Positions 1 through 39,723 of a stretch of DNA of 39,723 bases are shown here, piece by piece. The notes under the pieces are model-generated. The model worked only from the letters and a program-made list of their open reading frames with translations. It had not been told where the DNA came from and ran no database searches. How positions within the stretch are numbered: the stretch's first letter is position 1; each line of letters starts with the position of its first letter. Both the position numbers and the translations under genes were made by a program. Origin of the DNA: a virus. Where the stretch lies: the IMG/VR virus record IMGVR_UViG_3300038335_000064, positions 1-39,723 of that record; one strand, 5' to 3'.

Positions 1-127
1 CGCCGGGGATGTCGCCGGAGATGAGCGCGTAGTAGAACCGCGCGGTGCTGTCGAGCGAGAGGCTGATCAGTTCGGATTTTGCTGACGTGACCGGCGGGGC
101 TTGCCCGTTGCCAAACTCGCCCAGATC
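1..127. repeat. 127-bp terminal direct repeat, copy 1 (identical to 39597..39723); circular-closure overlap
   Basis: Bases 1-127 match 39597-39723 base for base. Both copies sit inside one continuous minus-strand reading frame. Confidence 0.95.
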
Positions 128-2083
128 AAGGTGCAGCAGGTAATCATGCAGCGCTGCGGCGCCACCGTTGGCGATCTCGTCGAGCACCGCGCGGTAGTAC
201 TCGTGCGAGAGTTTCTCGGGTGTCCAGATCACGACGTGCCGCCGGTCATCCTCTTCCAGCACCACGGGCATGGATTCGTTGGAGAGGAACACCATGTTGA
301 CGTGGTTGCGTTCGTCGTAGGCCGCCAGGTTCTTCGGGTTGATGCGTATCCATTCGCCGGTGATGAAAGCCTTGAGCTTGTTCTTGACGTGGTACAGGTC
401 GCTGCGCGCGATCACTTCGTCGGCAATCAGAAACAGCTTGCGCGACGCCCAATCGTTGAAGCGGTCTTCGATGGCGTCTTGGCCGATGACGCGGCCGTAG
501 GGGCCGTAGATCGACATGAGCGCTTCGAAGAACAGATTCTTGCCGGTACCCTGCGGGCCATGAATCACCAGCGTGGTCTTCATCTTTGCGCCCGGGTGCT
601 GGATGGGGTACGCGATCCAGCGCAACACCCAGCGATAGAGCACCTCGGGGTGGGTATCGTTTGCGCACATGTAGCGCAAAAGATCGAGCAGTTTGTCGCA
701 CCCTCCGGCCGCCGGCGCGGTGGGCCAGCCGGCCCAGAGATTGCATTTAATTTCGGCGTCATCGCCACCAGGATCAAAGCCGACTTCACGCACGCGCACG
801 ATGTCGCGCTCAGGGTGTTCGCACCAGGCGCGGTGCAGCTCGCGCGTGAGGCAGGCATCGCGCATGTCAGACAACGCCAGCAGACAGTGTTCTTGCCGAT
901 CGAACACGGTCCCACCCTGCCCGTATACCAGCGCGTAACGCTCCAGCAACTCGCCAACTGAGCTGATCGGCGCCAGCCCCTCGCCCCTTGGTTTGATTGC
1001 AGGCGCTGCGCGGTGACTGATGTTCCACCCCAGCGCCGAGATGTGGCCCAGCACCTGCTCGCGCACGGCGACGCTGGTGCTCTCGGACGCGAAGTCATTG
1101 AAGTCGGTAAGTTTGATGTCGCGCTCGGCAAACTTCGCCCAGCGTGCTGCTGTATCCGGAAACTGCGGTGTGATCCACGCCCCGCCGACTTCCAACGCGG
1201 CGGTGCTGGCGGCCAACACACCGGCGTTGGATCGGTCATGGGGCTGCCCACATGACGGGCACATTGTGGGGTGCTCGGCGAGCGACAACTTGTGCTCGCA
1301 CCGGCGGCATTTCGCCAGGCTGTCGTCATCGGCGCAGATCAACACCTTGATAATCTTGTGGCGCTTGCGCAGCGCCGCGCAAACCGGCGCGAGGTTACCC
1401 GCATCGAACGCCACGGCAACCGGTAGCCCGGTGGCCTGGTGCAGGGTCGCGGCGGTGGCGTAGCCCTCGGCGACCAGCAACACCTGGTCTGGCACACCGA
1501 TCAGGTGGAAGTTTCCGCGCTTGGCCATTCCGGCAGGCCAGAACTCTTTGCGCGGGCGCTTGGCTGCGGCCGACTGCGCTGCGGTGCGGATGAATTGCAG
1601 GCCGTGCACAACACCCGCGACATCCGTCAGCGGGATAACCACCGCGCCAGCGCTGGTGAAGCGCACCCCGTGCGCGCCGACGCCCTTGCGTGCCAGGTAC
1701 TCCGATTCGCCATCGAGGGCGTATCGCGACCATGCCGATTGTGCGGATCGAGCTGCGCGGTCGCTCTCGATGCGCCTGGCGACATCCGCGCGCTTGCGAT
1801 CTTCAGCCAACCGCTTGCGAATCGACTCGCGCTGCTCTGCCGAGAACTCCGATTTGCGCAACTCGATTTTCTGCGCCCCATTGTCGCTGCCGTGCCAAAT
1901 TCCGTAGCTGCCGACCAGCAGGGTCTCGCCTTTCTGCGATTGAATTTCGTGCGCGATGTACCATCCGCGACGCTCGCGATCACCCTCGACGCGGCATCGC
2001 CGCATCCGGCCCACCTCGATGCTGTCGACGATCAGACCGGCGCCAGTCAACTGTGCGAGCACATCACCATAGTTCGCCGCCAC
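1..2083 (-). CDS. Primase-helicase (Toprim + zinc ribbon + P-loop helicase), N-terminal and central part; the gene crosses the window junction
   Basis: Manual minus-strand translation in codon phase 128+3n is open from GTG at 2083-2081 to base 1. The in-frame upstream stop is at 2092-2090. The ORF track misses it because the stop lies across the junction. Motifs: VAANYGDVLAQLTGAGLIVDSIEVGRMRRCRVEG..RGWYIAHE; Toprim-like LLVAEGYATAATL and KVLICADDD; CRRC..CPSC; Walker A VIHGPQGTGKN; Walker B LFLIADEV. Confidence 0.85.
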   Translation of the reverse strand, partial: MAANYGDVLAQLTGAGLIVDSIEVGRMRRCRVEGDRERRGWYIAHEIQSQKGETLLVGSYGIWHGSDNGAQKIELRKSEFSAEQRESIRKRLAEDRKRADVARRIESDRAARSAQSAWSRYALDGESEYLARKGVGAHGVRFTSAGAVVIPLTDVAGVVHGLQFIRTAAQSAAAKRPRKEFWPAGMAKRGNFHLIGVPDQVLLVAEGYATAATLHQATGLPVAVAFDAGNLAPVCAALRKRHKIIKVLICADDDSLAKCRRCEHKLSLAEHPTMCPSCGQPHDRSNAGVLAASTAALEVGGAWITPQFPDTAARWAKFAERDIKLTDFNDFASESTSVAVREQVLGHISALGWNISHRAAPAIKPRGEGLAPISSVGELLERYALVYGQGGTVFDRQEHCLLALSDMRDACLTRELHRAWCEHPERDIVRVREVGFDPGGDDAEIKCNLWAGWPTAPAAGGCDKLLDLLRYMCANDTHPEVLYRWVLRWIAYPIQHPGAKMKTTLVIHGPQGTGKNLFFEALMSIYGPYGRVIGQDAIEDRFNDWASRKLFLIADEVIARSDLYHVKNKLKAFITGEWIRINPKNLAAYDERNHVNMVFLSNESMPVVLEEDDRRHVVIWTPEKLSHEYYRAVLDEIANGGAAALHDYLLHLDLGEFGNGQAPPVTSAKSELISLSLDSTARFYYALISGDIPG

Positions 2084-2085
2084 GG

Positions 2086-2502
2086 TCAGTTATCCCCGCC
2101 GCCACTGAGCACACCCTCAGTGCGGGCACCTGCCATTTCTCGTGTTAAGTTATTGATTTCTTTACTAACTACACAAGAAGCGCGGGTCCCATTACCCGCA
2201 AGTGGGGCATCCAGGGAGAACCTATCACCCGGCACCGCTTGTCCACGCCCTTGCTCGCAAAGCGTCGTCGAGCGGTCCAGGGGGGCGGGGCGAGTACCGC
2301 GTGACGTGGGCAGCGGCAGCGGCAACTGCGGCGCCGGCTGAAACCCGCGCTCGACATCGGCCAGCCAGCGCTCTACCTGCGCATCACGAGCAGGTCCATC
2401 GTTCGGCCCATAAAGCAAAGCCTGAGCCTCAGCCAATCGCGCCCCAAACATCCGCGACTGCGCCGGGCGCATCGCCTGAAACCTGCTGGCCGGACGCCTC
2501 AT
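2086..2502 (-). CDS. Hypothetical protein (uncertain; 3' part runs through an AT-rich, motif-bearing stretch)
   Basis: ATGA overlap with the TraR-like stop at 2499-2502. It ends 3 nt before the primase GTG. GC3 is only about 70 percent and the C-terminal half is low complexity. Confidence 0.35.
   Translation of the reverse strand: MRRPASRFQAMRPAQSRMFGARLAEAQALLYGPNDGPARDAQVERWLADVERGFQPAPQLPLPLPTSRGTRPAPLDRSTTLCEQGRGQAVPGDRFSLDAPLAGNGTRASCVVSKEINNLTREMAGARTEGVLSGGGDN
2120..2199. other. AT-rich island (2135-2180) flanked by GTGCGGGCAC (2120-2129) and the GCGGGT/ACCCGC inverted pair (2182-2187 / 2194-2199)
   Basis: This is the lowest-GC stretch seen by eye in the replication region, just 5' of the primase start. 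The single motif copies are within chance expectation. Confidence 0.35.
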
Positions 2503-2717
2503 GTTCGCCGTCCCGTAGCGACCGCTTCAGCCCGCTCGACAGCCGCCTGGCAATCGATGCACCGAACCGCCCCGATCTGCTGACGCACCGGGTGAATCGG
2601 CTCGCCACATTCGCATTCGCTCGCGCCGACACCACGCACCACAGCGCGGGCGCGGTCAATGGCCTCGGCAGTGGCAGCGAGCACGCGCTCCTGCACCGCA
2701 TCCATCTCATCAGGCAT
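2499..2717 (-). CDS. TraR/DksA-family C4 zinc-finger protein
   Basis: 72 aa from ATG 2717-2715. Motif CECGEPIHPVRQQIGAVRCIDCQ (CxC..CxxC). Overlaps the upstream gene stop by 8 nt. Confidence 0.75.
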   Translation of the reverse strand: MPDEMDAVQERVLAATAEAIDRARAVVRGVGASECECGEPIHPVRQQIGAVRCIDCQAAVERAEAVATGRRT

Positions 2718-3309
2718 CGATACCCCTCCCCTGTTTATCGCCAGGCAGCAGCGCCTGCACCTGCCGACGCAGGCCAAGCACCGCCGCAATCACGTCATCG
2801 GATTCATCGAGAATTCGCCGCGCATGCGGCAGGTCCGCATCGGTCAAGCGGCCGTCTGCTAGTGCTGGCGCGAGCGCCGCGCACAGGTCGCCGACTTCGC
2901 TCATCAGCCGCCCAAGCGTCATCGTCTCTGCGGACTCGCTTGGCGGGCTCAAGCGCACCGGCAGATGACCGCGCCGACGCGCCAGCTCACGCTCGCACTC
3001 GGCACGGAATGGCTCGGGCAACGCGCAGACCCACGCATCTTCCAGATCGGCCGGCATCGCCTTCACAGTGCCGTCCATGTACCGGCTGATGATCTGCGCG
3101 TTGTGGCGCTCCGCCTTGCACAGATCATCGAGCGTTACCCCGGCCCGGAACGGCACCTGACGCAGATCAGGCGCCACACGCGCCGCGTATTCATCAGCCA
3201 CGCGCGCAGCGAACTTACGCACGCACAACGCCGTGGCATCGAGCATTCGGCGCGTCGCGCCGAAAATCACCGCCGAGCGCGGCGGCAGGAAATGATGCTC
3301 AGGCTTCAT
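2710..3309 (-). CDS. Phage regulatory CII-like protein (CP76-type, tentative)
   Basis: Start MKPEHHF with a GAGGA 9 nt upstream. AQIISRYMDGT... and the C-terminal DGRLTDADLPHARRILDESDDVIAAVLGLRRQV resemble CII/CP76-family regulators. Confidence 0.5.
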   Translation of the reverse strand: MKPEHHFLPPRSAVIFGATRRMLDATALCVRKFAARVADEYAARVAPDLRQVPFRAGVTLDDLCKAERHNAQIISRYMDGTVKAMPADLEDAWVCALPEPFRAECERELARRRGHLPVRLSPPSESAETMTLGRLMSEVGDLCAALAPALADGRLTDADLPHARRILDESDDVIAAVLGLRRQVQALLPGDKQGRGIDA

Positions 3310-3567
3310 GCGCGCGCATCCTCGCTCGGGCACGCTTGCGCCCCATGAACACCACGATCAACGAACAAACCCCGGGGGCCATCCATGGCCGCGCTGCTGT
3401 GTCGAGCAGCAACGCCCCGACCCGGAGAGGAGATTCGCGGCCCGCCGGCTGTCGCCAACCTGGGGAGGGGGCAGCCGGCGCGCATTCGCCGACGGGCCGC
3501 GAAAGGGGTGGCGCCCACCCTGCGGTAAGCTGCGGTTACCAGACCAACAGCCCGCAAGGAGGGCACC

Positions 3568-3855
3568 ATGGAAAACGCCGCGCAGAAAGCGCTGACGAAG
3601 CTCGTGGAAGACACCGTTGCACTCAAGCTCGAAGCCATTCGCACGGCGCACGCAACCGTGAGTGTCGAAGTGCTCAATGCGCTGCGCCGGAAGGAATTAC
3701 TTTCCAACATCGACATCGCTCGCCTCCTGGCCTTGCTCGACGCCTCCGCTGCTGCGCTCGCACGAACCAATCCCGACACAGCCCGAGAGGTAGCCGCGCT
3801 TGCGCTGGTACTTCGTCACAGCCTCGGCGATGGCAGCGACCAAGCTCGGCAGTGA
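3568..3855 (+). CDS. Hypothetical all-helical protein
   Basis: Strong SD AAGGAGG ends 5-6 nt before ATG 3568. It overlaps the 3' end of minus ORF 3697..4050 in phase, so one of the two may be spurious over 3697-3855. Confidence 0.45.
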   Translation: MENAAQKALTKLVEDTVALKLEAIRTAHATVSVEVLNALRRKELLSNIDIARLLALLDASAAALARTNPDTAREVAALALVLRHSLGDGSDQARQ

Positions 3856-4050
3856 CGCCTCCAACAGCGCGCAATATGCAGCTACACGCTCGGCTTCGCG
3901 TTTGGCATCAAGCGCGACCAACTCGTCCATGGCTTGATCCACCCTGGCCCGCAACGCGGTTTCTCGCTCTGCGAAGAATGCCAACGCCCGGCTCACTGGT
4001 TCATCGGCCAGTTCGTCGCGTTGCAACTCGCTCACGGTGGCGATGCGCAT
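3697..4050 (-). CDS. Hypothetical protein
   Basis: ATG 4050-4048 directly follows the stop of 4053..4235. The N-terminal two thirds look protein-like; the C-terminal third (GCVGIGSCERSSGG...) looks poor. Confidence 0.4.
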   Translation of the reverse strand: MRIATVSELQRDELADEPVSRALAFFAERETALRARVDQAMDELVALDAKREAERVAAYCALLEASLPSLVAAIAEAVTKYQRKRGYLSGCVGIGSCERSSGGVEQGQEASDVDVGK

Positions 4051-4052
4051 GC

Positions 4053-4235
4053 TCACGCCACCACTTCATCAAGCGAGAGGTTGCACAACGCCAACGCACC
4101 GGGCGCCAACTCCGCGACACCATCCCACTCGTCTACGATGTGGGTGCAGCCGAAGCGCTGCATCAATGCCTCGGCGTGGCGGTTTTTTCCTGCGCCCTGT
4201 GGCGCAATGACAATCACGATAGGGAGCAGTTGCAT
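4053..4235 (-). CDS. Small hypothetical protein with a P-loop-like APQGAGKN motif
   Basis: 60 aa, MQLLPIVIVIAPQGAGKN.... GAGGA lies 6 nt upstream of the ATG. GC3 is about 72 percent. Confidence 0.45.
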   Translation of the reverse strand: MQLLPIVIVIAPQGAGKNRHAEALMQRFGCTHIVDEWDGVAELAPGALALCNLSLDEVVA

Positions 4236-4554
4236 GGGAGCATCCTCAGAAAAGTTCAGCCGCATTTACCTGCCCTACTGCATCGAGCAGGTGGAAGGGA
4301 TTGGCCATGTGGTGTTGAATCGGCTCTACAAACCGCTGGGCATCCACACGCGCGAGCACATCGACTACGTGCCGTATGCGGTGACGCTGAAAGACCTCGG
4401 CCCAGCGCTGGCCGCGAAGCTGAGCTGGAACGGCTCGCCGGACCTCGGCCACATCTGGTTGTACAACGGCGGCTGCGTACCGACGGACAGCGCGACGCAC
4501 TGGCACGCCTACCAGGCGCGACTGGCGCTGCTGGCCAAGCTGAAGGTCGGGTAA
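4234..4554 (+). CDS. Hypothetical protein
   Basis: AGGGAG lies 7 nt before ATG 4234. GC3 is very high. Sequence MGASSEKFSRIYLPYCIEQ...NRLYKPLG.... Confidence 0.6.
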   Translation: MGASSEKFSRIYLPYCIEQVEGIGHVVLNRLYKPLGIHTREHIDYVPYAVTLKDLGPALAAKLSWNGSPDLGHIWLYNGGCVPTDSATHWHAYQARLALLAKLKVG

Positions 4555-4620
4555 GCAGACCATGCCGCCTGATACCGCAGCGGCACGAAAAACACCGCAA
4601 CAACCAAAGGATCGACGGAC

Positions 4621-4845
4621 ATGGCGCACTACCTGCGCAAGACGAAAGTAGGAACCTTCGGCATCCGCCTTCACGCGCCCGGCTGGATGCTGGAGTTGGA
4701 CGGCAACGTACTCGACGGCCCGTACCGAACCCCGCAGCACGCGGTGGACGAAGTGGCCGCAGGTCATTGCAACTGGCCTTCATCCGGCGACACATCCGGG
4801 CTCGGCATTCCCGACGATTTGGACGATTGGATGAAAGCCGTATAG
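4621..4845 (+). CDS. Hypothetical protein
   Basis: 74 aa, MAHYLRKTKVGTFGIRL...GLGIPDDLDDWMKAV. AAGGA lies upstream. Confidence 0.5.
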   Translation: MAHYLRKTKVGTFGIRLHAPGWMLELDGNVLDGPYRTPQHAVDEVAAGHCNWPSSGDTSGLGIPDDLDDWMKAV

Positions 4846-5033
4846 CGCTGCTGCGCTGCCGCCTCCAACAGCACCAGCGCGGTCCGCTCGGCCTCTTCCA
4901 GGCTCAAAAAAAACCGCGCAGCTGCCTCTGGCGAGCCATCGCCTACCGTCAGCGCAAGGCCGACATGGGTCAGCAGATCGGGTGGCCGGCCGACGCTGCG
5001 CAGGGAAGCTGGGATGTAGGCAGGGTTTGGCAT
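4764..5033 (-). CDS. Hypothetical protein
   Basis: ATG 5033-5031 abuts the stop of 5034..5315. Its 3' end overlaps 4621..4845 convergently by 82 nt. Confidence 0.4.
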   Translation of the reverse strand: MPNPAYIPASLRSVGRPPDLLTHVGLALTVGDGSPEAAARFFLSLEEAERTALVLLEAAAQQRYTAFIQSSKSSGMPSPDVSPDEGQLQ

Positions 5034-5315
5034 TCAGGCGGCCTCGCGCTCGCTGTCGCACACAGGGAAACCGGCCGCAACGAGTGCGGCGGCAATGTCT
5101 TGCTGGGTGACCGCCATCGCCTGCAGCGTCTGCAAGCGCGCAGCCGGGATGCCGCCGCGCGTGCGCCATCCGATCACCGAGGGCGAGCGGATTTTGAAGC
5201 GGCGCGCGACGGCGGTGGGGCCACCGAGGGCGGTGATCAGAACGGCGGTTTTCGTGTCCATGGGCGACGCCACGCGCATCAGTCGGCCGTTGCGGACGCA
5301 GTAGTGAGGTTTCAT
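5034..5315 (-). CDS. Cro-like HTH DNA-binding protein (second of a tandem pair)
   Basis: LITALGGPTAVARRFKIRSPSVIGWRTRGGIPAARL is HTH-like. The start choice among three Met codons is unresolved. Confidence 0.6.
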   Translation of the reverse strand: MKPHYCVRNGRLMRVASPMDTKTAVLITALGGPTAVARRFKIRSPSVIGWRTRGGIPAARLQTLQAMAVTQQDIAAALVAAGFPVCDSEREAA

Positions 5316-5318
5316 GGC

Positions 5319-5594
5319 TCATGCCGCCTTCTCGGTGGGCGTGGGGTCTGCGCGGGTGTAGCCGGCGGCTTCTATCGCTGCAACGAGGTCGGGGCGCAGC
5401 TCGGCAATCGAGACCGCGCCGTCCGTGGCGGATTGAATGCGCTGCGCAAGTTGCGGGGACGCGCGCTTGTGCCCGAGCGCAATCATGTACAGCGTCCGGA
5501 AGCTGCATCCGGCGCGATCTGCCACGCGGGCGAGCACTGGGCAATTGATTTTGCCGGTTCCACCCTCGGCGCGCGTGTAGGCTGAGATATTCAT
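5319..5594 (-). CDS. Cro/YdaS-family HTH regulator
   Basis: MNISAYTRAEGG...LYMIALGHKRASPQLAQRIQSATDGAVSIAELRPDL matches the YdaS/Cro pattern. It diverges from the cI-like gene across a 70-bp operator region. Confidence 0.7.
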   Translation of the reverse strand: MNISAYTRAEGGTGKINCPVLARVADRAGCSFRTLYMIALGHKRASPQLAQRIQSATDGAVSIAELRPDLVAAIEAAGYTRADPTPTEKAA

Positions 5595-5601
5595 GCCCAA
5601 G

Positions 5602-5630
5602 ACATTACCGTATCGGTTACGCGGTTGCAA
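5602..5630 (-). promoter_or_regulatory. Candidate leftward early promoter (cro)
   Basis: On the minus strand: TTGCAA (5630-5625), a 17-nt spacer, then TAATGT (5607-5602). The predicted start is about 5595, which makes cro leaderless or nearly so. Confidence 0.45.
5605..5619. promoter_or_regulatory. Operator-like 15-mer TTACC-N5-GGTTA
   Basis: Imperfect palindrome that overlaps the -10 and spacer of the cro promoter. Confidence 0.45.
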
Positions 5631-5645
5631 TACCCTTTCGGTCAT

Positions 5646-5660
5646 TTACCGCCGTGGTAA
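5646..5660. promoter_or_regulatory. Operator-like 15-mer TTACC-N5-GGTAA (perfect arms)
   Basis: Perfect 5-bp inverted arms, ending 4 nt before the cI-like ATG. Confidence 0.5.
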
Positions 5661-5664
5661 CGCC

Positions 5665-6180
5665 ATGCACTATGAGCACATGGATGCGAAGACTGCCAGG
5701 ACCATGAACATCCGCGCCTTGGTAACCCGAGAGGGTGGGCCAACCAAGTTTGCAGAAAAGTCAGGGGACTGGTCCCAGGCGCAAGTCAGCCAATGGATTT
5801 CTGAGACGAACCCAAAGGGCATCGGGCATGCGCTAGCCCGCGCCATAGAGCGCACGTTCGGCCTGGCCCAAGGCTGGATGGATCAGCCGCACGGCACCGT
5901 CCATATCGGCGTCGCAACCACGGCCATCGAGACCGTGACGATCAGCCCGCTGTCGCACCGCCCCGACCCGGTGTTGCTGAGCCGGGCGGTCAGCGAGGCG
6001 ATGGATGCCTTTCGGCGCAAACGCCTGCTGCCCACCGACGCGGCGCTAGCCAGGGCCATCGTGCTGGCCTATCAAAGCCTGGCGGCTGGCGTTGCGCTCG
6101 CTGCTAGCCGCCGCGCACTCGATGAGGCCCTGCAGAAAGTCCTTACCGAAGAACTGGCCGATCACCCCAAGCAGGAATAG
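5665..6180 (+). CDS. cI-like HTH repressor without an S24 peptidase domain
   Basis: NIRALVTREGGPTKFAEKSGDWSQAQVSQWISETNPKGIGHALARAIERTFGLAQGWMDQP is a lambda-repressor-type HTH. The C-terminus is helical with no Ser/Lys protease motifs. No SD precedes ATG 5665. Confidence 0.7.
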   Translation: MHYEHMDAKTARTMNIRALVTREGGPTKFAEKSGDWSQAQVSQWISETNPKGIGHALARAIERTFGLAQGWMDQPHGTVHIGVATTAIETVTISPLSHRPDPVLLSRAVSEAMDAFRRKRLLPTDAALARAIVLAYQSLAAGVALAASRRALDEALQKVLTEELADHPKQE

Positions 6181-6183
6181 CGC

Positions 6184-6387
6184 ATGCGAGACGATGACAT
6201 CAATGCCGCCGTTGTTGAGGCCCGCCGGCAACTAGACGAAGCCCTGGCGGCGGCCGTGCCGGCCGCAACACCGGCTGCGGGCAACGTGCATATCTGCGGC
6301 AGCACCGTAGTCAACGCCGGTATCGTGCATATCGGCTCGCAGACGATCCACCAAACGGCGCCGCCGACAAAGGCAAAGACACCGTGA
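6184..6387 (+). CDS. Small hypothetical protein with repeated VHI(G/C) motifs
   Basis: Starts 3 nt after the cI-like stop. Contains GNVHICGSTVVNAGIVHIGSQTIHQ. Confidence 0.5.
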   Translation: MRDDDINAAVVEARRQLDEALAAAVPAATPAAGNVHICGSTVVNAGIVHIGSQTIHQTAPPTKAKTP

Positions 6388-6890
6388 TGGCTGAGCGTGC
6401 CGGCAACATCGCGCAGCACCTGTACATACGCGACCAGACGATCCACATCGGCGGTGCGCCCGAGTGGATTCAAACCTTGCCGCTGGCCGATCTGCAAACT
6501 GCACGTGATCGCCTGCACAGCGCGGCGCGGCGCCACGAAGCGCTGGCGTTGACCGTGCTGCTGGTGCCATTTCTTGCCGCAGTGCTGGTAATCGGCGTGC
6601 TCAGCTTGAGCTTGCTTGGCGCCCCGGAAGCCGATCGCCATCAAGCAGGCCCGGCGCTGCTGTGGATGGGTGGGCTGATCGCGGTCGCTATATTGTTCGC
6701 GCTCTACGACGTGCGCCGCCGGCACCGTCGCGTAGTGGCCGCCGCCGAGCGCCGCTGGGCCGAGCTGGTGGTGGAGATCGCCGCGCGCGAAGACCCACCG
6801 AAGCGCGAAGCGCCGTTCAAGCGGTTGGCGCGATGGTGGCGTGCGCGCCGCAGCTCCCCCGTGGCTCACGGAGGCCGTGATGTCGCCTGA
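6387..6890 (+). CDS. Two-TM membrane protein with an N-terminal QTIHIGG motif
   Basis: The ATG overlaps the upstream TGA by 1 nt. Hydrophobic segments: ALALTVLLVPFLAAVLVIGVLSLSLLG and ALLWMGGLIAVAILFALY. Confidence 0.6.
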   Translation: MAERAGNIAQHLYIRDQTIHIGGAPEWIQTLPLADLQTARDRLHSAARRHEALALTVLLVPFLAAVLVIGVLSLSLLGAPEADRHQAGPALLWMGGLIAVAILFALYDVRRRHRRVVAAAERRWAELVVEIAAREDPPKREAPFKRLARWWRARRSSPVAHGGRDVA

Positions 6891-7749
6891 GCCGCAGCCG
6901 CCAACAGCGGCAGAAGGATTTCTGATCATCGCCAGCCTGATCTTGTTCGCGGCGGTATGGGCGGTGATCGCGCAACGCGGTCGAATGGCCGGCCGGCATG
7001 CCGTATTGCGCCATCTCGCCGGACTGTTCGGCGGCAGCGCCGTGTGGTTTCTGGCGATGCTGCTTGGCATCGGCGTGCGCCTCCCAGGCACGGTTGCAAG
7101 CGTTTCGATGATCGCCGCGCTGCTGATGCTGCCGAAGCTGACAGCGATCAGCGCACAGGTTGGCAATATCCGTGCGGAGTGGCTGCGATTCAAGGCAGAA
7201 ACAAAAGACGCATGGCGCCAGGCCGACGCTCAAACCGCGCAAGAGGCGCGTGCTCGGCGCGAAGCGGAGGAAAGCCGCCTGCGCGAGGAGCGCGAAGAGC
7301 GCGAAAGGCAACGACTCATCGCGCTCGAAACCTTACCCGAGCGCCTGCGTCTCCAGCGAGAACGGGCCGCAGCGTCTGTGCGCGAACTCTGCGCAAGGCG
7401 GGATCTGGAAAAATCCGCGCGCCTCGAAACACCCAATCATGACGACGGTATCCGCTTGCTGCGCTCTCCCATGCACGATGTGTCGCATCGCGGAGATGGC
7501 GGTTGGGATGGTTCAACTGCTGCAGTAGGACCTGAGCGCGTGACATTTACCTACGAAGACGCTTTCGGCAACGTGACCGACCGAGAAGTAGTAGTGCATC
7601 GCGCGGACAGGCAATGCTTTGCTGGATACTGCATGGAGCGCCAAGCCGAGCGCACATTCCGCTACGACCGCATCGTCGGCGAAGTCGTGCGTACCGACAC
7701 CGGCGAGGCGCTGAGCGCCAAGGCGTGGATGCGCGAATTGACCCGCTGA
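6880..7749 (+). CDS. Three-TM membrane protein with a coiled coil and a C-terminal WYL-like domain
   Basis: GGAGG lies 5 nt before ATG 6880, and the gene overlaps its upstream neighbour by 11 nt. There are three N-terminal hydrophobic helices and an ARARREAEESRLREEREERERQR coiled coil. The C-terminus VTFTYEDAFGNVTDREVVVHRADRQCFAGYCMERQAERTFRYDRIV fits the WYL pattern. Confidence 0.65.
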   Translation: MSPEPQPPTAAEGFLIIASLILFAAVWAVIAQRGRMAGRHAVLRHLAGLFGGSAVWFLAMLLGIGVRLPGTVASVSMIAALLMLPKLTAISAQVGNIRAEWLRFKAETKDAWRQADAQTAQEARARREAEESRLREEREERERQRLIALETLPERLRLQRERAAASVRELCARRDLEKSARLETPNHDDGIRLLRSPMHDVSHRGDGGWDGSTAAVGPERVTFTYEDAFGNVTDREVVVHRADRQCFAGYCMERQAERTFRYDRIVGEVVRTDTGEALSAKAWMRELTR

Positions 7750-7828
7750 GAATGCAGCGAACATCACGCCGCCGCCATTCCAGCCACACCCGGTAACCCA
7801 ACGCCTGCGCCACGCGGGGTGTAGCCGA

Positions 7829-8158
7829 TCACCGCGCCGCCTGCCCAAGAGTGTCGGCCGCCCACTGATTGAGGCTTTTGCCGGCGAGCTCGGCGGCGCG
7901 GATCGCGACGGCGTGCAAATCCGGCGACACCCTCAGCAGTATCTTGCCGCTCGCCGGCCGCTCTGGGCGCTGCCCCAGCTTGCTGCATGCCTCGGTGTAA
8001 TCGTCCACCGCAGCATGGAACGCCTGCTCCAGTTCGTCCACCGTGGACCCGTGGAATCCCACAACATCGCGGATGCCGGCAACGTGGCCGACGAAGATGC
8101 GATCTTCCGGATCGTACTCGATGCGGGCCGCGTAGCGCTTGTAGATCATGGTGTTCAT
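7829..8158 (-). CDS. hicB: HicB-family antitoxin
   Basis: MNTMIYKRYAARIEYDPEDRIFVGHVAGIRDVVGFHGSTVDELEQAFHAAVDDY... followed by a C-terminal RHH-like tail. ATGA overlap with hicA. Confidence 0.85.
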   Translation of the reverse strand: MNTMIYKRYAARIEYDPEDRIFVGHVAGIRDVVGFHGSTVDELEQAFHAAVDDYTEACSKLGQRPERPASGKILLRVSPDLHAVAIRAAELAGKSLNQWAADTLGQAAR

Positions 8159-8409
8159 GGCGTTACTCCAATGCATTGCAAGAACGAGCGCGCATCCTTG
8201 ACGCGGTAACGCAGCGCTTCCTTACGCGGGTGCGGGCGATGGAAAAACACCTTCTCCCCATCCTTCTCGAACGTGACCGACGACCCGCTGCCATCAACTC
8301 GCCGGCAGCCGATGGCCAGCAGCAGCGCCTCGATTCTGGACCACTCCAATGCCCCGTTCACCGGTTCGGCAAAGATGGCGGCCAACGTCTTGCGGTGCGC
8401 GCTGTTCAT
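8155..8409 (-). CDS. hicA: HicA-family mRNA interferase toxin
   Basis: 84 aa, MNSAHRKTLAAIFAEPVNGALEWSRIEALLLAIGCRRVDGSGSSVTFEKDGEKVFFHRPHP. Confidence 0.85.
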   Translation of the reverse strand: MNSAHRKTLAAIFAEPVNGALEWSRIEALLLAIGCRRVDGSGSSVTFEKDGEKVFFHRPHPRKEALRYRVKDARSFLQCIGVTP

Positions 8410-8416
8410 GCGGCAC

Positions 8417-8444
8417 ATGATATCACATTGTGCTATCAATGCAA
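8417..8444 (-). promoter_or_regulatory. Candidate hicAB promoter
   Basis: On the minus strand: TTGCAT (8444-8439), 16 nt, TATCAT (8422-8417). The ATG is 7 nt downstream, so the mRNA may be leaderless. The 8-bp palindrome TGATATCA (8418-8425) overlaps the -10. Confidence 0.4.
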
Positions 8445-8542
8445 CACGCCCCGAATCCATCCCACCGGCCAGCGCCGGAGCCGCACTGCGCTGAGCATGC
8501 CCGCTATCGCAACAACCGGCACCTGCATCATGCAAAACGTCA

Positions 8543-8557
8543 TTACCATAACGGTAT
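8543..8557. promoter_or_regulatory. Operator-like 15-mer TTACC-N5-GGTAT
   Basis: Same half-site and spacing as the cI/cro operators. It abuts the -35 of the rightward promoter. Confidence 0.45.
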
Positions 8558-8585
8558 TGACATGGCATAACCATTGCGGTAATGT
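8557..8585 (+). promoter_or_regulatory. Candidate rightward early promoter
   Basis: TTGACA (8557-8562), a 17-nt spacer, TAATGT (8580-8585). The CGGTAATGTCT context matches the cro promoter -10. Confidence 0.5.
8568..8582. promoter_or_regulatory. Operator-like 15-mer TAACC-N5-GGTAA
   Basis: Overlaps the spacer and -10 of the 8557-8585 promoter. Confidence 0.4.
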
Positions 8586-8625
8586 CTCCCCACACCGCCA
8601 CCCAGCGGCCCACAGGGAGACCCAC

Positions 8626-9033
8626 ATGACCACCGCCGCAGCGCCAGCCACCAGCACGCCCACCGCCGTCTACGCCACCACCCCCGCCAGCGGCAATCTC
8701 CCCGCGCTCGAATGGAGCGCCACGCTGTGCGACGGCCGCAACGTTGATCACGCAATGGCCGAGGCGTCGTGCGCCGCACTCGGCGACGGCTGGCGCTTGC
8801 CGACGGCCGAAGAGCTGCTTTCGCTGGTCGATCGTTCGCGCCACTCCCCTGCGATCGACACCACCGCTTTCCCCGACACCAAGAACGATTGGTACTGGAC
8901 CAGCACGATCACGGCGTGGTCGCCCGGCTCCGCCTGGATCGTCGATTTCAGCGACGGCCTCGCCTACGACTGCCGCCGCGACTGCAACGGCGCCTGCGTG
9001 CGTGCGGTGCGGTCCGTGGCGTCCGGTCAGTAA
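8626..9033 (+). CDS. DUF1566 (Lcl C-terminal-like) domain protein
   Basis: AGGGAGA precedes ATG 8626. Contains GDGWRLPTAEELLSLVDRSRHSPAIDTTAFPDTKNDWYWTSTITAWSPGSAWIVDFSDG. Confidence 0.75.
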   Translation: MTTAAAPATSTPTAVYATTPASGNLPALEWSATLCDGRNVDHAMAEASCAALGDGWRLPTAEELLSLVDRSRHSPAIDTTAFPDTKNDWYWTSTITAWSPGSAWIVDFSDGLAYDCRRDCNGACVRAVRSVASGQ

Positions 9034-9059
9034 CTCTGCCTTTTTGCCAAGGATCGTCC

Positions 9060-9362
9060 ATGAGCAGTGCAACCACTGAGCCATCCGTAGACCAACCCAG
9101 CTATGAGCTGCGCATCTACCGCGCACCGAGCAACCAATGGTCGTGGGAAGTACGTAACGAGCACGGGCCCGAGTGCGGTGGCGCCGGCTACCCCGATGCA
9201 TTCGAAGCCGCGAATGCTGGCGTGGCGGAGTTGTGGCAGCACATCCCAGACCCCGCCGTGCCCACCGACCCACAGCCCTACGAACGCGGCGAGCGCGCCT
9301 ACGTCACCCACGTAGCCGAGTCCACCGGCCACGCCATCGGCGCTGCGGAGTGCGCGCCATGA
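9060..9362 (+). CDS. Hypothetical protein
   Basis: AAGGA lies upstream. 100 aa with good GC3. Confidence 0.55.
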   Translation: MSSATTEPSVDQPSYELRIYRAPSNQWSWEVRNEHGPECGGAGYPDAFEAANAGVAELWQHIPDPAVPTDPQPYERGERAYVTHVAESTGHAIGAAECAP

Positions 9363-9571
9363 GCACCATCACCACGCCGCGCGAATTCCTCGCCCGCCGC
9401 CTCGCGCACGAACGCCTGATCCGCACCGGCAAGCGCGCCCAGGCCTGCTCCGCCGCGCGCCTTGCCGCACGCCTGTATGCAGCAGGCGCATCAGTGGACG
9501 CCGCAGCCCGGCGCGCCGCGCAACAGATCGGCGGAGACGCTACCCTCGATCCGTTTGGAGGCACGGCGTGA
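9359..9571 (+). CDS. Hypothetical protein
   Basis: ATGA overlap with the upstream gene. Confidence 0.5.
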   Translation: MSTITTPREFLARRLAHERLIRTGKRAQACSAARLAARLYAAGASVDAAARRAAQQIGGDATLDPFGGTA

Positions 9572-9849
9572 TCACGCGCTCGATCATCCCGCCCAGCCCT
9601 GCCGAGCGCCTGATCGCCTACTACACCGCCAGGGCGCGCGTTGGCGGATTCCATCCAGCCGACATCGCAGCACGCGCCTCGCGAGGCCTCGCGATCCTGC
9701 GCCGCATCGCCTGGCTCGAACAACACAAGCGCAATCGCGACCGGGCTATACCGGCCCACCGCCACCAGGCCGGCGGCCTGCATCTCATCACCTCGCGCGC
9801 AGCGGTGCCGTGGCACTGCGCATCCACACTCACTAAGGAGCAAAAATGA
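9568..9849 (+). CDS. Hypothetical protein
   Basis: GTGA overlap start. Arg-rich and weakly protein-like. Confidence 0.4.
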   Translation: MITRSIIPPSPAERLIAYYTARARVGGFHPADIAARASRGLAILRRIAWLEQHKRNRDRAIPAHRHQAGGLHLITSRAAVPWHCASTLTKEQK

Positions 9850-10196
9850 ACGCCAACAACGTCACCCACTTCGCCGAGTTGATCGGCGACCTCAATGCCG
9901 GCGTGTTCGCCCAGCAGATCGAGCGCGCACTGTCCGATACCGCCCTGGGCGTGGTCACTCACGGCCGCAAGGGCAAGGTCGTCATCACCCTCGACCTCAA
10001 GCGCATCGGCGAAAGCAATCAGGTCGCTGTCACCCACAAGCTCAATTACGTCAAACCCACCGCGCGCGGCCGAGCGACCGAGGAATACGCCACCGAGACA
10101 CCCATGCACGTCGGCCCACGCGGCGCGCTGTCGCTGTTCCCACATGAGCAAGCCAGCCTGTTCGGCGGCAGCGATGCTTCGAAGGAGCGCGCATAA
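9846..10196 (+). CDS. Hypothetical protein
   Basis: ATGA overlap. The AAGGAG within the preceding codons lies upstream. Confidence 0.6.
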   Translation: MNANNVTHFAELIGDLNAGVFAQQIERALSDTALGVVTHGRKGKVVITLDLKRIGESNQVAVTHKLNYVKPTARGRATEEYATETPMHVGPRGALSLFPHEQASLFGGSDASKERA

Positions 10197-11011
10197 TGGA
10201 TGCCAACGCGATCAACACCATCGCCGATCTCGCCGTTGCCGCCAACAATGGCGCGCACCTTGGCACGCCCACGCCGGCCCTGTTCCACGCCGGCAAGCTC
10301 ACCAGCATCGAGCACCTGCAGGCTGGCCGAGCGCGCTTTCGCGGGCGCATGACGACCTCATCGCTCGCCGACTTCGCGGGATACATCGCTGCCCGCGCAG
10401 CGGCCGCGCTGAAACCTGCGTGTTTCATCGACGCAAACGCCACGTCCGCGAAGTGCTATTTCAACCTTGGCACCGACGAGCTGCCCGGCCACGCCGATGA
10501 CATCGCCGAACTCACGCTCACCCCTACCGCAGCCTTCGCAGCCATTTGCGCCTTGGATGGCCACCGGCTTGCACAACGTGCGCTGGCCGAGTTCGTCGAA
10601 GAATGGTCGCAACACATTTCGGCCACCACGTCCGACGGTGAGGCACTCCCGCTCAGCGCCGCTGTCGTCGCGATCCGCAACATCCAGATCAAGCAACGCT
10701 CGGAATCCACGTCGACGGTGGGGAACTTCAACACCAGCCGCTCGGCACTTGATGAGATCGAGGCAAGAGCCAACGGCACCATCGAACTGCCCGGCGCACT
10801 CTACTTCCGCGTGACGCCATACGCCGGACTCACTGAGCAGATTGCCGAACTGCGCCTGTCGATCATCACCAGCGAGGAAAAGCCCGTTTTTGCCGTGCGT
10901 TGGAACCGCCGCGAGCAGATGCGCGAAGACATCGCGCAGGATTTCAAACGCGTGGTCACGTCCGCCATCGGCGGCACTGCCAGCGTGATCGTCGGCACTT
11001 TCACCCCGTAA
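10196..11011 (+). CDS. DUF2303 / YfdQ-family protein
   Basis: 271 aa. Size and sequence character are typical of prophage YfdQ-like proteins. Assigned from memory. Confidence 0.65.
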   Translation: MDANAINTIADLAVAANNGAHLGTPTPALFHAGKLTSIEHLQAGRARFRGRMTTSSLADFAGYIAARAAAALKPACFIDANATSAKCYFNLGTDELPGHADDIAELTLTPTAAFAAICALDGHRLAQRALAEFVEEWSQHISATTSDGEALPLSAAVVAIRNIQIKQRSESTSTVGNFNTSRSALDEIEARANGTIELPGALYFRVTPYAGLTEQIAELRLSIITSEEKPVFAVRWNRREQMREDIAQDFKRVVTSAIGGTASVIVGTFTP

Positions 11012-11057
11012 CCGGCACGCCCGCCGCCGGGCGATCCGGCGGCGGGCAGGAGACCAC

Positions 11058-11378
11058 ATGCGCATCTACCTCAGCGGCCCCATGAGCGGCCTTCCAGACC
11101 TCAACTTCCCCGCGTTCAATGCCGCCGCTGCCAAACTGCGCAGCCTGGGCTACACCGTGGTCAACCCCGCCGAACTCAACCCGGACAACACCACAGCCTG
11201 GGATGCGTGCATGCGCGCCGACATCAAAGCCCTGTGCGATTGCACCACACTGGCGCTGCTGCCGGGCTGGGAACGCAGCCAGGGCGCGCACCTGGAAATG
11301 CACATCGCACATCGTATCGGAATCGAGGTGTTGCAGATCGATGCGCTGGTGTGCCGTGGCGTTCCTCAAACCGCATGA
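11058..11378 (+). CDS. DUF4406 (nucleoside 2-deoxyribosyltransferase-like) protein
   Basis: MRIYLSGPMSGLPDLNFPAFNAAAAKLRSLGYTVVNPAEL...LPGWERSQGAHLEMHIA. Confidence 0.75.
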   Translation: MRIYLSGPMSGLPDLNFPAFNAAAAKLRSLGYTVVNPAELNPDNTTAWDACMRADIKALCDCTTLALLPGWERSQGAHLEMHIAHRIGIEVLQIDALVCRGVPQTA

Positions 11379-12037
11379 GTGTTCCGCGCCACATCTGGAC
11401 CGAAGCCGAAGTAGCCATGCTGCGCGCACGCTACCCGCACCAGCGCACCGCCGATATCGCGGCTGCCCTTGGCGTATCCAAAGCCAAGGTCTACTACAAA
11501 GCCGACGCGCTCGGCCTGCGCAAGAGCACCGCGTTCCTGGCCAGCCAGATGTCCGGGCGAACCGACGGAACGCGCGGCGAGAAAACACGATTCGCTTCAG
11601 GGAAACGCCCGTGGAACGCCGGCAAGAAAATCGGTACCCACGGCCGCAGCGCCGAAACGCAATTCAAGCCTGGGCAACTGACCGGCAAAGCCCGCATGTT
11701 GCTCAAGCAGATCGGTTCAGAGCGCATATCGAAGGATGGTTACCTCGAACGCAAGATCAATGATGACCAGCCGATCTACAAGCGCTGGCGCGCCGTACAC
11801 CGCATCGTCTGGGAGCGCGCCAACGGACCAATCCCGCGTGGCCACGCCATCGTGTTCCGGCCCGGCTGCCGCAGCATCAATGCCGCCGCCATCACCGTCG
11901 ACAAACTCGAACTGGTCACCCGGCGCGAACTGATGCGCCGCAACAGCATCCACAACTACCCCGAACCCATCGTCCAGGTAATGCAAGCGCGTGGCGCGCT
12001 GGTCAGGGCCATCAACCGCAGGAGCAAGGCCGCATGA
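11375..12037 (+). CDS. HNH endonuclease (HNH_3-type)
   Basis: ATGA overlap. Contains GYLERKI..RWRAVHRIVWERANGPIPRGHAIVFRPG. Confidence 0.7.
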   Translation: MSVPRHIWTEAEVAMLRARYPHQRTADIAAALGVSKAKVYYKADALGLRKSTAFLASQMSGRTDGTRGEKTRFASGKRPWNAGKKIGTHGRSAETQFKPGQLTGKARMLLKQIGSERISKDGYLERKINDDQPIYKRWRAVHRIVWERANGPIPRGHAIVFRPGCRSINAAAITVDKLELVTRRELMRRNSIHNYPEPIVQVMQARGALVRAINRRSKAA

Positions 12038-12336
12038 GCGACATCAACACCCTTCGCAGCGCGCTGTTCGAGACCCTCGCCGCGCTCAAGGACAAAGACA
12101 AGCCGATGGACCTGGATCGCGCCCGCGCGATCTGCGACGTATCGCAGACCATCATCAACTCGGCAAAGGTGGAGGTCGATTTTGTCAAGGCCACCGGTTG
12201 CAACGTCGATAGCGGTTTCATCAATGCGCTGCCGCGCAAGCAAAAGCCGGGCTACAACCTGGTCGAGCCTGCTCAATCGCAGCCGAGCAACGGCCAAAAG
12301 GCACTGCCCGGCAAGCCGTTGACCGGAGTGATCTGA
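12034..12336 (+). CDS. Hypothetical protein
   Basis: ATGA overlap. 100 aa. Confidence 0.55.
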   Translation: MSDINTLRSALFETLAALKDKDKPMDLDRARAICDVSQTIINSAKVEVDFVKATGCNVDSGFINALPRKQKPGYNLVEPAQSQPSNGQKALPGKPLTGVI

Positions 12337-12341
12337 CCGCC

Positions 12342-12587
12342 ATGACGAACCAGACAGATGCCGCCGAGAACCGCGCCTGGCGCATCGCCGATCAGGCGGC
12401 GCTTGATTTTATCGCTTGCAACGGCACAAAGGGCGCGGGCGTCGATGAGTACCTGCTTGGCTATTGCGACATTGCCGCTGACGACTATCTGAATGACTGC
12501 ATCGAGCACCTGCTGCGGCAAGCGCTCGCCACGCGCCACGAGGTGGACGAGGATACGGTAAGCGTGCAGTTGTACAAGGACATTTGA
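12342..12587 (+). CDS. Hypothetical acidic protein
   Basis: 81 aa with good coding character. Confidence 0.55.
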   Translation: MTNQTDAAENRAWRIADQAALDFIACNGTKGAGVDEYLLGYCDIAADDYLNDCIEHLLRQALATRHEVDEDTVSVQLYKDI

Positions 12588-12727
12588 ATGTGCTGGTTTG
12601 TTCGTCTTATGGGAGAGATTACGAAGTGAACAAGCGCGTGCTAGACCCATGCTGTGGGAGCCGCATAAGGCCGGCACGCATTGGCTTGTGTTCATGAAGC
12701 GTTCGGCCGGCAGTGTCTGATCACACC

Positions 12728-12955
12728 ATGACAGACACTTGGCTTATCCCCGCCGAAGTCGAAGAGCTCACCGCCAGACAGCGGTGGTCCGCGCAATGCC
12801 GGGCGCTGGCAGCAATGGGTATTCCGTTTCGGCCCAACGCCGTCGGCCGCCCGCTGGTTGAGCGTGCAGTGATACTCTCGCAGGCTGGCAAGCCAAAGCC
12901 AAAGCGCGAACCGAACTGGGGGGCCATCAAGCATGGGCCGGCCAAGACTGCATGA
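12728..12955 (+). CDS. DUF4224-domain protein (integrase-associated, possible excision factor)
   Basis: LIPAEVEELTARQRWSAQCRALAAMGIPFRPNAVGRPLV. Lies immediately upstream of int and overlaps it. Confidence 0.7.
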   Translation: MTDTWLIPAEVEELTARQRWSAQCRALAAMGIPFRPNAVGRPLVERAVILSQAGKPKPKREPNWGAIKHGPAKTA

Positions 12956-13901
12956 CAAGCACCTGCCGCGCGGTATGTTGCACCGGCACGGCGCCTACTA
13001 CTTCGTCGCTGCCGGCAAATGGCACCGGCTCGCCAGTGAGTACGGCCCGGCGCTAATCCGCTACGCCGAGCTTGTGGGCAACACGCCAACCGTGACCACG
13101 GTCGCCGATGCGGTATCACATTACCTTGAATCGAGCGCGGCACGACTACGGCCCGCCACCCTCGAAGGCTACCGCAACGGCGCCCGTAGGCTGGCCGCAG
13201 TGTTCGGCCGCATGGCTCTCAGCGACCTCACCGCCGCGCACGTCTACCGCTACCTGGTCGAGCACGGCACCGTGCAGGCGAACCGCGATCGCGCGTTGCT
13301 GAGCGCTGCGTACAGCCACGCACGCCGCATCGGCGCGTTCAGCGGCGACGACCCCACCAAGCGCCTGCAATTCCGCAACCCGGAAGTCCCGCGCCAACGC
13401 TACGTCACCGATGCCGAGTTCGCAGCACTGATCGCCGCCGCACCGCCGCGCCTCGCCGTCATCCTACGCTTCGTGTACACCACCGGCATGCGCATTGGCG
13501 ACGCGCTCGCGATGCCGATGGATGCGATCACCGACGACGGCATCGCCTACCAACAACGCAAGACCGGCGCGCGCCTGCTGATCGAGATAACGCCAGACCT
13601 GCGCGCCCTACTCGATGAAATCGCCCGCACATTTCGCCGCTTCGGCCGCCGCTATTTGTTCGAATCGCGCCCAACCCGCGCCGGGCCGGCCGGGCCGTAC
13701 ACCGTCAGCGGACTGCGCAGCAACTTTCGGCGGGCGCTGGCCAAGGCTGGGCTTGCGCACATGACCTTGCATGACCTGCGGCGCAAGGCCGGCAGCGACA
13801 TCGAGGGCGAGCACGCAACACGGTTGCTCGGCCACCGCGACGCCAAGGTCACGCAACGCCATTATCGCGCCAAGCCAGAGCGCGTAAAACCGGTCCTGTA
13901 G
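12933..13901 (+). CDS. int: Tyrosine recombinase / phage integrase
   Basis: Lambda-Int-like N-terminus MGRPRLHDKHLPRGM..GAYYF. C-terminal catalytic motifs HDLRRKAGS and LLGHRDAKVTQRHY. Confidence 0.9.
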   Translation: MGRPRLHDKHLPRGMLHRHGAYYFVAAGKWHRLASEYGPALIRYAELVGNTPTVTTVADAVSHYLESSAARLRPATLEGYRNGARRLAAVFGRMALSDLTAAHVYRYLVEHGTVQANRDRALLSAAYSHARRIGAFSGDDPTKRLQFRNPEVPRQRYVTDAEFAALIAAAPPRLAVILRFVYTTGMRIGDALAMPMDAITDDGIAYQQRKTGARLLIEITPDLRALLDEIARTFRRFGRRYLFESRPTRAGPAGPYTVSGLRSNFRRALAKAGLAHMTLHDLRRKAGSDIEGEHATRLLGHRDAKVTQRHYRAKPERVKPVL

Positions 13902-13902
13902 C

Positions 13903-13912
13903 TGTCCAAAAC
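13903..13912 (+). repeat. TGTCCAAAAC repeat, copy 1 (candidate arm-type Int site)
   Basis: Exact 10-mer, 2 nt after the int stop. Confidence 0.5.
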
Positions 13913-13963
13913 TAGCCGAAACCTCACGCAGGAATGCGGCTTCCAGCGGGTCGAAAACTCAGT

Positions 13964-13973
13964 GTTTTGGACA
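13964..13973 (-). repeat. TGTCCAAAAC repeat, copy 2 (inverted)
   Basis: GTTTTGGACA on the plus strand. Confidence 0.5.
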
Positions 13974-14030
13974 CGCAAGAATGCGCAAAATAGCGCGGCA
14001 TGGCCGTTTAAGGCCGATCAGAGCACGGCA

Positions 14031-14075
14031 CTGTTAATCAGGGGGTCGTTGGTTCGAGTCCAACTTCGGGCGCCA
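14031..14075 (+). other. attP core: 3' 45 nt of a tRNA-Asn(GUU)-like gene (anticodon loop through CCA), not a complete tRNA
   Basis: Reads as CTGTTAA loop, TCAGG, GGGTC, T-arm GTTGG-TTCGAGT-CCAAC, acceptor 3' strand TTCGGGC, then G and CCA. No matching 5' acceptor strand (GYYYGRR) or D-arm lies upstream. Confidence 0.7.
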
Positions 14076-14094
14076 CTCAAAGCTAAGCGCAGCA

Positions 14095-14124
14095 AGGCTC
14101 GCAGAGATGCGGGCCTATTTTTTT
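14095..14124 (+). terminator. Rho-independent terminator after the tRNA fragment
   Basis: AGGCTCGC-agagat-GCGGGCCT (8 bp with one G-U pair) followed by A plus seven T. Confidence 0.65.
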
Positions 14125-14155
14125 CGCGCTGGGTGCTGTCCATTTGCGGATGCTT

Positions 14156-14165
14156 TGTCCAAAAC
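14156..14165 (+). repeat. TGTCCAAAAC repeat, copy 3 (a partial CTGTCCA copy lies at 14136-14142)
   Basis: Exact 10-mer on the far side of the core from copies 1 and 2. Confidence 0.5.
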
Positions 14166-14221
14166 CCAGACACGCTGGAAGTATTGGATGCGATAATGGA
14201 CGCCTCAACCAGGAGGCGGAC

Positions 14222-14665
14222 ATGGGCAGGCCACGGAAGCACGATACGGATCTACCACAGCGTCTTTTTCAACGTCGCGGCAAGTTCTACTACGTCAACG
14301 GCGATGGGCAATGGGTGCCGCTCGGCGGCGATCGCGAAGAAGCGATCACTGCCGCGGAGCGGATGAACGCCTTGTCCGCCGAAGCGCGCCTCGCCGCAGC
14401 CGCGATGGTCCGGGATGTGGGTGCGGAGTTGCGTCGAATCGTGTTCGGCCGGGACGGGCACAAGTGCGTTTACTGCGGGGCAACCGACCTGCTCGAAATA
14501 GACCACGTCGTGCCTGCGGCGAACGGCGGCGCATCGACCGTGCGCAACCTAGTCGTCGCTTGCTCGCGTTGCAACATGATGAAGTCCGACGGCGACTTGG
14601 CCGCGTTCTTCATGAAGCTGCACCGCGTGGTAGAGCGGTGTCTGGACGCGGCCGCCGCGAAGTGA
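14222..14665 (+). CDS. Fusion protein: lambda-Int-type arm-binding N-terminal domain + HNH nuclease
   Basis: AGGAGG lies 5 nt before the ATG. The N-terminus MGRPRKHDTDLPQRLFQRRGKFYYVNGDGQWVPLGGDREEAITAAERMN parallels the int N-terminus here and the lambda Int arm-binding domain. The C-terminus carries HKCVYCG..EIDHVVPAANGG..NLVVACSRCNMMK. Confidence 0.75.
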   Translation: MGRPRKHDTDLPQRLFQRRGKFYYVNGDGQWVPLGGDREEAITAAERMNALSAEARLAAAAMVRDVGAELRRIVFGRDGHKCVYCGATDLLEIDHVVPAANGGASTVRNLVVACSRCNMMKSDGDLAAFFMKLHRVVERCLDAAAAK

Positions 14666-14681
14666 CCCGACGCAAGCGCGA

Positions 14682-14996
14682 TCACTTTGAGTTCGGCGCC
14701 GGCACCTGCCCCTCGATCTTGCCGATTTCAGCCAACCGCCCATTCGCGACATCCAGCGACGCCGCGCGCGCCTTCGCGGCCTCGATCCAGTCACCGACGG
14801 TCACCAACCGCCGGCCGCTCATCGGGTCCGGGATCAGCTCAACGAGGTCTGACCGAATAGGAACATAGCGGCGTTCGGCCGGCAGGCTGGCATCGACCGG
14901 CCGGGAAATCACTACCGGCGGCGGTGTGCGCATCGCGGCGCAGCCGCTTGCCAGGATTGCCAGTAGCACGGGAATCGCAGGACGCTTCAACTTCAT
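14682..14996 (-). CDS. o-spanin (Rz1-like outer-membrane lipoprotein)
   Basis: MKLKRPAIPVLLAILASGC lipobox. ATGA overlap with the Rz-like stop. Confidence 0.7.
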   Translation of the reverse strand: MKLKRPAIPVLLAILASGCAAMRTPPPVVISRPVDASLPAERRYVPIRSDLVELIPDPMSGRRLVTVGDWIEAAKARAASLDVANGRLAEIGKIEGQVPAPNSK

Positions 14997-15463
14997 GGCA
15001 CGTCTTCTTGCAGCGCCGGGCAGACTGGCGTAGCCAGCAACGAAGCGCAGCCCGGATCTGCTGTGGCGGATCGATAGCGATCGCGCCACGCGGCCATGCT
15101 GGCTGCGGCTGCAGCGGCGCGTTTCGCAGCCGCAGCCAGCGCATTGCCATTCGATTCCCCGATCCGGTCAAGATCAGCGTGACACTGCTCGACCCGGGCT
15201 ACTGCAGCACCGTGCAATCTCTCCCAATCCGCATTCGCTGCAGCAGCACCGCGCAGCGATTCGGCAAGCGAGGTGACTTGCTCGGTCAGCGTGCGCACGT
15301 CGTCGCGAGCTGCGTCCAGGCGCACGCCGCGCAGCCACAGCCACGTGCCGAGGATCAGGATGACCCCGATCAGCGCGCCGGCCAACGCCAGCACGACTTT
15401 GCCTGTCGCGACGCGGGCGGCCGTTTTTGTGGCTCTACCGGCCAACGCCGATACGACACTCAT
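14993..15463 (-). CDS. i-spanin (Rz-like)
   Basis: N-terminal TM segment VVLALAGALIGVILILGTWLWL followed by a coiled coil. ATGA overlap with the endolysin stop. Confidence 0.65.
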   Translation of the reverse strand: MSVVSALAGRATKTAARVATGKVVLALAGALIGVILILGTWLWLRGVRLDAARDDVRTLTEQVTSLAESLRGAAAANADWERLHGAAVARVEQCHADLDRIGESNGNALAAAAKRAAAAAASMAAWRDRYRSATADPGCASLLATPVCPALQEDVP

Positions 15464-16017
15464 GCGATCAGCACCCCGTACCAACGCCGAATTCGTTGAA
15501 CGTAGGCGATCGTTTCGTCAGCGTGTTTGCCAGTGATCTGCGGCAGGCAAGCGCTGATGTCTGACCATGCCCGGGCGCCGCCGCATGCGCGCTGGGCGCT
15601 CAGGATATTCCCCGCTCCGGCGTTGTAGCTCGCCTGCGCCAGTGCGCGCCGATCCGACTCCGGCCGCTCAGCGCTCCATGTGCGCCGCATGCGCTGCATG
15701 TAGCGACCGCTAGCGAGAATGGCCGGACCCACCGCGTGCGGACTCACTCCACCGAAGCCAAGGCCAGGCGCAACCTCCGCCCACGTCGCCGGCATGAACT
15801 GCGCGATCCCGCGCGCACCGGCAGGGCTCACCGCACCCGGATCGAGCCTTGACTCTTGGTAGAGCTGGGCTTTGAGCCAGCGCCAATCCCAGCCGGGTAG
15901 ATACAGGCGCGAGGCATCGCGGATCGCGCCATCGTACCGATCCGTTCCCAGAACGCCGGCGCGCGCCGGTGGCGGCACGATCGACAGCAGCAGGGCGACC
16001 AGCAGTACACAACGCAT
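15460..16017 (-). CDS. Lytic transglycosylase (SLT-domain) endolysin with an N-terminal signal or SAR-like segment
   Basis: MRCVLLVALLLSIVPPPARA..., then YQESRLDPGAVSPAGARGIAQFMP and the YNAG motif. Confidence 0.85.
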   Translation of the reverse strand: MRCVLLVALLLSIVPPPARAGVLGTDRYDGAIRDASRLYLPGWDWRWLKAQLYQESRLDPGAVSPAGARGIAQFMPATWAEVAPGLGFGGVSPHAVGPAILASGRYMQRMRRTWSAERPESDRRALAQASYNAGAGNILSAQRACGGARAWSDISACLPQITGKHADETIAYVQRIRRWYGVLIA

Positions 16018-16253
16018 CACGAATACACCTGACCCAGCAAAATGCACAGGCCGATCACGCATCCGGCCAGCAGGGTGGCACACGCCTGCGGGTTGGCCAG
16101 CACGCCATCGACAGCACGCCGCAGCTCTTGACGGCTCACGCCCCAACGCGACAGTCCGAACGAAACAGTCCACGCCAGGCTCGCAACTGCGAGCGGGACG
16201 ACGACAGCGGTTGCGGCAATGGAAATGCCGACGGTTTGCAGTAGTTCGTTCAC
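16017..16253 (-). CDS. Holin-like membrane protein
   Basis: 78 aa with 2-3 hydrophobic helices, immediately upstream of the endolysin with overlapping junctions. Confidence 0.55.
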   Translation of the reverse strand: MNELLQTVGISIAATAVVVPLAVASLAWTVSFGLSRWGVSRQELRRAVDGVLANPQACATLLAGCVIGLCILLGQVYS

Positions 16254-16663
16254 TGTGATTTTCTCCTGCGTCGCACGTCGGGATGCACCGGATCGGCGTG
16301 AGCGAGCAGGCGCTCCAGCCCGGCGTTGATTGGATCGATTCGGTCGGACAGCATCTGCCGCAGTTCGTCTTTTGTTGGGTACTCGCGAAAGGCCTTCGTG
16401 AACTCGATCCGCACCTCGGAAACGTGTTCCCGCGCCATCCGCGCCTCGGCCTTGGCATGCTCGATGTCGCTCGCAACCACCCGCGCGTGCGCGGCAATCG
16501 CACGGCTGCGCGCGTCGCGTTCCCCAGCGATAGCCGTGGCGAGTGCTATGTCATGTCGCGATAACTGCCGGCTCAGCCACCAACCAAGCGCGGCGGTTTG
16601 CATCAGCAGTGCTGCGGCAGCAGCGAGCAGTGCGATCCAGTTCTGCGCGAGCTGGCTGTCCAT
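16250..16663 (-). CDS. Membrane-anchored coiled-coil protein
   Basis: N-terminal TM segment WIALLAAAAALLMQTAALGWWL, with a helical remainder. Confidence 0.5.
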   Translation of the reverse strand: MDSQLAQNWIALLAAAAALLMQTAALGWWLSRQLSRHDIALATAIAGERDARSRAIAAHARVVASDIEHAKAEARMAREHVSEVRIEFTKAFREYPTKDELRQMLSDRIDPINAGLERLLAHADPVHPDVRRRRKSQ

Positions 16664-16836
16664 CACCCAGCCTTCGCGGACCGCGCCACACGGATGCGCC
16701 ATGCCGCGCGCCCGGCCAGGCCTACAGCAGCGGCGACGCTGACCCACCAGGGAAACAGCAGCACCAGCACGATAATGGCGGCGGCAAGCAGCTGCTCGAT
16801 GGGCGAAAAGTTGGCGGCTTTGATGGCGTCGAACAT
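16663..16836 (-). CDS. Small membrane protein
   Basis: 57 aa, LLAAAIIVLVLLFPWWVSVAAAVGLAG. Tightly packed with its neighbours. Confidence 0.45.
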   Translation of the reverse strand: MFDAIKAANFSPIEQLLAAAIIVLVLLFPWWVSVAAAVGLAGRAAWRIRVARSAKAG

Positions 16837-16838
16837 GG

Positions 16839-16991
16839 TCAATCTCCGTAGTGAACCGGATCGCTGTCGCCTTGCGGCTTGCGCCGAAAGAACCAGCGCA
16901 GGAATGCAGCGGCAAGCACTACCCCGATCGGTATCGAAACCCACCGCGGCAATAGCGACAGAATCATGGCGATGGCGGCGAGCGAGTCCAT
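16839..16991 (-). CDS. Small membrane protein
   Basis: 50 aa, MDSLAAIAMILSLLPRWVSIPIGVVLAAAFLRWFF. Confidence 0.45.
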   Translation of the reverse strand: MDSLAAIAMILSLLPRWVSIPIGVVLAAAFLRWFFRRKPQGDSDPVHYGD

Positions 16992-17341
16992 TACTGCGGC
17001 ACGCCGAACTGCTCGTTGTAGAGGATGTCGAACGCCGCCTTCAGGATCACCATGACGCCCGCCGACGACACCGCCGACAGATCGGCGCCGGTGACCGGGT
17101 CGAGTGCGCCTGCCGGCGCGAACTGGCGCGTCAGAATCTGCTCGAATGCGGTGCTGAAACTTCCTGCGCCCTCGAATGATCTGCCGGGCAGCATCACGAC
17201 GCCTGCCGCGTCGCTGAGGTAGCGCCGGGTGTCGAACGTGATGCTGCCCGTGTCGGTTTCCGGATCCCAGTGGATGCTGGTCAACGGGGCGAGCACGACG
17301 GCCGACATGTCGGCGGGGAGTTGTTGGATGCGGGCGTTCAT
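16991..17341 (-). CDS. Hypothetical protein (tail-fibre-associated position)
   Basis: 116 aa with good coding character. Confidence 0.55.
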   Translation of the reverse strand: MNARIQQLPADMSAVVLAPLTSIHWDPETDTGSITFDTRRYLSDAAGVVMLPGRSFEGAGSFSTAFEQILTRQFAPAGALDPVTGADLSAVSSAGVMVILKAAFDILYNEQFGVPQ

Positions 17342-17353
17342 GCGGTGGCCTCG

Positions 17354-18004
17354 TTATGCGATGACTACGATGTTGGATTCTGCGGAGCCCACGCTCTCGC
17401 AAGTGGCGTTGCTGGCGAAGACCATCGCGCCGTAGCTCCACCCGGTGCGAACCGAATTAGCATCGCTATTTAGCGTTGCAGGCGAGCCGGCGACGAACAC
17501 TACGCCGCCGGTGAACTGCGCGGTTTCGTCGAGGAACTCCACGCGATAACCCGTGATTGCGCTGCCGCCGTTGTCTGCGGGCGGCGTAAACGTCACGCTC
17601 AGCGCGTGTGGGCCTACCTGCGTGAGCGCGCCGATGGTCGGAGCGCCTGGGGCGTCGATCGCGGTGATCGAGTTCGATGGGCTAGATATGGGTCCAGCGC
17701 CGACCGCATTGATTGCGAAGACGGTGAACGTGTACGCCACGCCGCGCGTGAGTCCGGACACGACGATGGGCGATGACGTCCCGATGTTGAACAGTCCGCC
17801 AGGCGACGATGTGACGCGATAACCAGTGATCGGGCTACCGCCGTTGTCTGCGGGCGGCGTAAACGTCACGCTCGCGGACTTGGTGCAAACCGCGGTGGCG
17901 ACAATGCCGGTCGGCACTTCCGGTACGGTGGCGACAATGCCGGTCGGCACTTCCGGTACGGTAGCGCCCTTGCCAGACATCAAAAGCGTAGCGGCACCGG
18001 ACAT
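17354..18004 (-). CDS. Protein with two fibronectin type III-like domains
   Basis: Contains two TFTPPADNGGS(P/A)ITGYRV signatures and YTFTVFAINAVGAG. The N-terminus holds an exact 2x33-bp in-frame repeat (17894-17959). Confidence 0.7.
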   Translation of the reverse strand: MSGAATLLMSGKGATVPEVPTGIVATVPEVPTGIVATAVCTKSASVTFTPPADNGGSPITGYRVTSSPGGLFNIGTSSPIVVSGLTRGVAYTFTVFAINAVGAGPISSPSNSITAIDAPGAPTIGALTQVGPHALSVTFTPPADNGGSAITGYRVEFLDETAQFTGGVVFVAGSPATLNSDANSVRTGWSYGAMVFASNATCESVGSAESNIVVIA

Positions 18005-18903
18005 CAGGTAACCCCCGGTCCAGAAACCAGCCAGACGTTGGCGGCGACCTGAAATGCGGTGGCATAGCCCCACGGCGCGACGGTGCGGCTGCCGGTGGTG
18101 GACGTGCCGGCGAGACGCAAGGTGACGCCGGCCGCGCCCGCCAACGTGAAATTACCGCTGCTGGCATCGTTTGCGAGGGTCAGGATGGTGCCAACGGGAT
18201 ACGTCACCGTCGCGTTGGCCGGGATCGTTACCGTGATCGCCGACGTGACGGTTTTGCAGACGCCACGCCCGGAGTCGTCGAGCACGTAGGTGTAGGCCGC
18301 CGCGATGTTCGAGAGCGGCACGCCGCGGAATCCTGCCAGCTCGCCGGCCAGCGTGATCTGGTCGGACGTGAACGCGGCGCCATCGAGGCGCGCGTAGTCA
18401 GCGAGCGATAGCGCGAGTGCCGCGTCCTGCGCGCCGTCCTGCGCATCGACGTAGGCGCGGGTTGCGAGCACCACGCTTGGATCGATCTGCAGGGTGACCG
18501 CGCTGGCGTTGGCGACTTCGAATTGGATGCTGATCGCCAACTCTTTGCCACTTCCCTCGGGGAGTGTCGGCTTGTAGCTCTCAGCGAAGTTGCCGTATGC
18601 GATCAGATCTCCGGCAGCGTCAAACAGTCCGATCTCACGCACAACCCAGCCGCCAACTTCCGGTGGCACGATGCGCTCGGCAACCAGCCAATTCGCGTTT
18701 ATCGGATCGACCGTGAGCGTATTGATCGGTCCGCGATTTACCTCGTTGACAAGCGCGGCGCGGTTTTCGACGGGCACCACGGCCGCGCCGCCGCCATCGC
18801 CAAGCGCCATCTCGGTAATCGACAGCGGGACACCGCCAGCGAGCGCGGCGGCGACTTTGGCTTTTCCGGTGGTGGTGAGCAGAGTTCCGAACGTCTGAGG
18901 CAT
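18004..18903 (-). CDS. Tail fibre protein (P2 gpH-type N-terminal domain)
   Basis: MPQTFGTLLTTTGKAKVAAALAGG..ITEMALGDGGG...REIGLFDAAGDLIAYGNF. Confidence 0.8.
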   Translation of the reverse strand: MPQTFGTLLTTTGKAKVAAALAGGVPLSITEMALGDGGGAAVVPVENRAALVNEVNRGPINTLTVDPINANWLVAERIVPPEVGGWVVREIGLFDAAGDLIAYGNFAESYKPTLPEGSGKELAISIQFEVANASAVTLQIDPSVVLATRAYVDAQDGAQDAALALSLADYARLDGAAFTSDQITLAGELAGFRGVPLSNIAAAYTYVLDDSGRGVCKTVTSAITVTIPANATVTYPVGTILTLANDASSGNFTLAGAAGVTLRLAGTSTTGSRTVAPWGYATAFQVAANVWLVSGPGVT

Positions 18904-19526
18904 CAGTTCACCATGGGTGTTAGTTTTACGGTTTCGCGTGACCAGCTCGCGGCGCCGATAGTAGCCACGCCGACGCTTCCGATCTCCGTCACTGAGTAGG
19001 GCTGGACCGTGATCGTCTCGCGCACGATCATTGCGCCAGCCAGCACTGTCGGGCTTGGCGATTTATGCACAATGCGGATGCTGGTCAGGTGCGACCTGGC
19101 GTTTTTTGCAGCCAGCGCCGTGCGCTCGACATCGCCCCAGGTGCCGTCGATGATGCCGCGCGCGTCGAGGGCGACCTCGATGCGGAACGTATACGGCGCA
19201 GCCGGCGGCACGGATTGCCACCACTCGACCAGCTTGGCGTTGTAGTCCAATGCCGACAACGCGGTGAGCATGGCGCCCACGGTGCCTTTGTGCTGGTGCA
19301 CGTCGATGGAGGCCGCCACCGAGGCACGCTTGCGCGCCTCGGTCCATGTGGGATCCCAGTTGTCGACGGACAGGCCCCACGCGAGCCACGGCAGCAGCGC
19401 CGCAGGAACGGTGTCGGGATTCCACAGTGCGCGCAGTGGCACAGGGATCGCATCGATGCGCAGCGTGGCCGCTTCGAGCGCGAGCTCCAGCAGTGTTGCG
19501 TTCGGTGGCAGCAGGCTGTCAGACAT
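18903..19526 (-). CDS. Baseplate/tail protein I (P2 gpI-like)
   Basis: LLPPNATLLELALEAA....LWNPDTVPAALLPWLAWGLSVD. Confidence 0.8.
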   Translation of the reverse strand: MSDSLLPPNATLLELALEAATLRIDAIPVPLRALWNPDTVPAALLPWLAWGLSVDNWDPTWTEARKRASVAASIDVHQHKGTVGAMLTALSALDYNAKLVEWWQSVPPAAPYTFRIEVALDARGIIDGTWGDVERTALAAKNARSHLTSIRIVHKSPSPTVLAGAMIVRETITVQPYSVTEIGSVGVATIGAASWSRETVKLTPMVN

Positions 19527-20406
19527 CGACGCCCCCGCTGGTGATCGTCACCGCCGTGGCATTGCCGGCCTGACTTGACGTGATCACGATGTCGGCGACG
19601 GGCGCGGTCAGATCGACGCGCTGTACGCCATCCACATGCAGTGCGGCGATGAGCGCCGAGCGCGCGATGTCGCGGCCGAGGCGCCGCGTGGATTCGACCA
19701 GCGCCTGCACGCGCGCCTGCGCCGTCGCCAGTACCACGGCGGCATCCGGGCCGGGCAACGTCCACAGCGTGGCGGTGATTGTGTAGGGCACGATCTGCGC
19801 TGATTGCACGGTCACCATGTCGGTGAGCGGGCGCACTGCGATGCTGGTGAGCGTCGCGGCCACTGCGAGCACCAGCTCAGCGCTGGCGGTGCCGTCGCCG
19901 GTGCGCGAGAGCACCGACACCACGACTTCACCCGGCGCCGGGCTGGTGACACTGGCGTCGAGAACATCGGCGACGCTGAGCGCGTGGAAGATGTACGCAC
20001 CCTCGGGGCCAGCGACGCTGAATCCCTCCGGCGCGAGCTGCGTGCGCCGGCGCAGGTCGGCGTCGGTTTCCAGCGTCGGTGCAACCGGCGGGGTTGCGGC
20101 CTGGTCGCCGGGATCGAGCACCAGACGCGATACGCCGAACAGCGCGGCCAGTTGTTCCAGATCGCTGCCGGTGGCGCTGGCCAGCATAACGCTTCGGGCG
20201 GCATCGTTGACTCGCGCGCGCAGCAGCAGCTCGCGGTAGGCGAACACTTGCAACAGCTTGGTCACCGGCTCGGATTCCAGCGCCAGCACGTCGGCGAGCT
20301 CGGGGAATACGGCGAGCGCATCCGACTTCGCCGCGGCGAGCACTGTCTCGAAGTCGAGCGGTTCGATAACCGTAGGCGGCGGCAGCAGCGACAGATCAAC
20401 GCTCAT
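19519..20406 (-). CDS. Baseplate protein J (P2 gpJ-like)
   Basis: Start MSVDLSLLPPPTVIEPLDFETVL with an ATGA overlap with gpW. Position and size fit. Confidence 0.85.
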   Translation of the reverse strand: MSVDLSLLPPPTVIEPLDFETVLAAAKSDALAVFPELADVLALESEPVTKLLQVFAYRELLLRARVNDAARSVMLASATGSDLEQLAALFGVSRLVLDPGDQAATPPVAPTLETDADLRRRTQLAPEGFSVAGPEGAYIFHALSVADVLDASVTSPAPGEVVVSVLSRTGDGTASAELVLAVAATLTSIAVRPLTDMVTVQSAQIVPYTITATLWTLPGPDAAVVLATAQARVQALVESTRRLGRDIARSALIAALHVDGVQRVDLTAPVADIVITSSQAGNATAVTITSGGVDV

Positions 20407-20747
20407 GCCGACACCTCGATAGGCAGATTGATACGGGTGCGTTGGGCCCCGTCGCGGAAGTCGGCGGAGAGCGCCAGTTCCAAGCGCCCTGCGGCGGCCT
20501 GCAACACGCGCACCTGGCGAACGGCAAGGCGCGGCTCCCAACGCCGCAGCGCGTCCACGGTGGCGGCGTAGATGTCGCCCAGGGTGCGCGCGTTGATCGG
20601 CGCGTCCACCATCTCGAACAGGCGCGAGCCGTAGTCGCGACGCATCACCCGCGAGCCAATGGGCGTCGTCAGGATGTCGGCGACCGACTGGCGCAGGTGC
20701 GTCAGGTCATCGAGCGAGCGGCCAGTTTGGCGGGACATTCCGGGCAT
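20403..20747 (-). CDS. Baseplate protein W (GPW/gp25-like)
   Basis: MPGMSRQTGRSLDDLTHLRQSVADILTTPIGSRVMRRDYGS. Confidence 0.8.
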   Translation of the reverse strand: MPGMSRQTGRSLDDLTHLRQSVADILTTPIGSRVMRRDYGSRLFEMVDAPINARTLGDIYAATVDALRRWEPRLAVRQVRVLQAAAGRLELALSADFRDGAQRTRINLPIEVSA

Positions 20748-20799
20748 GGCTGCAATGATCCACATCCGGGTGCGCTCAGTCTCGGGGAACGGGACGCAC
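20745..20799 (-). repeat. 55-bp conserved element, copy A (54 of 55 identical to 34472..34526), 5' of baseplate gpW
   Basis: A 49-bp exact core (20751-20799 = 34478-34526) plus the start codon. In both copies the upstream gene ends with TAG at the same offset. Confidence 0.9.
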
Positions 20800-20801
20800 T
20801 G

Positions 20802-21785
20802 CTACTCGCTCACCGCGTCGGGGCGTTGTGCCTCGATGCTGGTGGTGTAGCCGCTGCTGTCGAGGCGATGCTCGGCGCTCTTGATGATCCAGTCGCCGTC
20901 CACGCCGTCGCGAAACCCGGACAGGGTAATCGGGCGCTCGGCAACCAGTTCGGGGTCGCCGGGCAGGCTCAGGCTCAGCGCAGTGCGCCCGCGCGACATC
21001 TTGCGCAAGCGCGCTTGCGCGGCGCGCTTGGCCTCGGCTTCGGTGCGGAACGCATTGCGCAACGTGATCGATGGGTCGCCGGCGCCTACCGCCAGCGTCA
21101 CCGATGAGTGCCGTCGAGCCGGCTTCCAACGCGCTTCCACCCGCGAATAGAACTGCCGCTCTTGCTCGGACGCTCGCCAGCTCGTTACCTGATTGCGGAC
21201 GATCGCAACCGCCGGCATGGCGGCGCCGCTCGCGTCCAGACCCTTCCCGACCTCGACGAACAACAGGCGCCCGGCTGCGGGCTTGGCGATGGCGCCGAAC
21301 TGCTCGGCCAGCCGTGTGAGCAGGTGCAGGTCGCTTTCGTCGGTCTGGTCCAGGTGTTCCACCGGCTGCGCTTCCAAGGCCGCGGCAATCTGCGGGGTGA
21401 GCCGGTGGCGGGCAGCAATGGTGCGCACGATTTCGCCCAGCGTCTTGCCGTCATAGTCAGCGCGGCGCTGGCTCTTGAGGCTGGCCAGCATGTCGGCAGC
21501 GGCGCCGCGCAGGTTCAGCACGGCCGGCGGCCCGGACGACTCCACTTCGTCAACCGTGTAGCGCCCCATCGTCCGTGCGCCGCCAGTCTCGCGGTAGCCG
21601 AGCGCAATCTCCAGCTCGACGCCAGCACCGGGCCATCCCAAGGCGTGGTCGCGGTCATCGAGCGACAGTTCGAATCGATCGGACGAAATACCCGCCTCAT
21701 CGCTGATGCTGAGCGAAATCAGGCGATCAGCGATATTGCCAGTGATGTCGGTTCCGTTCAGCGTGATGGCGAACGCCGGCTTCAC
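20802..21785 (-). CDS. Tail protein D (P2 gpD / late control D family)
   Basis: The GTG at 21785 overlaps the gpX stop as GTGA. Contains VKPAFAITLNGTDITG.... Confidence 0.85.
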   Translation of the reverse strand: MKPAFAITLNGTDITGNIADRLISLSISDEAGISSDRFELSLDDRDHALGWPGAGVELEIALGYRETGGARTMGRYTVDEVESSGPPAVLNLRGAAADMLASLKSQRRADYDGKTLGEIVRTIAARHRLTPQIAAALEAQPVEHLDQTDESDLHLLTRLAEQFGAIAKPAAGRLLFVEVGKGLDASGAAMPAVAIVRNQVTSWRASEQERQFYSRVEARWKPARRHSSVTLAVGAGDPSITLRNAFRTEAEAKRAAQARLRKMSRGRTALSLSLPGDPELVAERPITLSGFRDGVDGDWIIKSAEHRLDSSGYTTSIEAQRPDAVSE

Positions 21786-21991
21786 GCCGCGCCCCACAGC
21801 CGCACGGTGGCCACTCTCGGCGCCGTGGGGACCACTGGTAGTTGCAGCACCACGCCAGCCGGCAATACCGGTGCGTCAAGCGCCCGCGGGTTTGCTTCGG
21901 CTAACGCTACGACGGCGCCGTGCCGGCCGTACACGCGCCAGGCGATGGCGTCGAGGGTGTCGCCGTCGCGGGTGCGATACTCGCGCATCAC
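21782..21991 (-). CDS. Tail protein X (P2 gpX, LysM-like)
   Basis: MMREYRTRDGDTLDAIAWRVYG. Confidence 0.8.
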   Translation of the reverse strand: MMREYRTRDGDTLDAIAWRVYGRHGAVVALAEANPRALDAPVLPAGVVLQLPVVPTAPRVATVRLWGAA

Positions 21992-22716
21992 GCATCCTCG
22001 CCGTAGGCCGCCAGCGACAGGCGAAACTCCAGCATCAGCGGCCGGCCGCTGGCATCCAGCTCGCTGCCGGTGGTCTCGACCCGGGTGAGCACGTACAGGC
22101 CGAGCACCGTGCCGGACGAATCGACCAGTGCCTGCGGCTCGCCCTGGTCGGCGAGCGCGCGCAGACGGGTGATCGTTTCGGTGCCGCCGGTGTAATGGGT
22201 CAGGGTGTAGCCGGACAGCTCAATGGTTTCCTCGCCGCGGCCAAGAAACTGATGTGCCGGTGCGCGGCCCAGGCGCTCCTGCGCCGCCCAACGGTAATCG
22301 ATCGAGCGCGCGATGCTCTGGTGCGCCAGCGCACCGGCCAGAAACTGCACCGGCCCCAAGCTCAGCAGCACGCTGCCACTGGGCGGCGGATCGCCGGCCG
22401 ATGCGTTGGCGCTGCCACTGGGCGGCGGATCGCCGGCCGATGCGTTGGCGCTGCCACTGGGCGGCGATGTGGCGAGCGTTGGCGACAATGTGGGCGCTGG
22501 CAGGTCAGGCGCTGGCGCTACCGGCGTTGCCCCCAGCGCGGTGCGGAATCGATCCACGCGCCCGCTCAACAGCGCGCCGGCCCAGCTTGGCACACCTGCC
22601 GCAGTCAGCGCAGCGGACATCGCCGACACCGGATCGCGCGGCATGCCGCGCGCGAGATTGATCAGGCTGCGCGTCTGCCGCGCGGCGCTGACCACCCGGC
22701 CGATATCCAGGCTCAT
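21988..22716 (-). CDS. Tail protein U (P2 gpU-like) with a repeat-bearing N-terminal extension
   Basis: The C-terminal approximately 135 aa (LLSLGPVQF...RWAAQERLGRAPAHQFLGRGEETIELSG...) are gpU-like. The N-terminal approximately 105 aa are extra. Confidence 0.8.
   Translation of the reverse strand: MSLDIGRVVSAARQTRSLINLARGMPRDPVSAMSAALTAAGVPSWAGALLSGRVDRFRTALGATPVAPAPDLPAPTLSPTLATSPPSGSANASAGDPPPSGSANASAGDPPPSGSVLLSLGPVQFLAGALAHQSIARSIDYRWAAQERLGRAPAHQFLGRGEETIELSGYTLTHYTGGTETITRLRALADQGEPQALVDSSGTVLGLYVLTRVETTGSELDASGRPLMLEFRLSLAAYGEDA
22372..22449. repeat. Exact 2x39-bp tandem repeat (plus a degenerate third unit) inside gpU
   Basis: GCTGCCACTGGGCGGCGGATCGCCGGCCGATGCGTTGGC occurs twice and encodes PPSGSANASAGDP units. 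Confidence 0.9.
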
Positions 22717-25559
22717 GCCAGGTCACCCAGCGCGGCGCGACGGATGCGGCCGGCCTTGCGTTCGATCGCGGCGGCCACGCGCTCGGCCAGCGCCTCGGCA
22801 TCCTCGCCGGCCTGCTGCGTGATCTGGATCGGGCCGATGGTGATCTGCATCGTGGCGGATGTTGGCGCTGACGTTGTTGCCGGCGCACCGCCTGCCGCAG
22901 CAACAACTGCGGCCGCCGCGCCTGCGCCCCGTGCGCCAACGCCCACGCCAGGCCCTGCACTGCCGGGGATATCCGGCGTCGCCGCTGTCGCCAACGCCAA
23001 CGCCGCGCCCGCCACCAGTCTTGCAGTGCCCAGCATGCCTTGCTGCAACCCGAGCCCCAACATGTCGCCCAGGCCCATGAACACGCGGCTCGGCGACTTG
23101 ATGCCGAGCACCGACTTGAACTGGTTGGCGATGCCGTCGCCGATGTTGGTCACGCCCGCCTTCAGACGATCCCAGCCCGCCGTGATGCCACCCAGCAAGC
23201 CGTCGATGATTTGTCCACCGATCGCGCCGAACTTGCTCGGCAGCGCTTTGAAGAAATCCATGATCGCGCCCCAGTTCTTGATGACGAAGCCCAGCGGCGT
23301 GAAGGAAAAGGCTTTCTTCGAGGCGGTCCAGATGGCGTTGAATGCGGGCTTCAGGCGCTCGCCGAGGTTGCCAAAGAAGCCCTTGATCGACCCCCAATTA
23401 CGCACCACCAATCCCAGCGGCGTGAAGGAGAAGGCTTTCTTCGAGGCGTCGAATACGGTGCCGGCAACGGCCTTGATCCCGCCCCATGCCTTGCTCGCTG
23501 CGTTTTTTATGCCACCCCAGAACGCCTTCAGCGCCGGGCCGATCTTCGACCAGTTCTTCCAGATCAGGAACGCGGCGCCGGCAATCACGGTGACCGCAAG
23601 GCCGATGGGATTGAGCAGCAGCGCGCGGCCGAGGATCGCCACCCCCCTGCCAGCCATGGCAAGCCCCCGCGTTAGCGCGCCACCCAGTGCGGTGCCCAGG
23701 CGAATGGCCCCCGTACGCATCGCCGTGAACGATGTGACGGCCGCCGTGCGCATGGTGGCGATCAGGCGCAGCGTCCCGGCTCGGGCCACCGCAAGACCGC
23801 GCGTTAGCGCGCCGCCGAGCACCGAGCCAAGCCGCGATGCTGCCGAGATCGCGCCCGGCAGCGCGCCGCGCGCATACGCCCAGGTTGCCACGGTCAGCAC
23901 CCGCAGCCGTGCGAATGCCGTGCCGAACTTCAGTCCCAAGATGGCGCTGTTCCACAGCCACGTAGCGGCGTTGGCCGCCAGCACGCCGACGGTCCACAAC
24001 GCCGCTGCACCCACCACCACGCCAATGCCGGTGGCGACCACGGGAAAATCATCAAGCAGCCGGCCAACGGCAATGGTGATCGACACCAACGGCGGCAGCA
24101 CGGTATTGAGTATCGGCACCAGCCCGGCGCCGAACGCCGTACCGAGCAGCCGCACGTTGTTCTGGAAAATCTCGGTCTTGCCCGATGCCGAGTCCAGAAA
24201 ACGCTGGTAGCTCTTGTCGACAAGACCCTTCGAGCCTTCGGTCACGTCCTTTTGCGCGGCGCGCAGCTTGTCGAGTTGCTTGCCCAGCAACACCACACCC
24301 TTGACGCCTTCGTCCCCAAACGCTTTTTGTAATGCGGCGTTGGTGTCATCAGAGAGGCTCTCGAATCCGCCAATCGACTGGCTGAGGTTCTCCAGCGTGG
24401 TGGTGAAGTCGGTTCCTCCTTCGGCGTTCTTGGCGATCTGGAATCCCATTTCCTTGGATGCCTTGCCCAGCCCACGGAAGCTGGCGGACAGCGCAGTGCC
24501 GGCCGCGCCACCTTGCAGGCCGGCCGAGTTGAGCGCGCCGATCAGGGTCGCGCCTTGATCGAGCTCGACATTGAAGCGCGCCAATGTGGGCGATGCAGCC
24601 TTGAACGATTCGCCGAGCTGGCCGAAATCGCGGATCTGGAACTTGAACTGGGTCTTGGTCAGCAACTCGCCGATGCGGGTGATCTGCTCTTCCTGCGTGC
24701 CTTGCAGCGAAGAGCCCAGGTTGTTGAACACGGTGGCCATCACCTCGCCAACCTGCTCGGCCGTGCCATCGGTGACCTTGGCCACCTTGGCCACCAGGCC
24801 GGACGTGGAGCGCGCGAACGATGCCTCGAAGCCTGCCGAGTTGAGCGCGTACTCGATGTTCAGCACGTCGCCCTCGGATGTCAGGTTGGCCCGCGCGAAC
24901 TCGATCGCACTGCGCCGCGATGCCTTGACCGCAGCATCAACATCACCAGCGTTCACCACAGTGGACAGGCGCACGGTGGCCCGCTCGACATCGAGCGCCT
25001 GGCCAATCGCTTTGCCGGCGGCGAACGCGACACCGGTGAGGCCAAGCAATTGCGTGCGCAATTGGCCGATACGGGCCCCGGCTTGATTGCGGCGCGACAG
25101 CACTGCGTCGAGCTGCTTCTGCTCCCTCTCGACCTTGTCGATGGCCGCGCCCAAGCGTACGTGCTCCTGCGCGGACTTTGCTGCATCCAGCCCGGCTTGC
25201 CGCATCGCTTGACCAGACCTCGTGGCAGCAACGCGCGCGGAGTTCAGCTTTGCCGACAACTCAGCAGCGGTCTTCTCGGTCTTTTCCAGATCCTTGGCCA
25301 GCGCCCGATTGTTGGGGTCTTTTTTCAGCGCCTTTTTGACCGCCATCACTTCGCGTTGCACCTTCTCCAGCGCAATGCGCGCCTTGCCGACAGCGGCTTC
25401 GTCGCGGTCGAACGCCTCGGTCAAGCCGCGCTGACTCTTGAATGATCGCATCGCGTCGCCTAGCTGGTTGACCCGCGATGTGGCACCATTGAACGCGCGA
25501 TCATAGGTCGCGCCCAATACGGCACCGATGGTAACGCCAATGGCCAGGTTCGATGACAT
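22713..25559 (-). CDS. Tail tape measure protein
   Basis: 948 aa with a helical N-terminal half, internal repeats (KKAFSFTPLG.V..NWG.I..FF) and Gly/Ala-rich hydrophobic segments. Confidence 0.9.
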   Translation of the reverse strand: MSSNLAIGVTIGAVLGATYDRAFNGATSRVNQLGDAMRSFKSQRGLTEAFDRDEAAVGKARIALEKVQREVMAVKKALKKDPNNRALAKDLEKTEKTAAELSAKLNSARVAATRSGQAMRQAGLDAAKSAQEHVRLGAAIDKVEREQKQLDAVLSRRNQAGARIGQLRTQLLGLTGVAFAAGKAIGQALDVERATVRLSTVVNAGDVDAAVKASRRSAIEFARANLTSEGDVLNIEYALNSAGFEASFARSTSGLVAKVAKVTDGTAEQVGEVMATVFNNLGSSLQGTQEEQITRIGELLTKTQFKFQIRDFGQLGESFKAASPTLARFNVELDQGATLIGALNSAGLQGGAAGTALSASFRGLGKASKEMGFQIAKNAEGGTDFTTTLENLSQSIGGFESLSDDTNAALQKAFGDEGVKGVVLLGKQLDKLRAAQKDVTEGSKGLVDKSYQRFLDSASGKTEIFQNNVRLLGTAFGAGLVPILNTVLPPLVSITIAVGRLLDDFPVVATGIGVVVGAAALWTVGVLAANAATWLWNSAILGLKFGTAFARLRVLTVATWAYARGALPGAISAASRLGSVLGGALTRGLAVARAGTLRLIATMRTAAVTSFTAMRTGAIRLGTALGGALTRGLAMAGRGVAILGRALLLNPIGLAVTVIAGAAFLIWKNWSKIGPALKAFWGGIKNAASKAWGGIKAVAGTVFDASKKAFSFTPLGLVVRNWGSIKGFFGNLGERLKPAFNAIWTASKKAFSFTPLGFVIKNWGAIMDFFKALPSKFGAIGGQIIDGLLGGITAGWDRLKAGVTNIGDGIANQFKSVLGIKSPSRVFMGLGDMLGLGLQQGMLGTARLVAGAALALATAATPDIPGSAGPGVGVGARGAGAAAAVVAAAGGAPATTSAPTSATMQITIGPIQITQQAGEDAEALAERVAAAIERKAGRIRRAALGDLA

Positions 25560-25794
25560 GCGTACTTCCTTCGGTCAGTGGATCGGCATTGCTCTGTTCG
25601 GATCGCTGTGGGGCTGGCTGGTGTTCGGCGAAGGCTTCGGCTGGATCGCCTCGATCCCTGCTGCGCTCATCGGTACATTGATCGCAATGGTGCCGGTTGT
25701 CTTGTTCGCCGCTGTCATCTGGCGACTGACCGAGGGCGTCATTGCGATCATTCGCGAGGGCAAACCGCCTTCGCCGCCGCCACCCACTCGGTAA
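25558..25794 (+). CDS. Opposite-strand small two-TM protein (candidate moron)
   Basis: 78 aa, MRTSFGQWIGIALFGSLWGWLVF...ALIGTLIAMVPVVLFAAVIW. It fills the 188-bp gap between E' and the tape measure. GC3 is about 73 percent and no clear SD is present. Confidence 0.4.
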   Translation: MRTSFGQWIGIALFGSLWGWLVFGEGFGWIASIPAALIGTLIAMVPVVLFAAVIWRLTEGVIAIIREGKPPSPPPPTR

Positions 25795-26133
25795 GCTCCG
25801 CGCCATCCAGATCGAGCAATTCGCACAGCGCCCACCCGGTACGCGATGCGAGCCAGGCACACGCCCGGCGCGCATCGTCCGGCCTCAGGACAAAAAACCC
25901 TGAAGCACCTTTTGCGCGGCGGTGTAGTCGGCAAAGTCCAAGTCCTCGATCACGGTGGGCGCGACCTCGCACAGGTTGGCGACCATCCGCACCTCGCGTT
26001 CGGCCTGATTGCTGCCCTGCTTTTCGGCCAGCAACATGTCGCGCACCTTTGGCCGGCGAAACGACAGGGCTTTGATCTCCACGCCATCGGACGTTACCGG
26101 GTATGCCAGCGGTACTGCGGTGCGATCGCTCAT
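25748..26133 (-). CDS. E+E' -1 frameshift product
   Basis: After the slip the -1 frame reads GFFVLRPDDARRACAWLASRTGWALCELLDLDGAELTEWVAAAKAVCPRE* and ends at 25748. Confidence 0.65.
25885..26133 (-). CDS. Tail assembly chaperone E (P2 gpE-like)
   Basis: MSDRTAVPLAYPVTSDGVEIKALSFRRPKVRDMLLAEKQG...EDLDFADYTAAQKVLQGFLS. Confidence 0.8.
   Translation of the reverse strand: MSDRTAVPLAYPVTSDGVEIKALSFRRPKVRDMLLAEKQGSNQAEREVRMVANLCEVAPTVIEDLDFADYTAAQKVLQGFLS
25891..25897 (-). promoter_or_regulatory. Slippery heptamer TTTTTTG for the E/E' programmed -1 frameshift
   Basis: The minus strand reads GGT TTT TTG TCC TGA. This is the same heptamer used by P2 E/E'. Confidence 0.7.
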
Positions 26134-26375
26134 TCCCGGCCTCCTTTGCGCCGTTTGCGTTCACCGTCATCGGGCTGCACATCGGCGGTTGGCGTCACCG
26201 AAGCATCGGGTTCGCCGGCTGGCGTTTCAGGTGGCGCTTCGGCTACTGGTGCGACAAACCCGCCATGCCGAAGGAACTCGGCCTGTTCGGCGGTCAGCTT
26301 GATGGTGGCGCCGGCATCGCAATGCAGGTGCTGATGCACGAATGCCTTGAGCACTCGATAGATTTTCGTGGCCAT
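26130..26375 (-). CDS. Hypothetical protein
   Basis: 81 aa, lying between tube and gpE. The C-terminal half is acidic and Pro-rich. Confidence 0.5.
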   Translation of the reverse strand: MATKIYRVLKAFVHQHLHCDAGATIKLTAEQAEFLRHGGFVAPVAEAPPETPAGEPDASVTPTADVQPDDGERKRRKGGRE

Positions 26376-26377
26376 GG

Positions 26378-26884
26378 TCAGATCGCCAGGTGTTCGCGGG
26401 TCTTGGCCAACTGGTCGGTGCCGTTGACCACGGCCACGTAGTTGATCGGGTCGATTTCGTACACCACGGTGCCGTCGTCTTCGAGCTTGTAATAGCGCAG
26501 ACTCATTTTGAGCTTGAGCGGCATTTCCTCGCCCGGCTTCCAGGTGTCCATATCCACCTCGGACAGCAGGCCGCGCATGGTGACTACCACGCCCTTCTTG
26601 GTGCCGTCGTCGGATACCTTGGCGCCACGCGCCACGAAGGCGAACAGCTCACCCGGCAGGATGCGCAGGGCGTTGAGCACGTCGCGATCGAACGCCAGCA
26701 GCGTGGCTTCGGCTTCGAGCTTTTCGAAGCGCCCCATGGGCACGTCGATCTCGGCTGCCATGCCGCCGGCCTTGTAGCCCTGCATCACCGGCTTGAGGGT
26801 GGGCAGCTTGAGCTCCTTGATGCGGCCGGCGTAACCACGGCCATCGACGAACAGGTTCAGGTCGTACAGGATGTCGGCAATCAT
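26378..26884 (-). CDS. Tail tube protein (P2 FII-like)
   Basis: MIADILYDLNLFVDGRGYAGRIKELKLPTLK. Confidence 0.85.
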   Translation of the reverse strand: MIADILYDLNLFVDGRGYAGRIKELKLPTLKPVMQGYKAGGMAAEIDVPMGRFEKLEAEATLLAFDRDVLNALRILPGELFAFVARGAKVSDDGTKKGVVVTMRGLLSEVDMDTWKPGEEMPLKLKMSLRYYKLEDDGTVVYEIDPINYVAVVNGTDQLAKTREHLAI

Positions 26885-28092
26885 TACAGAATCTCCTGCA
26901 GGTAGTCATTGGTGAGCTGCGAGCGGAAGGTGATGCGCTCGGCCGGTGCCGGCGGGGTGAACTCGAAGTTGAAGAACACCTTGCCGGCGGCGAGGCTGAT
27001 TGGTGTGTTCAGGTCCGGATCGGCCCAGGCGCGGCCGCCGAGGATGGCGCCCTGCGCGGTGAGCTGGCGCATGAAGGCGTTGAGGCCATCGGTCACATCA
27101 CTGACGTAGGTGCGGGTGAGGTTGCGATCCACCGCCCACAGGTGCGCGCGCAGCAGGCTTTCGTTGATGATGTCGGCGGTACGACGCACGCTCAGGAACG
27201 CCCACTTGGGATCGATGGTGGCGCTGCGGTTGCCCCACAGCCGGAAGCCGTTCTGGTGGATGATCGTGGCCACCTTCGCTTCGTTGAGCAGGTTGGCGCG
27301 CGCGTTGGCGTCGCCCAAGGCGAAGTCCACCGGCCGAGCGGTGCCAAGCACGCCGCGCAGTTCCTGGTTCGACGGGCTCCACCAGAAGCCGCGCTCGGAA
27401 TCGGACTTGGCGATCAGGCCGGCCACGCGCGCGGACGCCGGTTCGACCGTTTCGGCGCCGCTCGCCGACAGCACCTTGACCCACGGATCAACCAGGAACA
27501 AGCGCGCGCTGCCGAAGGTGCCGGCGTAGGCAATCGCCGCAGCATCATCGGTGTTCGGGCCATCGGCGATAACCACTGCACGCAGACGATCGGCGACCGT
27601 CAACAGCGCGTTGGCCACCGCTGCGTTCTGGCTGAAGCCGTGCGCAACCAGCACGCGCGGCGTCACCTTTACCGTGCTCTCGGCGCCGAGGAACGCGCTG
27701 ATGCCGGTGTACTGGCCAGTGCCAACATCGACGCCGCCGATCACGTTGGCCTGCGTCGCGGCGGCGTCGAGGCCTTCGGCCACGCGCACCACCACCACCA
27801 GCGCGCCGGTCTGGTCGAACACGCCGCGCAGTGCCGCCGGCAAGGTACCGGCCAGTCCCAACTGCGCCGCCTCGCGCAAGCTGCCCGCAATCAGCACCGG
27901 GGTGTTCAGCGGGAATGCGGCCTTGGCGGCATCCCAGTCGGTCTGGGTCGCGAAGCTGGCCGGCAACGCAACGGCATCCAGATCGGGCGCGGTGCCGACC
28001 AGTCCGATGACGCTGGAGCGGGCGACGGCAATGGGGCGTGCGCCGTTGTCGATCTCGACAACTTCAACGCCATGCAAAAAATCGGTGGGCAT
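26884..28092 (-). CDS. Tail sheath protein
   Basis: 402 aa, MPTDFLHGVEVVEIDNGARPI.... AAGGAG lies upstream. Confidence 0.9.
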   Translation of the reverse strand: MPTDFLHGVEVVEIDNGARPIAVARSSVIGLVGTAPDLDAVALPASFATQTDWDAAKAAFPLNTPVLIAGSLREAAQLGLAGTLPAALRGVFDQTGALVVVVRVAEGLDAAATQANVIGGVDVGTGQYTGISAFLGAESTVKVTPRVLVAHGFSQNAAVANALLTVADRLRAVVIADGPNTDDAAAIAYAGTFGSARLFLVDPWVKVLSASGAETVEPASARVAGLIAKSDSERGFWWSPSNQELRGVLGTARPVDFALGDANARANLLNEAKVATIIHQNGFRLWGNRSATIDPKWAFLSVRRTADIINESLLRAHLWAVDRNLTRTYVSDVTDGLNAFMRQLTAQGAILGGRAWADPDLNTPISLAAGKVFFNFEFTPPAPAERITFRSQLTNDYLQEIL

Positions 28093-28162
28093 TTCAGGCT
28101 CCTTCAGTGTGTGGTCAAACGGTGCGCGGTGGCGCGGTTGTCAGTTACAGCAATTTTCAGTC

Positions 28163-28717
28163 TCATTGCGGTGCCCCGGTGAGCGCGCCGCCGGCCTGCA
28201 CGCCGCCGTGTTTGTGGGTCTTGAGGCTGATGCCATCGGCGGTAACATCGCCGGTGACGGTGACGCCATCGCCGACGCTCAGGTGGCCGGTGATCTCCAC
28301 TTGCTCGGCAGCGATCTCCACGCGCGGGGCTTGCACGCGCACGGTGCCGCTGGCGATCACGGTCAGCGCGCCGGTGCTGCGATCCACGGCGACGGAGACC
28401 GCAGTGCCGAACCGCCACGCGGCGATGTCGGGCGAGGTTTCCGGCGGCGGCACGGCGTCGCTGTACGCGGCGGGCAACACCACGGCCAGCGCCGGGTCGC
28501 CATCCGGGGCCAGCACCAGCACCGCTTCGCCGACCTCCGGCGCCCACCAATCGACATCGCCGCCAGCGCGGCGGGTGAGCCACGGCAGCCAGCCGGTGAG
28601 GTAGCCATCGCACTGCACCCGCACCAACGCCTGGGCGTAGTCGGCCTGCTCGATCTGCCCGTAGCGCAGCAGGTTGGCGAGGCGGCGCGCCAGTTCGGTG
28701 ATGTCGATCGGGTTCAT
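28163..28717 (-). CDS. Baseplate assembly protein V / spike (P2 gpV-like)
   Basis: VRVQCDGYLTGWLPWLTRRAGGDVDWWAPEVGEAVLVLAPDGDP....HKHGGVQAGG. Confidence 0.8.
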   Translation of the reverse strand: MNPIDITELARRLANLLRYGQIEQADYAQALVRVQCDGYLTGWLPWLTRRAGGDVDWWAPEVGEAVLVLAPDGDPALAVVLPAAYSDAVPPPETSPDIAAWRFGTAVSVAVDRSTGALTVIASGTVRVQAPRVEIAAEQVEITGHLSVGDGVTVTGDVTADGISLKTHKHGGVQAGGALTGAPQ

Positions 28718-29223
28718 TCGACCTGCTCGTAGTCATCAACGTGTGGTGGGCCGATGTCGGGCGACGTGCCCAGCCAGATTTCAGTGGGCGTGATGCCGGC
28801 CGGCTCCAACGCGCCGAGTTGCAACTCAATGCCGAACTCGACCAGCCACAGGCGGTAGCCGTCCAGCTCGGGGCGAAAATCGGCATCGCCAGCACGCAGC
28901 TGCCGCAGGTGGCCGTGCCCTGGCAACGGGCGCGGCGCAGCATGCAAGGCGAGGATCACCCGCGCCGCCAGCTCGCGGCAGGCCAGCTCGGCGCGCGGCG
29001 TGTTCGGATCAACGATGCAGTACGCCTCGAAACGGGCATCGGCAGACACCCGTCCATCGCCGGGGTTGCCAAGCGGCTCCAACTCGGTGAGCTGCAGGTA
29101 CACCGCCGGCATGCGCACGGCGCGCTGCGCCTGCGGCGGCGGATCGGCCGACACCGTGGGCACGTCGGGCATGGCAGCGCGCAGCAGTGCGGCAATCGCA
29201 TCGATGGCTTCGGTCAGGGTCAT
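28714..29223 (-). CDS. Tail terminator-like protein (lambda gpU-like, tentative)
   Basis: MPAVYLQLTELEP....ARFEAYCIV parallels lambda U FPAVAVYLTGAEY...AELHIEVF. It follows the Z-like gene. Confidence 0.5.
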   Translation of the reverse strand: MTLTEAIDAIAALLRAAMPDVPTVSADPPPQAQRAVRMPAVYLQLTELEPLGNPGDGRVSADARFEAYCIVDPNTPRAELACRELAARVILALHAAPRPLPGHGHLRQLRAGDADFRPELDGYRLWLVEFGIELQLGALEPAGITPTEIWLGTSPDIGPPHVDDYEQVE

Positions 29224-29747
29224 CGCTTGCCGCTCCGAGATAGCTCGAAGTTCAGCTCCTGCCGCAGCAGGGTGAGCAGGCGTTCTTCGGCGCGCGCCGC
29301 CACGGCGCGGATTGCGCGCGCGCCGGCTTCGTCAATTTCAACCTTGACCAGGCTGATCGGAAATCGATCAGCCGACGGCCGCGTGTATATCCCACCACCG
29401 TACTTCTTGATGATGAAGGCCTTGTCGAAGAAGTGCTGGCCAATGCGTACGCCGCGCGGACCCTGCCGCGCCTGCCCCAAGCGCGCGGCAGCGACGGAGT
29501 TCAGGCCAAGCCAGATTTTTTGCTCGGTACCATCGCCTTTGCGGAACAAGCGCAGGCGCTGGCGAATGAAGCGCTGCTGCACCCGCAGCTCGGCGCCGGT
29601 GACCTTCGCTGCCTGGCCGCCGGTCCACTTGGCCGCCTTGCGCACGGCACGCTCAGCGGCGCGCTTGGCCGCACGCTTGCTGATCTGGAACGCGCCGAGC
29701 AGTTGATCGAGCTCTTTGCGGTCGATGCCCATCTGCATGCTGATCAC
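29220..29747 (-). CDS. Tail completion protein (lambda gpZ-like)
   Basis: DRFPISLVKVEI and LLTLLRQELNFEL parallel lambda Z RYPIDVVKIP and LPKELGYALQHQL. GTGA overlap start. Confidence 0.55.
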   Translation of the reverse strand: MISMQMGIDRKELDQLLGAFQISKRAAKRAAERAVRKAAKWTGGQAAKVTGAELRVQQRFIRQRLRLFRKGDGTEQKIWLGLNSVAAARLGQARQGPRGVRIGQHFFDKAFIIKKYGGGIYTRPSADRFPISLVKVEIDEAGARAIRAVAARAEERLLTLLRQELNFELSRSGKR

Positions 29748-30046
29748 GGCATCACCTCTCGCAGCACCAGCGCGGTCAGGCCGGTGCCATCGGGCTCCAC
29801 CGAGACCACGGTGTAGGTACGGCCATCATGGGCAACCGTGCTGCCCTGCCCTGCCGCGCCCAGATCACCGTCGCGGATGACCAGGTGCGGCTCAACGATG
29901 CCGGTGCCCATCCCGCCCATTTGCGGTTGCAGCCAGGGCGCGTTGAACATGCCGATCACCGCGACGCCATCGAGCATCGCGGTGTCGCCAAGGCCCTCGA
30001 ACACGGCGTCGTCGGCATCGGCAAGCATGGCTCGGAAGTCGCTCAC
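29744..30046 (-). CDS. Head-tail joining protein (lambda FII-like)
   Basis: SDFRAMLADADDAVFEGLGDTAMLDG..VIGMFNAPW...VEPDGTGLTALVL matches the FII pattern. Start is GTG 30046 or ATG 30028. Confidence 0.6.
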   Translation of the reverse strand: MSDFRAMLADADDAVFEGLGDTAMLDGVAVIGMFNAPWLQPQMGGMGTGIVEPHLVIRDGDLGAAGQGSTVAHDGRTYTVVSVEPDGTGLTALVLREVMP

Positions 30047-30048
30047 GG

Positions 30049-30405
30049 TTACGCAGATACCGTCGCGTTGCCGGGGTTGAGCTTGGCCAGCACCGTGGCC
30101 ACACCGTTGCCGGCACCTGCGATGGCGGTCGCGGCGCCGAGCAAGTCGCCAGCCGCTGGCGCGGCGATGATGAACTGCCCGGCGGATACATCCCAGGTCA
30201 GTGCGGCGCCCGGGGTGATGACCGCGCCGGGCAGCTTGGGCAATTCCCAAACGCCTTCGATCGCCGCCTCACCGCTGCCGCCGTTGGCGAGCGCGGTGAG
30301 CGACACGCCGAGCAGCGTGCCGATGACGACCGCTTGCCCGGAGGCAATTGCGCCGGTGGCGGTGAAGGTGATGTGCTCACCGGGGCTGTGATAGTTCTTG
30401 GCCAT
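30049..30405 (-). CDS. DUF2190-family head protein (decoration/cement-like)
   Basis: MAKNYHSPGEHITFTATGAIASGQAVVIGTLLGVSLT...EGVWELPK. Confidence 0.8.
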   Translation of the reverse strand: MAKNYHSPGEHITFTATGAIASGQAVVIGTLLGVSLTALANGGSGEAAIEGVWELPKLPGAVITPGAALTWDVSAGQFIIAAPAAGDLLGAATAIAGAGNGVATVLAKLNPGNATVSA

Positions 30406-30436
30406 GTCGATTCAATCCTCTGTTTGTTTCGATCCG

Positions 30437-30460
30437 CGCCGGCTCCCATGAGAGCCGGCG
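30437..30460 (-). other. 9-bp GC-rich hairpin after the capsid gene (no U-tract)
   Basis: CGCCGGCTC-N6-GAGCCGGCG, between the capsid stop (30475) and the DUF2190 start (30405). Confidence 0.5.
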
Positions 30461-30474
30461 ACAAGTGCCTGCGC

Positions 30475-32718
30475 TTACGCGCCGGCGTTCTTGACGATGC
30501 CCTTGCTGCCGACGGCGGCAACACCGTAGCGATGCACCACCTTCCAGGCCAGGCCGTCGGTGCGGAAGCTCTTTTCCTGCTCCAGCGTCGGGGTCTGCAC
30601 GCCGTCGAGGAAGGCGACTTCGAACACCGGCTCGATGTTCTTGTCGGCCACCATGTACCAGGCCGGGCCCAACAGGCGCGGAGTGTCGATGACATCGCCG
30701 AACAGGCCTCGCACGGTGTTCGGTCGCTTCTGCGACTTCTGCGCCTCGTCGTTGAACTCCATGGCGTTGATCTCGCGGGCCAAGCCACCGAGCGCCAACG
30801 GCCCAAGCCAAATCTGCGGCAGGATGTCGAGGAAGTCGTAGCCGCCCGGGTCCTTTTGGCTGCCCATCTGCTGACGGATGGCGTCGATCAAGGCGACCGA
30901 TGGCGCACCGGCGTTGGCGGCGATATTGCCGTGCGCGGCATGGAACAGCGGGTTGCCATCGTTCATGGCCGGGCCGGCGCCGCCGTTGAGCGCAAACAGG
31001 GCATACACATCATTCTCGATGGTGCGGCCCGCTGCCTGACCCAATGCCTGCGTCGGCCGGGTGAACGCGCCCAGATCGTCGTTGACCAATACCTCGGGGG
31101 TGATCTGCAGGATGCGGCCCTTGCGCTTGCCCTGGATGGTTTCCTTCGCACCATCGGACATCACGCCGGTTTCGTACTCACCCGCTTCGTTGACCTCTTT
31201 GAGATCGGTGAACGAACCCAGGTGGTAGCGGTTGTGCGGCCGGTAATCGGCCAGCGTGCCGGTGGCGCAGAAGCGCTGCCAGGTGAACGCCTGCAGGCGG
31301 TAAGCGTTGAGCAGCATCTTGTGCAGGGTGTTTTCGAGCAATACAGGGAAATCGCTGGTGGTCTGCACCGAGAGCACACGCGCGGCGATCTGGTCGCGGC
31401 TCATGCTGCGGGTGTTCACGCCCGCGCGGATCAGTGATTCCTCGGCCAGCGCGACCAGGCTGAGGCGTGCGGCCGGGTTGCCCTGCCGGGCTTCGTCGGC
31501 CGCCTGCCCGGTGAGCACACCGGCGCGGGCGAGTACGCCCTGCACAGTGCGGGCGATGCGCTTGTCGGATTCGTCTGCGACGACCTCCACGCGCGCCGCG
31601 TCGCCGAGCGGACTGGCGCCTGTGCCCACGCGCGCGAGCAGGCGCGCCTGTGCTTGTTCGATGGTCAGCGCGGCGTTGGCCAGGCAATCGGCCTCCAACT
31701 CGGGTACGCCGGCGATGTCGCGGAACTGGGCGAACACATCGCGCATGGCGGTGTTGCGCTGGTTGAGCGACGCCAGGATGGTTTCGCGCGATTCGGCGAT
31801 GGCGGGCGCAGCGGGCTGAGCAGCAGCGGCGGCTACGGCGGGCGGAACCGGCGCGGCACCACCACCTGCGTTCGCCAGAATCAGATGGCATTGTTGGTTC
31901 ATTTGCGGATCCTCGATATAGGCCAGCACGGCCCGTTGATGGCCCTCGCGGAGCGAGGCGAAAGCAGCCGGCGTGGTCGCCGACTGGATGCAGCGATGCA
32001 ACGTGGCGCGGACACGCCCCGTTGCGTGCGCGATGGCGGTGACGTAAGACATCAGCGCGGCAGTGGTTGCGGCGGTGCCGGCTGGCGCGGCCGCATCGGT
32101 AGCGATGACCTCATCGATGAGGCCAAATTCGGCGGCCTCGGCGGCGGTGAAATAGTGGTCTTCACCATCGGTCAGCATCTGCTGGATATCGCTCGCCCGC
32201 TCGCTCGCGCGCGCGGCGTAGCTGACCTGCATGGCGGCAGCGAACGCATCGAGCGTTTCGGCGTGGGCGCGCATCGCGGCGGCATTGCCGAACACGCCGC
32301 CGCTCGGCGCGTGGATCATCATCAGGGTATTGGCGTGCATGGACACCGTGTCGCCGGCCATGGCAATCAGGCTGGCAATGCTGGCGGCGATGCCGTCGAT
32401 TACCACTGCGATCTTGCTGGGGTGTTTCTTGAGGGCGTTGTAAATCGCCAGGCCATCGGTGACAACGCCGCCATCGGAGTTGATGCGCACGGTAATCTCA
32501 TCGGCGGTGATGCCGGCGATCTGATTGACGATGTCGCGCGCAGTGATGCCGTCGCCCCAGAAGAAATCGCCGATCGGGCCGTAGATCATCAACTCGGCGG
32601 TGCCGCTGCCGGCGTGCAGCGCGATGACCGATTTACCCTTGGCGTCCGGCGCGATCCGCGCCAGATCATCGTTGGTGAGCGCGAAGGTGGCCGCAATGGC
32701 CAGCGGGAGAGTTTTCAT
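30475..32718 (-). CDS. Prohead protease (ClpP/S14-like) fused to the major capsid protein
   Basis: The N-terminus has INSDGGVVTDGLAIYNAL...GIAASIASLIAMAGD..MHANTLMMIHAPS. The C-terminal approximately 330 aa are capsid-like (SDFPVLLENTLHKMLL...FRTDGLAWKVVHRYG). Confidence 0.85.
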   Translation of the reverse strand: MKTLPLAIAATFALTNDDLARIAPDAKGKSVIALHAGSGTAELMIYGPIGDFFWGDGITARDIVNQIAGITADEITVRINSDGGVVTDGLAIYNALKKHPSKIAVVIDGIAASIASLIAMAGDTVSMHANTLMMIHAPSGGVFGNAAAMRAHAETLDAFAAAMQVSYAARASERASDIQQMLTDGEDHYFTAAEAAEFGLIDEVIATDAAAPAGTAATTAALMSYVTAIAHATGRVRATLHRCIQSATTPAAFASLREGHQRAVLAYIEDPQMNQQCHLILANAGGGAAPVPPAVAAAAAQPAAPAIAESRETILASLNQRNTAMRDVFAQFRDIAGVPELEADCLANAALTIEQAQARLLARVGTGASPLGDAARVEVVADESDKRIARTVQGVLARAGVLTGQAADEARQGNPAARLSLVALAEESLIRAGVNTRSMSRDQIAARVLSVQTTSDFPVLLENTLHKMLLNAYRLQAFTWQRFCATGTLADYRPHNRYHLGSFTDLKEVNEAGEYETGVMSDGAKETIQGKRKGRILQITPEVLVNDDLGAFTRPTQALGQAAGRTIENDVYALFALNGGAGPAMNDGNPLFHAAHGNIAANAGAPSVALIDAIRQQMGSQKDPGGYDFLDILPQIWLGPLALGGLAREINAMEFNDEAQKSQKRPNTVRGLFGDVIDTPRLLGPAWYMVADKNIEPVFEVAFLDGVQTPTLEQEKSFRTDGLAWKVVHRYGVAAVGSKGIVKNAGA

Positions 32719-34253
32719 GGGGTGTTGTCCTGATTGACGGCGGCCGGCGGGATGCCGGCCACGTCGGCTTGGGCGATACCGGTTGCGCTGACCAGCGCCG
32801 GATCGGTATCCAGCACCAGGCCGTTGTCTGTCGCCCAGCGCCGTTCAAGGGCGATCTGCTCGTAGGTGTCGTACATGCGCCCGCCGCGCTCGGCGATGAC
32901 CGACGAGGCCGAGCGGAAACCCGCGCGCACCATCGTGCGCAGGCCAACGGCTTCCTTCACCGGGTCGATCCACGGCATCGGTGGCGGCAGATAATCGGCG
33001 CCGACCGCGCTGGCCAGCGAGACGCCACGCGGCAGCACCAGTTCACCGGACACCACCGCCATGGCCACGAACCGCTCGTAGATCGGCCGCAACATCTGCG
33101 ACACGAATTCGTAGGCAAGCACGCCATAAGCGCCGTATTGCTCCACCAGCTCCTGCCGCTGCGCCGAGTAAGTGCCGTTGTAGTTCTTGGCCAGCGTGCT
33201 GAAGCTGATCCGCATGGGCGCTGCAATTGCGCGCAACTGGCCGTTTCGGTAGGTTTCCAGATTCGGGTTCGGGCGCTTGCTGTCGATGGTGGACACCGAC
33301 TCGCCGGGGCGCAGATCATCAAACACCATGCCCGGCTGCATGCGCATCTGGCGTGGCTGGTTGCCGGTGCCGGGCAGCGATTCGTAGGATGCTGGGTCGC
33401 CCTTGATAATCATCGCGGCGAAGCTCGCGGCGATCTTGGCCGCGATCCGCTCGCTTTCTTCGTAGTCTTTCAGGTCTTCGATGCGCGCGAAGGTGCTCGC
33501 CAGGATGCTGATGCCGCGCACCTGGCCGATGCGATCGACGGTGCGCAGGTGTCGAATCAGGTCGGCCGGCACGCGCGTGGAATCGGGCATGAACACGTCC
33601 GGGTCGCCCGGATGCCGGCGGTACACATGGAAGGCAACCGGGCGGCCCCAGGCATTACGCTCCACCCCTTGCAGGATGCGCCGGGCGGCGTCATCCAGAT
33701 CGAGCGGAACCAGGTCTGGCTCCAACAACTCCAGGGAGAACGGCACACTGGAACCATGTTCGAGAAACGGAATAGGCCCGCGCAGCTCTTGCGCGAATGC
33801 CTCGCCATCGCGCAACCATGTGCGCGCCAACAGGCGCTGGGCACTGGCCCAGTCGTGCATCCACGTCACTTCCGGCCGTTTCGACCACGCGACATAGAGC
33901 GGCATGATCTGATCGACCACCGATTCGACCACGTTGCCCTCGGCATCGCGCGGCGTGGGCACCACATTGACGCCGGTGGCACCGATGATGTTCTGCACCA
34001 CCGACGACAGCCCGCCGCTGATGATGTCGTGGTTACGGTCGAGGTGGCGCGCCTGGTTGCGCAGCGCCGCACCGGTCAGCGCGACAACGGCATTGCCGCT
34101 ACCGAAATCGCGCGACTGGCGGCGCAGGTGCGTGGCCTCTGCTGCTTCGTATGCCTGCCGGTAGGCCGCAGTCCGTACGCGGTCCCGGGCGCGGGCCGCA
34201 GCCCAGCCTGGCGATACCCGTTCGATCAGTGCCTCGACGCGTCCGAGCTTCAT
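32715..34253 (-). CDS. Portal protein (lambda family)
   Basis: Start MKLGRVEALIERVSPGWAA with ATGA overlaps on both sides. 512 aa. Confidence 0.9.
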   Translation of the reverse strand: MKLGRVEALIERVSPGWAAARARDRVRTAAYRQAYEAAEATHLRRQSRDFGSGNAVVALTGAALRNQARHLDRNHDIISGGLSSVVQNIIGATGVNVVPTPRDAEGNVVESVVDQIMPLYVAWSKRPEVTWMHDWASAQRLLARTWLRDGEAFAQELRGPIPFLEHGSSVPFSLELLEPDLVPLDLDDAARRILQGVERNAWGRPVAFHVYRRHPGDPDVFMPDSTRVPADLIRHLRTVDRIGQVRGISILASTFARIEDLKDYEESERIAAKIAASFAAMIIKGDPASYESLPGTGNQPRQMRMQPGMVFDDLRPGESVSTIDSKRPNPNLETYRNGQLRAIAAPMRISFSTLAKNYNGTYSAQRQELVEQYGAYGVLAYEFVSQMLRPIYERFVAMAVVSGELVLPRGVSLASAVGADYLPPPMPWIDPVKEAVGLRTMVRAGFRSASSVIAERGGRMYDTYEQIALERRWATDNGLVLDTDPALVSATGIAQADVAGIPPAAVNQDNTP

Positions 34254-34474
34254 CGGCCGCACCCGCTGAAATCGGCAATCGCAATCCCCGGCGTTCCGCC
34301 GGCTGCGCGAGTGGCTTCGGCGGCAGCCCGACCCATCCACTTGTCCAGCTCGCTGCTCACCCATGCGGCATCGGCGCGGGTGAGTTCGCGCTCGCCAAAG
34401 CGCACCCGCTGCCCAGCCAGCACCTTGGTGTAGGCGGCTTGCAGCAGTGTTACTTGGTCGGTGGCGAAGGACAT
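34250..34474 (-). CDS. Head-tail joining protein W (lambda gpW-like)
   Basis: MSFATDQVTLLQAAYTKVLAGQRVRFGERELTRADAAWV. Confidence 0.7.
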   Translation of the reverse strand: MSFATDQVTLLQAAYTKVLAGQRVRFGERELTRADAAWVSSELDKWMGRAAAEATRAAGGTPGIAIADFSGCGR

Positions 34475-34526
34475 GGATGCAATGATCCACATCCGGGTGC
34501 GCTCAGTCTCGGGGAACGGGACGCAC
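34472..34526 (-). repeat. 55-bp conserved element, copy B, 5' of head gpW and 3' of the Mor-like gene
   Basis: See 20745..20799. In this copy the arms GGGTGCG/CGCACCC form a 7-bp inverted repeat around a 20-nt core. Confidence 0.9.
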
Positions 34527-34528
34527 CC

Positions 34529-34849
34529 CTACGCGCCCGCCAATCCCTCGGCAGTGGCGCCATCCAGCAAGCGATACAGCGTCCGCCGCCCCACCCGGTG
34601 CTTGCGGCAGATCGCCCGCACCGACATGCCGCCGCGCAGATCCACCCGTATCGCATCCACCGGGTAATGCACGCACGCCGGGATGTACAAGTCCTGACCC
34701 GGGTATTCGTCCACCAGGTACGCCACCACGGCCGCAATGGTCGGCCGGATCGCATCACCATCGGCGCGCATGTGCATGGCGGCGCCGATGGTGAGTTCGT
34801 CGACCAGCTCATCGATCCGCGCCCGCGCGCGTGTGGTGTTGCGGCTCAC
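34529..34849 (-). CDS. Mor-family transcriptional activator-like protein
   Basis: GQDLYIPACVHYPVDAIRVDLRGGMSVRAICRKHRVGRRTLYRLL resembles the Mu Mor/C YIPK...HTH C-terminus. GTGA overlap with the terL stop. Confidence 0.6.
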   Translation of the reverse strand: MSRNTTRARARIDELVDELTIGAAMHMRADGDAIRPTIAAVVAYLVDEYPGQDLYIPACVHYPVDAIRVDLRGGMSVRAICRKHRVGRRTLYRLLDGATAEGLAGA

Positions 34850-36762
34850 AGGCGCTTGCTCCAGTTCGATGAGGCGAGCGGCGCGGCCTGATGTTTGGCT
34901 GGCGCGGGTTGCGGTTTGTTCGCTTGCGGTTGCGACGGCGATGCGTCCAGGGTACCGGCGCGTAGCGCCGCCTCGCGGAGGTCCCAATCGGCTTTGGTCC
35001 AGCGGTGCAATCGCAGTTCGGGGTGATGGGTGGCGGCGTACGAATATACCCAGCAATCCAAGGGTTCATTGCGCGGCGCGCCGCGCCGCTTTTCGAATCG
35101 GTTGCGCGCGGGGTTGTAGGTCTCGGCAGTCAGCCCGCCGAAGTAGCCGGCATCGAGATCGTTGCTGAAGCGCACCAGGCGCGATTCCGTGGCCTTATCG
35201 GCGTCGGTGCTCAGCCGGCTGTACAGCAAGTGCTTGATCGCCACCGTGCCGACCGCGTGGATATGCACGCCGCGCTTGTCCAGTTGGCCGCGAAAATTGA
35301 TGTCCTGCAGCTTGCCCTTGCCCAGCACCGGCGCGTTGTTCGGCACGGCGCCGTGGATCGCCAGCATCCGCCGCACCAGCCGTTGCCGGACGTATGCCTT
35401 GACCGCCTCGGTGCGGTGCCCGCCGATGTCGATCGCCGCGGCTTCGACCTGCATCACGCCACCATCGCAACGCTCGATCGGGCGCAGCAGCAGGTCGGTC
35501 AAGCCGGCCCAGACGGCATCATCGGCCGGATCGCCTGGCAACTCCACGTAATCAATGGTCCAACTGGTCAACCCACGCCCCCAGCCGGTGATGTGTACGG
35601 CCAGCCGGTTGTCCTGGGTATCGATGCCTGCGGTGATCGCCAGCACCCAAGCCGGCGCCGGGCGCATCGGCAGCGGCTCGGCGCGGTCGGCAATCAGGTT
35701 GTGCTTGACCGCGCGCATGGCCGGGTCTTCCCACGGCTCGGCGAGGCGATCATTGATGAACGTCTTGAGCTTGGCCGGGTCGTTTTGCGCGCCGATCCAC
35801 ATGCGCGCAAGGTCACGCCAGCGCGGGCCGAGGCCGATCGGGTAGTACAGGCCATTGAGGTGGTAGCCGCGCCGAATGCCGCCGCGCTCGGGGTGCTCGG
35901 GCACCCATTCGCCGGATGCCAGCATTACCGGCTTGTGGTGCTCATCGATGACGGCCCCGCATTCGCGGCAGGCATACCAGGCTTCGCTGGCATCCGCCGA
36001 CCAGTGCAGGCCTGCCCATTCCAGCGCCTGCCGGTGGCCGCAATGCGGGCACGGGACGTGGTAGCTACGCATGTCACTGCCCAACCACAGCGCCTCGATG
36101 CGCGAGACACCCTGAGTTTGCGGTGTGGAAATGTACAAGCGCTTGTACGTGGCCGGAAACGCCGACGTACGCCCTTCCAGCAGGGAAATCGGATCGTCGC
36201 CGCCAATCAACGCAGCGGCGAATTCGTCCACTTCGTCCACGATCAGCACTTTGACCGTGGTTGACTTCAGGCGCTGCGGGCTGCCGGCATGCTCCAGATG
36301 CAACTGTCCGCCGCGGAAGTCCTTGAACTCGCGGCGGTTGGCACCGTCGCGCGTGGCGGTGGTGGTCAGTGCCCGCTGCACGGCCGGCGTTTCTTCGATC
36401 AGCGGCCCGAGTTTCTGCGCAATCCACTTGCTCAGCGCCACTTCGCCCGGCAGCGCGACCATGATTGGCGCCGGCGCGTGGTCCATGACGTAGCCCACCG
36501 CATTCAGTGCCAGCTCCGACTTGGCGCTCTGGATCGGGAACATCAGCGCAAGCTCGCGTACTGGCGAGCGCACCGACATGCAATCCATTGGCTCGCGCAG
36601 ATAGGGCACCCGCGCGGTGCGCCAGCGGCCGGGCTCGGGTGATTGCTTGCTGGACAGCACCCGCTCAGCATCGGCCCATTGCGAAACCGTCAGTGGCCGC
36701 CGCGGCGCAATGGCGCGTGCCGACGCCTGCGCGACCGTGGCAATTGCCGCACCGAGGTTCAC
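34846..36762 (-). CDS. Terminase large subunit (lambda gpA family)
   Basis: 638 aa, ...PLTVSQWADAERVLSSKQSPEPGRWRTARVPYLREPMD...VLIVDEVDEF. Confidence 0.9.
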   Translation of the reverse strand: MNLGAAIATVAQASARAIAPRRPLTVSQWADAERVLSSKQSPEPGRWRTARVPYLREPMDCMSVRSPVRELALMFPIQSAKSELALNAVGYVMDHAPAPIMVALPGEVALSKWIAQKLGPLIEETPAVQRALTTTATRDGANRREFKDFRGGQLHLEHAGSPQRLKSTTVKVLIVDEVDEFAAALIGGDDPISLLEGRTSAFPATYKRLYISTPQTQGVSRIEALWLGSDMRSYHVPCPHCGHRQALEWAGLHWSADASEAWYACRECGAVIDEHHKPVMLASGEWVPEHPERGGIRRGYHLNGLYYPIGLGPRWRDLARMWIGAQNDPAKLKTFINDRLAEPWEDPAMRAVKHNLIADRAEPLPMRPAPAWVLAITAGIDTQDNRLAVHITGWGRGLTSWTIDYVELPGDPADDAVWAGLTDLLLRPIERCDGGVMQVEAAAIDIGGHRTEAVKAYVRQRLVRRMLAIHGAVPNNAPVLGKGKLQDINFRGQLDKRGVHIHAVGTVAIKHLLYSRLSTDADKATESRLVRFSNDLDAGYFGGLTAETYNPARNRFEKRRGAPRNEPLDCWVYSYAATHHPELRLHRWTKADWDLREAALRAGTLDASPSQPQANKPQPAPAKHQAAPLASSNWSKRL

Positions 36763-37364
36763 GGCGTCACATCCAGTGCGCCCAGCCGACGGCTAAGTTC
36801 GGCCAGTTGCAGTTCCACCGCCTCGGCAATCAGTGCCCGGCACCGCCCTTCATCGGCTTCGGCCGCCAGTTGCGGCCCAAGCGTATCGGCCAATGCCTCC
36901 AGGCCGGCGCGCGCGATCGCAAACGCCCCAGCGCACACCGCCACCACATCGGCGGTGCGCAGCAACTTGCCTTCGTTCTCGGCATGTTCGCGCTCGGCGC
37001 TCAGCGCGGCAGCGCGCTCGCGGCGCTCGCGCCAATACTGGTAGCCGAGCGTGGGTGCTTCGGGTTCGCTACCGCCGTCAACCGCCGCAGCGGCGCTATC
37101 GGGCGGCGGCAGCGCGTTCTGCGGTTGGCCCGGCGCTGCTCCCCTCCTCGCCTCCCGTTGCGCGGCGTGGCGTTCGGCGACGGCGCGCTTGCCGGGGTCG
37201 CGAGTGGCTTCGATGCGCGCGATCGACTCGGCCACCTGCACTGCCCCATCATCTGCCAGCACCAGCCGGCCATCGCGCTTGAGCGCGGTGACGTAGCTGC
37301 GCCGGTAGCCGAGCAGGCGGGCGAACTCGGCTTGCGTGCAGGTTTGCGGTAACCCGTCGGTCAT
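36759..37364 (-). CDS. Terminase small subunit (Nu1-like N-terminal HTH)
   Basis: TQAEFARLLGYRRSYVTALKRDGRLV. Position and overlaps with terL and the upstream gene fit. Confidence 0.7.
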   Translation of the reverse strand: MTDGLPQTCTQAEFARLLGYRRSYVTALKRDGRLVLADDGAVQVAESIARIEATRDPGKRAVAERHAAQREARRGAAPGQPQNALPPPDSAAAAVDGGSEPEAPTLGYQYWRERRERAAALSAEREHAENEGKLLRTADVVAVCAGAFAIARAGLEALADTLGPQLAAEADEGRCRALIAEAVELQLAELSRRLGALDVTP

Positions 37365-38290
37365 CCGTTGGCCTCGCGGTAGGTTTGCACGGCCGCATGA
37401 AACACGCTGATCTGCTCACCCAGCCAGTCGGTTTCGGTGCGATCGACGGGCGGGATGATGTCGCCCAGGTACAGCACGCCATGTGGCCCGAGCACTTGCG
37501 AGCCGGCCTGGTAGCGCTTGCGGGCACTGGCCACGCCGTAGCGGCGCTGCAGGGCGTTGATGAAGTGCTGCTGCGCGGCGATGCGGGCGCCGTTGGCGCT
37601 GCACCAGCGCTGATAGAGGTCGTAAACGCTGGTGCTTAGCGCCGGGCGCGCGCTGACGCCGGGGATGTCGCCGGCGGTGAGCGCGGTGTAGAACCAGGCA
37701 ATGGAGTCATCGTAGGCCAGCGCTGCGTCCGCGCCAGCCGGGTCGGCCGCAACCTCGACGCCCAGCTCATCGGTCCAGTCCACGCCGGTGTGGCGCTGCG
37801 CGCAGGCAAAGGCAGCGCGCATGGCGCGGGCCGGGGCCATGCGGGTTTTCTGCGCGGTGCGCAAGGCGGCGGCGAAGATGCGCCCGGCGCTAACCAGCAC
37901 ATCGGCGCGGTGGTTCGGCGGCGCGGGGATGGGTTGCGGCGTGGAGGCGGCGCCGGTGACCAGGGCATCGTAGGCGCGGATGACGTGCAGGTGGAACTTG
38001 GCGCTGATCCACATGGCGTAGGCGTAGACCAGTTCTTTGACGGCGTAGGTGCCGTTTCCGAATCCGTCGTTCACCGTGGACAGGGGGGCCTCCTCAGATG
38101 TGAGGAGGCCCCCCGCACTTTTCTCGGTGTTTTCGATCTCCGCGATCAGTTCGGCGGTCTGATCGAGTCGCAACCAGTTCGCCGGCTGGTGCCGCTTGGC
38201 ACCGCCACTGGCTTGGTGCAAGTCATTGAGGCAGTAGCGCCCGGTCGGATCGCGGCGAATCTGGGTATTGGCGATGATCAGGGCATTCAC
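37361..38290 (-). CDS. KilA-N domain protein fused to a paralogue of the primase C-terminal domain
   Basis: GGAGG lies 6 nt before GTG 38290. KilA-N signature: IRRDPTGRYCLNDLHQASGG..ANWLR...GTYAVKELVYAYAMWISAKFHLHVI. The last approximately 113 aa are about 65 percent identical to the primase tail (39301-39640). Confidence 0.8.
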   Translation of the reverse strand: MNALIIANTQIRRDPTGRYCLNDLHQASGGAKRHQPANWLRLDQTAELIAEIENTEKSAGGLLTSEEAPLSTVNDGFGNGTYAVKELVYAYAMWISAKFHLHVIRAYDALVTGAASTPQPIPAPPNHRADVLVSAGRIFAAALRTAQKTRMAPARAMRAAFACAQRHTGVDWTDELGVEVAADPAGADAALAYDDSIAWFYTALTAGDIPGVSARPALSTSVYDLYQRWCSANGARIAAQQHFINALQRRYGVASARKRYQAGSQVLGPHGVLYLGDIIPPVDRTETDWLGEQISVFHAAVQTYREANG

Positions 38291-38949
38291 AGGGCACCTC
38301 CACGGGTTTCTTCGGCAATGATTTCGGCGCAGCGGGCGAGCAGAAAGCCCACCATGTCGTCCACCTCGGCGGGGCTGATCCCGTCGCGCAGCAGGCAATC
38401 GCGGAAATCGCGTTCGGCCAGTGCGAGGCCGTGATCTAACGGGTCGCGCTCGGCCGCGGCCGGCAGCACGCGGCGGGAGCGCTGGGATGGGAAGGCAATG
38501 ACGTTGCTGGGCCGCGCGTTGGCGGCAAGGGTGCGGGTGCTCATGGCGATGGTCTCCAACTGGTCTGTGGAGTCCGCCACCGCGACGCCAATCGCGGAGA
38601 CGGACGACGCGGGGTTGGCGTACCGGCAGTTGGCACCGGCGAGCCTTGCGGCTCCCCCGCGCCGCCCGCCATAGACCGGCGAGTGACGCAACGCAGGGCC
38701 CAGTGCCGATGCACCGGGCGTGAAAAAAGCGCCGGCATCGGACGATGGGCGCTTGCGCGCCAACGTGCTCGGGACGCCAATCCCGGCTGCCCGATTGAGG
38801 GCAGCGGGGCCAGCGTACACCCGTGCCGCAGGGCGAGGCAAGCACCGCAGTACCGCGTTAGTCTCGCCGTCGGCGGACAGTCTGCTGCCGGCCCAGCGCT
38901 GAAACGCCGGGCTGCGCATTGCGGCAAGCGTGGCCTGTGTGTTGCTCAT
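38287..38949 (-). CDS. Hypothetical protein (alternative start ATG 38544 gives an 85-aa product)
   Basis: AGGAGG lies 4 nt before ATG 38949 and GC3 is about 78 percent. The middle is low complexity and contains a terminator-like hairpin. GTGA junction with the KilA-N gene. Confidence 0.35.
   Translation of the reverse strand: MSNTQATLAAMRSPAFQRWAGSRLSADGETNAVLRCLPRPAARVYAGPAALNRAAGIGVPSTLARKRPSSDAGAFFTPGASALGPALRHSPVYGGRRGGAARLAGANCRYANPASSVSAIGVAVADSTDQLETIAMSTRTLAANARPSNVIAFPSQRSRRVLPAAAERDPLDHGLALAERDFRDCLLRDGISPAEVDDMVGFLLARCAEIIAEETRGGAL
38723..38752 (-). terminator. Candidate intrinsic terminator inside ORF 38287..38949
   Basis: On the minus strand: GCGCC-CATCG-(loop)-CGATG-cc-GGCGC followed by TTTTTT. 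Confidence 0.4.
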
Positions 38950-38978
38950 ACAACCTCCTTCAGCCAGGTGGAACCCGT

Positions 38979-39005
38979 GGGGTGCATCACAACCACCCCT
39001 TTTTT
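38979..39005 (+). terminator. Candidate plus-strand intrinsic terminator
   Basis: GGGGTG-N9-CACCCC followed by TTTTTT. It sits just 5' (minus sense) of the SD and ATG of ORF 38949. Confidence 0.35.
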
Positions 39006-39051
39006 CGCGAAACGCGAAGGTGAGTAAGACGCACACGCGAATGTGCAGCGG

Positions 39052-39124
39052 TGCGGGTAGGTGTGCGGGCAGCGATTGCGGGCACGGAACCGCGCTGCAT
39101 ATGGGCTGTGCGGGCAGTGCGGGC
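39052..39124 (+). repeat. Iteron-like array: five direct TGCGGG(C/T) copies
   Basis: Copies start at 39052, 39064, 39077, 39109 and 39118, giving spacings of 12, 13, 32 and 9. Confidence 0.8.
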
Positions 39125-39242
39125 TGCGCAAGGATTGCAGGCGGGGCGGGCGCGTTTTGTAGTATCGGATTCACGGACGCTACGCGCGCATGTGTGCGCG
39201 GTAGGCCGCAAACCCGTGAGAGCGCGCAACAGCGCCATTTGA

Positions 39243-39274
39243 GCCCGCACAGGCAGCCCGCACCGCAGCCCGCA
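39243..39274 (-). repeat. Iteron-like array: three inverted copies (GCCCGCA)
   Basis: Copies at 39243, 39256 and 39268, giving spacings of 13 and 12. They converge on the direct array. Confidence 0.8.
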
Positions 39275-39300
39275 CTGACGCACAGATGTTGGTGCAGCGA

Positions 39301-39723
39301 TCATTTATTGGCCTCGCGGTAGTCCTGCACGGCTGCTTGGAAGGCGCTAATCTGTTCGCCCAGCCAGGCGGTCTCGGTGGTGTCGGGCGGCGGTTCGTTC
39401 GCGCCCAGGTACAGCACGCCATGTGGCCCCAAGATGCGCGAGCCGGCCTGGTAGCGCTTGCGGGCGTTGACGACGCGGTGATGCCGCTGCCAGGCGTTGA
39501 TGAGCCGCTGTTGCGGCGCAGCGCGGTTGCCGGTGTGGTTGCACCACAGTCGGTACAGTTCGTAAACGCTGCTGCTGAGCGCGGGACACGGCGTAACGCC
39601 GGGGATGTCGCCGGAGATGAGCGCGTAGTAGAACCGCGCGGTGCTGTCGAGCGAGAGGCTGATCAGTTCGGATTTTGCTGACGTGACCGGCGGGGCTTGC
39701 CCGTTGCCAAACTCGCCCAGATC
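39301..39723 (-). CDS. Primase-helicase, C-terminal part (continuation of 1..2083; stop TGA at 39303-39301)
   Basis: The frame is continuous with bases 127..1 through the 127-bp overlap. It ends ...YQAGSRILGPHGVLYLGANEPPPDTTETAWLGEQISAFQAAVQDYREANK*. The total predicted protein is about 792 aa. The tail resembles the C-terminal domain of P4-alpha/D5-type primases. Confidence 0.8.
   Translation of the reverse strand, partial: DLGEFGNGQAPPVTSAKSELISLSLDSTARFYYALISGDIPGVTPCPALSSSVYELYRLWCNHTGNRAAPQQRLINAWQRHHRVVNARKRYQAGSRILGPHGVLYLGANEPPPDTTETAWLGEQISAFQAAVQDYREANK
39597..39723. repeat. 127-bp terminal direct repeat, copy 2 (identical to 1..127)
   Basis: Same as copy 1. Unique length is therefore 39596 bp. 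Confidence 0.95.

Follow-up and report, generated by a model that had tools for sequence, protein, structure and literature searches.

What do the genes directly behind a phage repressor contribute to the lysogen, and do they act as one unit? This question is raised by three overlapping plus-strand ORFs, termed g1, g2 and g3, downstream of a CI-like repressor gene in the genome of a complete temperate myovirus of ~39.7 kb. The whole stretch of DNA analysed (39,723 nucleotides) is referred to as the window, and its features are collected in Table 1. The 67-aa g1 ORF starts 3 nt past the repressor stop at 6180, g2 starts either at an ATG with a 1-nt overlap with g1 or at a GTG at 6384, and the ATG of g3 overlaps g2 by 11 nt and is preceded by a GGAGG Shine-Dalgarno sequence. 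These coordinates, together with identical calls from independent gene callers in six public copies of the contig, matched the spacing described in the first-pass annotation. Its account of a rexAB-like position, directly behind a CI-type repressor on the same strand, and of the product shapes was likewise upheld, as g1 contains no hydrophobic segment and AlphaFold models show two TM helices for g2 and three for g3. All three ORFs are under purifying selection, with dN/dS values against diverged relatives of 0.25-0.34 for g2, 0.28 for g3 and 0.28-0.69 for g1. Long minus-strand ORFs at 6162-7193 and 6817-7311 were dismissed as artefacts of the high GC content, since homologues, dN/dS and the public calls back the plus-strand frames. 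The gene overlaps imply that g1, g2 and g3 would be co-transcribed with the repressor. Consensus scans, which are uninformative for a genome of 65% GC, detected no sigma-70 promoter or convincing terminator around the operon. At the DNA level, positions 5000-8500 matched none of 50,697 phage records searched.

Table 1. Coordinates of the repressor, g1, g2 and g3 and of their principal segments in the window
Feature	Position	Strand	Description
CI-like repressor	5665..6180	+	171 aa; alternative upstream ATG 5593 possible
Repressor inter-domain linker GTVHIGVATTAIETVTISP	5893..5949	+	beta-prone; xVHIGx core as in g1 and g2
g1	6184..6387	+	acidic N-terminal helix (residues 1-25, pI 4.2), Pro/Ala linker, C-terminal motif
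g1 C-terminal motif AGNVHICGSTVVNAGIVHIGSQTIHQT	6277..6357	+	two pseudo-repeats; Q/N/G/V/I-rich
g2	6387..6890	+	167 aa; N-terminal motif, two TM helices, conserved basic cytoplasmic helix
g2 N-terminal motif RAGNIAQHLYIRDQTIHIGG	6396..6455	+	family consensus AGNvAQTllIaNQTINlGG (alignments)
g2 TM hairpin	6543..6707	+	TM1 6543-6617, 13-residue loop, TM2 6657-6707
g2 juxtamembrane helix YDVRRRHRRVVAAAERRWAELVVEIAARE	6705..6791	+	most conserved segment of g2 family
g3	6880..7749	+	289 aa; membrane-anchored WYL protein
g3 three-TM anchor	6916..7161	+	AlphaFold helices 10-36, 41-65, 69 onwards
g3 Arg/Glu-rich helical stalk	7162..7425	+	~88 residues; continuous AlphaFold helix, pLDDT above 90
g3 C-terminal WYL domain	7537..7746	+	beta-barrel plus terminal helix

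By its sequence, the gene upstream of g1 is a CI-type repressor. The product combines an N-terminal HTH with a C-terminal helical domain, matches PHROG 12107 ('transcriptional repressor', E 2e-20) and, in tblastn searches, Pseudomonas phage repressors annotated as CI-like; opposite it lie Cro-like and CII-like genes in divergent orientation. No S24 peptidase domain was detected in the repressor with Pfam. The phage also encodes a P1-like C4 antisense RNA, which adjoins a KilA-N/Bro-N antirepressor-like gene.

Repressor, g1 and g2 were found together in all 11 distinct loci read, each with a small ORF of g1 layout (56-73 aa) between repressor and g2. The repressor HTH was swapped between loci while g1, g2 and the repressor C-terminal domain were kept, this domain being retained in 10 of the 11 g2 loci even where the HTH had been replaced (L010 is a diverged exception). 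Only the window and L001 contained g3. Elsewhere its slot was occupied by TcmP/DUF5131, SLATT-like or Zn-ribbon genes, by toxin-antitoxin pairs, or by nothing on that strand. The first-pass annotation had treated the three genes as a cassette; because g3 is present in only 2 of the 11 loci and different cargo fills its slot in others, the trio lacks synteny as a whole and g1, g2 and g3 are not one fixed cassette. We infer that g3 is an independent, swappable cargo gene (a moron) in a slot behind a repressor-g1-g2 module. In six loci, repressor and g1 share a frame with an exact 3-nt gap (TAG plus one codon), an arrangement in which a repressor-g1 readthrough fusion would be possible; L016 and L021 have a 4-nt out-of-frame overlap in place of this gap, so readthrough is not a conserved feature.

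The g1 product had no family match in Pfam, PHROG, NCBIfam or PADLOC, and NCBIfam returned nothing for g2 or g3. The g2 family comprises 25 members among 5.8 billion clusters. An AlphaFold model of g2 (pLDDT 83) shows a two-helix TM hairpin (helices 33-75 and 81-134). In the monomer model, residues 1-14 are of low confidence (pLDDT 41), including the first half of the N-terminal motif, and a hairpin is present at residues 18-27. Hydrophobic segments and charge distribution predict an N-in, C-in topology. Conservation across the family is lowest in the TM sequences, and invariant or near-invariant columns were observed at Y107, D108, R110-R114, R123, W124, A125, E126 and E130.

Searches for relatives of g2 were largely negative. 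No Pfam family scored above threshold: DUF6232 (PF19744) reached 19.8 bits against a threshold of 27.4, with a weak match in only 3 of 10 family members, and LPG_synthase_TM, S_4TM, CARF_TM, BatA and holin were below threshold and inconsistent between members. No PDB or BFVD entry matched g2 by fold or sequence, generic helical hairpins with E above 0.04 being the only returns; a profile of the family found nothing among PDB sequences, and fold and profile searches detected no similarity to any pore-former or toxin. Searches of phages by tblastn with g2 and its distant relative P0027 gave no match, g2 profile scans of GTDB species genomes and IMG/VR gave no confirmed relative, and a scan of JGI metagenomes recovered only the already known L010 contig. 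The family is thus known only from a few metagenome assemblies.

A Q/N/G/V/I-rich motif of ~22 residues, prone to form beta-strands, is common to the g1 C-terminus (the last ~25 residues) and the g2 N-terminus (the first ~22). The likeness is modest in the window (Smith-Waterman z 2.8 against shuffles, p 0.017), rises to z 4.3 in L010, 6.1 in L016 and 9.7 in L021, and is not significant in L001, L008, L012 and L013 by the same method. An HMM of the g2 motif matched the g1 C-termini of L021 (E 1.7e-5), L016 (8.7e-5) and L023 (7.7e-4). Cognate g1/g2 pairs outscored non-cognate pairs with a permutation p of 0.01, a difference driven partly by L017. Within the window, an exact 12-nt repeat (QTIH) is common to g1 and g2, 21-nt direct repeats lie in g1 at 6277-6297 and 6316-6336, and a 19-nt DNA repeat is found in the repressor linker and at two sites in g1. 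The pattern xVHIGx, which was defined after seeing the data, has four occurrences when the window is translated in all six frames: one in the repressor, two in g1 and one in g2. The linker stretch GTVHIGVATTAIETVTISP is confined to the repressor type of the window, L001 and L008. Neither the motif nor its link to the repressor had appeared in the first-pass annotation.

Q/N/G/V/I residues account for 55-58% of the motif in g1/g2, and for 48-53% of a similar motif in the P2-like phages described below, as compared to 23% in the background, while K/P/L content is 6-9% as compared to 20%. A bias of this kind, enriched in Q/N/G/V/I and depleted in K/P/L, has been reported for bacterial amyloid signalling motifs (10.1101/2020.01.06.895854). 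The g1/g2 motif had no match to the Pfam amyloid-motif families. Short composition-biased motifs can look alike by chance, and cognate co-variation could stem from gene conversion or block recombination and not from selection for pairing.

The motif also occurs on the repressor itself. In the L017 lineage, which is without g1, the repressor C-terminus FTGDNHGNVAGKQ matches the N-terminus FGGDNHGNVAGNQ of a membrane protein that is a true g2 homologue, with a z of 11-12. Burkholderia/Ralstonia P2-like and BcepMu-like phages (phiE202, phi52237, KS5, RSA1, RsoM1USA, vB_FUB5a, vB_CB1 and phiE255) exhibit a similar motif at the C-terminal end of the repressor and again where the membrane protein encoded downstream begins, at its N-terminus. 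Cognate pairs from these phages, some of which are not independent, averaged 39.9 as compared to 29.2 for non-cognate pairs (permutation p 1.4e-4). The partner proteins are annotated only as 'membrane protein' or 'hypothetical'.

The AlphaFold model of g3 (pLDDT 88) contains three TM helices, the third continuing as one helix to residue 181, followed by a disordered linker and a beta-barrel at residues 219-279 (pLDDT above 95). Charge counts predict an N-out, C-in topology with the loop RGRMAGRHAVLRH inside. From the model, the stalk could form either a coiled coil or a spacer made of one alpha-helix. Apart from identical copies, just one full-length homologue was found (P0002, 67-71% identity, same synteny), and its stalk differs in length by 18 residues; in other relatives this position is taken by Pro/Ala-rich linkers or a TerB-like domain, and the TM domain is also present in the TerB-containing relatives P0029 and P0030.

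The proposed WYL fold of the g3 C-terminus was confirmed. PF13280 scored 23.0 bits over residues 214-265 against a gathering threshold of 21.8 (E 8e-5), the PADLOC WYL model scored 26.7 bits and PHROG 6785 matched at E 7.9e-11. The modelled barrel was closest to the WYL domains of PafBC and BrxR: the top Foldseek hits were PafBC 6sj9, BrxR 7qfz and PafBC 9fnd (probability 1.0, E 5e-3 to 5e-2, none below 1e-3), with generic SH3 domains ranked below, and a WYL family profile found PafBC in the PDB at E 3e-4. Invariant WYL residues in g3 are Y225, G230, R235, V237, C251, R258, T259, F260, T274, G275 and E276; across 35 family members, R235, R258, T259, F260, G249-Y250-C251 and T274-G275-E276 show little or no variation. 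This signature includes basic residues that appear suited to an anionic ligand. CapW-type WYL domains bind single-stranded DNA (PMC11662680), and by analogy with solved WYL proteins the ligand of g3 near the membrane is probably a nucleic acid, for instance single-stranded DNA.

A membrane-tethered WYL protein had been considered unusual. This view did not survive: the WYL subtype of g3 is common to 461 representatives of 50%-identity clusters (E <= 1e-3), and a crude hydropathy scan of 151 sequences (the 149 top relatives, g3 and its one homologue) found at least one N-terminal TM helix in 123 (~80%). WYL relatives of g3 adjoin cI in Yersinia, Mannheimia and Burkholderia P2-like phages. The g3 product is a member of a large, uncharacterised family with a cytoplasmic WYL domain tethered to the inner membrane. 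This family recurs beside phage repressors, and its members are candidate nucleic-acid sensors at the membrane. PADLOC matched no defence system at the locus beyond generic WYL models, and no homologue with an established non-defence role was found.

The whole explanation put forward here, tentatively and at somewhat below an even chance, is that g1 and g2 form a repressor-tied module with a membrane output and that g3 is separate cargo. The g1 protein would bridge repressor and g2, as suggested by the sister lineage without g1, in which the motif sits directly on the repressor tail. Its acidic helix would bind the conserved C-terminal domain of the repressor, a contact to which that one fusion lineage and the conserved adjacency point. 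Its tail would engage the cytoplasmic g2 N-terminus, by pairing with it or by templating it, as in Bab/Agp and Bell/NLR. As the membrane-acting output, g2 would link repressor state to the inner membrane. Killing or exclusion upon attack on the repressor or entry of a competitor would be the likeliest result, with tuning of induction as the alternative; a defence or exclusion role is plausible. A broader proposal is that at least three temperate phage lineages (the Stenotrophomonas-S1-like myovirus group of the window, the Burkholderia/Ralstonia P2-like phages and BcepMu-like phiE255) wire the repressor to a membrane protein through a prion-like, amyloid-signalling motif, such that a change in repressor state would produce an all-or-none membrane event (death, exclusion or induction); this appears somewhat unlikely.

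If the motif pairing is real, an unrecognised part of the lysogeny module would provide a physical link between repressor and membrane, and the range of amyloid-type signalling would widen beyond NLR-like immune receptors to include phage repressors. As an amyloid-type switch within a phage immunity region it would be without precedent. It would also offer a first handle on the 25-member g2 family, which has no known relatives, and it would be readily testable in the cultured phages phiE202, phi52237, KS5 and RSA1. If it is not, the genes of the locus would be nothing more than uncharacterised membrane genes expressed during lysogeny.

An alternative to defence is a lysis-lysogeny accessory, in which g2, via g1, would hold the repressor at the membrane or let it go and so determine induction, whether spontaneous or triggered by stress. 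In this reading g3 would sense single-stranded DNA from DNA damage and act on the same decision, providing a RecA-independent route to induction. Unlike ordinary cargo, the module has never been parted from the repressor C-terminal domain; in P2-like and BcepMu-like phages the repressor itself carries the fused motif, and the repressor of the window is without a self-cleaving S24 peptidase domain. The C4 antisense RNA beside the KilA-N/Bro-N antirepressor-like gene suggests induction by antirepression, and sensing of single-stranded DNA is a property of WYL regulators (PMC11662680). An antagonist carried on the repressor's own transcript would, however, be odd unless latent, and g3, being missing from 9 of the 11 loci, is not essential to any such switch. 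This possibility was judged to be on the unlikely side.

The three genes could instead encode unrelated lysogeny-expressed proteins, for example superinfection exclusion proteins that block DNA entry, gathered at a common insertion site, with a functionless motif likeness that compositional bias, gene conversion or a local duplication produced. The post-repressor region is a classic moron site, here with hicAB adjacent, and a membrane protein encoded next to a repressor often serves in exclusion (e.g. P22 SieA); the motif similarity of the window itself is also weak. Set against this are the linkage of g1-g2 with the repressor C-terminal domain in 10 of the 11 loci (L010 being diverged), the strong motif matches in L016, L021 and L017, and co-variation across two independent phage groups. 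Moreover, the conserved parts of g2 are cytoplasmic, not TM or periplasmic, which argues against a simple periplasm-facing entry blocker. Such an assemblage of unrelated proteins is unlikely. A RexAB-like two-component abortive infection system, in which a cytoplasmic sensor activates a membrane ion channel and the cell is depolarised, is very improbable: a soluble protein followed by a membrane protein, directly downstream of cI on the same strand and presumably lysogen-expressed, recalls lambda rexA/rexB, but no gene of the locus matched RexA or RexB in PADLOC (E <= 1) or Pfam, leaving family membership unsupported, g2 has no fold match, and g1 (67 aa) and g2 (two TM helices) differ from lambda RexA (~279 aa) and RexB (four TM helices).

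The proposed repressor-tied module resembles, in its layout, the bacterial amyloid-signalling pairs. Bab/Agp (BASS11) is an abortive-infection pair of an E. coli prophage, in which one protein, small and helical, carries a motif at its C-terminus and its neighbour carries one at the N-terminus (10.1101/2024.11.07.622273). Like this pair and the Bell/NLR BASS of filamentous bacteria, g1 and g2 are two adjacent overlapping genes. Further shared properties with Bab/Agp-type pairs are an upstream small helical protein with a ~25-residue C-terminal motif, a downstream product with the same motif at its N-terminus, a Q/N/G/V/I-rich, K/P/L-poor composition and a greater similarity of cognates than of non-cognates; Bab/Agp also has a prophage location. 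The sharing of a ~20-25-residue motif between C-terminus and N-terminus was found at the family level and is weak in the window (z 2.8), and both the composition and the cognate similarity typical of amyloid pairs were observed. Unlike Bab/Agp and Bell/NLR, the locus has no Bell/'Babybell' pore-forming domain and no NLR, TPR, GreA/B-C or PIN sensor: no Bell/HeLo-type executioner and no NLR or other recognised sensor domain was detected in g1, g2 or the repressor. The N-terminal motif copy is here on a membrane protein, partnered by either a 67-aa protein or the repressor of the phage.

A second set of counterparts is provided by the P2-like and BcepMu-like pairs (phiE202 gp21/gp22, phi52237 gp23/gp24, KS5 gp11/gp12, RSA1 ORF35/ORF33 and phiE255 gp46/gp47). 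In these phages, a same-strand membrane protein follows the repressor, its G/Q/N/V-rich N-terminal motif repeats the motif on the repressor side, and a variable cargo slot comes next, sometimes with a WYL-BRCT gene. In contrast to the locus in the window, the motif is fused to the repressor tail with no separate g1, and the membrane protein belongs, except in the L017 lineage, to another family than g2, whose members combine a soluble alpha domain with a single TM helix and a periplasmic tail that contains Cys.

For the cargo gene g3, the closest structural and sequence matches of the barrel are the wHTH-WYL-WCX regulators (BrxR, CapW, PafBC and DriD), which sense single-stranded DNA and whose G-Y-C...R-T-F-R-x-D-R-I signature, with its invariant arginines, is kept. 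Unlike these regulators, g3 has three TM helices and a helix of ~88 residues as an anchor; Pfam found no HTH match, the N-terminus being the three TM helices, and in the AlphaFold model one short helix (280-288) follows the barrel, with no WCX extension. Being TM-anchored via three helices and a stalk, g3 cannot act as a DNA-bound transcription factor. Its WYL subtype is that of TM-WYL, TM-TerB-WYL and WYL-BRCT proteins (PHROG 6785 and PHROG 2561, the latter labelled 'DNA ligase' because of the BRCT domain only), and WYL fusions with BRCT and TerB have been catalogued by Makarova et al. 2014 (PMC4012209). The Arg/Glu stalk of g3 replaces the TerB domain or Pro-rich linker of such proteins, BRCT is absent, and the full-length architecture has one other known example. 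Most of these proteins share with g3 their N-terminal TM helices, and their genes directly adjoin cI or int in temperate phages, as exemplified by gp002 of Yersinia phage vB_YenM_201.16 and ORF34 of Mannheimia phage PHL101.

Downstream of the CI-like repressor gene lie three ORFs, encoding a small soluble protein (g1), a two-TM protein (g2) and a TM-WYL protein (g3), with a 3-nt gap and overlaps of 1 and 11 nt, exactly as the first-pass annotation described and in agreement with public gene calls. Values of dN/dS versus diverged relatives were 0.15 for the repressor, 0.28–0.69 for g1, 0.25–0.34 for g2 and 0.28 for g3, indicating that all four are real genes. Long minus-strand ORFs across the region were rejected as GC artefacts. 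A ribosome-binding site (GGAGG) precedes g3 and none precedes g2, which fits translational coupling. The window spans a metagenomic contig from end to end, of which almost identical versions are known (39,698 and 39,053 bp), and constitutes a complete temperate myovirus genome, as it encodes a primase, a CII-like activator, two Cro-like HTH proteins, integrase, terminase, portal, protease-capsid, sheath and tape measure. Going by the large terminase, Stenotrophomonas phage S1 (63% identity) is the closest relative in culture. The repressor gene is, as judged by similarity, of CI type, with a match to PHROG 12107 (E 2e-20) and annotated CI-like repressors found by tblastn. It points away from the Cro/CII/primase operon, and its product combines an HTH with a helical C-terminal domain; Pfam showed no S24 peptidase domain in this protein.

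The g2 family has 25 members, and the order repressor-like ORF, small ORF of 56–73 aa and g2 was observed in all 11 distinct readable loci. The repressor HTH varied among these loci and the C-terminal domain was kept in 10 of the 11, being diverged in L010. The slot after g2 was variable: g3 occupied it only in the window and in L001, TcmP with DUF5131 in L016, L020 and L021, SLATT-like and Zn-ribbon genes in L013, and opposite-strand genes or toxin-antitoxin pairs in the remaining loci. The conserved unit is the repressor C-terminal domain plus g1 and g2, with g3 as cargo, and the proposal that the three genes form one cassette was not borne out. The hicAB pair of the window is convergent with g3; the same place in related contigs holds hicAB, a second hicAB, HigBA-like or BrnTA pairs, marking the zone past the repressor module as a cargo hotspot. 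Beyond the Lcl_C ORF are a conserved block (YfdP, DUF2303, DUF4406, HNH) and then the integrase at 12933-13901. L016, a prophage within a 639-kb contig, also has a diversity-generating retroelement (bAvd and reverse transcriptase) adjoining Lcl_C-domain genes.

In g1, an acidic helix is joined by a Pro/Ala linker to a tail in which G, N, V, I, H, Q and T abound, and this tail resembles the g2 N-terminus (consensus AGNvAQTllIaNQTINlGG). Likeness versus shuffles gave z scores of 2.8 for the window, 4.3 for L010, 6.1 for L016 and 9.7 for L021, and was not significant in L001, L008, L012 and L013. An HMM built on the g2 motif picked out the C-terminal end of g1 in L021, L016 and L023. Within the window, a 19-nt repeat joins the repressor linker (GTVHIG) to two g1 sites (GNVHIC and GIVHIG), and an exact 12-mer (QTIH) is common to g1 and g2. 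A peptide pattern, chosen post hoc, occurred four times in the six-frame translation of the window, always within the repressor, g1 or g2. The motifs, including those of the P2-like phages described below, contain 48–58% Q/N/G/V/I as compared to 23% in the background and 6–9% K/P/L as compared to 20%, the same bias as described for bacterial amyloid signalling sequences (10.1101/2020.01.06.895854). Residues 1-14 of the AlphaFold monomer model of g2 had a pLDDT of 41.

A comparable motif was found on the repressor itself in other phages. In L017, a P2-like contig from which g1 is absent, the repressor ends with FTGDNHGNVAGKQ and the g2 homologue starts with FGGDNHGNVAGNQ (likeness z 11–12). In the cultured phages phiE202, phi52237, KS5, RSA1, RsoM1USA, vB_FUB5a and vB_CB1 (Burkholderia/Ralstonia hosts) and the BcepMu-like phiE255, the downstream 'membrane protein' belongs to a family other than g2 (79 phage records, no Pfam family), and a motif, G/Q/N/V-rich in phiE202, phi52237, KS5, RSA1 and phiE255, is common to its N-terminus and the repressor C-terminal tail. 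Cognate motif pairs scored 39.9 versus 29.2 for non-cognate pairs (permutation p 1.4e-4) and the motif co-varied among phages (e.g. 'SVGQA' in both phiE255 proteins; 'QxFxGxxIGQ' in KS5). In the window, the repressor and g1 share a reading frame, with TAG and one codon between them (6178-6186). Judging from this sequence, stop-codon readthrough would extend the repressor at its C-terminus by a motif-bearing tail, as in the P2-like repressors. The exact 3-nt gap was present in 6 of 11 loci; L016 and L021 have instead a 4-nt out-of-frame overlap.

The WYL fold of g3 proved genuine. The Pfam WYL score was just above threshold (23.0 versus 21.8 bits), the PADLOC generic WYL model gave 26.7 bits, and PHROG 6785 (unknown function) matched at E 8e-11. 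The AlphaFold model (mean pLDDT 88, alignment of 35 sequences) has three TM helices, the last running unbroken to residue 181, followed by a disordered linker, a beta-barrel and a terminal helix. The best-ranked Foldseek matches were the PafBC and BrxR WYL domains, and a family profile matched PafBC in the PDB (E 3e-4). Charge distribution predicts a cytoplasmic location for the stalk and WYL domain and an N-terminus on the outside. Full-length g3 is rare, with one non-identical homologue (P0002, 67–71% identity, same neighbours) among 5.8 billion clusters. Its WYL subtype is common, with 461 cluster representatives in an exhaustive profile search and N-terminal TM helices in 123 of 151 sequences examined (149 top relatives, g3 and P0002). 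In P2-like phages that have been cultured, relatives adjoin the repressor: the order is cI, 2TM-WYL, int in Yersinia vB_YenM_201.16; WYL-BRCT begins 4 nt past cI in Mannheimia PHL101; and placement is comparable in Yersinia MLG42 and the Burkholderia vB_FUB5a group. Membrane-tethered WYL proteins are thus a recurrent, uncharacterised lysogeny-region accessory and not, as first supposed, unusual. Some relatives carry an extra C-terminal BRCT or a TerB-like middle domain, fusions catalogued without function by Makarova et al. 2014 (PMC4012209). WYL-BRCT proteins of 160–172 aa (in L027, i.e. Escherichia phage 500465-1, PHL101 ORF34 and NC_047750) bear the RefSeq names 'DNA ligase' or 'putative exonuclease', apparently annotation errors as they hold WYL and BRCT domains only. 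L017 presents a third arrangement, with a WYL gene alongside the repressor and motif-bearing membrane protein. The stand-alone 69-aa WYL domain of Ptah also occurs in its relatives StenM_174, BUCT609 and Stm18, all lytic Autographiviridae. The description that suits g3 best is that of a new member of a TM-WYL family, which is uncharacterised. By analogy, g3 is probably a sensor in its own right, anchored in the membrane and responding to a nucleic-acid ligand.

Features of the window and of related loci
Feature	Location	Strand	Remarks
C4 antisense RNA (Rfam RF01695)	window 38593-38676	-	64 bits, E 2.6e-10
KilA-N/Bro-N antirepressor-like ORF (PHROG 129/2127)	window 37361-38290	-	C4 RNA just upstream
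CI-like repressor	window 5665-6180	+	
g1	window 6184-6387	+	67 aa
g2	window 6387-6890	+	167 aa
g3	window 6880-7749	+	289 aa
hicB antitoxin and hicA toxin	window 7829-8158 and 8155-8409	-	Pfam HicB E 1e-17; PHROG 9151 E 3e-39
Lcl_C-domain ORF (PF07603)	window 8626-9033	+	after hicAB
TM-WYL-BRCT protein, 306 aa	L017 6613-7533		between repressor and g2 homologue
Stand-alone WYL domain, 69 aa, same subtype	L018 (Stenotrophomonas phage Ptah) 4989-5198		early region, directly upstream of primase
TcmP (TIGR04474, E 3e-51) facing DUF5131 gene; diversity-generating retroelement (L016)	L016 10536-12145 and 15527-17274		TcmP/DUF5131 in g3 slot; likewise L020, L021
Two-TM protein, 176 aa, weak SLATT_1 match (NCBIfam E 4e-3, below cutoff)	L013 6409-6939		after g2, with Zn-ribbon membrane protein
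phiE202 gp21/gp22	L029 2020-3244		repressor tail and membrane protein sharing motif
KS5 gp11/gp12	L030		as for phiE202
RSA1 ORF35/ORF33	L031		as for phiE202
phi52237 gp23/gp24	L033		as for phiE202
phiE255 gp46/gp47	L035 977-2178		as for phiE202

A mechanism can be proposed in which g1 docks on the C-terminal domain of the repressor and its tail pairs with, or templates, the g2 N-terminus; this pairing would couple repressor state to a membrane output, which could be death or exclusion, or instead control of induction. The same phage has a P1-like C4 RNA next to an antirepressor-like gene, a combination that looks like a second immunity region of the P1/P7 immI type. The CI-like repressor of this phage lacks a self-cleavage domain.

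The suggestion of a membrane/WYL exclusion or abortive-infection module in a rexAB-like position was upheld in part: the WYL fold and the ORFs are real, and the single cassette and the rarity of membrane-tethered WYL proteins did not stand. No likeness to RexA or RexB was seen. Neither a family for g2 (Pfam, PHROGs, NCBIfam, PADLOC) nor a fold match was found. The closest described logic to that of the repressor/g1-g2 locus is Bab/Agp, an abortive-infection pair of E. coli prophages made up of a small helical protein and an adjacent gene product with a common terminal amyloid motif (10.1101/2024.11.07.622273). Unlike systems of the Bab/Agp type, the window locus has neither a Bell-like executioner nor an NLR-like sensor; in loci of this kind, a membrane protein is partnered by the repressor or by its adaptor. 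The description that best fits the sequence features of the locus is a new form of amyloid-type signalling through paired motifs, joined to a phage repressor.

What the first reader, a model, noticed from the sequence alone, without database searches (positions are those of the whole stretch)
13902..14665. Lambda-Int arm-binding domain fused to an HNH nuclease, beside attP and its TGTCCAAAAC repeats
Seen in the sequence:
- ORF 14222-14665 begins MGRPRKHDTDLPQRLFQRRGKFYYVNGDGQWVPLGGDREEAITAAERMN. This parallels the N-terminus of the adjacent integrase (MGRPRLHDKHLPRGMLHRHGAYYFV...) and the lambda Int arm-binding domain.
- Instead of a recombinase core it then carries an HNH motif (CVYCG...DH...N...CSRCN).
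- It sits directly after the attP core (tRNA-Asn 3' fragment, 14031-14075).
- That core is flanked by three exact TGCCAAAAC-type 10-mers reading TGTCCAAAAC (13903, 13964 inverted, 14156) plus a partial copy. These are plausible arm-type sites.

Inference: the protein may be a nuclease or decoy targeted to Int arm sites. Possible roles are excision directionality control, competition with Int, or attack on phages sharing the same att arms. I do not know of a described Int-N/HNH fusion.
Basis: partly seen in the sequence, partly recalled or inferred. Interest (0 to 1): 0.72.

Follow-up and report, generated by a model that had tools for sequence, protein, structure and literature searches.

The report
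Integrase arm-binding domain fused to nuclease
A temperate phage carries, right beside its chromosomal attachment site, a small conserved gene that joins the DNA-reading head of a lambda-type integrase to an HNH DNA-cutting domain; the combination is apparently undescribed, probably cuts DNA at integrase docking sites, and behaves like a mobile cassette.

Summary
ORF 14222-14665 (147 aa) has two domains:
- Residues 1-52 are a lambda-Int-type arm-DNA-binding domain. A family profile hits lambda Int 1-52 at E 1.5e-8, and the top Foldseek hit for the AF2 model is 2wcc.
- Residues ~60-147 are an intact zinc-HNH nuclease (Pfam HNH, E 6.6e-12).

It is not a remnant. About 35-40 clusters (at 50% identity) of 127-221 aa share the whole architecture, the HNH zinc and catalytic residues are invariant or nearly so, and dN/dS is 0.14-0.36.

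The TGTCCAAAAC repeats are very probably real Int arm-type sites. Relatives of this integrase have repeats at the same positions around a tRNA-fragment core, and the repeat sequence changes from phage to phage.

The gene sits at the outer edge of the P' arm wherever that arm could be read, in three different layouts. Phages with 66-70% identical integrases have an empty site at exactly that spot.

My best reading is an arm-site-tethered nuclease carried on a homing-endonuclease-like cassette. The biological role is inferred; rivals are an anti-competitor weapon and a recombination modulator. I found no curated family or paper describing this fusion. I rate it a new variant of a known kind.

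The parts
12713..12955 (+). excisionase-like gene (DUF4224), overlapping the start of int
   Evidence: Pfam DUF4224 E 3.6e-10. PHROG excisionase families E 4e-10. The same gene precedes int in L002, L212, L214 and L215.
12933..13901 (+). heterobivalent tyrosine integrase with an MGRPR-type arm-binding N-terminus
   Evidence: PF00589 E 3e-13 and PHROG 1 integrase E 4.7e-45. 57-64% identical to the Ints of L171, L166, L215 and L177.
13903..13912 (+). P-arm arm-type site TGTCCAAAAC, directly after the int stop codon
   Evidence: Exact copy. Relatives have their own variant of the site at the same position right after the int stop.
13950..13959 (+). degenerate arm-type copy GTCGAAAACT
   Evidence: the repeat finder family D1, 90% identical to the reference copy.
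13964..13973 (-). P-arm arm-type site TGTCCAAAAC, inverted
   Evidence: Exact copy. An inverted second P-arm site is also present in L172 and L176.
14030..14075 (+). attP core: 3' fragment of tRNA-Asn(GTT), from the anticodon loop to CCA
   Evidence: Sequence. BLAST to an annotated tRNA-Asn. No complete tRNA. An identical fragment lies in L166, L175, L176 and L172, a near-identical one in L002, and its shared 3' part in L215.
14095..14126 (+). intrinsic terminator copied with the tRNA 3' flank
   Evidence: Terminator scan: 9-bp stem plus T run. The same hairpin follows the core in L003, L215, L171 and L177.
14137..14146 (+). P'-arm site 1 (TGTCCATTTG)
   Evidence: Two direct sites 8-10 nt apart follow the terminator in L215, L171, L177, L176, L175 and L172.
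14156..14165 (+). P'-arm site 2 (TGTCCAAAAC)
   Evidence: Exact copy. The same 10-mer lies at the equivalent position in L166 and L215.
14193..14202 (-). cassette-borne inverted arm-like site (CGTCCATTAT) overlapping a -10-like GATAAT (14192-14197); putative operator
   Evidence: An equivalent inverted CGTCCA site lies 15-40 nt before the HNH start in L166, L003, L085 and L215. No consensus -35 was found.
14211..14216 (+). Shine-Dalgarno AGGAGG of the HNH gene
   Evidence: Sequence. Conserved AGGAG in relatives.
14222..14377 (+). residues 1-52: lambda-Int-type arm-DNA-binding domain (basic tail, three strands, one helix)
   Evidence: The N-domain profile hits 1kjk at E 1.5e-8. The AF2 model has pLDDT above 90 for residues 11-50. 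Foldseek top hit is 2wcc; 1kjk gives TM 0.75, rmsd 1.0. 40% identity to lambda Int 1-52.
14378..14464 (+). residues 53-81: long helix joining the two domains, ending in the R..V..RDG motif that precedes the zinc finger
   Evidence: AF2 helix 53-78. Conserved R71, R77 and D78.
14465..14665 (+). residues 82-147: HNH (beta-beta-alpha-metal) nuclease core with CxxC...CxxC zinc site, D94-H95, N109 and N118, plus a C-terminal helix
   Evidence: Pfam HNH E 6.6e-12. C82, C85, H95, N109, C114 and C117 are invariant in 34 sequences; D94 and N118 are nearly invariant. Foldseek hit to Gme HNH nickase 4h9d.

Best explanation
The ORF encodes a two-domain enzyme.
- The N-terminal ~52 residues are a lambda-Int-type arm-binding domain. 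It most likely docks the protein on the GTCCA-type arm sites that this phage's own integrase uses around attP.
- The C-terminal ~85 residues are an intact zinc-HNH nuclease. It most likely nicks or cuts DNA close to the docking site.

The gene is part of a ~0.5-kb cassette that sits at the outer edge of the P' arm of attP in phages with this integrase type wherever that arm could be read. It is present only sporadically and occurs in either orientation. I therefore think it acts as a free-standing homing-endonuclease-like element. It would recognise the functionally constrained arm sites of related int-att modules that lack it, break the DNA next to them, and be copied in by recombinational repair. 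This could also damage competitors.

In the window-type layout an inverted arm-like site overlaps the -10-like element of the gene, which suggests repression by the protein itself or by Int.

Shown here: domain identities, conservation, purifying selection, arm-site architecture, gene position, and presence/absence polymorphism.
Inferred: DNA binding to arm sites, cleavage, homing, autoregulation.
For: Domains:
- Pfam HNH E 6.6e-12.
- N-domain profile against lambda Int 1-52, E 1.5e-8, the only significant PDB family.
- 22 of 37 N-domains hit Pfam Arm-DNA-bind_1.
- The AF2 model shows three strands plus a helix, then beta-beta-alpha.
- Foldseek top hit is the lambda IntDBD-P'2 DNA complex 2wcc (probability 1.0), followed by the Gme HNH nickase 4h9d.

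Real gene family:
- 10 close clusters and about 35-40 clusters at 50% identity match end to end.
- Zinc and catalytic residues are invariant or nearly so.
- dN/dS is 0.14-0.36.

Arm sites:
- Three exact copies lie only in attP.
- Relatives have the same layout: one site after the int stop, an inverted site, the core, a terminator, then two direct P' sites. The repeat sequence differs between them: TGTCCAAAAC, TGTCCACTA, TGTCTACTAT, TGTCCAATA.

Position (three layouts, all with the gene at the outer edge of P'):
- int > attP > HNH: window, L002, L166.
- attP > HNH > < int: L215.
- int > HNH > core(-), with a 0-38 nt gap between int and HNH: L165, L168, L212, L214.

Mobility:
- L171 and L177 have an empty site, with the int stop codon abutting the second P' site. 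Their Ints are 70% and 66% identical to the L215 Int.
- None of 40 IMG/VR loci with related integrases carries the fusion.
- Int and HNH divergence are only weakly correlated (Spearman 0.31). For example L212/L168 are 69% identical in Int but 44% in HNH.

Known precedents:
- HNH homing endonucleases that use AP2-type DNA-binding domains (PMC10448857, PMC5714182). The AP2 fold's relation to the Int N-domain fold is from my own knowledge.
Against: - No biochemical data exist. Neither binding nor cleavage has been shown.
- The phage's own attP (or attL/attR) carries the presumed target sites, and no self-protection mechanism is evident.
- Tight, possibly translationally coupled int-HNH pairs (gaps of 0-14 nt in L168, L212 and L214) would fit a functional partner of Int just as well.
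- The HNH-linked N-domains form their own subfamily, and the cognate Int is not the closest. Identical site specificity is therefore not proven.
- No empty-site relative with the same flanks as the window itself was recovered.
- The Int/HNH discordance rests on seven pairs.
- The region next to attP is a general hot spot for accessory genes.
Confidence: 0.45

Rival explanations
1. Anti-competitor weapon, working like Odn. The phage or prophage uses a borrowed arm-binding domain to aim a nuclease at the att arms of other elements with the same integrase type (superinfecting temperate phages, or satellites). It destroys them rather than spreading itself.
For: - Same domain evidence as the best explanation.
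- In the window-type layout the gene ends up at the prophage end, next to the host tRNA, with its own -10-like element. It could therefore be expressed from the lysogen.
- Precedent: the ICP1 nuclease Odn pairs a nuclease domain with the DNA-binding domain of the satellite's replication initiator and cuts the satellite origin (PMC8263062).
Against: - The resident prophage carries the same arm sites at attL and attR, so self-damage must be avoided somehow.
- In four loci the gene has no promoter of its own and is co-transcribed with int.
- No defence-system model matches beyond the generic HNH domain.
- This reading overlaps heavily with the homing reading and cannot be separated from it by sequence.
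Confidence: 0.2
2. Accessory or regulator of site-specific recombination. The protein occupies arm sites within or next to the intasome. There it either competes with Int (inhibitor, directionality or timing control) or introduces a nick that helps or blocks integration or excision.
For: - Conserved linkage xis-int-HNH, with int-HNH gaps of 0-38 nt in L165, L168, L212 and L214.
- The gene is always next to the P' arm.
- The lambda NTD is known to regulate the catalytic domain and to act in trans (PMC9791396).
Against: - The gene is absent from most relatives of the same integrase family: 0 of 40 IMG/VR loci, and empty sites in L171, L177 and L175. It is therefore dispensable for recombination.
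- A separate excisionase-like gene is present.
- L001 kept the HNH gene after int and the core were deleted.
- A pure decoy would not need an invariant nuclease active site.
Confidence: 0.2
3. Packaging-associated HNH (like HK97 gp74) that assists terminase at cos. On this reading the N-terminal similarity to Int is incidental.
For: The HNH core is of the PF01844 type. Its closest solved structure among nucleases is the small Gme HNH nicking endonuclease.
Against: - The gene is about 20 kb from the head/packaging end of the late operon in a 39.6-kb circle.
- In L215 it is flanked by attP and int.
- The N-domain match to lambda Int is specific and conserved.
Confidence: 0.03
4. Decayed remnant or chance ORF: the 5' end of a second integrase gene left downstream of the tRNA and accidentally joined to an HNH fragment.
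For: - tRNA followed by an int start is a common island layout.
- One relative (P0023 in L211) is degenerate (D94G, N118Q) and sits next to an 89-aa integrase remnant in a Gammaproteobacteria MAG.
Against: - Full-length conservation across about 35-40 clusters, with no frameshifts in the loci read.
- Invariant active-site and zinc residues.
- dN/dS well below 1.
Confidence: 0.02

Closest known systems
Lambda integrase N-terminal (arm-type) DNA-binding domain, residues 1-64 (PDB 1kjk, 2wcc; Pfam PF09003)
   Same: - Same position at the extreme N-terminus.
- Same MGRRR-type basic tail, three-stranded sheet and helix.
- 40% identity over 52 residues.
- The nearby repeats resemble lambda's arm-type consensus C/AAGTCACTAT as I recall it (own knowledge). 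For example, L175 has CTGTCCACTAT.
   Different: It is followed by an HNH nuclease instead of the core-binding and catalytic domains of a tyrosine recombinase. The single sequence scores just below Pfam's gathering cut-off (18.7-21.4 bits against 22).
Free-standing phage HNH homing endonucleases with AP2-type DNA-binding domains (HNH_3 + AP2; 'IPA-HNH' of ICP1; Magnani et al. 2004 as cited in PMC10448857 and PMC5714182)
   Same: - A small phage nuclease built from an HNH domain plus a compact beta-sheet DNA-binding domain.
- From my own knowledge, that fold class is shared by AP2 and integrase N-domains.
- Sporadic distribution and insertion between conserved genes.
   Different: - The domain order is reversed: DNA-binding domain first.
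- The HNH is PF01844/HNH_5-type, not HNH_3.
- The DNA-binding domain is specifically the lambda-Int arm type, with no AP2 Pfam hit.
- The gene is tied to the int-attP module.
Odn, the origin-directed chimeric nuclease of Vibrio phage ICP1 (PMC8263062)
   Same: Same design logic: a nuclease domain fused to the DNA-binding domain of a replication or recombination protein, so that the sites used by that protein become the nuclease's targets.
   Different: - Odn uses a T5orf172 nuclease and a RepA_N domain taken from a satellite, and it attacks a foreign element's origin.
- Here the domain matches the phage's own integrase family, so the presumed targets are also present in the carrier.
Small phage/prophage HNH nicking endonucleases (Gme HNHE 4h9d; HK97 gp74 class)
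   Same: Closest solved nuclease structure. Similar size of the HNH core, with a CxxC...CxxC zinc site.
   Different: Those proteins lack an arm-binding domain and are encoded next to terminase genes. This one is encoded next to attP.

Membership tests
Lambda-Int arm-type DNA-binding domain (Pfam PF09003 Arm-DNA-bind_1) | Profile match to the family | tested here: inconclusive
   - The single protein scores 18.7 bits (full length) or 21.4 bits (N-domain alone), against a gathering cut-off of 22.
- 22 of 37 family N-domains hit the model at E <= 0.1, the best at 4.2e-5.
- A profile of the 37 N-domains hits lambda Int 1-52 at E 1.5e-8, with no other significant PDB family.
Lambda-Int arm-type DNA-binding domain (Pfam PF09003 Arm-DNA-bind_1) | Fold: N-terminal basic tail, three-stranded antiparallel sheet packed on one helix | tested here: met
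   - AF2 model: strands 15-18, 21-25 and 31-35, helix 38-50, with pLDDT above 90.
- Foldseek: 2wcc is the top hit (probability 1.0, target TM 0.63); 1kjk gives TM 0.75, rmsd 1.0 A.
Lambda-Int arm-type DNA-binding domain (Pfam PF09003 Arm-DNA-bind_1) | Binds repeated arm-type sites flanking the att core | not testable with these tools
   Arm-type repeats are present and conserved in position. Binding by this protein needs EMSA or footprinting.
HNH / His-Me finger nucleases (Pfam PF01844) | Profile match above the curated cut-off | tested here: met
   45.8 bits against 21.4; also HNH_5 at 40.3 against 27.5.
HNH / His-Me finger nucleases (Pfam PF01844) | Catalytic His, conserved Asn residues and the CxxC...CxxC zinc site; beta-beta-alpha fold | tested here: met
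   - C82, C85, H95, N109, C114 and C117 are invariant, and D94 and N118 nearly invariant, in 34 sequences.
- The model has strands 91-94 and 111-114 and helix 115-120.
- Foldseek hits to 4h9d, Cas9 HNH domains and McrA.
HNH / His-Me finger nucleases (Pfam PF01844) | Metal-dependent DNA nicking or cleavage | not testable with these tools
   Needs an in vitro nuclease assay.
Free-standing homing endonuclease gene | Sporadic presence/absence at the same genomic position among related genomes | tested here: met
   - Filled site in L215 against empty sites in L171 and L177, whose Ints are 70% and 66% identical to the L215 Int.
- L175 is empty in the window-type layout.
- 0 of 40 related Int loci in IMG/VR carry the gene.
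Free-standing homing endonuclease gene | Gene phylogeny discordant with flanking genes | tested here: inconclusive
   Seven Int/HNH pairs give Spearman 0.31, p 0.18. L212/L168 are 69% identical in Int against 44% in HNH; window/L002 are 41% in Int against 57% in HNH. The sample is small.
Free-standing homing endonuclease gene | Cleaves the cassette-less allele near the insertion point and is copied in by repair | not testable with these tools
   Needs cleavage mapping and co-infection or marker-exclusion experiments.
HNH-AP2 homing endonucleases (HNH_3 + AP2) | N-terminal HNH_3 domain and C-terminal AP2 domain | tested here: not met
   No HNH_3 or AP2 hit. The order is DNA-binding domain then HNH, and the HNH is PF01844/HNH_5 type. 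This is an analogue, not a member.
Terminase-associated HNH (HK97 gp74 type) | Gene adjacent to terminase/cos | tested here: not met
   The gene lies next to attP and the lysis end of the late operon, about 20 kb from the head/packaging end. In L215 it is flanked by attP and int.
Recombination directionality factor / excisionase | Similarity to known Xis/RDF families | tested here: not met
   There are no Xis/RDF hits for this ORF. The separate ORF 12713-12955 carries the DUF4224/excisionase match.

The most novel reading that the evidence does not exclude
A previously unrecognised class of phage nuclease that reads integrase arm-type sites. It would be a homing or warfare device that targets the int-attP module itself. 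It might distinguish an intact attP (P and P' arms together, as in incoming or excised phage DNA) from the split arms of an integrated prophage. If so, attachment sites are a battleground between temperate phages that share an integrase type.
Probability: 0.3. Interest if true: 0.8.

Novelty: new variant of a known kind. Interest (0 to 1): 0.62.

Why it matters
- **A new vulnerability.** Arm-type sites have been viewed only as architectural docking points for integrase. A conserved nuclease that carries the same reading head and always sits at the edge of the arm would mean these sites are also exploited as targets. The exploiter could be a selfish cassette or a phage fighting rivals for the same tRNA integration site.
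- **A parallel to Odn.** This matches the logic of ICP1's Odn, which borrows the DNA-binding domain of the protein whose sites it attacks. It extends that logic to site-specific recombination modules.
- **Practical uses.** The roughly 50-residue arm-binding domain plus a small HNH is a compact, naturally modular site-directed nickase scaffold. The cassette may also explain breakpoints of mosaicism at prophage ends.
- **Annotation gap.** Standard annotation labels these proteins only as "HNH endonuclease" or "hypothetical", so the architecture is invisible in databases.

Tried and rejected
- **Phage GenBank BLAST** of 12600-15100: only the tRNA fragment matched, so there is no annotated close relative.
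- **Genome-contig scan** with the family alignment: 80 loci, all matching only the HNH part. No host genome with the full fusion among 185k species representatives, so the host remains unknown.
- **Viral-contig scan** with the family alignment: only L085 had the full architecture; the rest were generic HNH hits.
- **The search for homologous proteins with the N-domain alignment**: nothing reached E <= 0.001, because the domain is too short for a 5.8-billion-sequence database. Other architectures that share this N-domain could not be surveyed.
- **Rfam** on 13800-14300: no hit.
- **Promoter scan**: no consensus sigma-70 promoter upstream of the HNH gene, only a -10-like GATAAT. The promoter/operator idea is therefore weak.
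- **tblastn of the window's lysis genes** against all fetched loci: no homologues, so no empty-site relative with the window's own flanks could be aligned.
- **Cognate co-evolution test**: the HNH N-domain is not closest to its own phage's Int in two of three cases. I dropped the idea of a recent duplication or gene conversion from the neighbouring int.
- **NCBIfam and PADLOC**: only generic HNH-domain similarity (IscB, Cas9, PtuB and others), all far below the cut-offs.
- **Rejected readings:** the packaging-HNH and decayed-remnant readings, for the reasons given under the rival explanations.
Full report
**1. What is at the coordinates**

The window is a closed circular genome of about 39.6 kb: bases 1-127 repeat exactly at 39597-39723. 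It has about 65% G+C.

Early-region genes on the + strand end with three elements:
- an excisionase-like DUF4224 gene (12713-12955);
- a tyrosine integrase (12933-13901);
- a 320-nt non-coding stretch, followed by ORF 14222-14665.

From 14682 onward the genes run on the - strand. They start with the lysis end of the late operon: an Rz1/LysC-like weak hit and an SLT transglycosylase.

The non-coding stretch holds the 3' part of a tRNA-Asn at 14030-14075, from the anticodon loop through CCA. BLAST matches an annotated tRNA-Asn, and ARAGORN finds no whole tRNA in the window. A terminator hairpin follows at 14095-14116, with a T run after it. This is a typical attP core.

TGTCCAAAAC occurs exactly three times in the whole window, all in this stretch, at 13903 (+), 13964 (-) and 14156 (+). 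Degenerate copies lie at 13950, 14137 and 14193 (-). Three copies of any 10-mer in 320 nt arose in 13 of 5000 Markov simulations.

**2. The protein**

- *HNH domain.* Pfam places an HNH domain at residues 82-123 (E 6.6e-12).
- *Arm-binding domain, single sequence.* Pfam gives a sub-threshold Arm-DNA-bind_1 match at residues 3-54 (18.7 bits against a cut-off of 22).
- *Close relatives.* A search of 5.8 billion proteins found only ten clusters. All are 144-155 aa, 46-100% identical and alignable end to end.
- *Wider family.* A profile search of 1.84 billion cluster representatives found about 35-40 proteins of 127-221 aa that match from position 1 to about 135. They share MGR.R...DLP.R....G.YYYV......W..LG.DR..A...A..LN, followed by R..V..RDG..CVYCG....L.IDH.IP...GG....NLV.AC..CN..K.
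- *Conservation.* In 34 aligned sequences, P12, C82, Y84, C85, H95, P98, G103, N109, C114, C117 and K121 are invariant, and D94 and N118 nearly so. Pairwise dN/dS among seven genes is 0.14-0.36.
- *Not a remnant.* These results rule out a decayed remnant. The one degenerate member seen, P0023 (D94G, N118Q), lies next to an integrase stub in a Gammaproteobacteria MAG.

**3. Is the N-terminus really an Int arm-binding domain?**

- A profile of 37 N-domains hits the lambda Int N-domain (1kjk, E 1.5e-8) and full-length lambda Int (1z1b, 1z1g, 5j0n, E 4e-7) over residues 1-52. Nothing else in the PDB is significant.
- 22 of the 37 N-domains hit Pfam Arm-DNA-bind_1 individually.
- An AlphaFold2 model built on the family alignment (mean pLDDT 78, above 90 for residues 11-50) has three strands and a helix, then a long helix (53-78), then the beta-beta-alpha HNH core and a C-terminal helix.
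- The best Foldseek hit in the PDB is the lambda Int DBD-P'2 DNA complex 2wcc (probability 1.0). 1kjk superposes with rmsd 1.0 A (TM 0.75). The next hits are the Gme HNH nickase 4h9d, Cas9 HNH domains and McrA.
- Pairwise identities: 40% to lambda Int 1-52 and 40% over 42 residues to the neighbouring Int.
- The HNH-linked N-domains form a subfamily of their own. They have D rather than H before LP, L rather than M at position 15, and a lambda-like 'DR..AI..A..LN' helix where the local Ints have 'EYG.AL..YA.L.G'.
- The cognate Int is not the nearest Int in two of three pairs.
- The fusion is therefore old. It is not a recent copy of the adjacent gene.

**4. Are the repeats arm-type sites?**

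Relatives of the integrase were fetched from IMG/VR and from contigs that encode the fusion. They show one constant architecture:
- one site immediately after the int stop codon;
- an inverted site about 60 nt further on;
- the tRNA-fragment core;
- the terminator;
- two direct sites 8-10 nt apart.

The repeat sequence itself differs between phages:

| Repeat | Loci |
|---|---|
| TGTCCAAAAC | window, L166, L215 |
| TGTCCACTA | L175 |
| TGTCTACTAT | L172 |
| TGTCCAATA | L176, L177, L168 |

Conserved position with changing sequence is what arm-type sites should show. The repeats also occur in phages without the HNH gene, so they belong to Int. From my own knowledge, the lambda arm-type consensus is C/AAGTCACTAT, which is close to L175's CTGTCCACTAT. 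Lambda NTD 1-64 binds P and P' arm sites about 100 and 50 bp from the core (PMC9791396); the spacing here is similar.

**5. Where the gene sits**

In every context that could be read the gene lies in or beside an int-att module or its remnant, except L170 (no int within 400 nt upstream); L169 was too short to judge.

| Layout | Arrangement | Loci |
|---|---|---|
| A | xis > int > P-core(+)-P' > HNH > < late genes | window, L002, L166 |
| A (probable) | contig starts inside or just after the tRNA fragment | L003, L085, L167 |
| B | core(+)-P' > HNH > < int < xis; the HNH and int stop codons overlap | L215 |
| C | xis > int > HNH > core(-), with 0-38 nt between int and HNH | L165, L168, L212/L213, L214 |

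- In layout C the gene reads toward the core and abuts the P' sites in L168. In L212 its last codons are encoded by the tRNA-Arg fragment itself.
- In L001, int and the core have been deleted. This leaves a 33-codon DUF4224 stub joined to the HNH upstream region.
- Empty sites exist. In L171 and L177 the int stop codon directly abuts the second P' site. Their Ints are 70% and 66% identical to the L215 Int. L175 is empty in layout A.
- None of 40 IMG/VR loci with related integrases encodes the fusion. The only tblastn matches of the fusion in those loci are to the integrases' own N-termini.
- Int and HNH divergences are poorly correlated in seven pairs (Spearman 0.31). For example, L212/L168 are 69% identical in Int and 44% in HNH.
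- In layouts A and B the cassette brings one or two inverted CGTCCA-type sites 15-40 nt before its start codon. In the window one of these overlaps a -10-like GATAAT. No consensus -35 is present.

**6. Interpretation**

*Shown.* The protein is a conserved, selected two-domain fusion of a lambda-type arm-binding domain and an intact HNH nuclease. It is encoded on a ~0.5-kb cassette that sits at the outer edge of the P' arm wherever that arm could be read, in three layouts and two orientations. It is present in only a small minority of phages with this integrase type.

*Inferred.* The N-domain docks on GTCCA-type arm sites, and the HNH domain nicks or cuts nearby.

*Role.* Sporadic presence with exact empty sites, both orientations, and loose coupling to the int phylogeny all resemble a free-standing homing endonuclease. 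Such elements usually target sequences that cannot mutate freely. Arm sites are of that kind, and using the integrase's own reading head guarantees recognition.

HNH homing endonucleases that use AP2 domains are known (PMC10448857, PMC5714182). From my own knowledge, AP2 domains are structurally related to integrase N-domains. ICP1's Odn shows the same design logic with a replication initiator's domain (PMC8263062).

I put about 0.45 on the homing-cassette reading, about 0.2 on a pure anti-competitor weapon and about 0.2 on a recombination modulator. Three observations argue against the modulator:
- most relatives lack the gene;
- L001 retains it after losing int;
- a separate excisionase-like gene is present.

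The tight int-HNH coupling in layout C argues for the modulator. The unresolved weakness of every nuclease reading is self-protection, because the carrier has the same arm sites.

**7. Novelty**

- No Pfam, NCBIfam or PADLOC model describes the fusion.
- Source databases call these proteins 'HNH endonuclease' or 'hypothetical'.
- Three full-text searches found no paper on an arm-binding/HNH fusion.
- The parts and the general design (a nuclease plus a borrowed DNA-binding domain, and HNH homing endonucleases with AP2/Int-fold domains) are known.
- I therefore rate it a new variant of a known kind, of moderate-to-high interest. Its value depends on experiments that are simple to do.

Noticed in passing
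window 1-127 and 39597-39723: An exact 127-nt terminal direct repeat. The contig is a closed circle, so this is a complete ~39.6-kb phage genome with an intact attP rather than a prophage fragment.
   Followed up: partly
window 11207-12037 (+): A second, unrelated HNH endonuclease ORF (Pfam HNH_3, E 4.5e-8) in the early region, of the type usual for free-standing homing endonucleases. The phage therefore carries two different HNH genes.
   Followed up: no
window 37358-37657 vs 39298-39597; ORF 37361-38845 (-): A 300-nt direct repeat at 74% identity inside or next to a KilA-N-domain ORF. This suggests two paralogous KilA-N (antirepressor-like) genes near the junction of the circle.
   Followed up: no
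window 20742-20814 and 34469-34541: A 73-nt direct repeat, 90% identical, 13.7 kb apart within the late region. Its function is unknown; it could be a repeated regulatory or intergenic element.
   Followed up: no
window 22371-22448 and 17893-17958: Perfect tandem duplications of 39 nt and 33 nt inside late (tail or tail-fibre region) ORFs.
   Followed up: no
L001 9781-10000: A relative in which int and the attP core are deleted. A 33-codon DUF4224 stub is joined directly to the upstream region of the HNH gene, which is intact. This is possibly an integration-defective derivative that kept the nuclease.
   Followed up: partly
L212 10480-10526 (also L213): The last codons of the HNH fusion gene are encoded by the reverse complement of the tRNA-Arg(CCT) fragment that forms the attP core. 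The ORF therefore runs into the crossover region.
   Followed up: partly
L171 3982-4260 and L177, compared with window 13902-14221: The att segment (arms, core, terminator) lies in the opposite orientation relative to int in some relatives with 57-64% identical integrases. The int-att module has therefore been rearranged repeatedly.
   Followed up: partly
L211 9595-10513: A degenerate family member (P0023; catalytic D94G, N118Q) next to an 89-aa integrase remnant and a RES-domain gene in a 69-kb Gammaproteobacteria MAG contig. This is the only host clue found.
   Followed up: partly
L003 1, L215 1, L167 1: Three independent Logan contigs begin inside the tRNA-Asn T arm: L003 and L215 at the same base, L167 three bases upstream. 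This is as expected if both integrated and excised forms were present in the samples and the assembly graph branched at the att core.
   Followed up: no

Follow-up and report, generated by a model that had tools for sequence, protein, structure and literature searches.

An immI-type cassette carrying a primase-type winged helix suggests a link between phage immunity and replication control in an S1-like temperate phage

Genome and locus

The window, that is the whole stretch of 39,723 nucleotides analyzed here (IMG/VR record IMGVR_UViG_3300038335_000064), is a circular S1-like temperate phage genome of the lambda-type cos-terminase, siphophage-like kind, and its gene set includes a repressor (5593-6180), a CII-like activator and an integrase. 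As bases 1-127 are identical to 39597-39723 (a terminal overlap of 127 bp), the true circle measures 39,596 bp, and once the overlap is taken out a single open frame, which starts at 2083, crosses the junction and ends at 39301, encodes a primase-helicase of ~792 aa, as the first-pass annotation had supposed; plain end-to-end joining of the window breaks this frame, owing to the overlap. The protein matches PHROG family phrog_2249 ‘DNA primase’ (E 1e-140) and is composed, according to Pfam, of a Toprim domain (residues 204-260), a zinc ribbon, a DUF5906/SF3 ATPase (509-617) and then a tail (~680-793). We infer the host only from the likeness to Stenotrophomonas phage S1, because a scan of the GTDB genomes with a narrow locus alignment found no relative.

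An accessory cassette of the P1 immI type (~1.6 kb, ~37365-38987) separates the terminase genes from the primase/iteron region, and in it a C4 antisense RNA is followed by an 85-aa leader ORF and, distally, by the coupled gene for a KilA-N–linker–winged helix protein (Table 1). The GTG start of this gene, which reads ‘VNALIIANTQIRRD’, agrees with homologs beginning ‘MNALIIANTQIRRD’, and 15 KilA-N homologs beginning MNALII were aligned with the window protein. The KilA-N domain (PF04383, residues 8-111) scores 78.5 bits against a cut-off of 23.8, and the AlphaFold model of the full-length protein has a pLDDT of 89.6. The two-helix ‘mid’ module behind the head is common to KilA-N, Bro-N and Rha fusions and is lacking in primases; searches of Pfam and PHROG with it gave zero matches. 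The downstream gene is assigned to the small terminase subunit by PHROG (phrog_57 ‘terminase small subunit’, E 1.6e-25), its product is 40-45% identical to TerS of L092, L096 and L099, and its ATG overlaps the TGA of the KilA-N gene as ATGA.

Table 1. Features of the primase, iteron and cassette region (positions in the window).
Feature	Coordinates	Strand	Remarks
Primase-helicase gene, 5' part	1..2083	-	GTG start 2083; Toprim, zinc ribbon, DUF5906/SF3 ATPase
Small terminase subunit gene (terS)	36759..37364	-	Directly downstream of KilA-N gene, start/stop-coupled to it
KilA-N–helical linker–winged helix protein, 309 aa	37361..38290	-	GTG start 38290; TGA stop 37361-37363
Accessory winged-helix domain, residues 184-309	37364..37741	-	BLASTP, AlphaFold model, dN/dS
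Two-helix ‘mid’ module, residues ~124-176	37763..37921	-	Motif HRADxLVSAGRIF...TGxDWxxELG
KilA-N domain, residues 1-114	37949..38290	-	Swappable head; Bro-N in sibling L005
85-aa ORF, P1 icd position	38287..38544	-	TGA overlaps KilA-N GTG as GTGA (38287-38290)
Downstream C4 targets	38553..38592	-	b2 UUGGCGU 38585-38591; a2 CAGUUGG 38556-38562
C4-type antisense RNA	38593..38676	-	Rfam RF01695, 64.1 bits (cut-off 45), E 7e-12, full-length
isrK-like element	38722..38805	-	Target hairpins, then terminator-like hairpin with U run
Upstream C4 target hairpins (a1/b1-like)	38766..38818	-	b1 UUGGCGU 38774-38780
Iteron cluster, presumed origin	39045..39275	.	Inverted 8-bp GTGCGGGC arrays 3' of primase gene
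Primase-helicase gene, 3' end	39301..39723	-	Winged-helix tail ~39301-39645; 39597-39723 duplicates window 1-127

Paralogy of the two tails

The tails of the KilA-N protein and of the primase-helicase had been taken for paralogs in the first-pass annotation, and BLASTP confirms this observation with 77 identities over 114 gapless positions (68%, E 1e-46), which pair residues 195-308 of the KilA-N protein (37367-37708) with residues 680-793 of the primase-helicase. In the DNA, the pair appears as a 300-nt direct repeat (37358-37657 and 39298-39597) that is 74% identical and has a spacing of 1,940 nt. The ‘long near-identical nucleotide runs’ earlier ascribed to the two regions do occur, as exact runs of 28, 28 and 19 nt, but the overall identity is 75% over 345 nt. 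The two 28-nt runs encode ARKRYQAGS and GPHGVLYLG, which are the two wing strands.

Both tail copies are intact, and the substitution ratios indicate that both are under constraint: dN/dS is 0.44 for the paralog pair (dS 0.55), 0.13-0.22 among the primase tails of relatives and 0.235 for the accessory copy when the window is compared with its sibling L005, the last value pointing to purifying selection. A distance tree places the accessory copies of the window and L005 and the remnant in L001 among the primase tails of the same phage group, and this nesting, together with an identity of 67%, shows the winged helix of the window to be a recent derivative of a primase tail of that group. Of the 12 positions in the accessory recognition helix (QQHFINALQRRY), 10 are the same in its counterpart in the L004 primase (QQHLINALQRRH). 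Comparison of the window protein with other KilA–linker–winged helix proteins gives 55-78% identity for the head, against only 25-41% for the winged helix. In other phages, the accessory winged helix and that of the resident primase are only about 30-37% identical (32-37% in the cassette phages L092, L096 and L099), hence a matched pair is no general requirement.

Fold and family of the shared module

The first-pass annotation had regarded the tail as a module of the P4 alpha type, a view to be checked by structure prediction and by profile alignment with P4 alpha and Pox_D5. The structure prediction assigns the shared module with high confidence to a winged helix plus a long C-terminal helix (AlphaFold pLDDT 95.9; order H1-strand-H2-H3-β-hairpin wing-long C-terminal helix), and the best structural neighbors in a search of the BFVD viral models are C-termini of large primase/helicases (probability 1.0, TM 0.69). 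Fold matches in the PDB were weak (E at least 0.18, TM ~0.4), with Cdc6/Orc1, RTP and Pex ranked at the top and RFX at rank 12, all of them winged-helix DNA binders. Sequence searches of the PDB returned chance matches only with a 3-sequence profile, and with a 58-sequence profile marginal matches to residues 717-760 of the SaPI5 primase-helicase (E 0.067) and to RFX5 (E 0.77).

A P4 alpha chain was found neither at E <= 10 in these PDB sequence searches nor among the best 50 fold matches listed, and the hhalign comparison of the family profile A3 with the last 154 aa of P4 alpha was not significant (E 0.03, probability 1.6%, 25 columns, which correspond to the equivalent H2-H3 stretch). The tail is the C-terminal module of a P4-alpha-like (Toprim + SF3) primase-helicase, but its direct homology to the origin-binding domain of P4 alpha is not significant. 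Pox_D5 (PF03288) stays below the Pfam cut-off in the KilA-N protein (17.0 bits against 21.4; E 0.008, residues 217-249) and has zero matches in the primase-helicase, and at the level of the family 8 of 147 members match Pox_D5 at E <= 1e-3 (best 6.2e-7), so that the relationship is remote; the other Pfam winged-helix matches in the family are RFX (2 members) and Cdc6_C (2).

A word-index protein search with the tail found two proteins only, hence an exhaustive profile search was required, which collected 158 representatives (E <= 1e-3). In almost every case the domain sits at the C-terminus, be it of a Toprim/SF3 primase-helicase or behind a KilA-N, Bro-N, Rha or AntA head, and it also seems to occur alone; the partners among 147 members are DUF5906 primases (17), KilA-N (15), Bro-N (8), Rha (3) and AntA (1), plus many short proteins, and the SF3-type region of the window is present in 28 of 152 family sequences. 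The winged helix of the window is a member of this family, with which Toprim/SF3 primase-helicases end at their extreme C-terminus.

Iterons and presumed origin

The iteron cluster that had been proposed at ~39045-39275 is present, conserved in relatives and arranged like P4 crr. The minus strand carries three copies of GTGCGGGC (39243-39275), the plus strand another three exact copies together with variants (39045-39124), and the spacer between the arrays (~110 bp) is less G+C-rich; the window has 11 exact matches, of which 6 are packed into 213 bp. The iteron positions are conserved in L001, L004 and L005, with variable spacers, and the same core and layout recur 3' of the primase gene in Stenotrophomonas phage S1. 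Although the tails of the S1 and L004 primases are only 45-68% identical, the iteron core is the same. Iterons directly 3' of the primase gene are found in eight related genomes (window, L085, L004, S1, L092, L096 and L099 among them), those following the L092 and L096 primases being of different sequence. A single GTGCGGGC upstream of the primase start (2120-2127), considered as an operator, is not conserved in L085 and was treated as a chance occurrence.

The C4 cassette

Homologs of the C4-type RNA score 60-78 bits in L005, L092, L093, L096 and L099. The upstream targets match Rfam c4-a1b1 below its cut-off (34.3 bits against 46.7, E 1e-6), as does the isrK-like element for isrK (41.5 bits against 50, E 2.5e-7), whose L099 homolog lies above the cut-off with 51.8 bits. 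Element a' of the C4 RNA (CCAACUG) pairs with a2 (CAGUUGG), a site that overlaps the Shine-Dalgarno sequence of the 85-aa ORF (GGAG, 38554-38557); element b' (ACGCCAA) pairs with UUGGCGU at both b1 and b2. These pairs co-vary by compensatory changes, with five specificities in five phages, on a C4 scaffold that is conserved across phages while the recognition elements vary; only b' differs between the window and L005. The C4 context was absent from the first-pass annotation. A role of the KilA-N fusion in the lysis-lysogeny switch, which had been suggested there, gains strong support from the C4 module directly upstream of the gene.

The 85-aa ORF has zero family matches in Pfam and PHROG, and its position is taken by non-homologous small ORFs in L005, L092, L096 and L099, with overlaps of small ORF and effector at the equivalent place in L092, L096 and L099. 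A scan of the cassette for a sigma-70-like promoter found none. Two further ORFs, 38287-39174 (295 aa) and 38987-39304 (105 aa), were rejected as genes since they cross the C4 RNA and the iterons; the only gene call for the latter is the chimeric product P0001 of L001-L003.

Gain and loss of the cassette among relatives

The cassette is present in five phage lineages. Among the relatives of the window, L085, L086 and L004 lack it, L001-L003 have a truncated version and L005 has one with a Bro-N head, the protein of which (P0003) shares with the window protein 21% identity over the head, 94% over the linker and 84% over the winged helix. The deletion in L001-L003 extends from 38987 to 37614, with the primase copy outside it, and the gene survives only as its final 82 codons, joined to a frame that is non-coding. 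It is the sole deletion seen and its endpoints differ from the two direct repeats, so the earlier proposal that these repeats serve for deletion of the intervening segment found no example in the related contigs. Absence or decay of the fusion in close relatives had been named beforehand as speaking against the proposed role: the gene is present and intact in the window and L005, but absent or truncated in other close relatives, which marks it as accessory. By this comparison of genomes, the cassette as a whole is accessory and dispensable.

Proposed mechanism and alternative readings

The cassette and its borrowed primase-type tail suggest a link between phage immunity and replication control. 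The primase tail would read the 8-bp GTGCGGGC iterons directly 3' of its gene, in the way that P4 alpha reads the type-1 repeats of ori and crr with its C-terminal domain. When C4 repression is lifted, upon infection or induction, the accessory copy would go to the same iterons or, alternatively, pair with the winged helix of the primase via the long C-terminal helix; one or the other is expected because the recognition helix and the wing are kept. Having neither primase nor helicase domain, the accessory protein would modulate the use of the origin rather than initiate replication, most likely by competition or heterodimerization that restrains or re-times initiation, and the immunity state set by C4 would thereby be coupled to replication, just upstream of the packaging genes. 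There are precedents, as the origin-binding winged helix of P4 is reportedly regulated by homo- and heterodimerization (Yeo et al., 2002, as cited in PMC2777425), and RepR' of pIGRK, a truncated in-frame Rep protein, is a negative regulator of replication (PMC6854812).

We infer that the accessory and primase winged helices may both bind the iterons, with an effect on replication. As a whole, the reading of an immI-type cassette that brings a primase-derived winged helix to the GTGCGGGC iterons and couples immunity to replication is our best explanation, held tentatively and a little short of an even chance. The more specific proposal, in which a C4-gated regulator with the origin-reading winged helix of its own primase would form an immunity-coupled replication switch at the GTGCGGGC iterons, timing origin firing or jamming the origins of competitors, is doubtful at present; if it is true, the winged helix would turn over so fast in the family because it has been re-matched to new origins again and again. 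Several observations count against the mechanism. The low identity of accessory and primase winged helices in L092, L096 and L099 means that the cassette works without a close pair, the ant-equivalent position of the gene suggests an antirepressor that acts by protein-protein contact, the likeness to the P4 origin-binding domain is not significant, with TM values of ~0.4 to solved structures, and the cassette is dispensable, with no copy in L085, L086 and L004 and a truncated one in L001-L003.

The gene might instead encode a classical antirepressor like P1 Ant, which would contact the repressor (5593-6180) or another regulator, with the winged helix as a shuffled interaction or dimerization module that has no DNA target in common with the primase. 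The position of ant in an immI-like operon, membership in the Bro network of domain-swapping regulators (PMC10111431), the exchange of heads at the same locus in L005, the lack of a close relationship between accessory winged helix and resident primase in L092, L096 and L099, and the presence of repressor, CII-like activator and integrase genes would all suit such a protein. However, the Pfam search found no ANT, AntA, KilA-C or P22_AR domain in the 309-aa protein, its winged helix came specifically from a primase tail and has been maintained by purifying selection with recognition helix and wing preserved, and the cassette always adjoins the primase/iteron region, hence we consider an antirepressor of this kind somewhat unlikely.

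By analogy with the KilA-N defense protein BstA, the 309-aa protein could also use its primase-like winged helix to occupy origins, either those of related phages or satellites that enter the cell or that of its own phage, and block replication. The fast evolution of the winged helix (~30% identity against 61% for the heads) is what would be expected of a specificity module in an arms race, and the distribution of the cassette is accessory and patchy. However, a PADLOC search gave no match to the BstA model, its sole match being that of a 36-residue KilA-N stretch to PDC-S22; under C4-type control the gene should be silent in the lysogen, while prophages usually do express their exclusion factors; and the gene is start/stop-coupled to terS. 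An exclusion factor is accordingly quite improbable.

The GTGCGGGC arrays could be terminase sites of the cosB type rather than an origin, because they abut terS, immediately upstream of it, in L085, L086, L096, L099 and S1, and the winged-helix proteins would then act in cos recognition or in a switch from replication to packaging; the coupling of the KilA-N gene to terS in the window and to terL in L096 and L099 fits this idea. Yet the arrays remain with the primase gene when terS is 1.7 kb (window) or 3.3 kb (L092) away, the layout fits P4 crr and the ‘ori downstream of pri’ of PICIs (PMC10111431), and the iteron sequence varies among phages whose TerS proteins are 40-45% identical to one another, with no evident tracking of TerS similarity, all of which makes a packaging role very unlikely. 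That the second tail is a functionless by-product of illegitimate recombination in decay, as the truncated remnant in L001-L003 might suggest, is scarcely credible given intact ORFs in the window and L005 with a dN/dS well below one, an architecture that recurs in at least 26 representative clusters and the place of the gene within a conserved, regulated cassette in five phage lineages.

Antirepressor-type proteins of the Bro network are abundant in phages and satellites, but few of their C-terminal modules have a known role. The present case offers a concrete candidate role, as the tail is a winged helix shared with replication initiators and lies beside a presumed origin. If the accessory copy reads the same iterons or pairs with the primase, an immunity circuit would be linked directly to origin control, and a family of at least 158 representative clusters, most of them without a Pfam family match, would gain a name and a likely activity. 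Even if the mechanism fails, the relatives provide a natural series for the building and loss of such a cassette (no cassette, KilA-N head, Bro-N head, truncated remnant).

Comparison with known systems

The cassette follows the logic of P1 immI, the operon of c4 antisense RNA, icd and ant1/2 (PMC8198154). As in P1 and P7, an RNA of the C4 family, above the Rfam cut-off in the window, has two recognition elements, whose targets lie upstream as well as across the ribosome-binding site of a small ORF, this ORF is translationally coupled to the downstream regulator, and the specificities vary among relatives with compensatory targets, comparable to P1/P7 heteroimmunity. In contrast to P1 and P7, the effector is not Ant but a KilA-N domain with helical linker and primase-type winged helix, the small ORF has no similarity to icd or any family detectable in Pfam or PHROG, and the cassette is situated between a presumed replication origin and the terminase genes.

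With P4 alpha, the phage shares an initiator architecture of Toprim primase, SF3 helicase and C-terminal winged helix, and, as with the type-1 repeats of crr after alpha, 8-bp iterons in both orientations directly downstream of the initiator gene, whereas the iteron sequence is different and the similarity of the tail to P4 alpha is not significant. For a second protein that modulates an origin-binding winged helix by heterodimerization, P4 offers a reported precedent (Yeo et al., 2002, via PMC2777425), yet the second winged-helix protein of the window is a KilA-N fusion under antisense-RNA control and not a small Cnr-like protein.

Swappable N-terminal heads on a common C-terminal module, with KilA-N and Bro-N alternating at the identical locus in siblings, are also the mark of the ‘Bro network’. 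This network of domain-swapping regulators with Bro-N, KilA-N, Rha and AntA heads was reportedly described by Iyer et al. in 2002. The association of C4/isrK-type RNAs with Bro-network genes has been noted for P4 eta and PICIs (PMC10111431). In contrast to that network, the window protein carries a primase-family winged helix after a conserved two-helix linker, neither of which matches a Pfam Bro-network tail, and in this lineage the winged helix was taken recently from the replication initiator.

The papillomavirus E8^E2 protein is a regulator that shares the DNA-binding part of the activator. Like E8^E2 and RepR' of pIGRK, the window encodes a second protein with the DNA-binding part and without the catalytic part, and such proteins can act negatively at the same sites; unlike these in-frame or spliced products of the same gene, the putative regulator of the window is a separate, diverged paralog (68%) fused to another DNA-binding head.

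The Domain Shared by the KilA-N Protein and the Primase-Helicase

The KilA-N gene (Table) starts with GTG at the position where its homologs begin MNALIIANTQIRRD, and, as the first-pass annotation had claimed, the C-terminal tail of its product is a paralog of the tail of the phage primase-helicase, with 77 of 114 residues identical in an ungapped alignment (E 1e-46). The DNA copies of the tail (37358-37657 and 39298-39597) are 74-75% identical, so the shared nucleotide runs that were also described there exist, but "long near-identical" overstates them, the longest exact runs being 28, 28, and 19 nt. The KilA-N coding sequence also harbors a perfect 14-bp inverted repeat with a 4-nt loop (GGGGGGCCTCCTCA / TGAGGAGGCCCCCC; 38083-38114), which falls in a protein loop that is variable among KilA-N homologs. 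Read on the plus (antisense) strand, this repeat precedes a T-rich run and so has a terminator score, while on the sense strand it hides GAGGAGG, 14 nt before an in-frame GTG.

Neither tail reaches the Pfam cut-offs; the KilA-N protein has a Pox_D5 match below threshold (17 bits, E 0.008), and the tail aligns with the last 100 positions of phrog_2249 ("DNA primase"). When 1.84 billion representative proteins were searched exhaustively with a profile, 158 relatives were recovered at E<=1e-3, in which the domain almost always occupies the extreme C-terminus. About 60 representatives have <40 residues ahead of it, and fragments may be among these. A Pfam scan of 147 of the 158 found DUF5906 (17), KilA-N (15), Bro-N (8), Toprim_3 (8), Pox_D5 (8, best 6e-7), Rha (3), PriCT_2 (2), RFX_DNA_binding (2), Cdc6_C (2), and AntA (1). 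Structure prediction, which the first-pass annotation had suggested, yielded a winged helix (AlphaFold, 58 family sequences, pLDDT 95.9), modeled in the order helix, short strand, helix, helix, β-hairpin "wing" and long C-terminal helix. Among viral models its best structural matches are the C-termini of large helicases/primases (probability 1.0, TM 0.69), and Bro-N and N1R/p28 (KilA-N) proteins are also matched. Comparison with the PDB gave no significant match; the top non-significant hits are mostly winged-helix DNA binders (Cdc6/Orc1 on origin DNA, RTP, Pex), with RFX lower-ranked and likewise non-significant. A profile search with the tail marginally matched the C-terminal region of the SaPI5 primase-helicase (E 0.067) and also RFX5. 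As modeled, the tail is a winged helix of the type that ends primase-helicases, and it is remotely related to Pox_D5. Also suggested at that stage was a comparison with P4 alpha; by profile, its last 154 aa align over the equivalent H2-H3 stretch, but not significantly, and the tail is not adopted as a demonstrated homolog of the P4 origin-binding domain.

Genome Form and Presumed Origin

Bases 1-127 of the window are identical to 39597-39723 over exactly 127 bases rather than 128, the hallmark of a circular contig assembled at k=127; the genome is therefore circular, of 39,596 bp, and features close to the window ends are counted twice. Once the overlap is removed, a single minus-strand frame of ~792 aa runs from GTG 2083 through the junction to a stop at 39301, and encodes a Toprim domain (204-260), a zinc ribbon, a DUF5906/SF3 ATPase (509-617), and the C-terminal tail (best PHROG "DNA primase," E 1e-140). 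The phage is temperate, having an integrase, a repressor, and a CII-like activator. Tandem repeats of 39 nt (2.5 copies, 100%; 22371-22466) and 33 nt (2.2 copies, 97%; 17893-17966) lie in minus-strand ORF regions.

Features of the window (positions of the whole stretch)
Feature	Position	Orientation	Remarks
CII-like activator	2710-3333
Repressor	5593-6180
HicB-like antitoxin	7829-8176
Integrase	12933-13901
HNH endonuclease	14144-14665
KilA-N gene	37361-38290	minus	309 aa; Pfam KilA-N, 78.5 bits
85-aa ORF	38287-38544		GGAG Shine-Dalgarno
C4 antisense RNA	38593-38676	minus, same as KilA-N gene	Rfam full-length, 64.1 bits (cut-off 45)
isrK and c4-a1b1 elements	38722-38818		precede C4; Rfam, sub-threshold
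Iterons, GTGCGGGC exact x3 plus variant copies	39045-39124	opposite orientation
Iterons, GTGCGGGC x3	39243-39275	one orientation	directly after primase stop

Between the two iteron arrays lies a less G+C-rich spacer. Of 11 exact matches throughout the window, 6 fall within the 213 bp of this iteron region. A lone copy ~35 nt upstream of the primase start (2120-2127), just after an A+T-rich stretch that could hold the primase promoter, is not conserved in the related contig L085 and may be due to chance. Relatives keep the iteron positions but not the spacers, which drift. The closest isolate, Stenotrophomonas phage S1 (NC_011589; TerL 63%, primase tail 44% identical), has the same core and inverted layout right after the primase, within an annotated hypothetical gene. 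This gene, gp2 (2454-2804), is filled with arrays (GATGTGCGGGCA x3 and inverted CCCGCACA copies) and is more likely an origin region than protein-coding. Remoter relatives carry other 8-9-bp iterons at the same place (GTGCATGG in L096, GTGCGCCAG in L092), and the P4 record has the same design, with crr directly downstream of alpha and 8-bp type-1 repeats in both orientations. The arrays could alternatively be a cosB site, yet they keep with the primase gene even at a distance from terS of 1.7 kb in the window and 3.3 kb in L092. Given this independence of terS distance, the post-primase position, the conserved layout, and the likeness to P4 crr, we prefer to regard them as the presumed origin.

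A C4 Antisense RNA Gate

In P1 immI, C4 RNA blocks translation of icd and hence also expression of ant (PMC8198154). The window cassette follows this logic, with C4 pairing at the small-ORF Shine-Dalgarno and the regulator gene translationally coupled downstream. The GGAG of the 85-aa ORF is overlapped by CAGUUGG, the complement of the C4 loop CCAACUG, and a second element, ACGCCAA, finds its complement UUGGCGU immediately 3' of C4 and in another copy upstream. The 85-aa ORF ends in a stop codon that shares bases with the KilA-N GTG (GTGA), and the stop of the KilA-N gene likewise overlaps the terS ATG. The cassette also occurs in the contigs L005, L092/L093, L096/L097, and L099/L100 (C4 60-78 bits). 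The five lineages have a conserved C4 scaffold with divergent versions of both recognition elements, and each target is altered to match; between the window and L005, b'/b1/b2 alone are different. These compensatory changes provide strong comparative evidence for a functional C4 gate.

A strong GAAGGAGG-N5-ATG start at 38948 opens a 220-codon frame that extends over the a1/b1 hairpins, the C4 RNA, and the 85-aa ORF. Its translation is putative, and it recalls P4 eta/kil, which runs over cI. L005 has 49 unrelated nt in place of the 164-nt stretch that contains this start (38824-38987), and the start is thus not a conserved feature.

Gain and Loss of the Cassette and Source of Its Winged Helix

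Relatives with primases 82-84% identical at the DNA level were compared. In L085 and L086, terS directly follows the primase and iterons; L004 carries different small ORFs and lacks a second tail; L001-L003, each from a separate metagenome or read-set assembly, lack 38987-37614 and retain only the last 82 accessory-tail codons; and L005 combines a C4 module 88.5% identical with another small ORF and with a Bro-N head in front of the same linker and winged helix. The cassette, found on either side of terS depending on the phage, is accessory and modular. A 193-aa public gene call in the three assemblies (L001 358-939) is not accepted as a real protein: it is a chimera of a non-coding frame over the iterons and the accessory winged-helix remnant, an annotation artifact arising from the deletion.

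Gain, loss, and replacement in four relatives share one breakpoint (window ~38988-38999; L001 674/687, L005 177/227, L085 10649/10682), immediately past TTCGCG(T/A)TTCGCGAAAAAAGGGGTGGTTG, a conserved motif where the iteron region ends; the point looks like a recombination hot spot or functional boundary. The large terminase genes of L004 (1739-4771) and L092 (13019-16321) encode 1,010 and 1,100 aa, compared with 638 aa in the window, and have a faint LAGLIDADG_3 match, which hints that an intein or homing endonuclease is inserted in TerL.

The window and L005 accessory copies and the L001 remnant group as a single clade in a distance tree, nested among the primase tails of this phage group and about equally distant (~67%) from window-type and L004-type primases. 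Compared with the window protein, the 15 other KilA-N–linker–winged helix representatives share 55-78% identity in the head and only 25-41% in the winged helix, and identity between the accessory winged helix and that of the resident primase is no more than 32-37% in L092, L096, and L099. The tail of this lineage is therefore a comparatively recent acquisition from a primase rather than the family norm. It has been retained since then; dN/dS of the accessory copy between the window and L005 is 0.235, and 0.13-0.22 for primase orthologs.

Proposed Role and Comparison With Known Systems

The primase tail may read the iterons, and the accessory copy would read the same iterons or pair with the primase tail through the long C-terminal helix, so that the accessory protein, once C4 repression is lifted, would modulate origin use. 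Between the accessory copy and the L004 primase, 10 of 12 recognition-helix positions agree, and the L004 iterons are the same as those of the window. As a whole this chain is tentative, its chances somewhat short of even. The main rival, a classical antirepressor acting by protein binding, would have the phage repressor as its obvious candidate target, and we consider it rather unlikely.

Such a role has two precedents. In P4, the origin-binding winged helix is reportedly regulated by homo- and heterodimerization, to judge by the title of a 2002 study by Yeo et al. In pIGRK, replication is under negative control by RepR', a Rep protein truncated in frame (PMC6854812). C4-type RNAs, shuffling of the Bro network, and their association in P4 and PICIs are already known (PMC10111431). 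As far as literature searches show, what is new is a primase-family winged helix as the tail of Bro-network/C4-associated regulators, a conserved helical linker, and a tail freshly taken from the resident initiator and adjoining its iterons.
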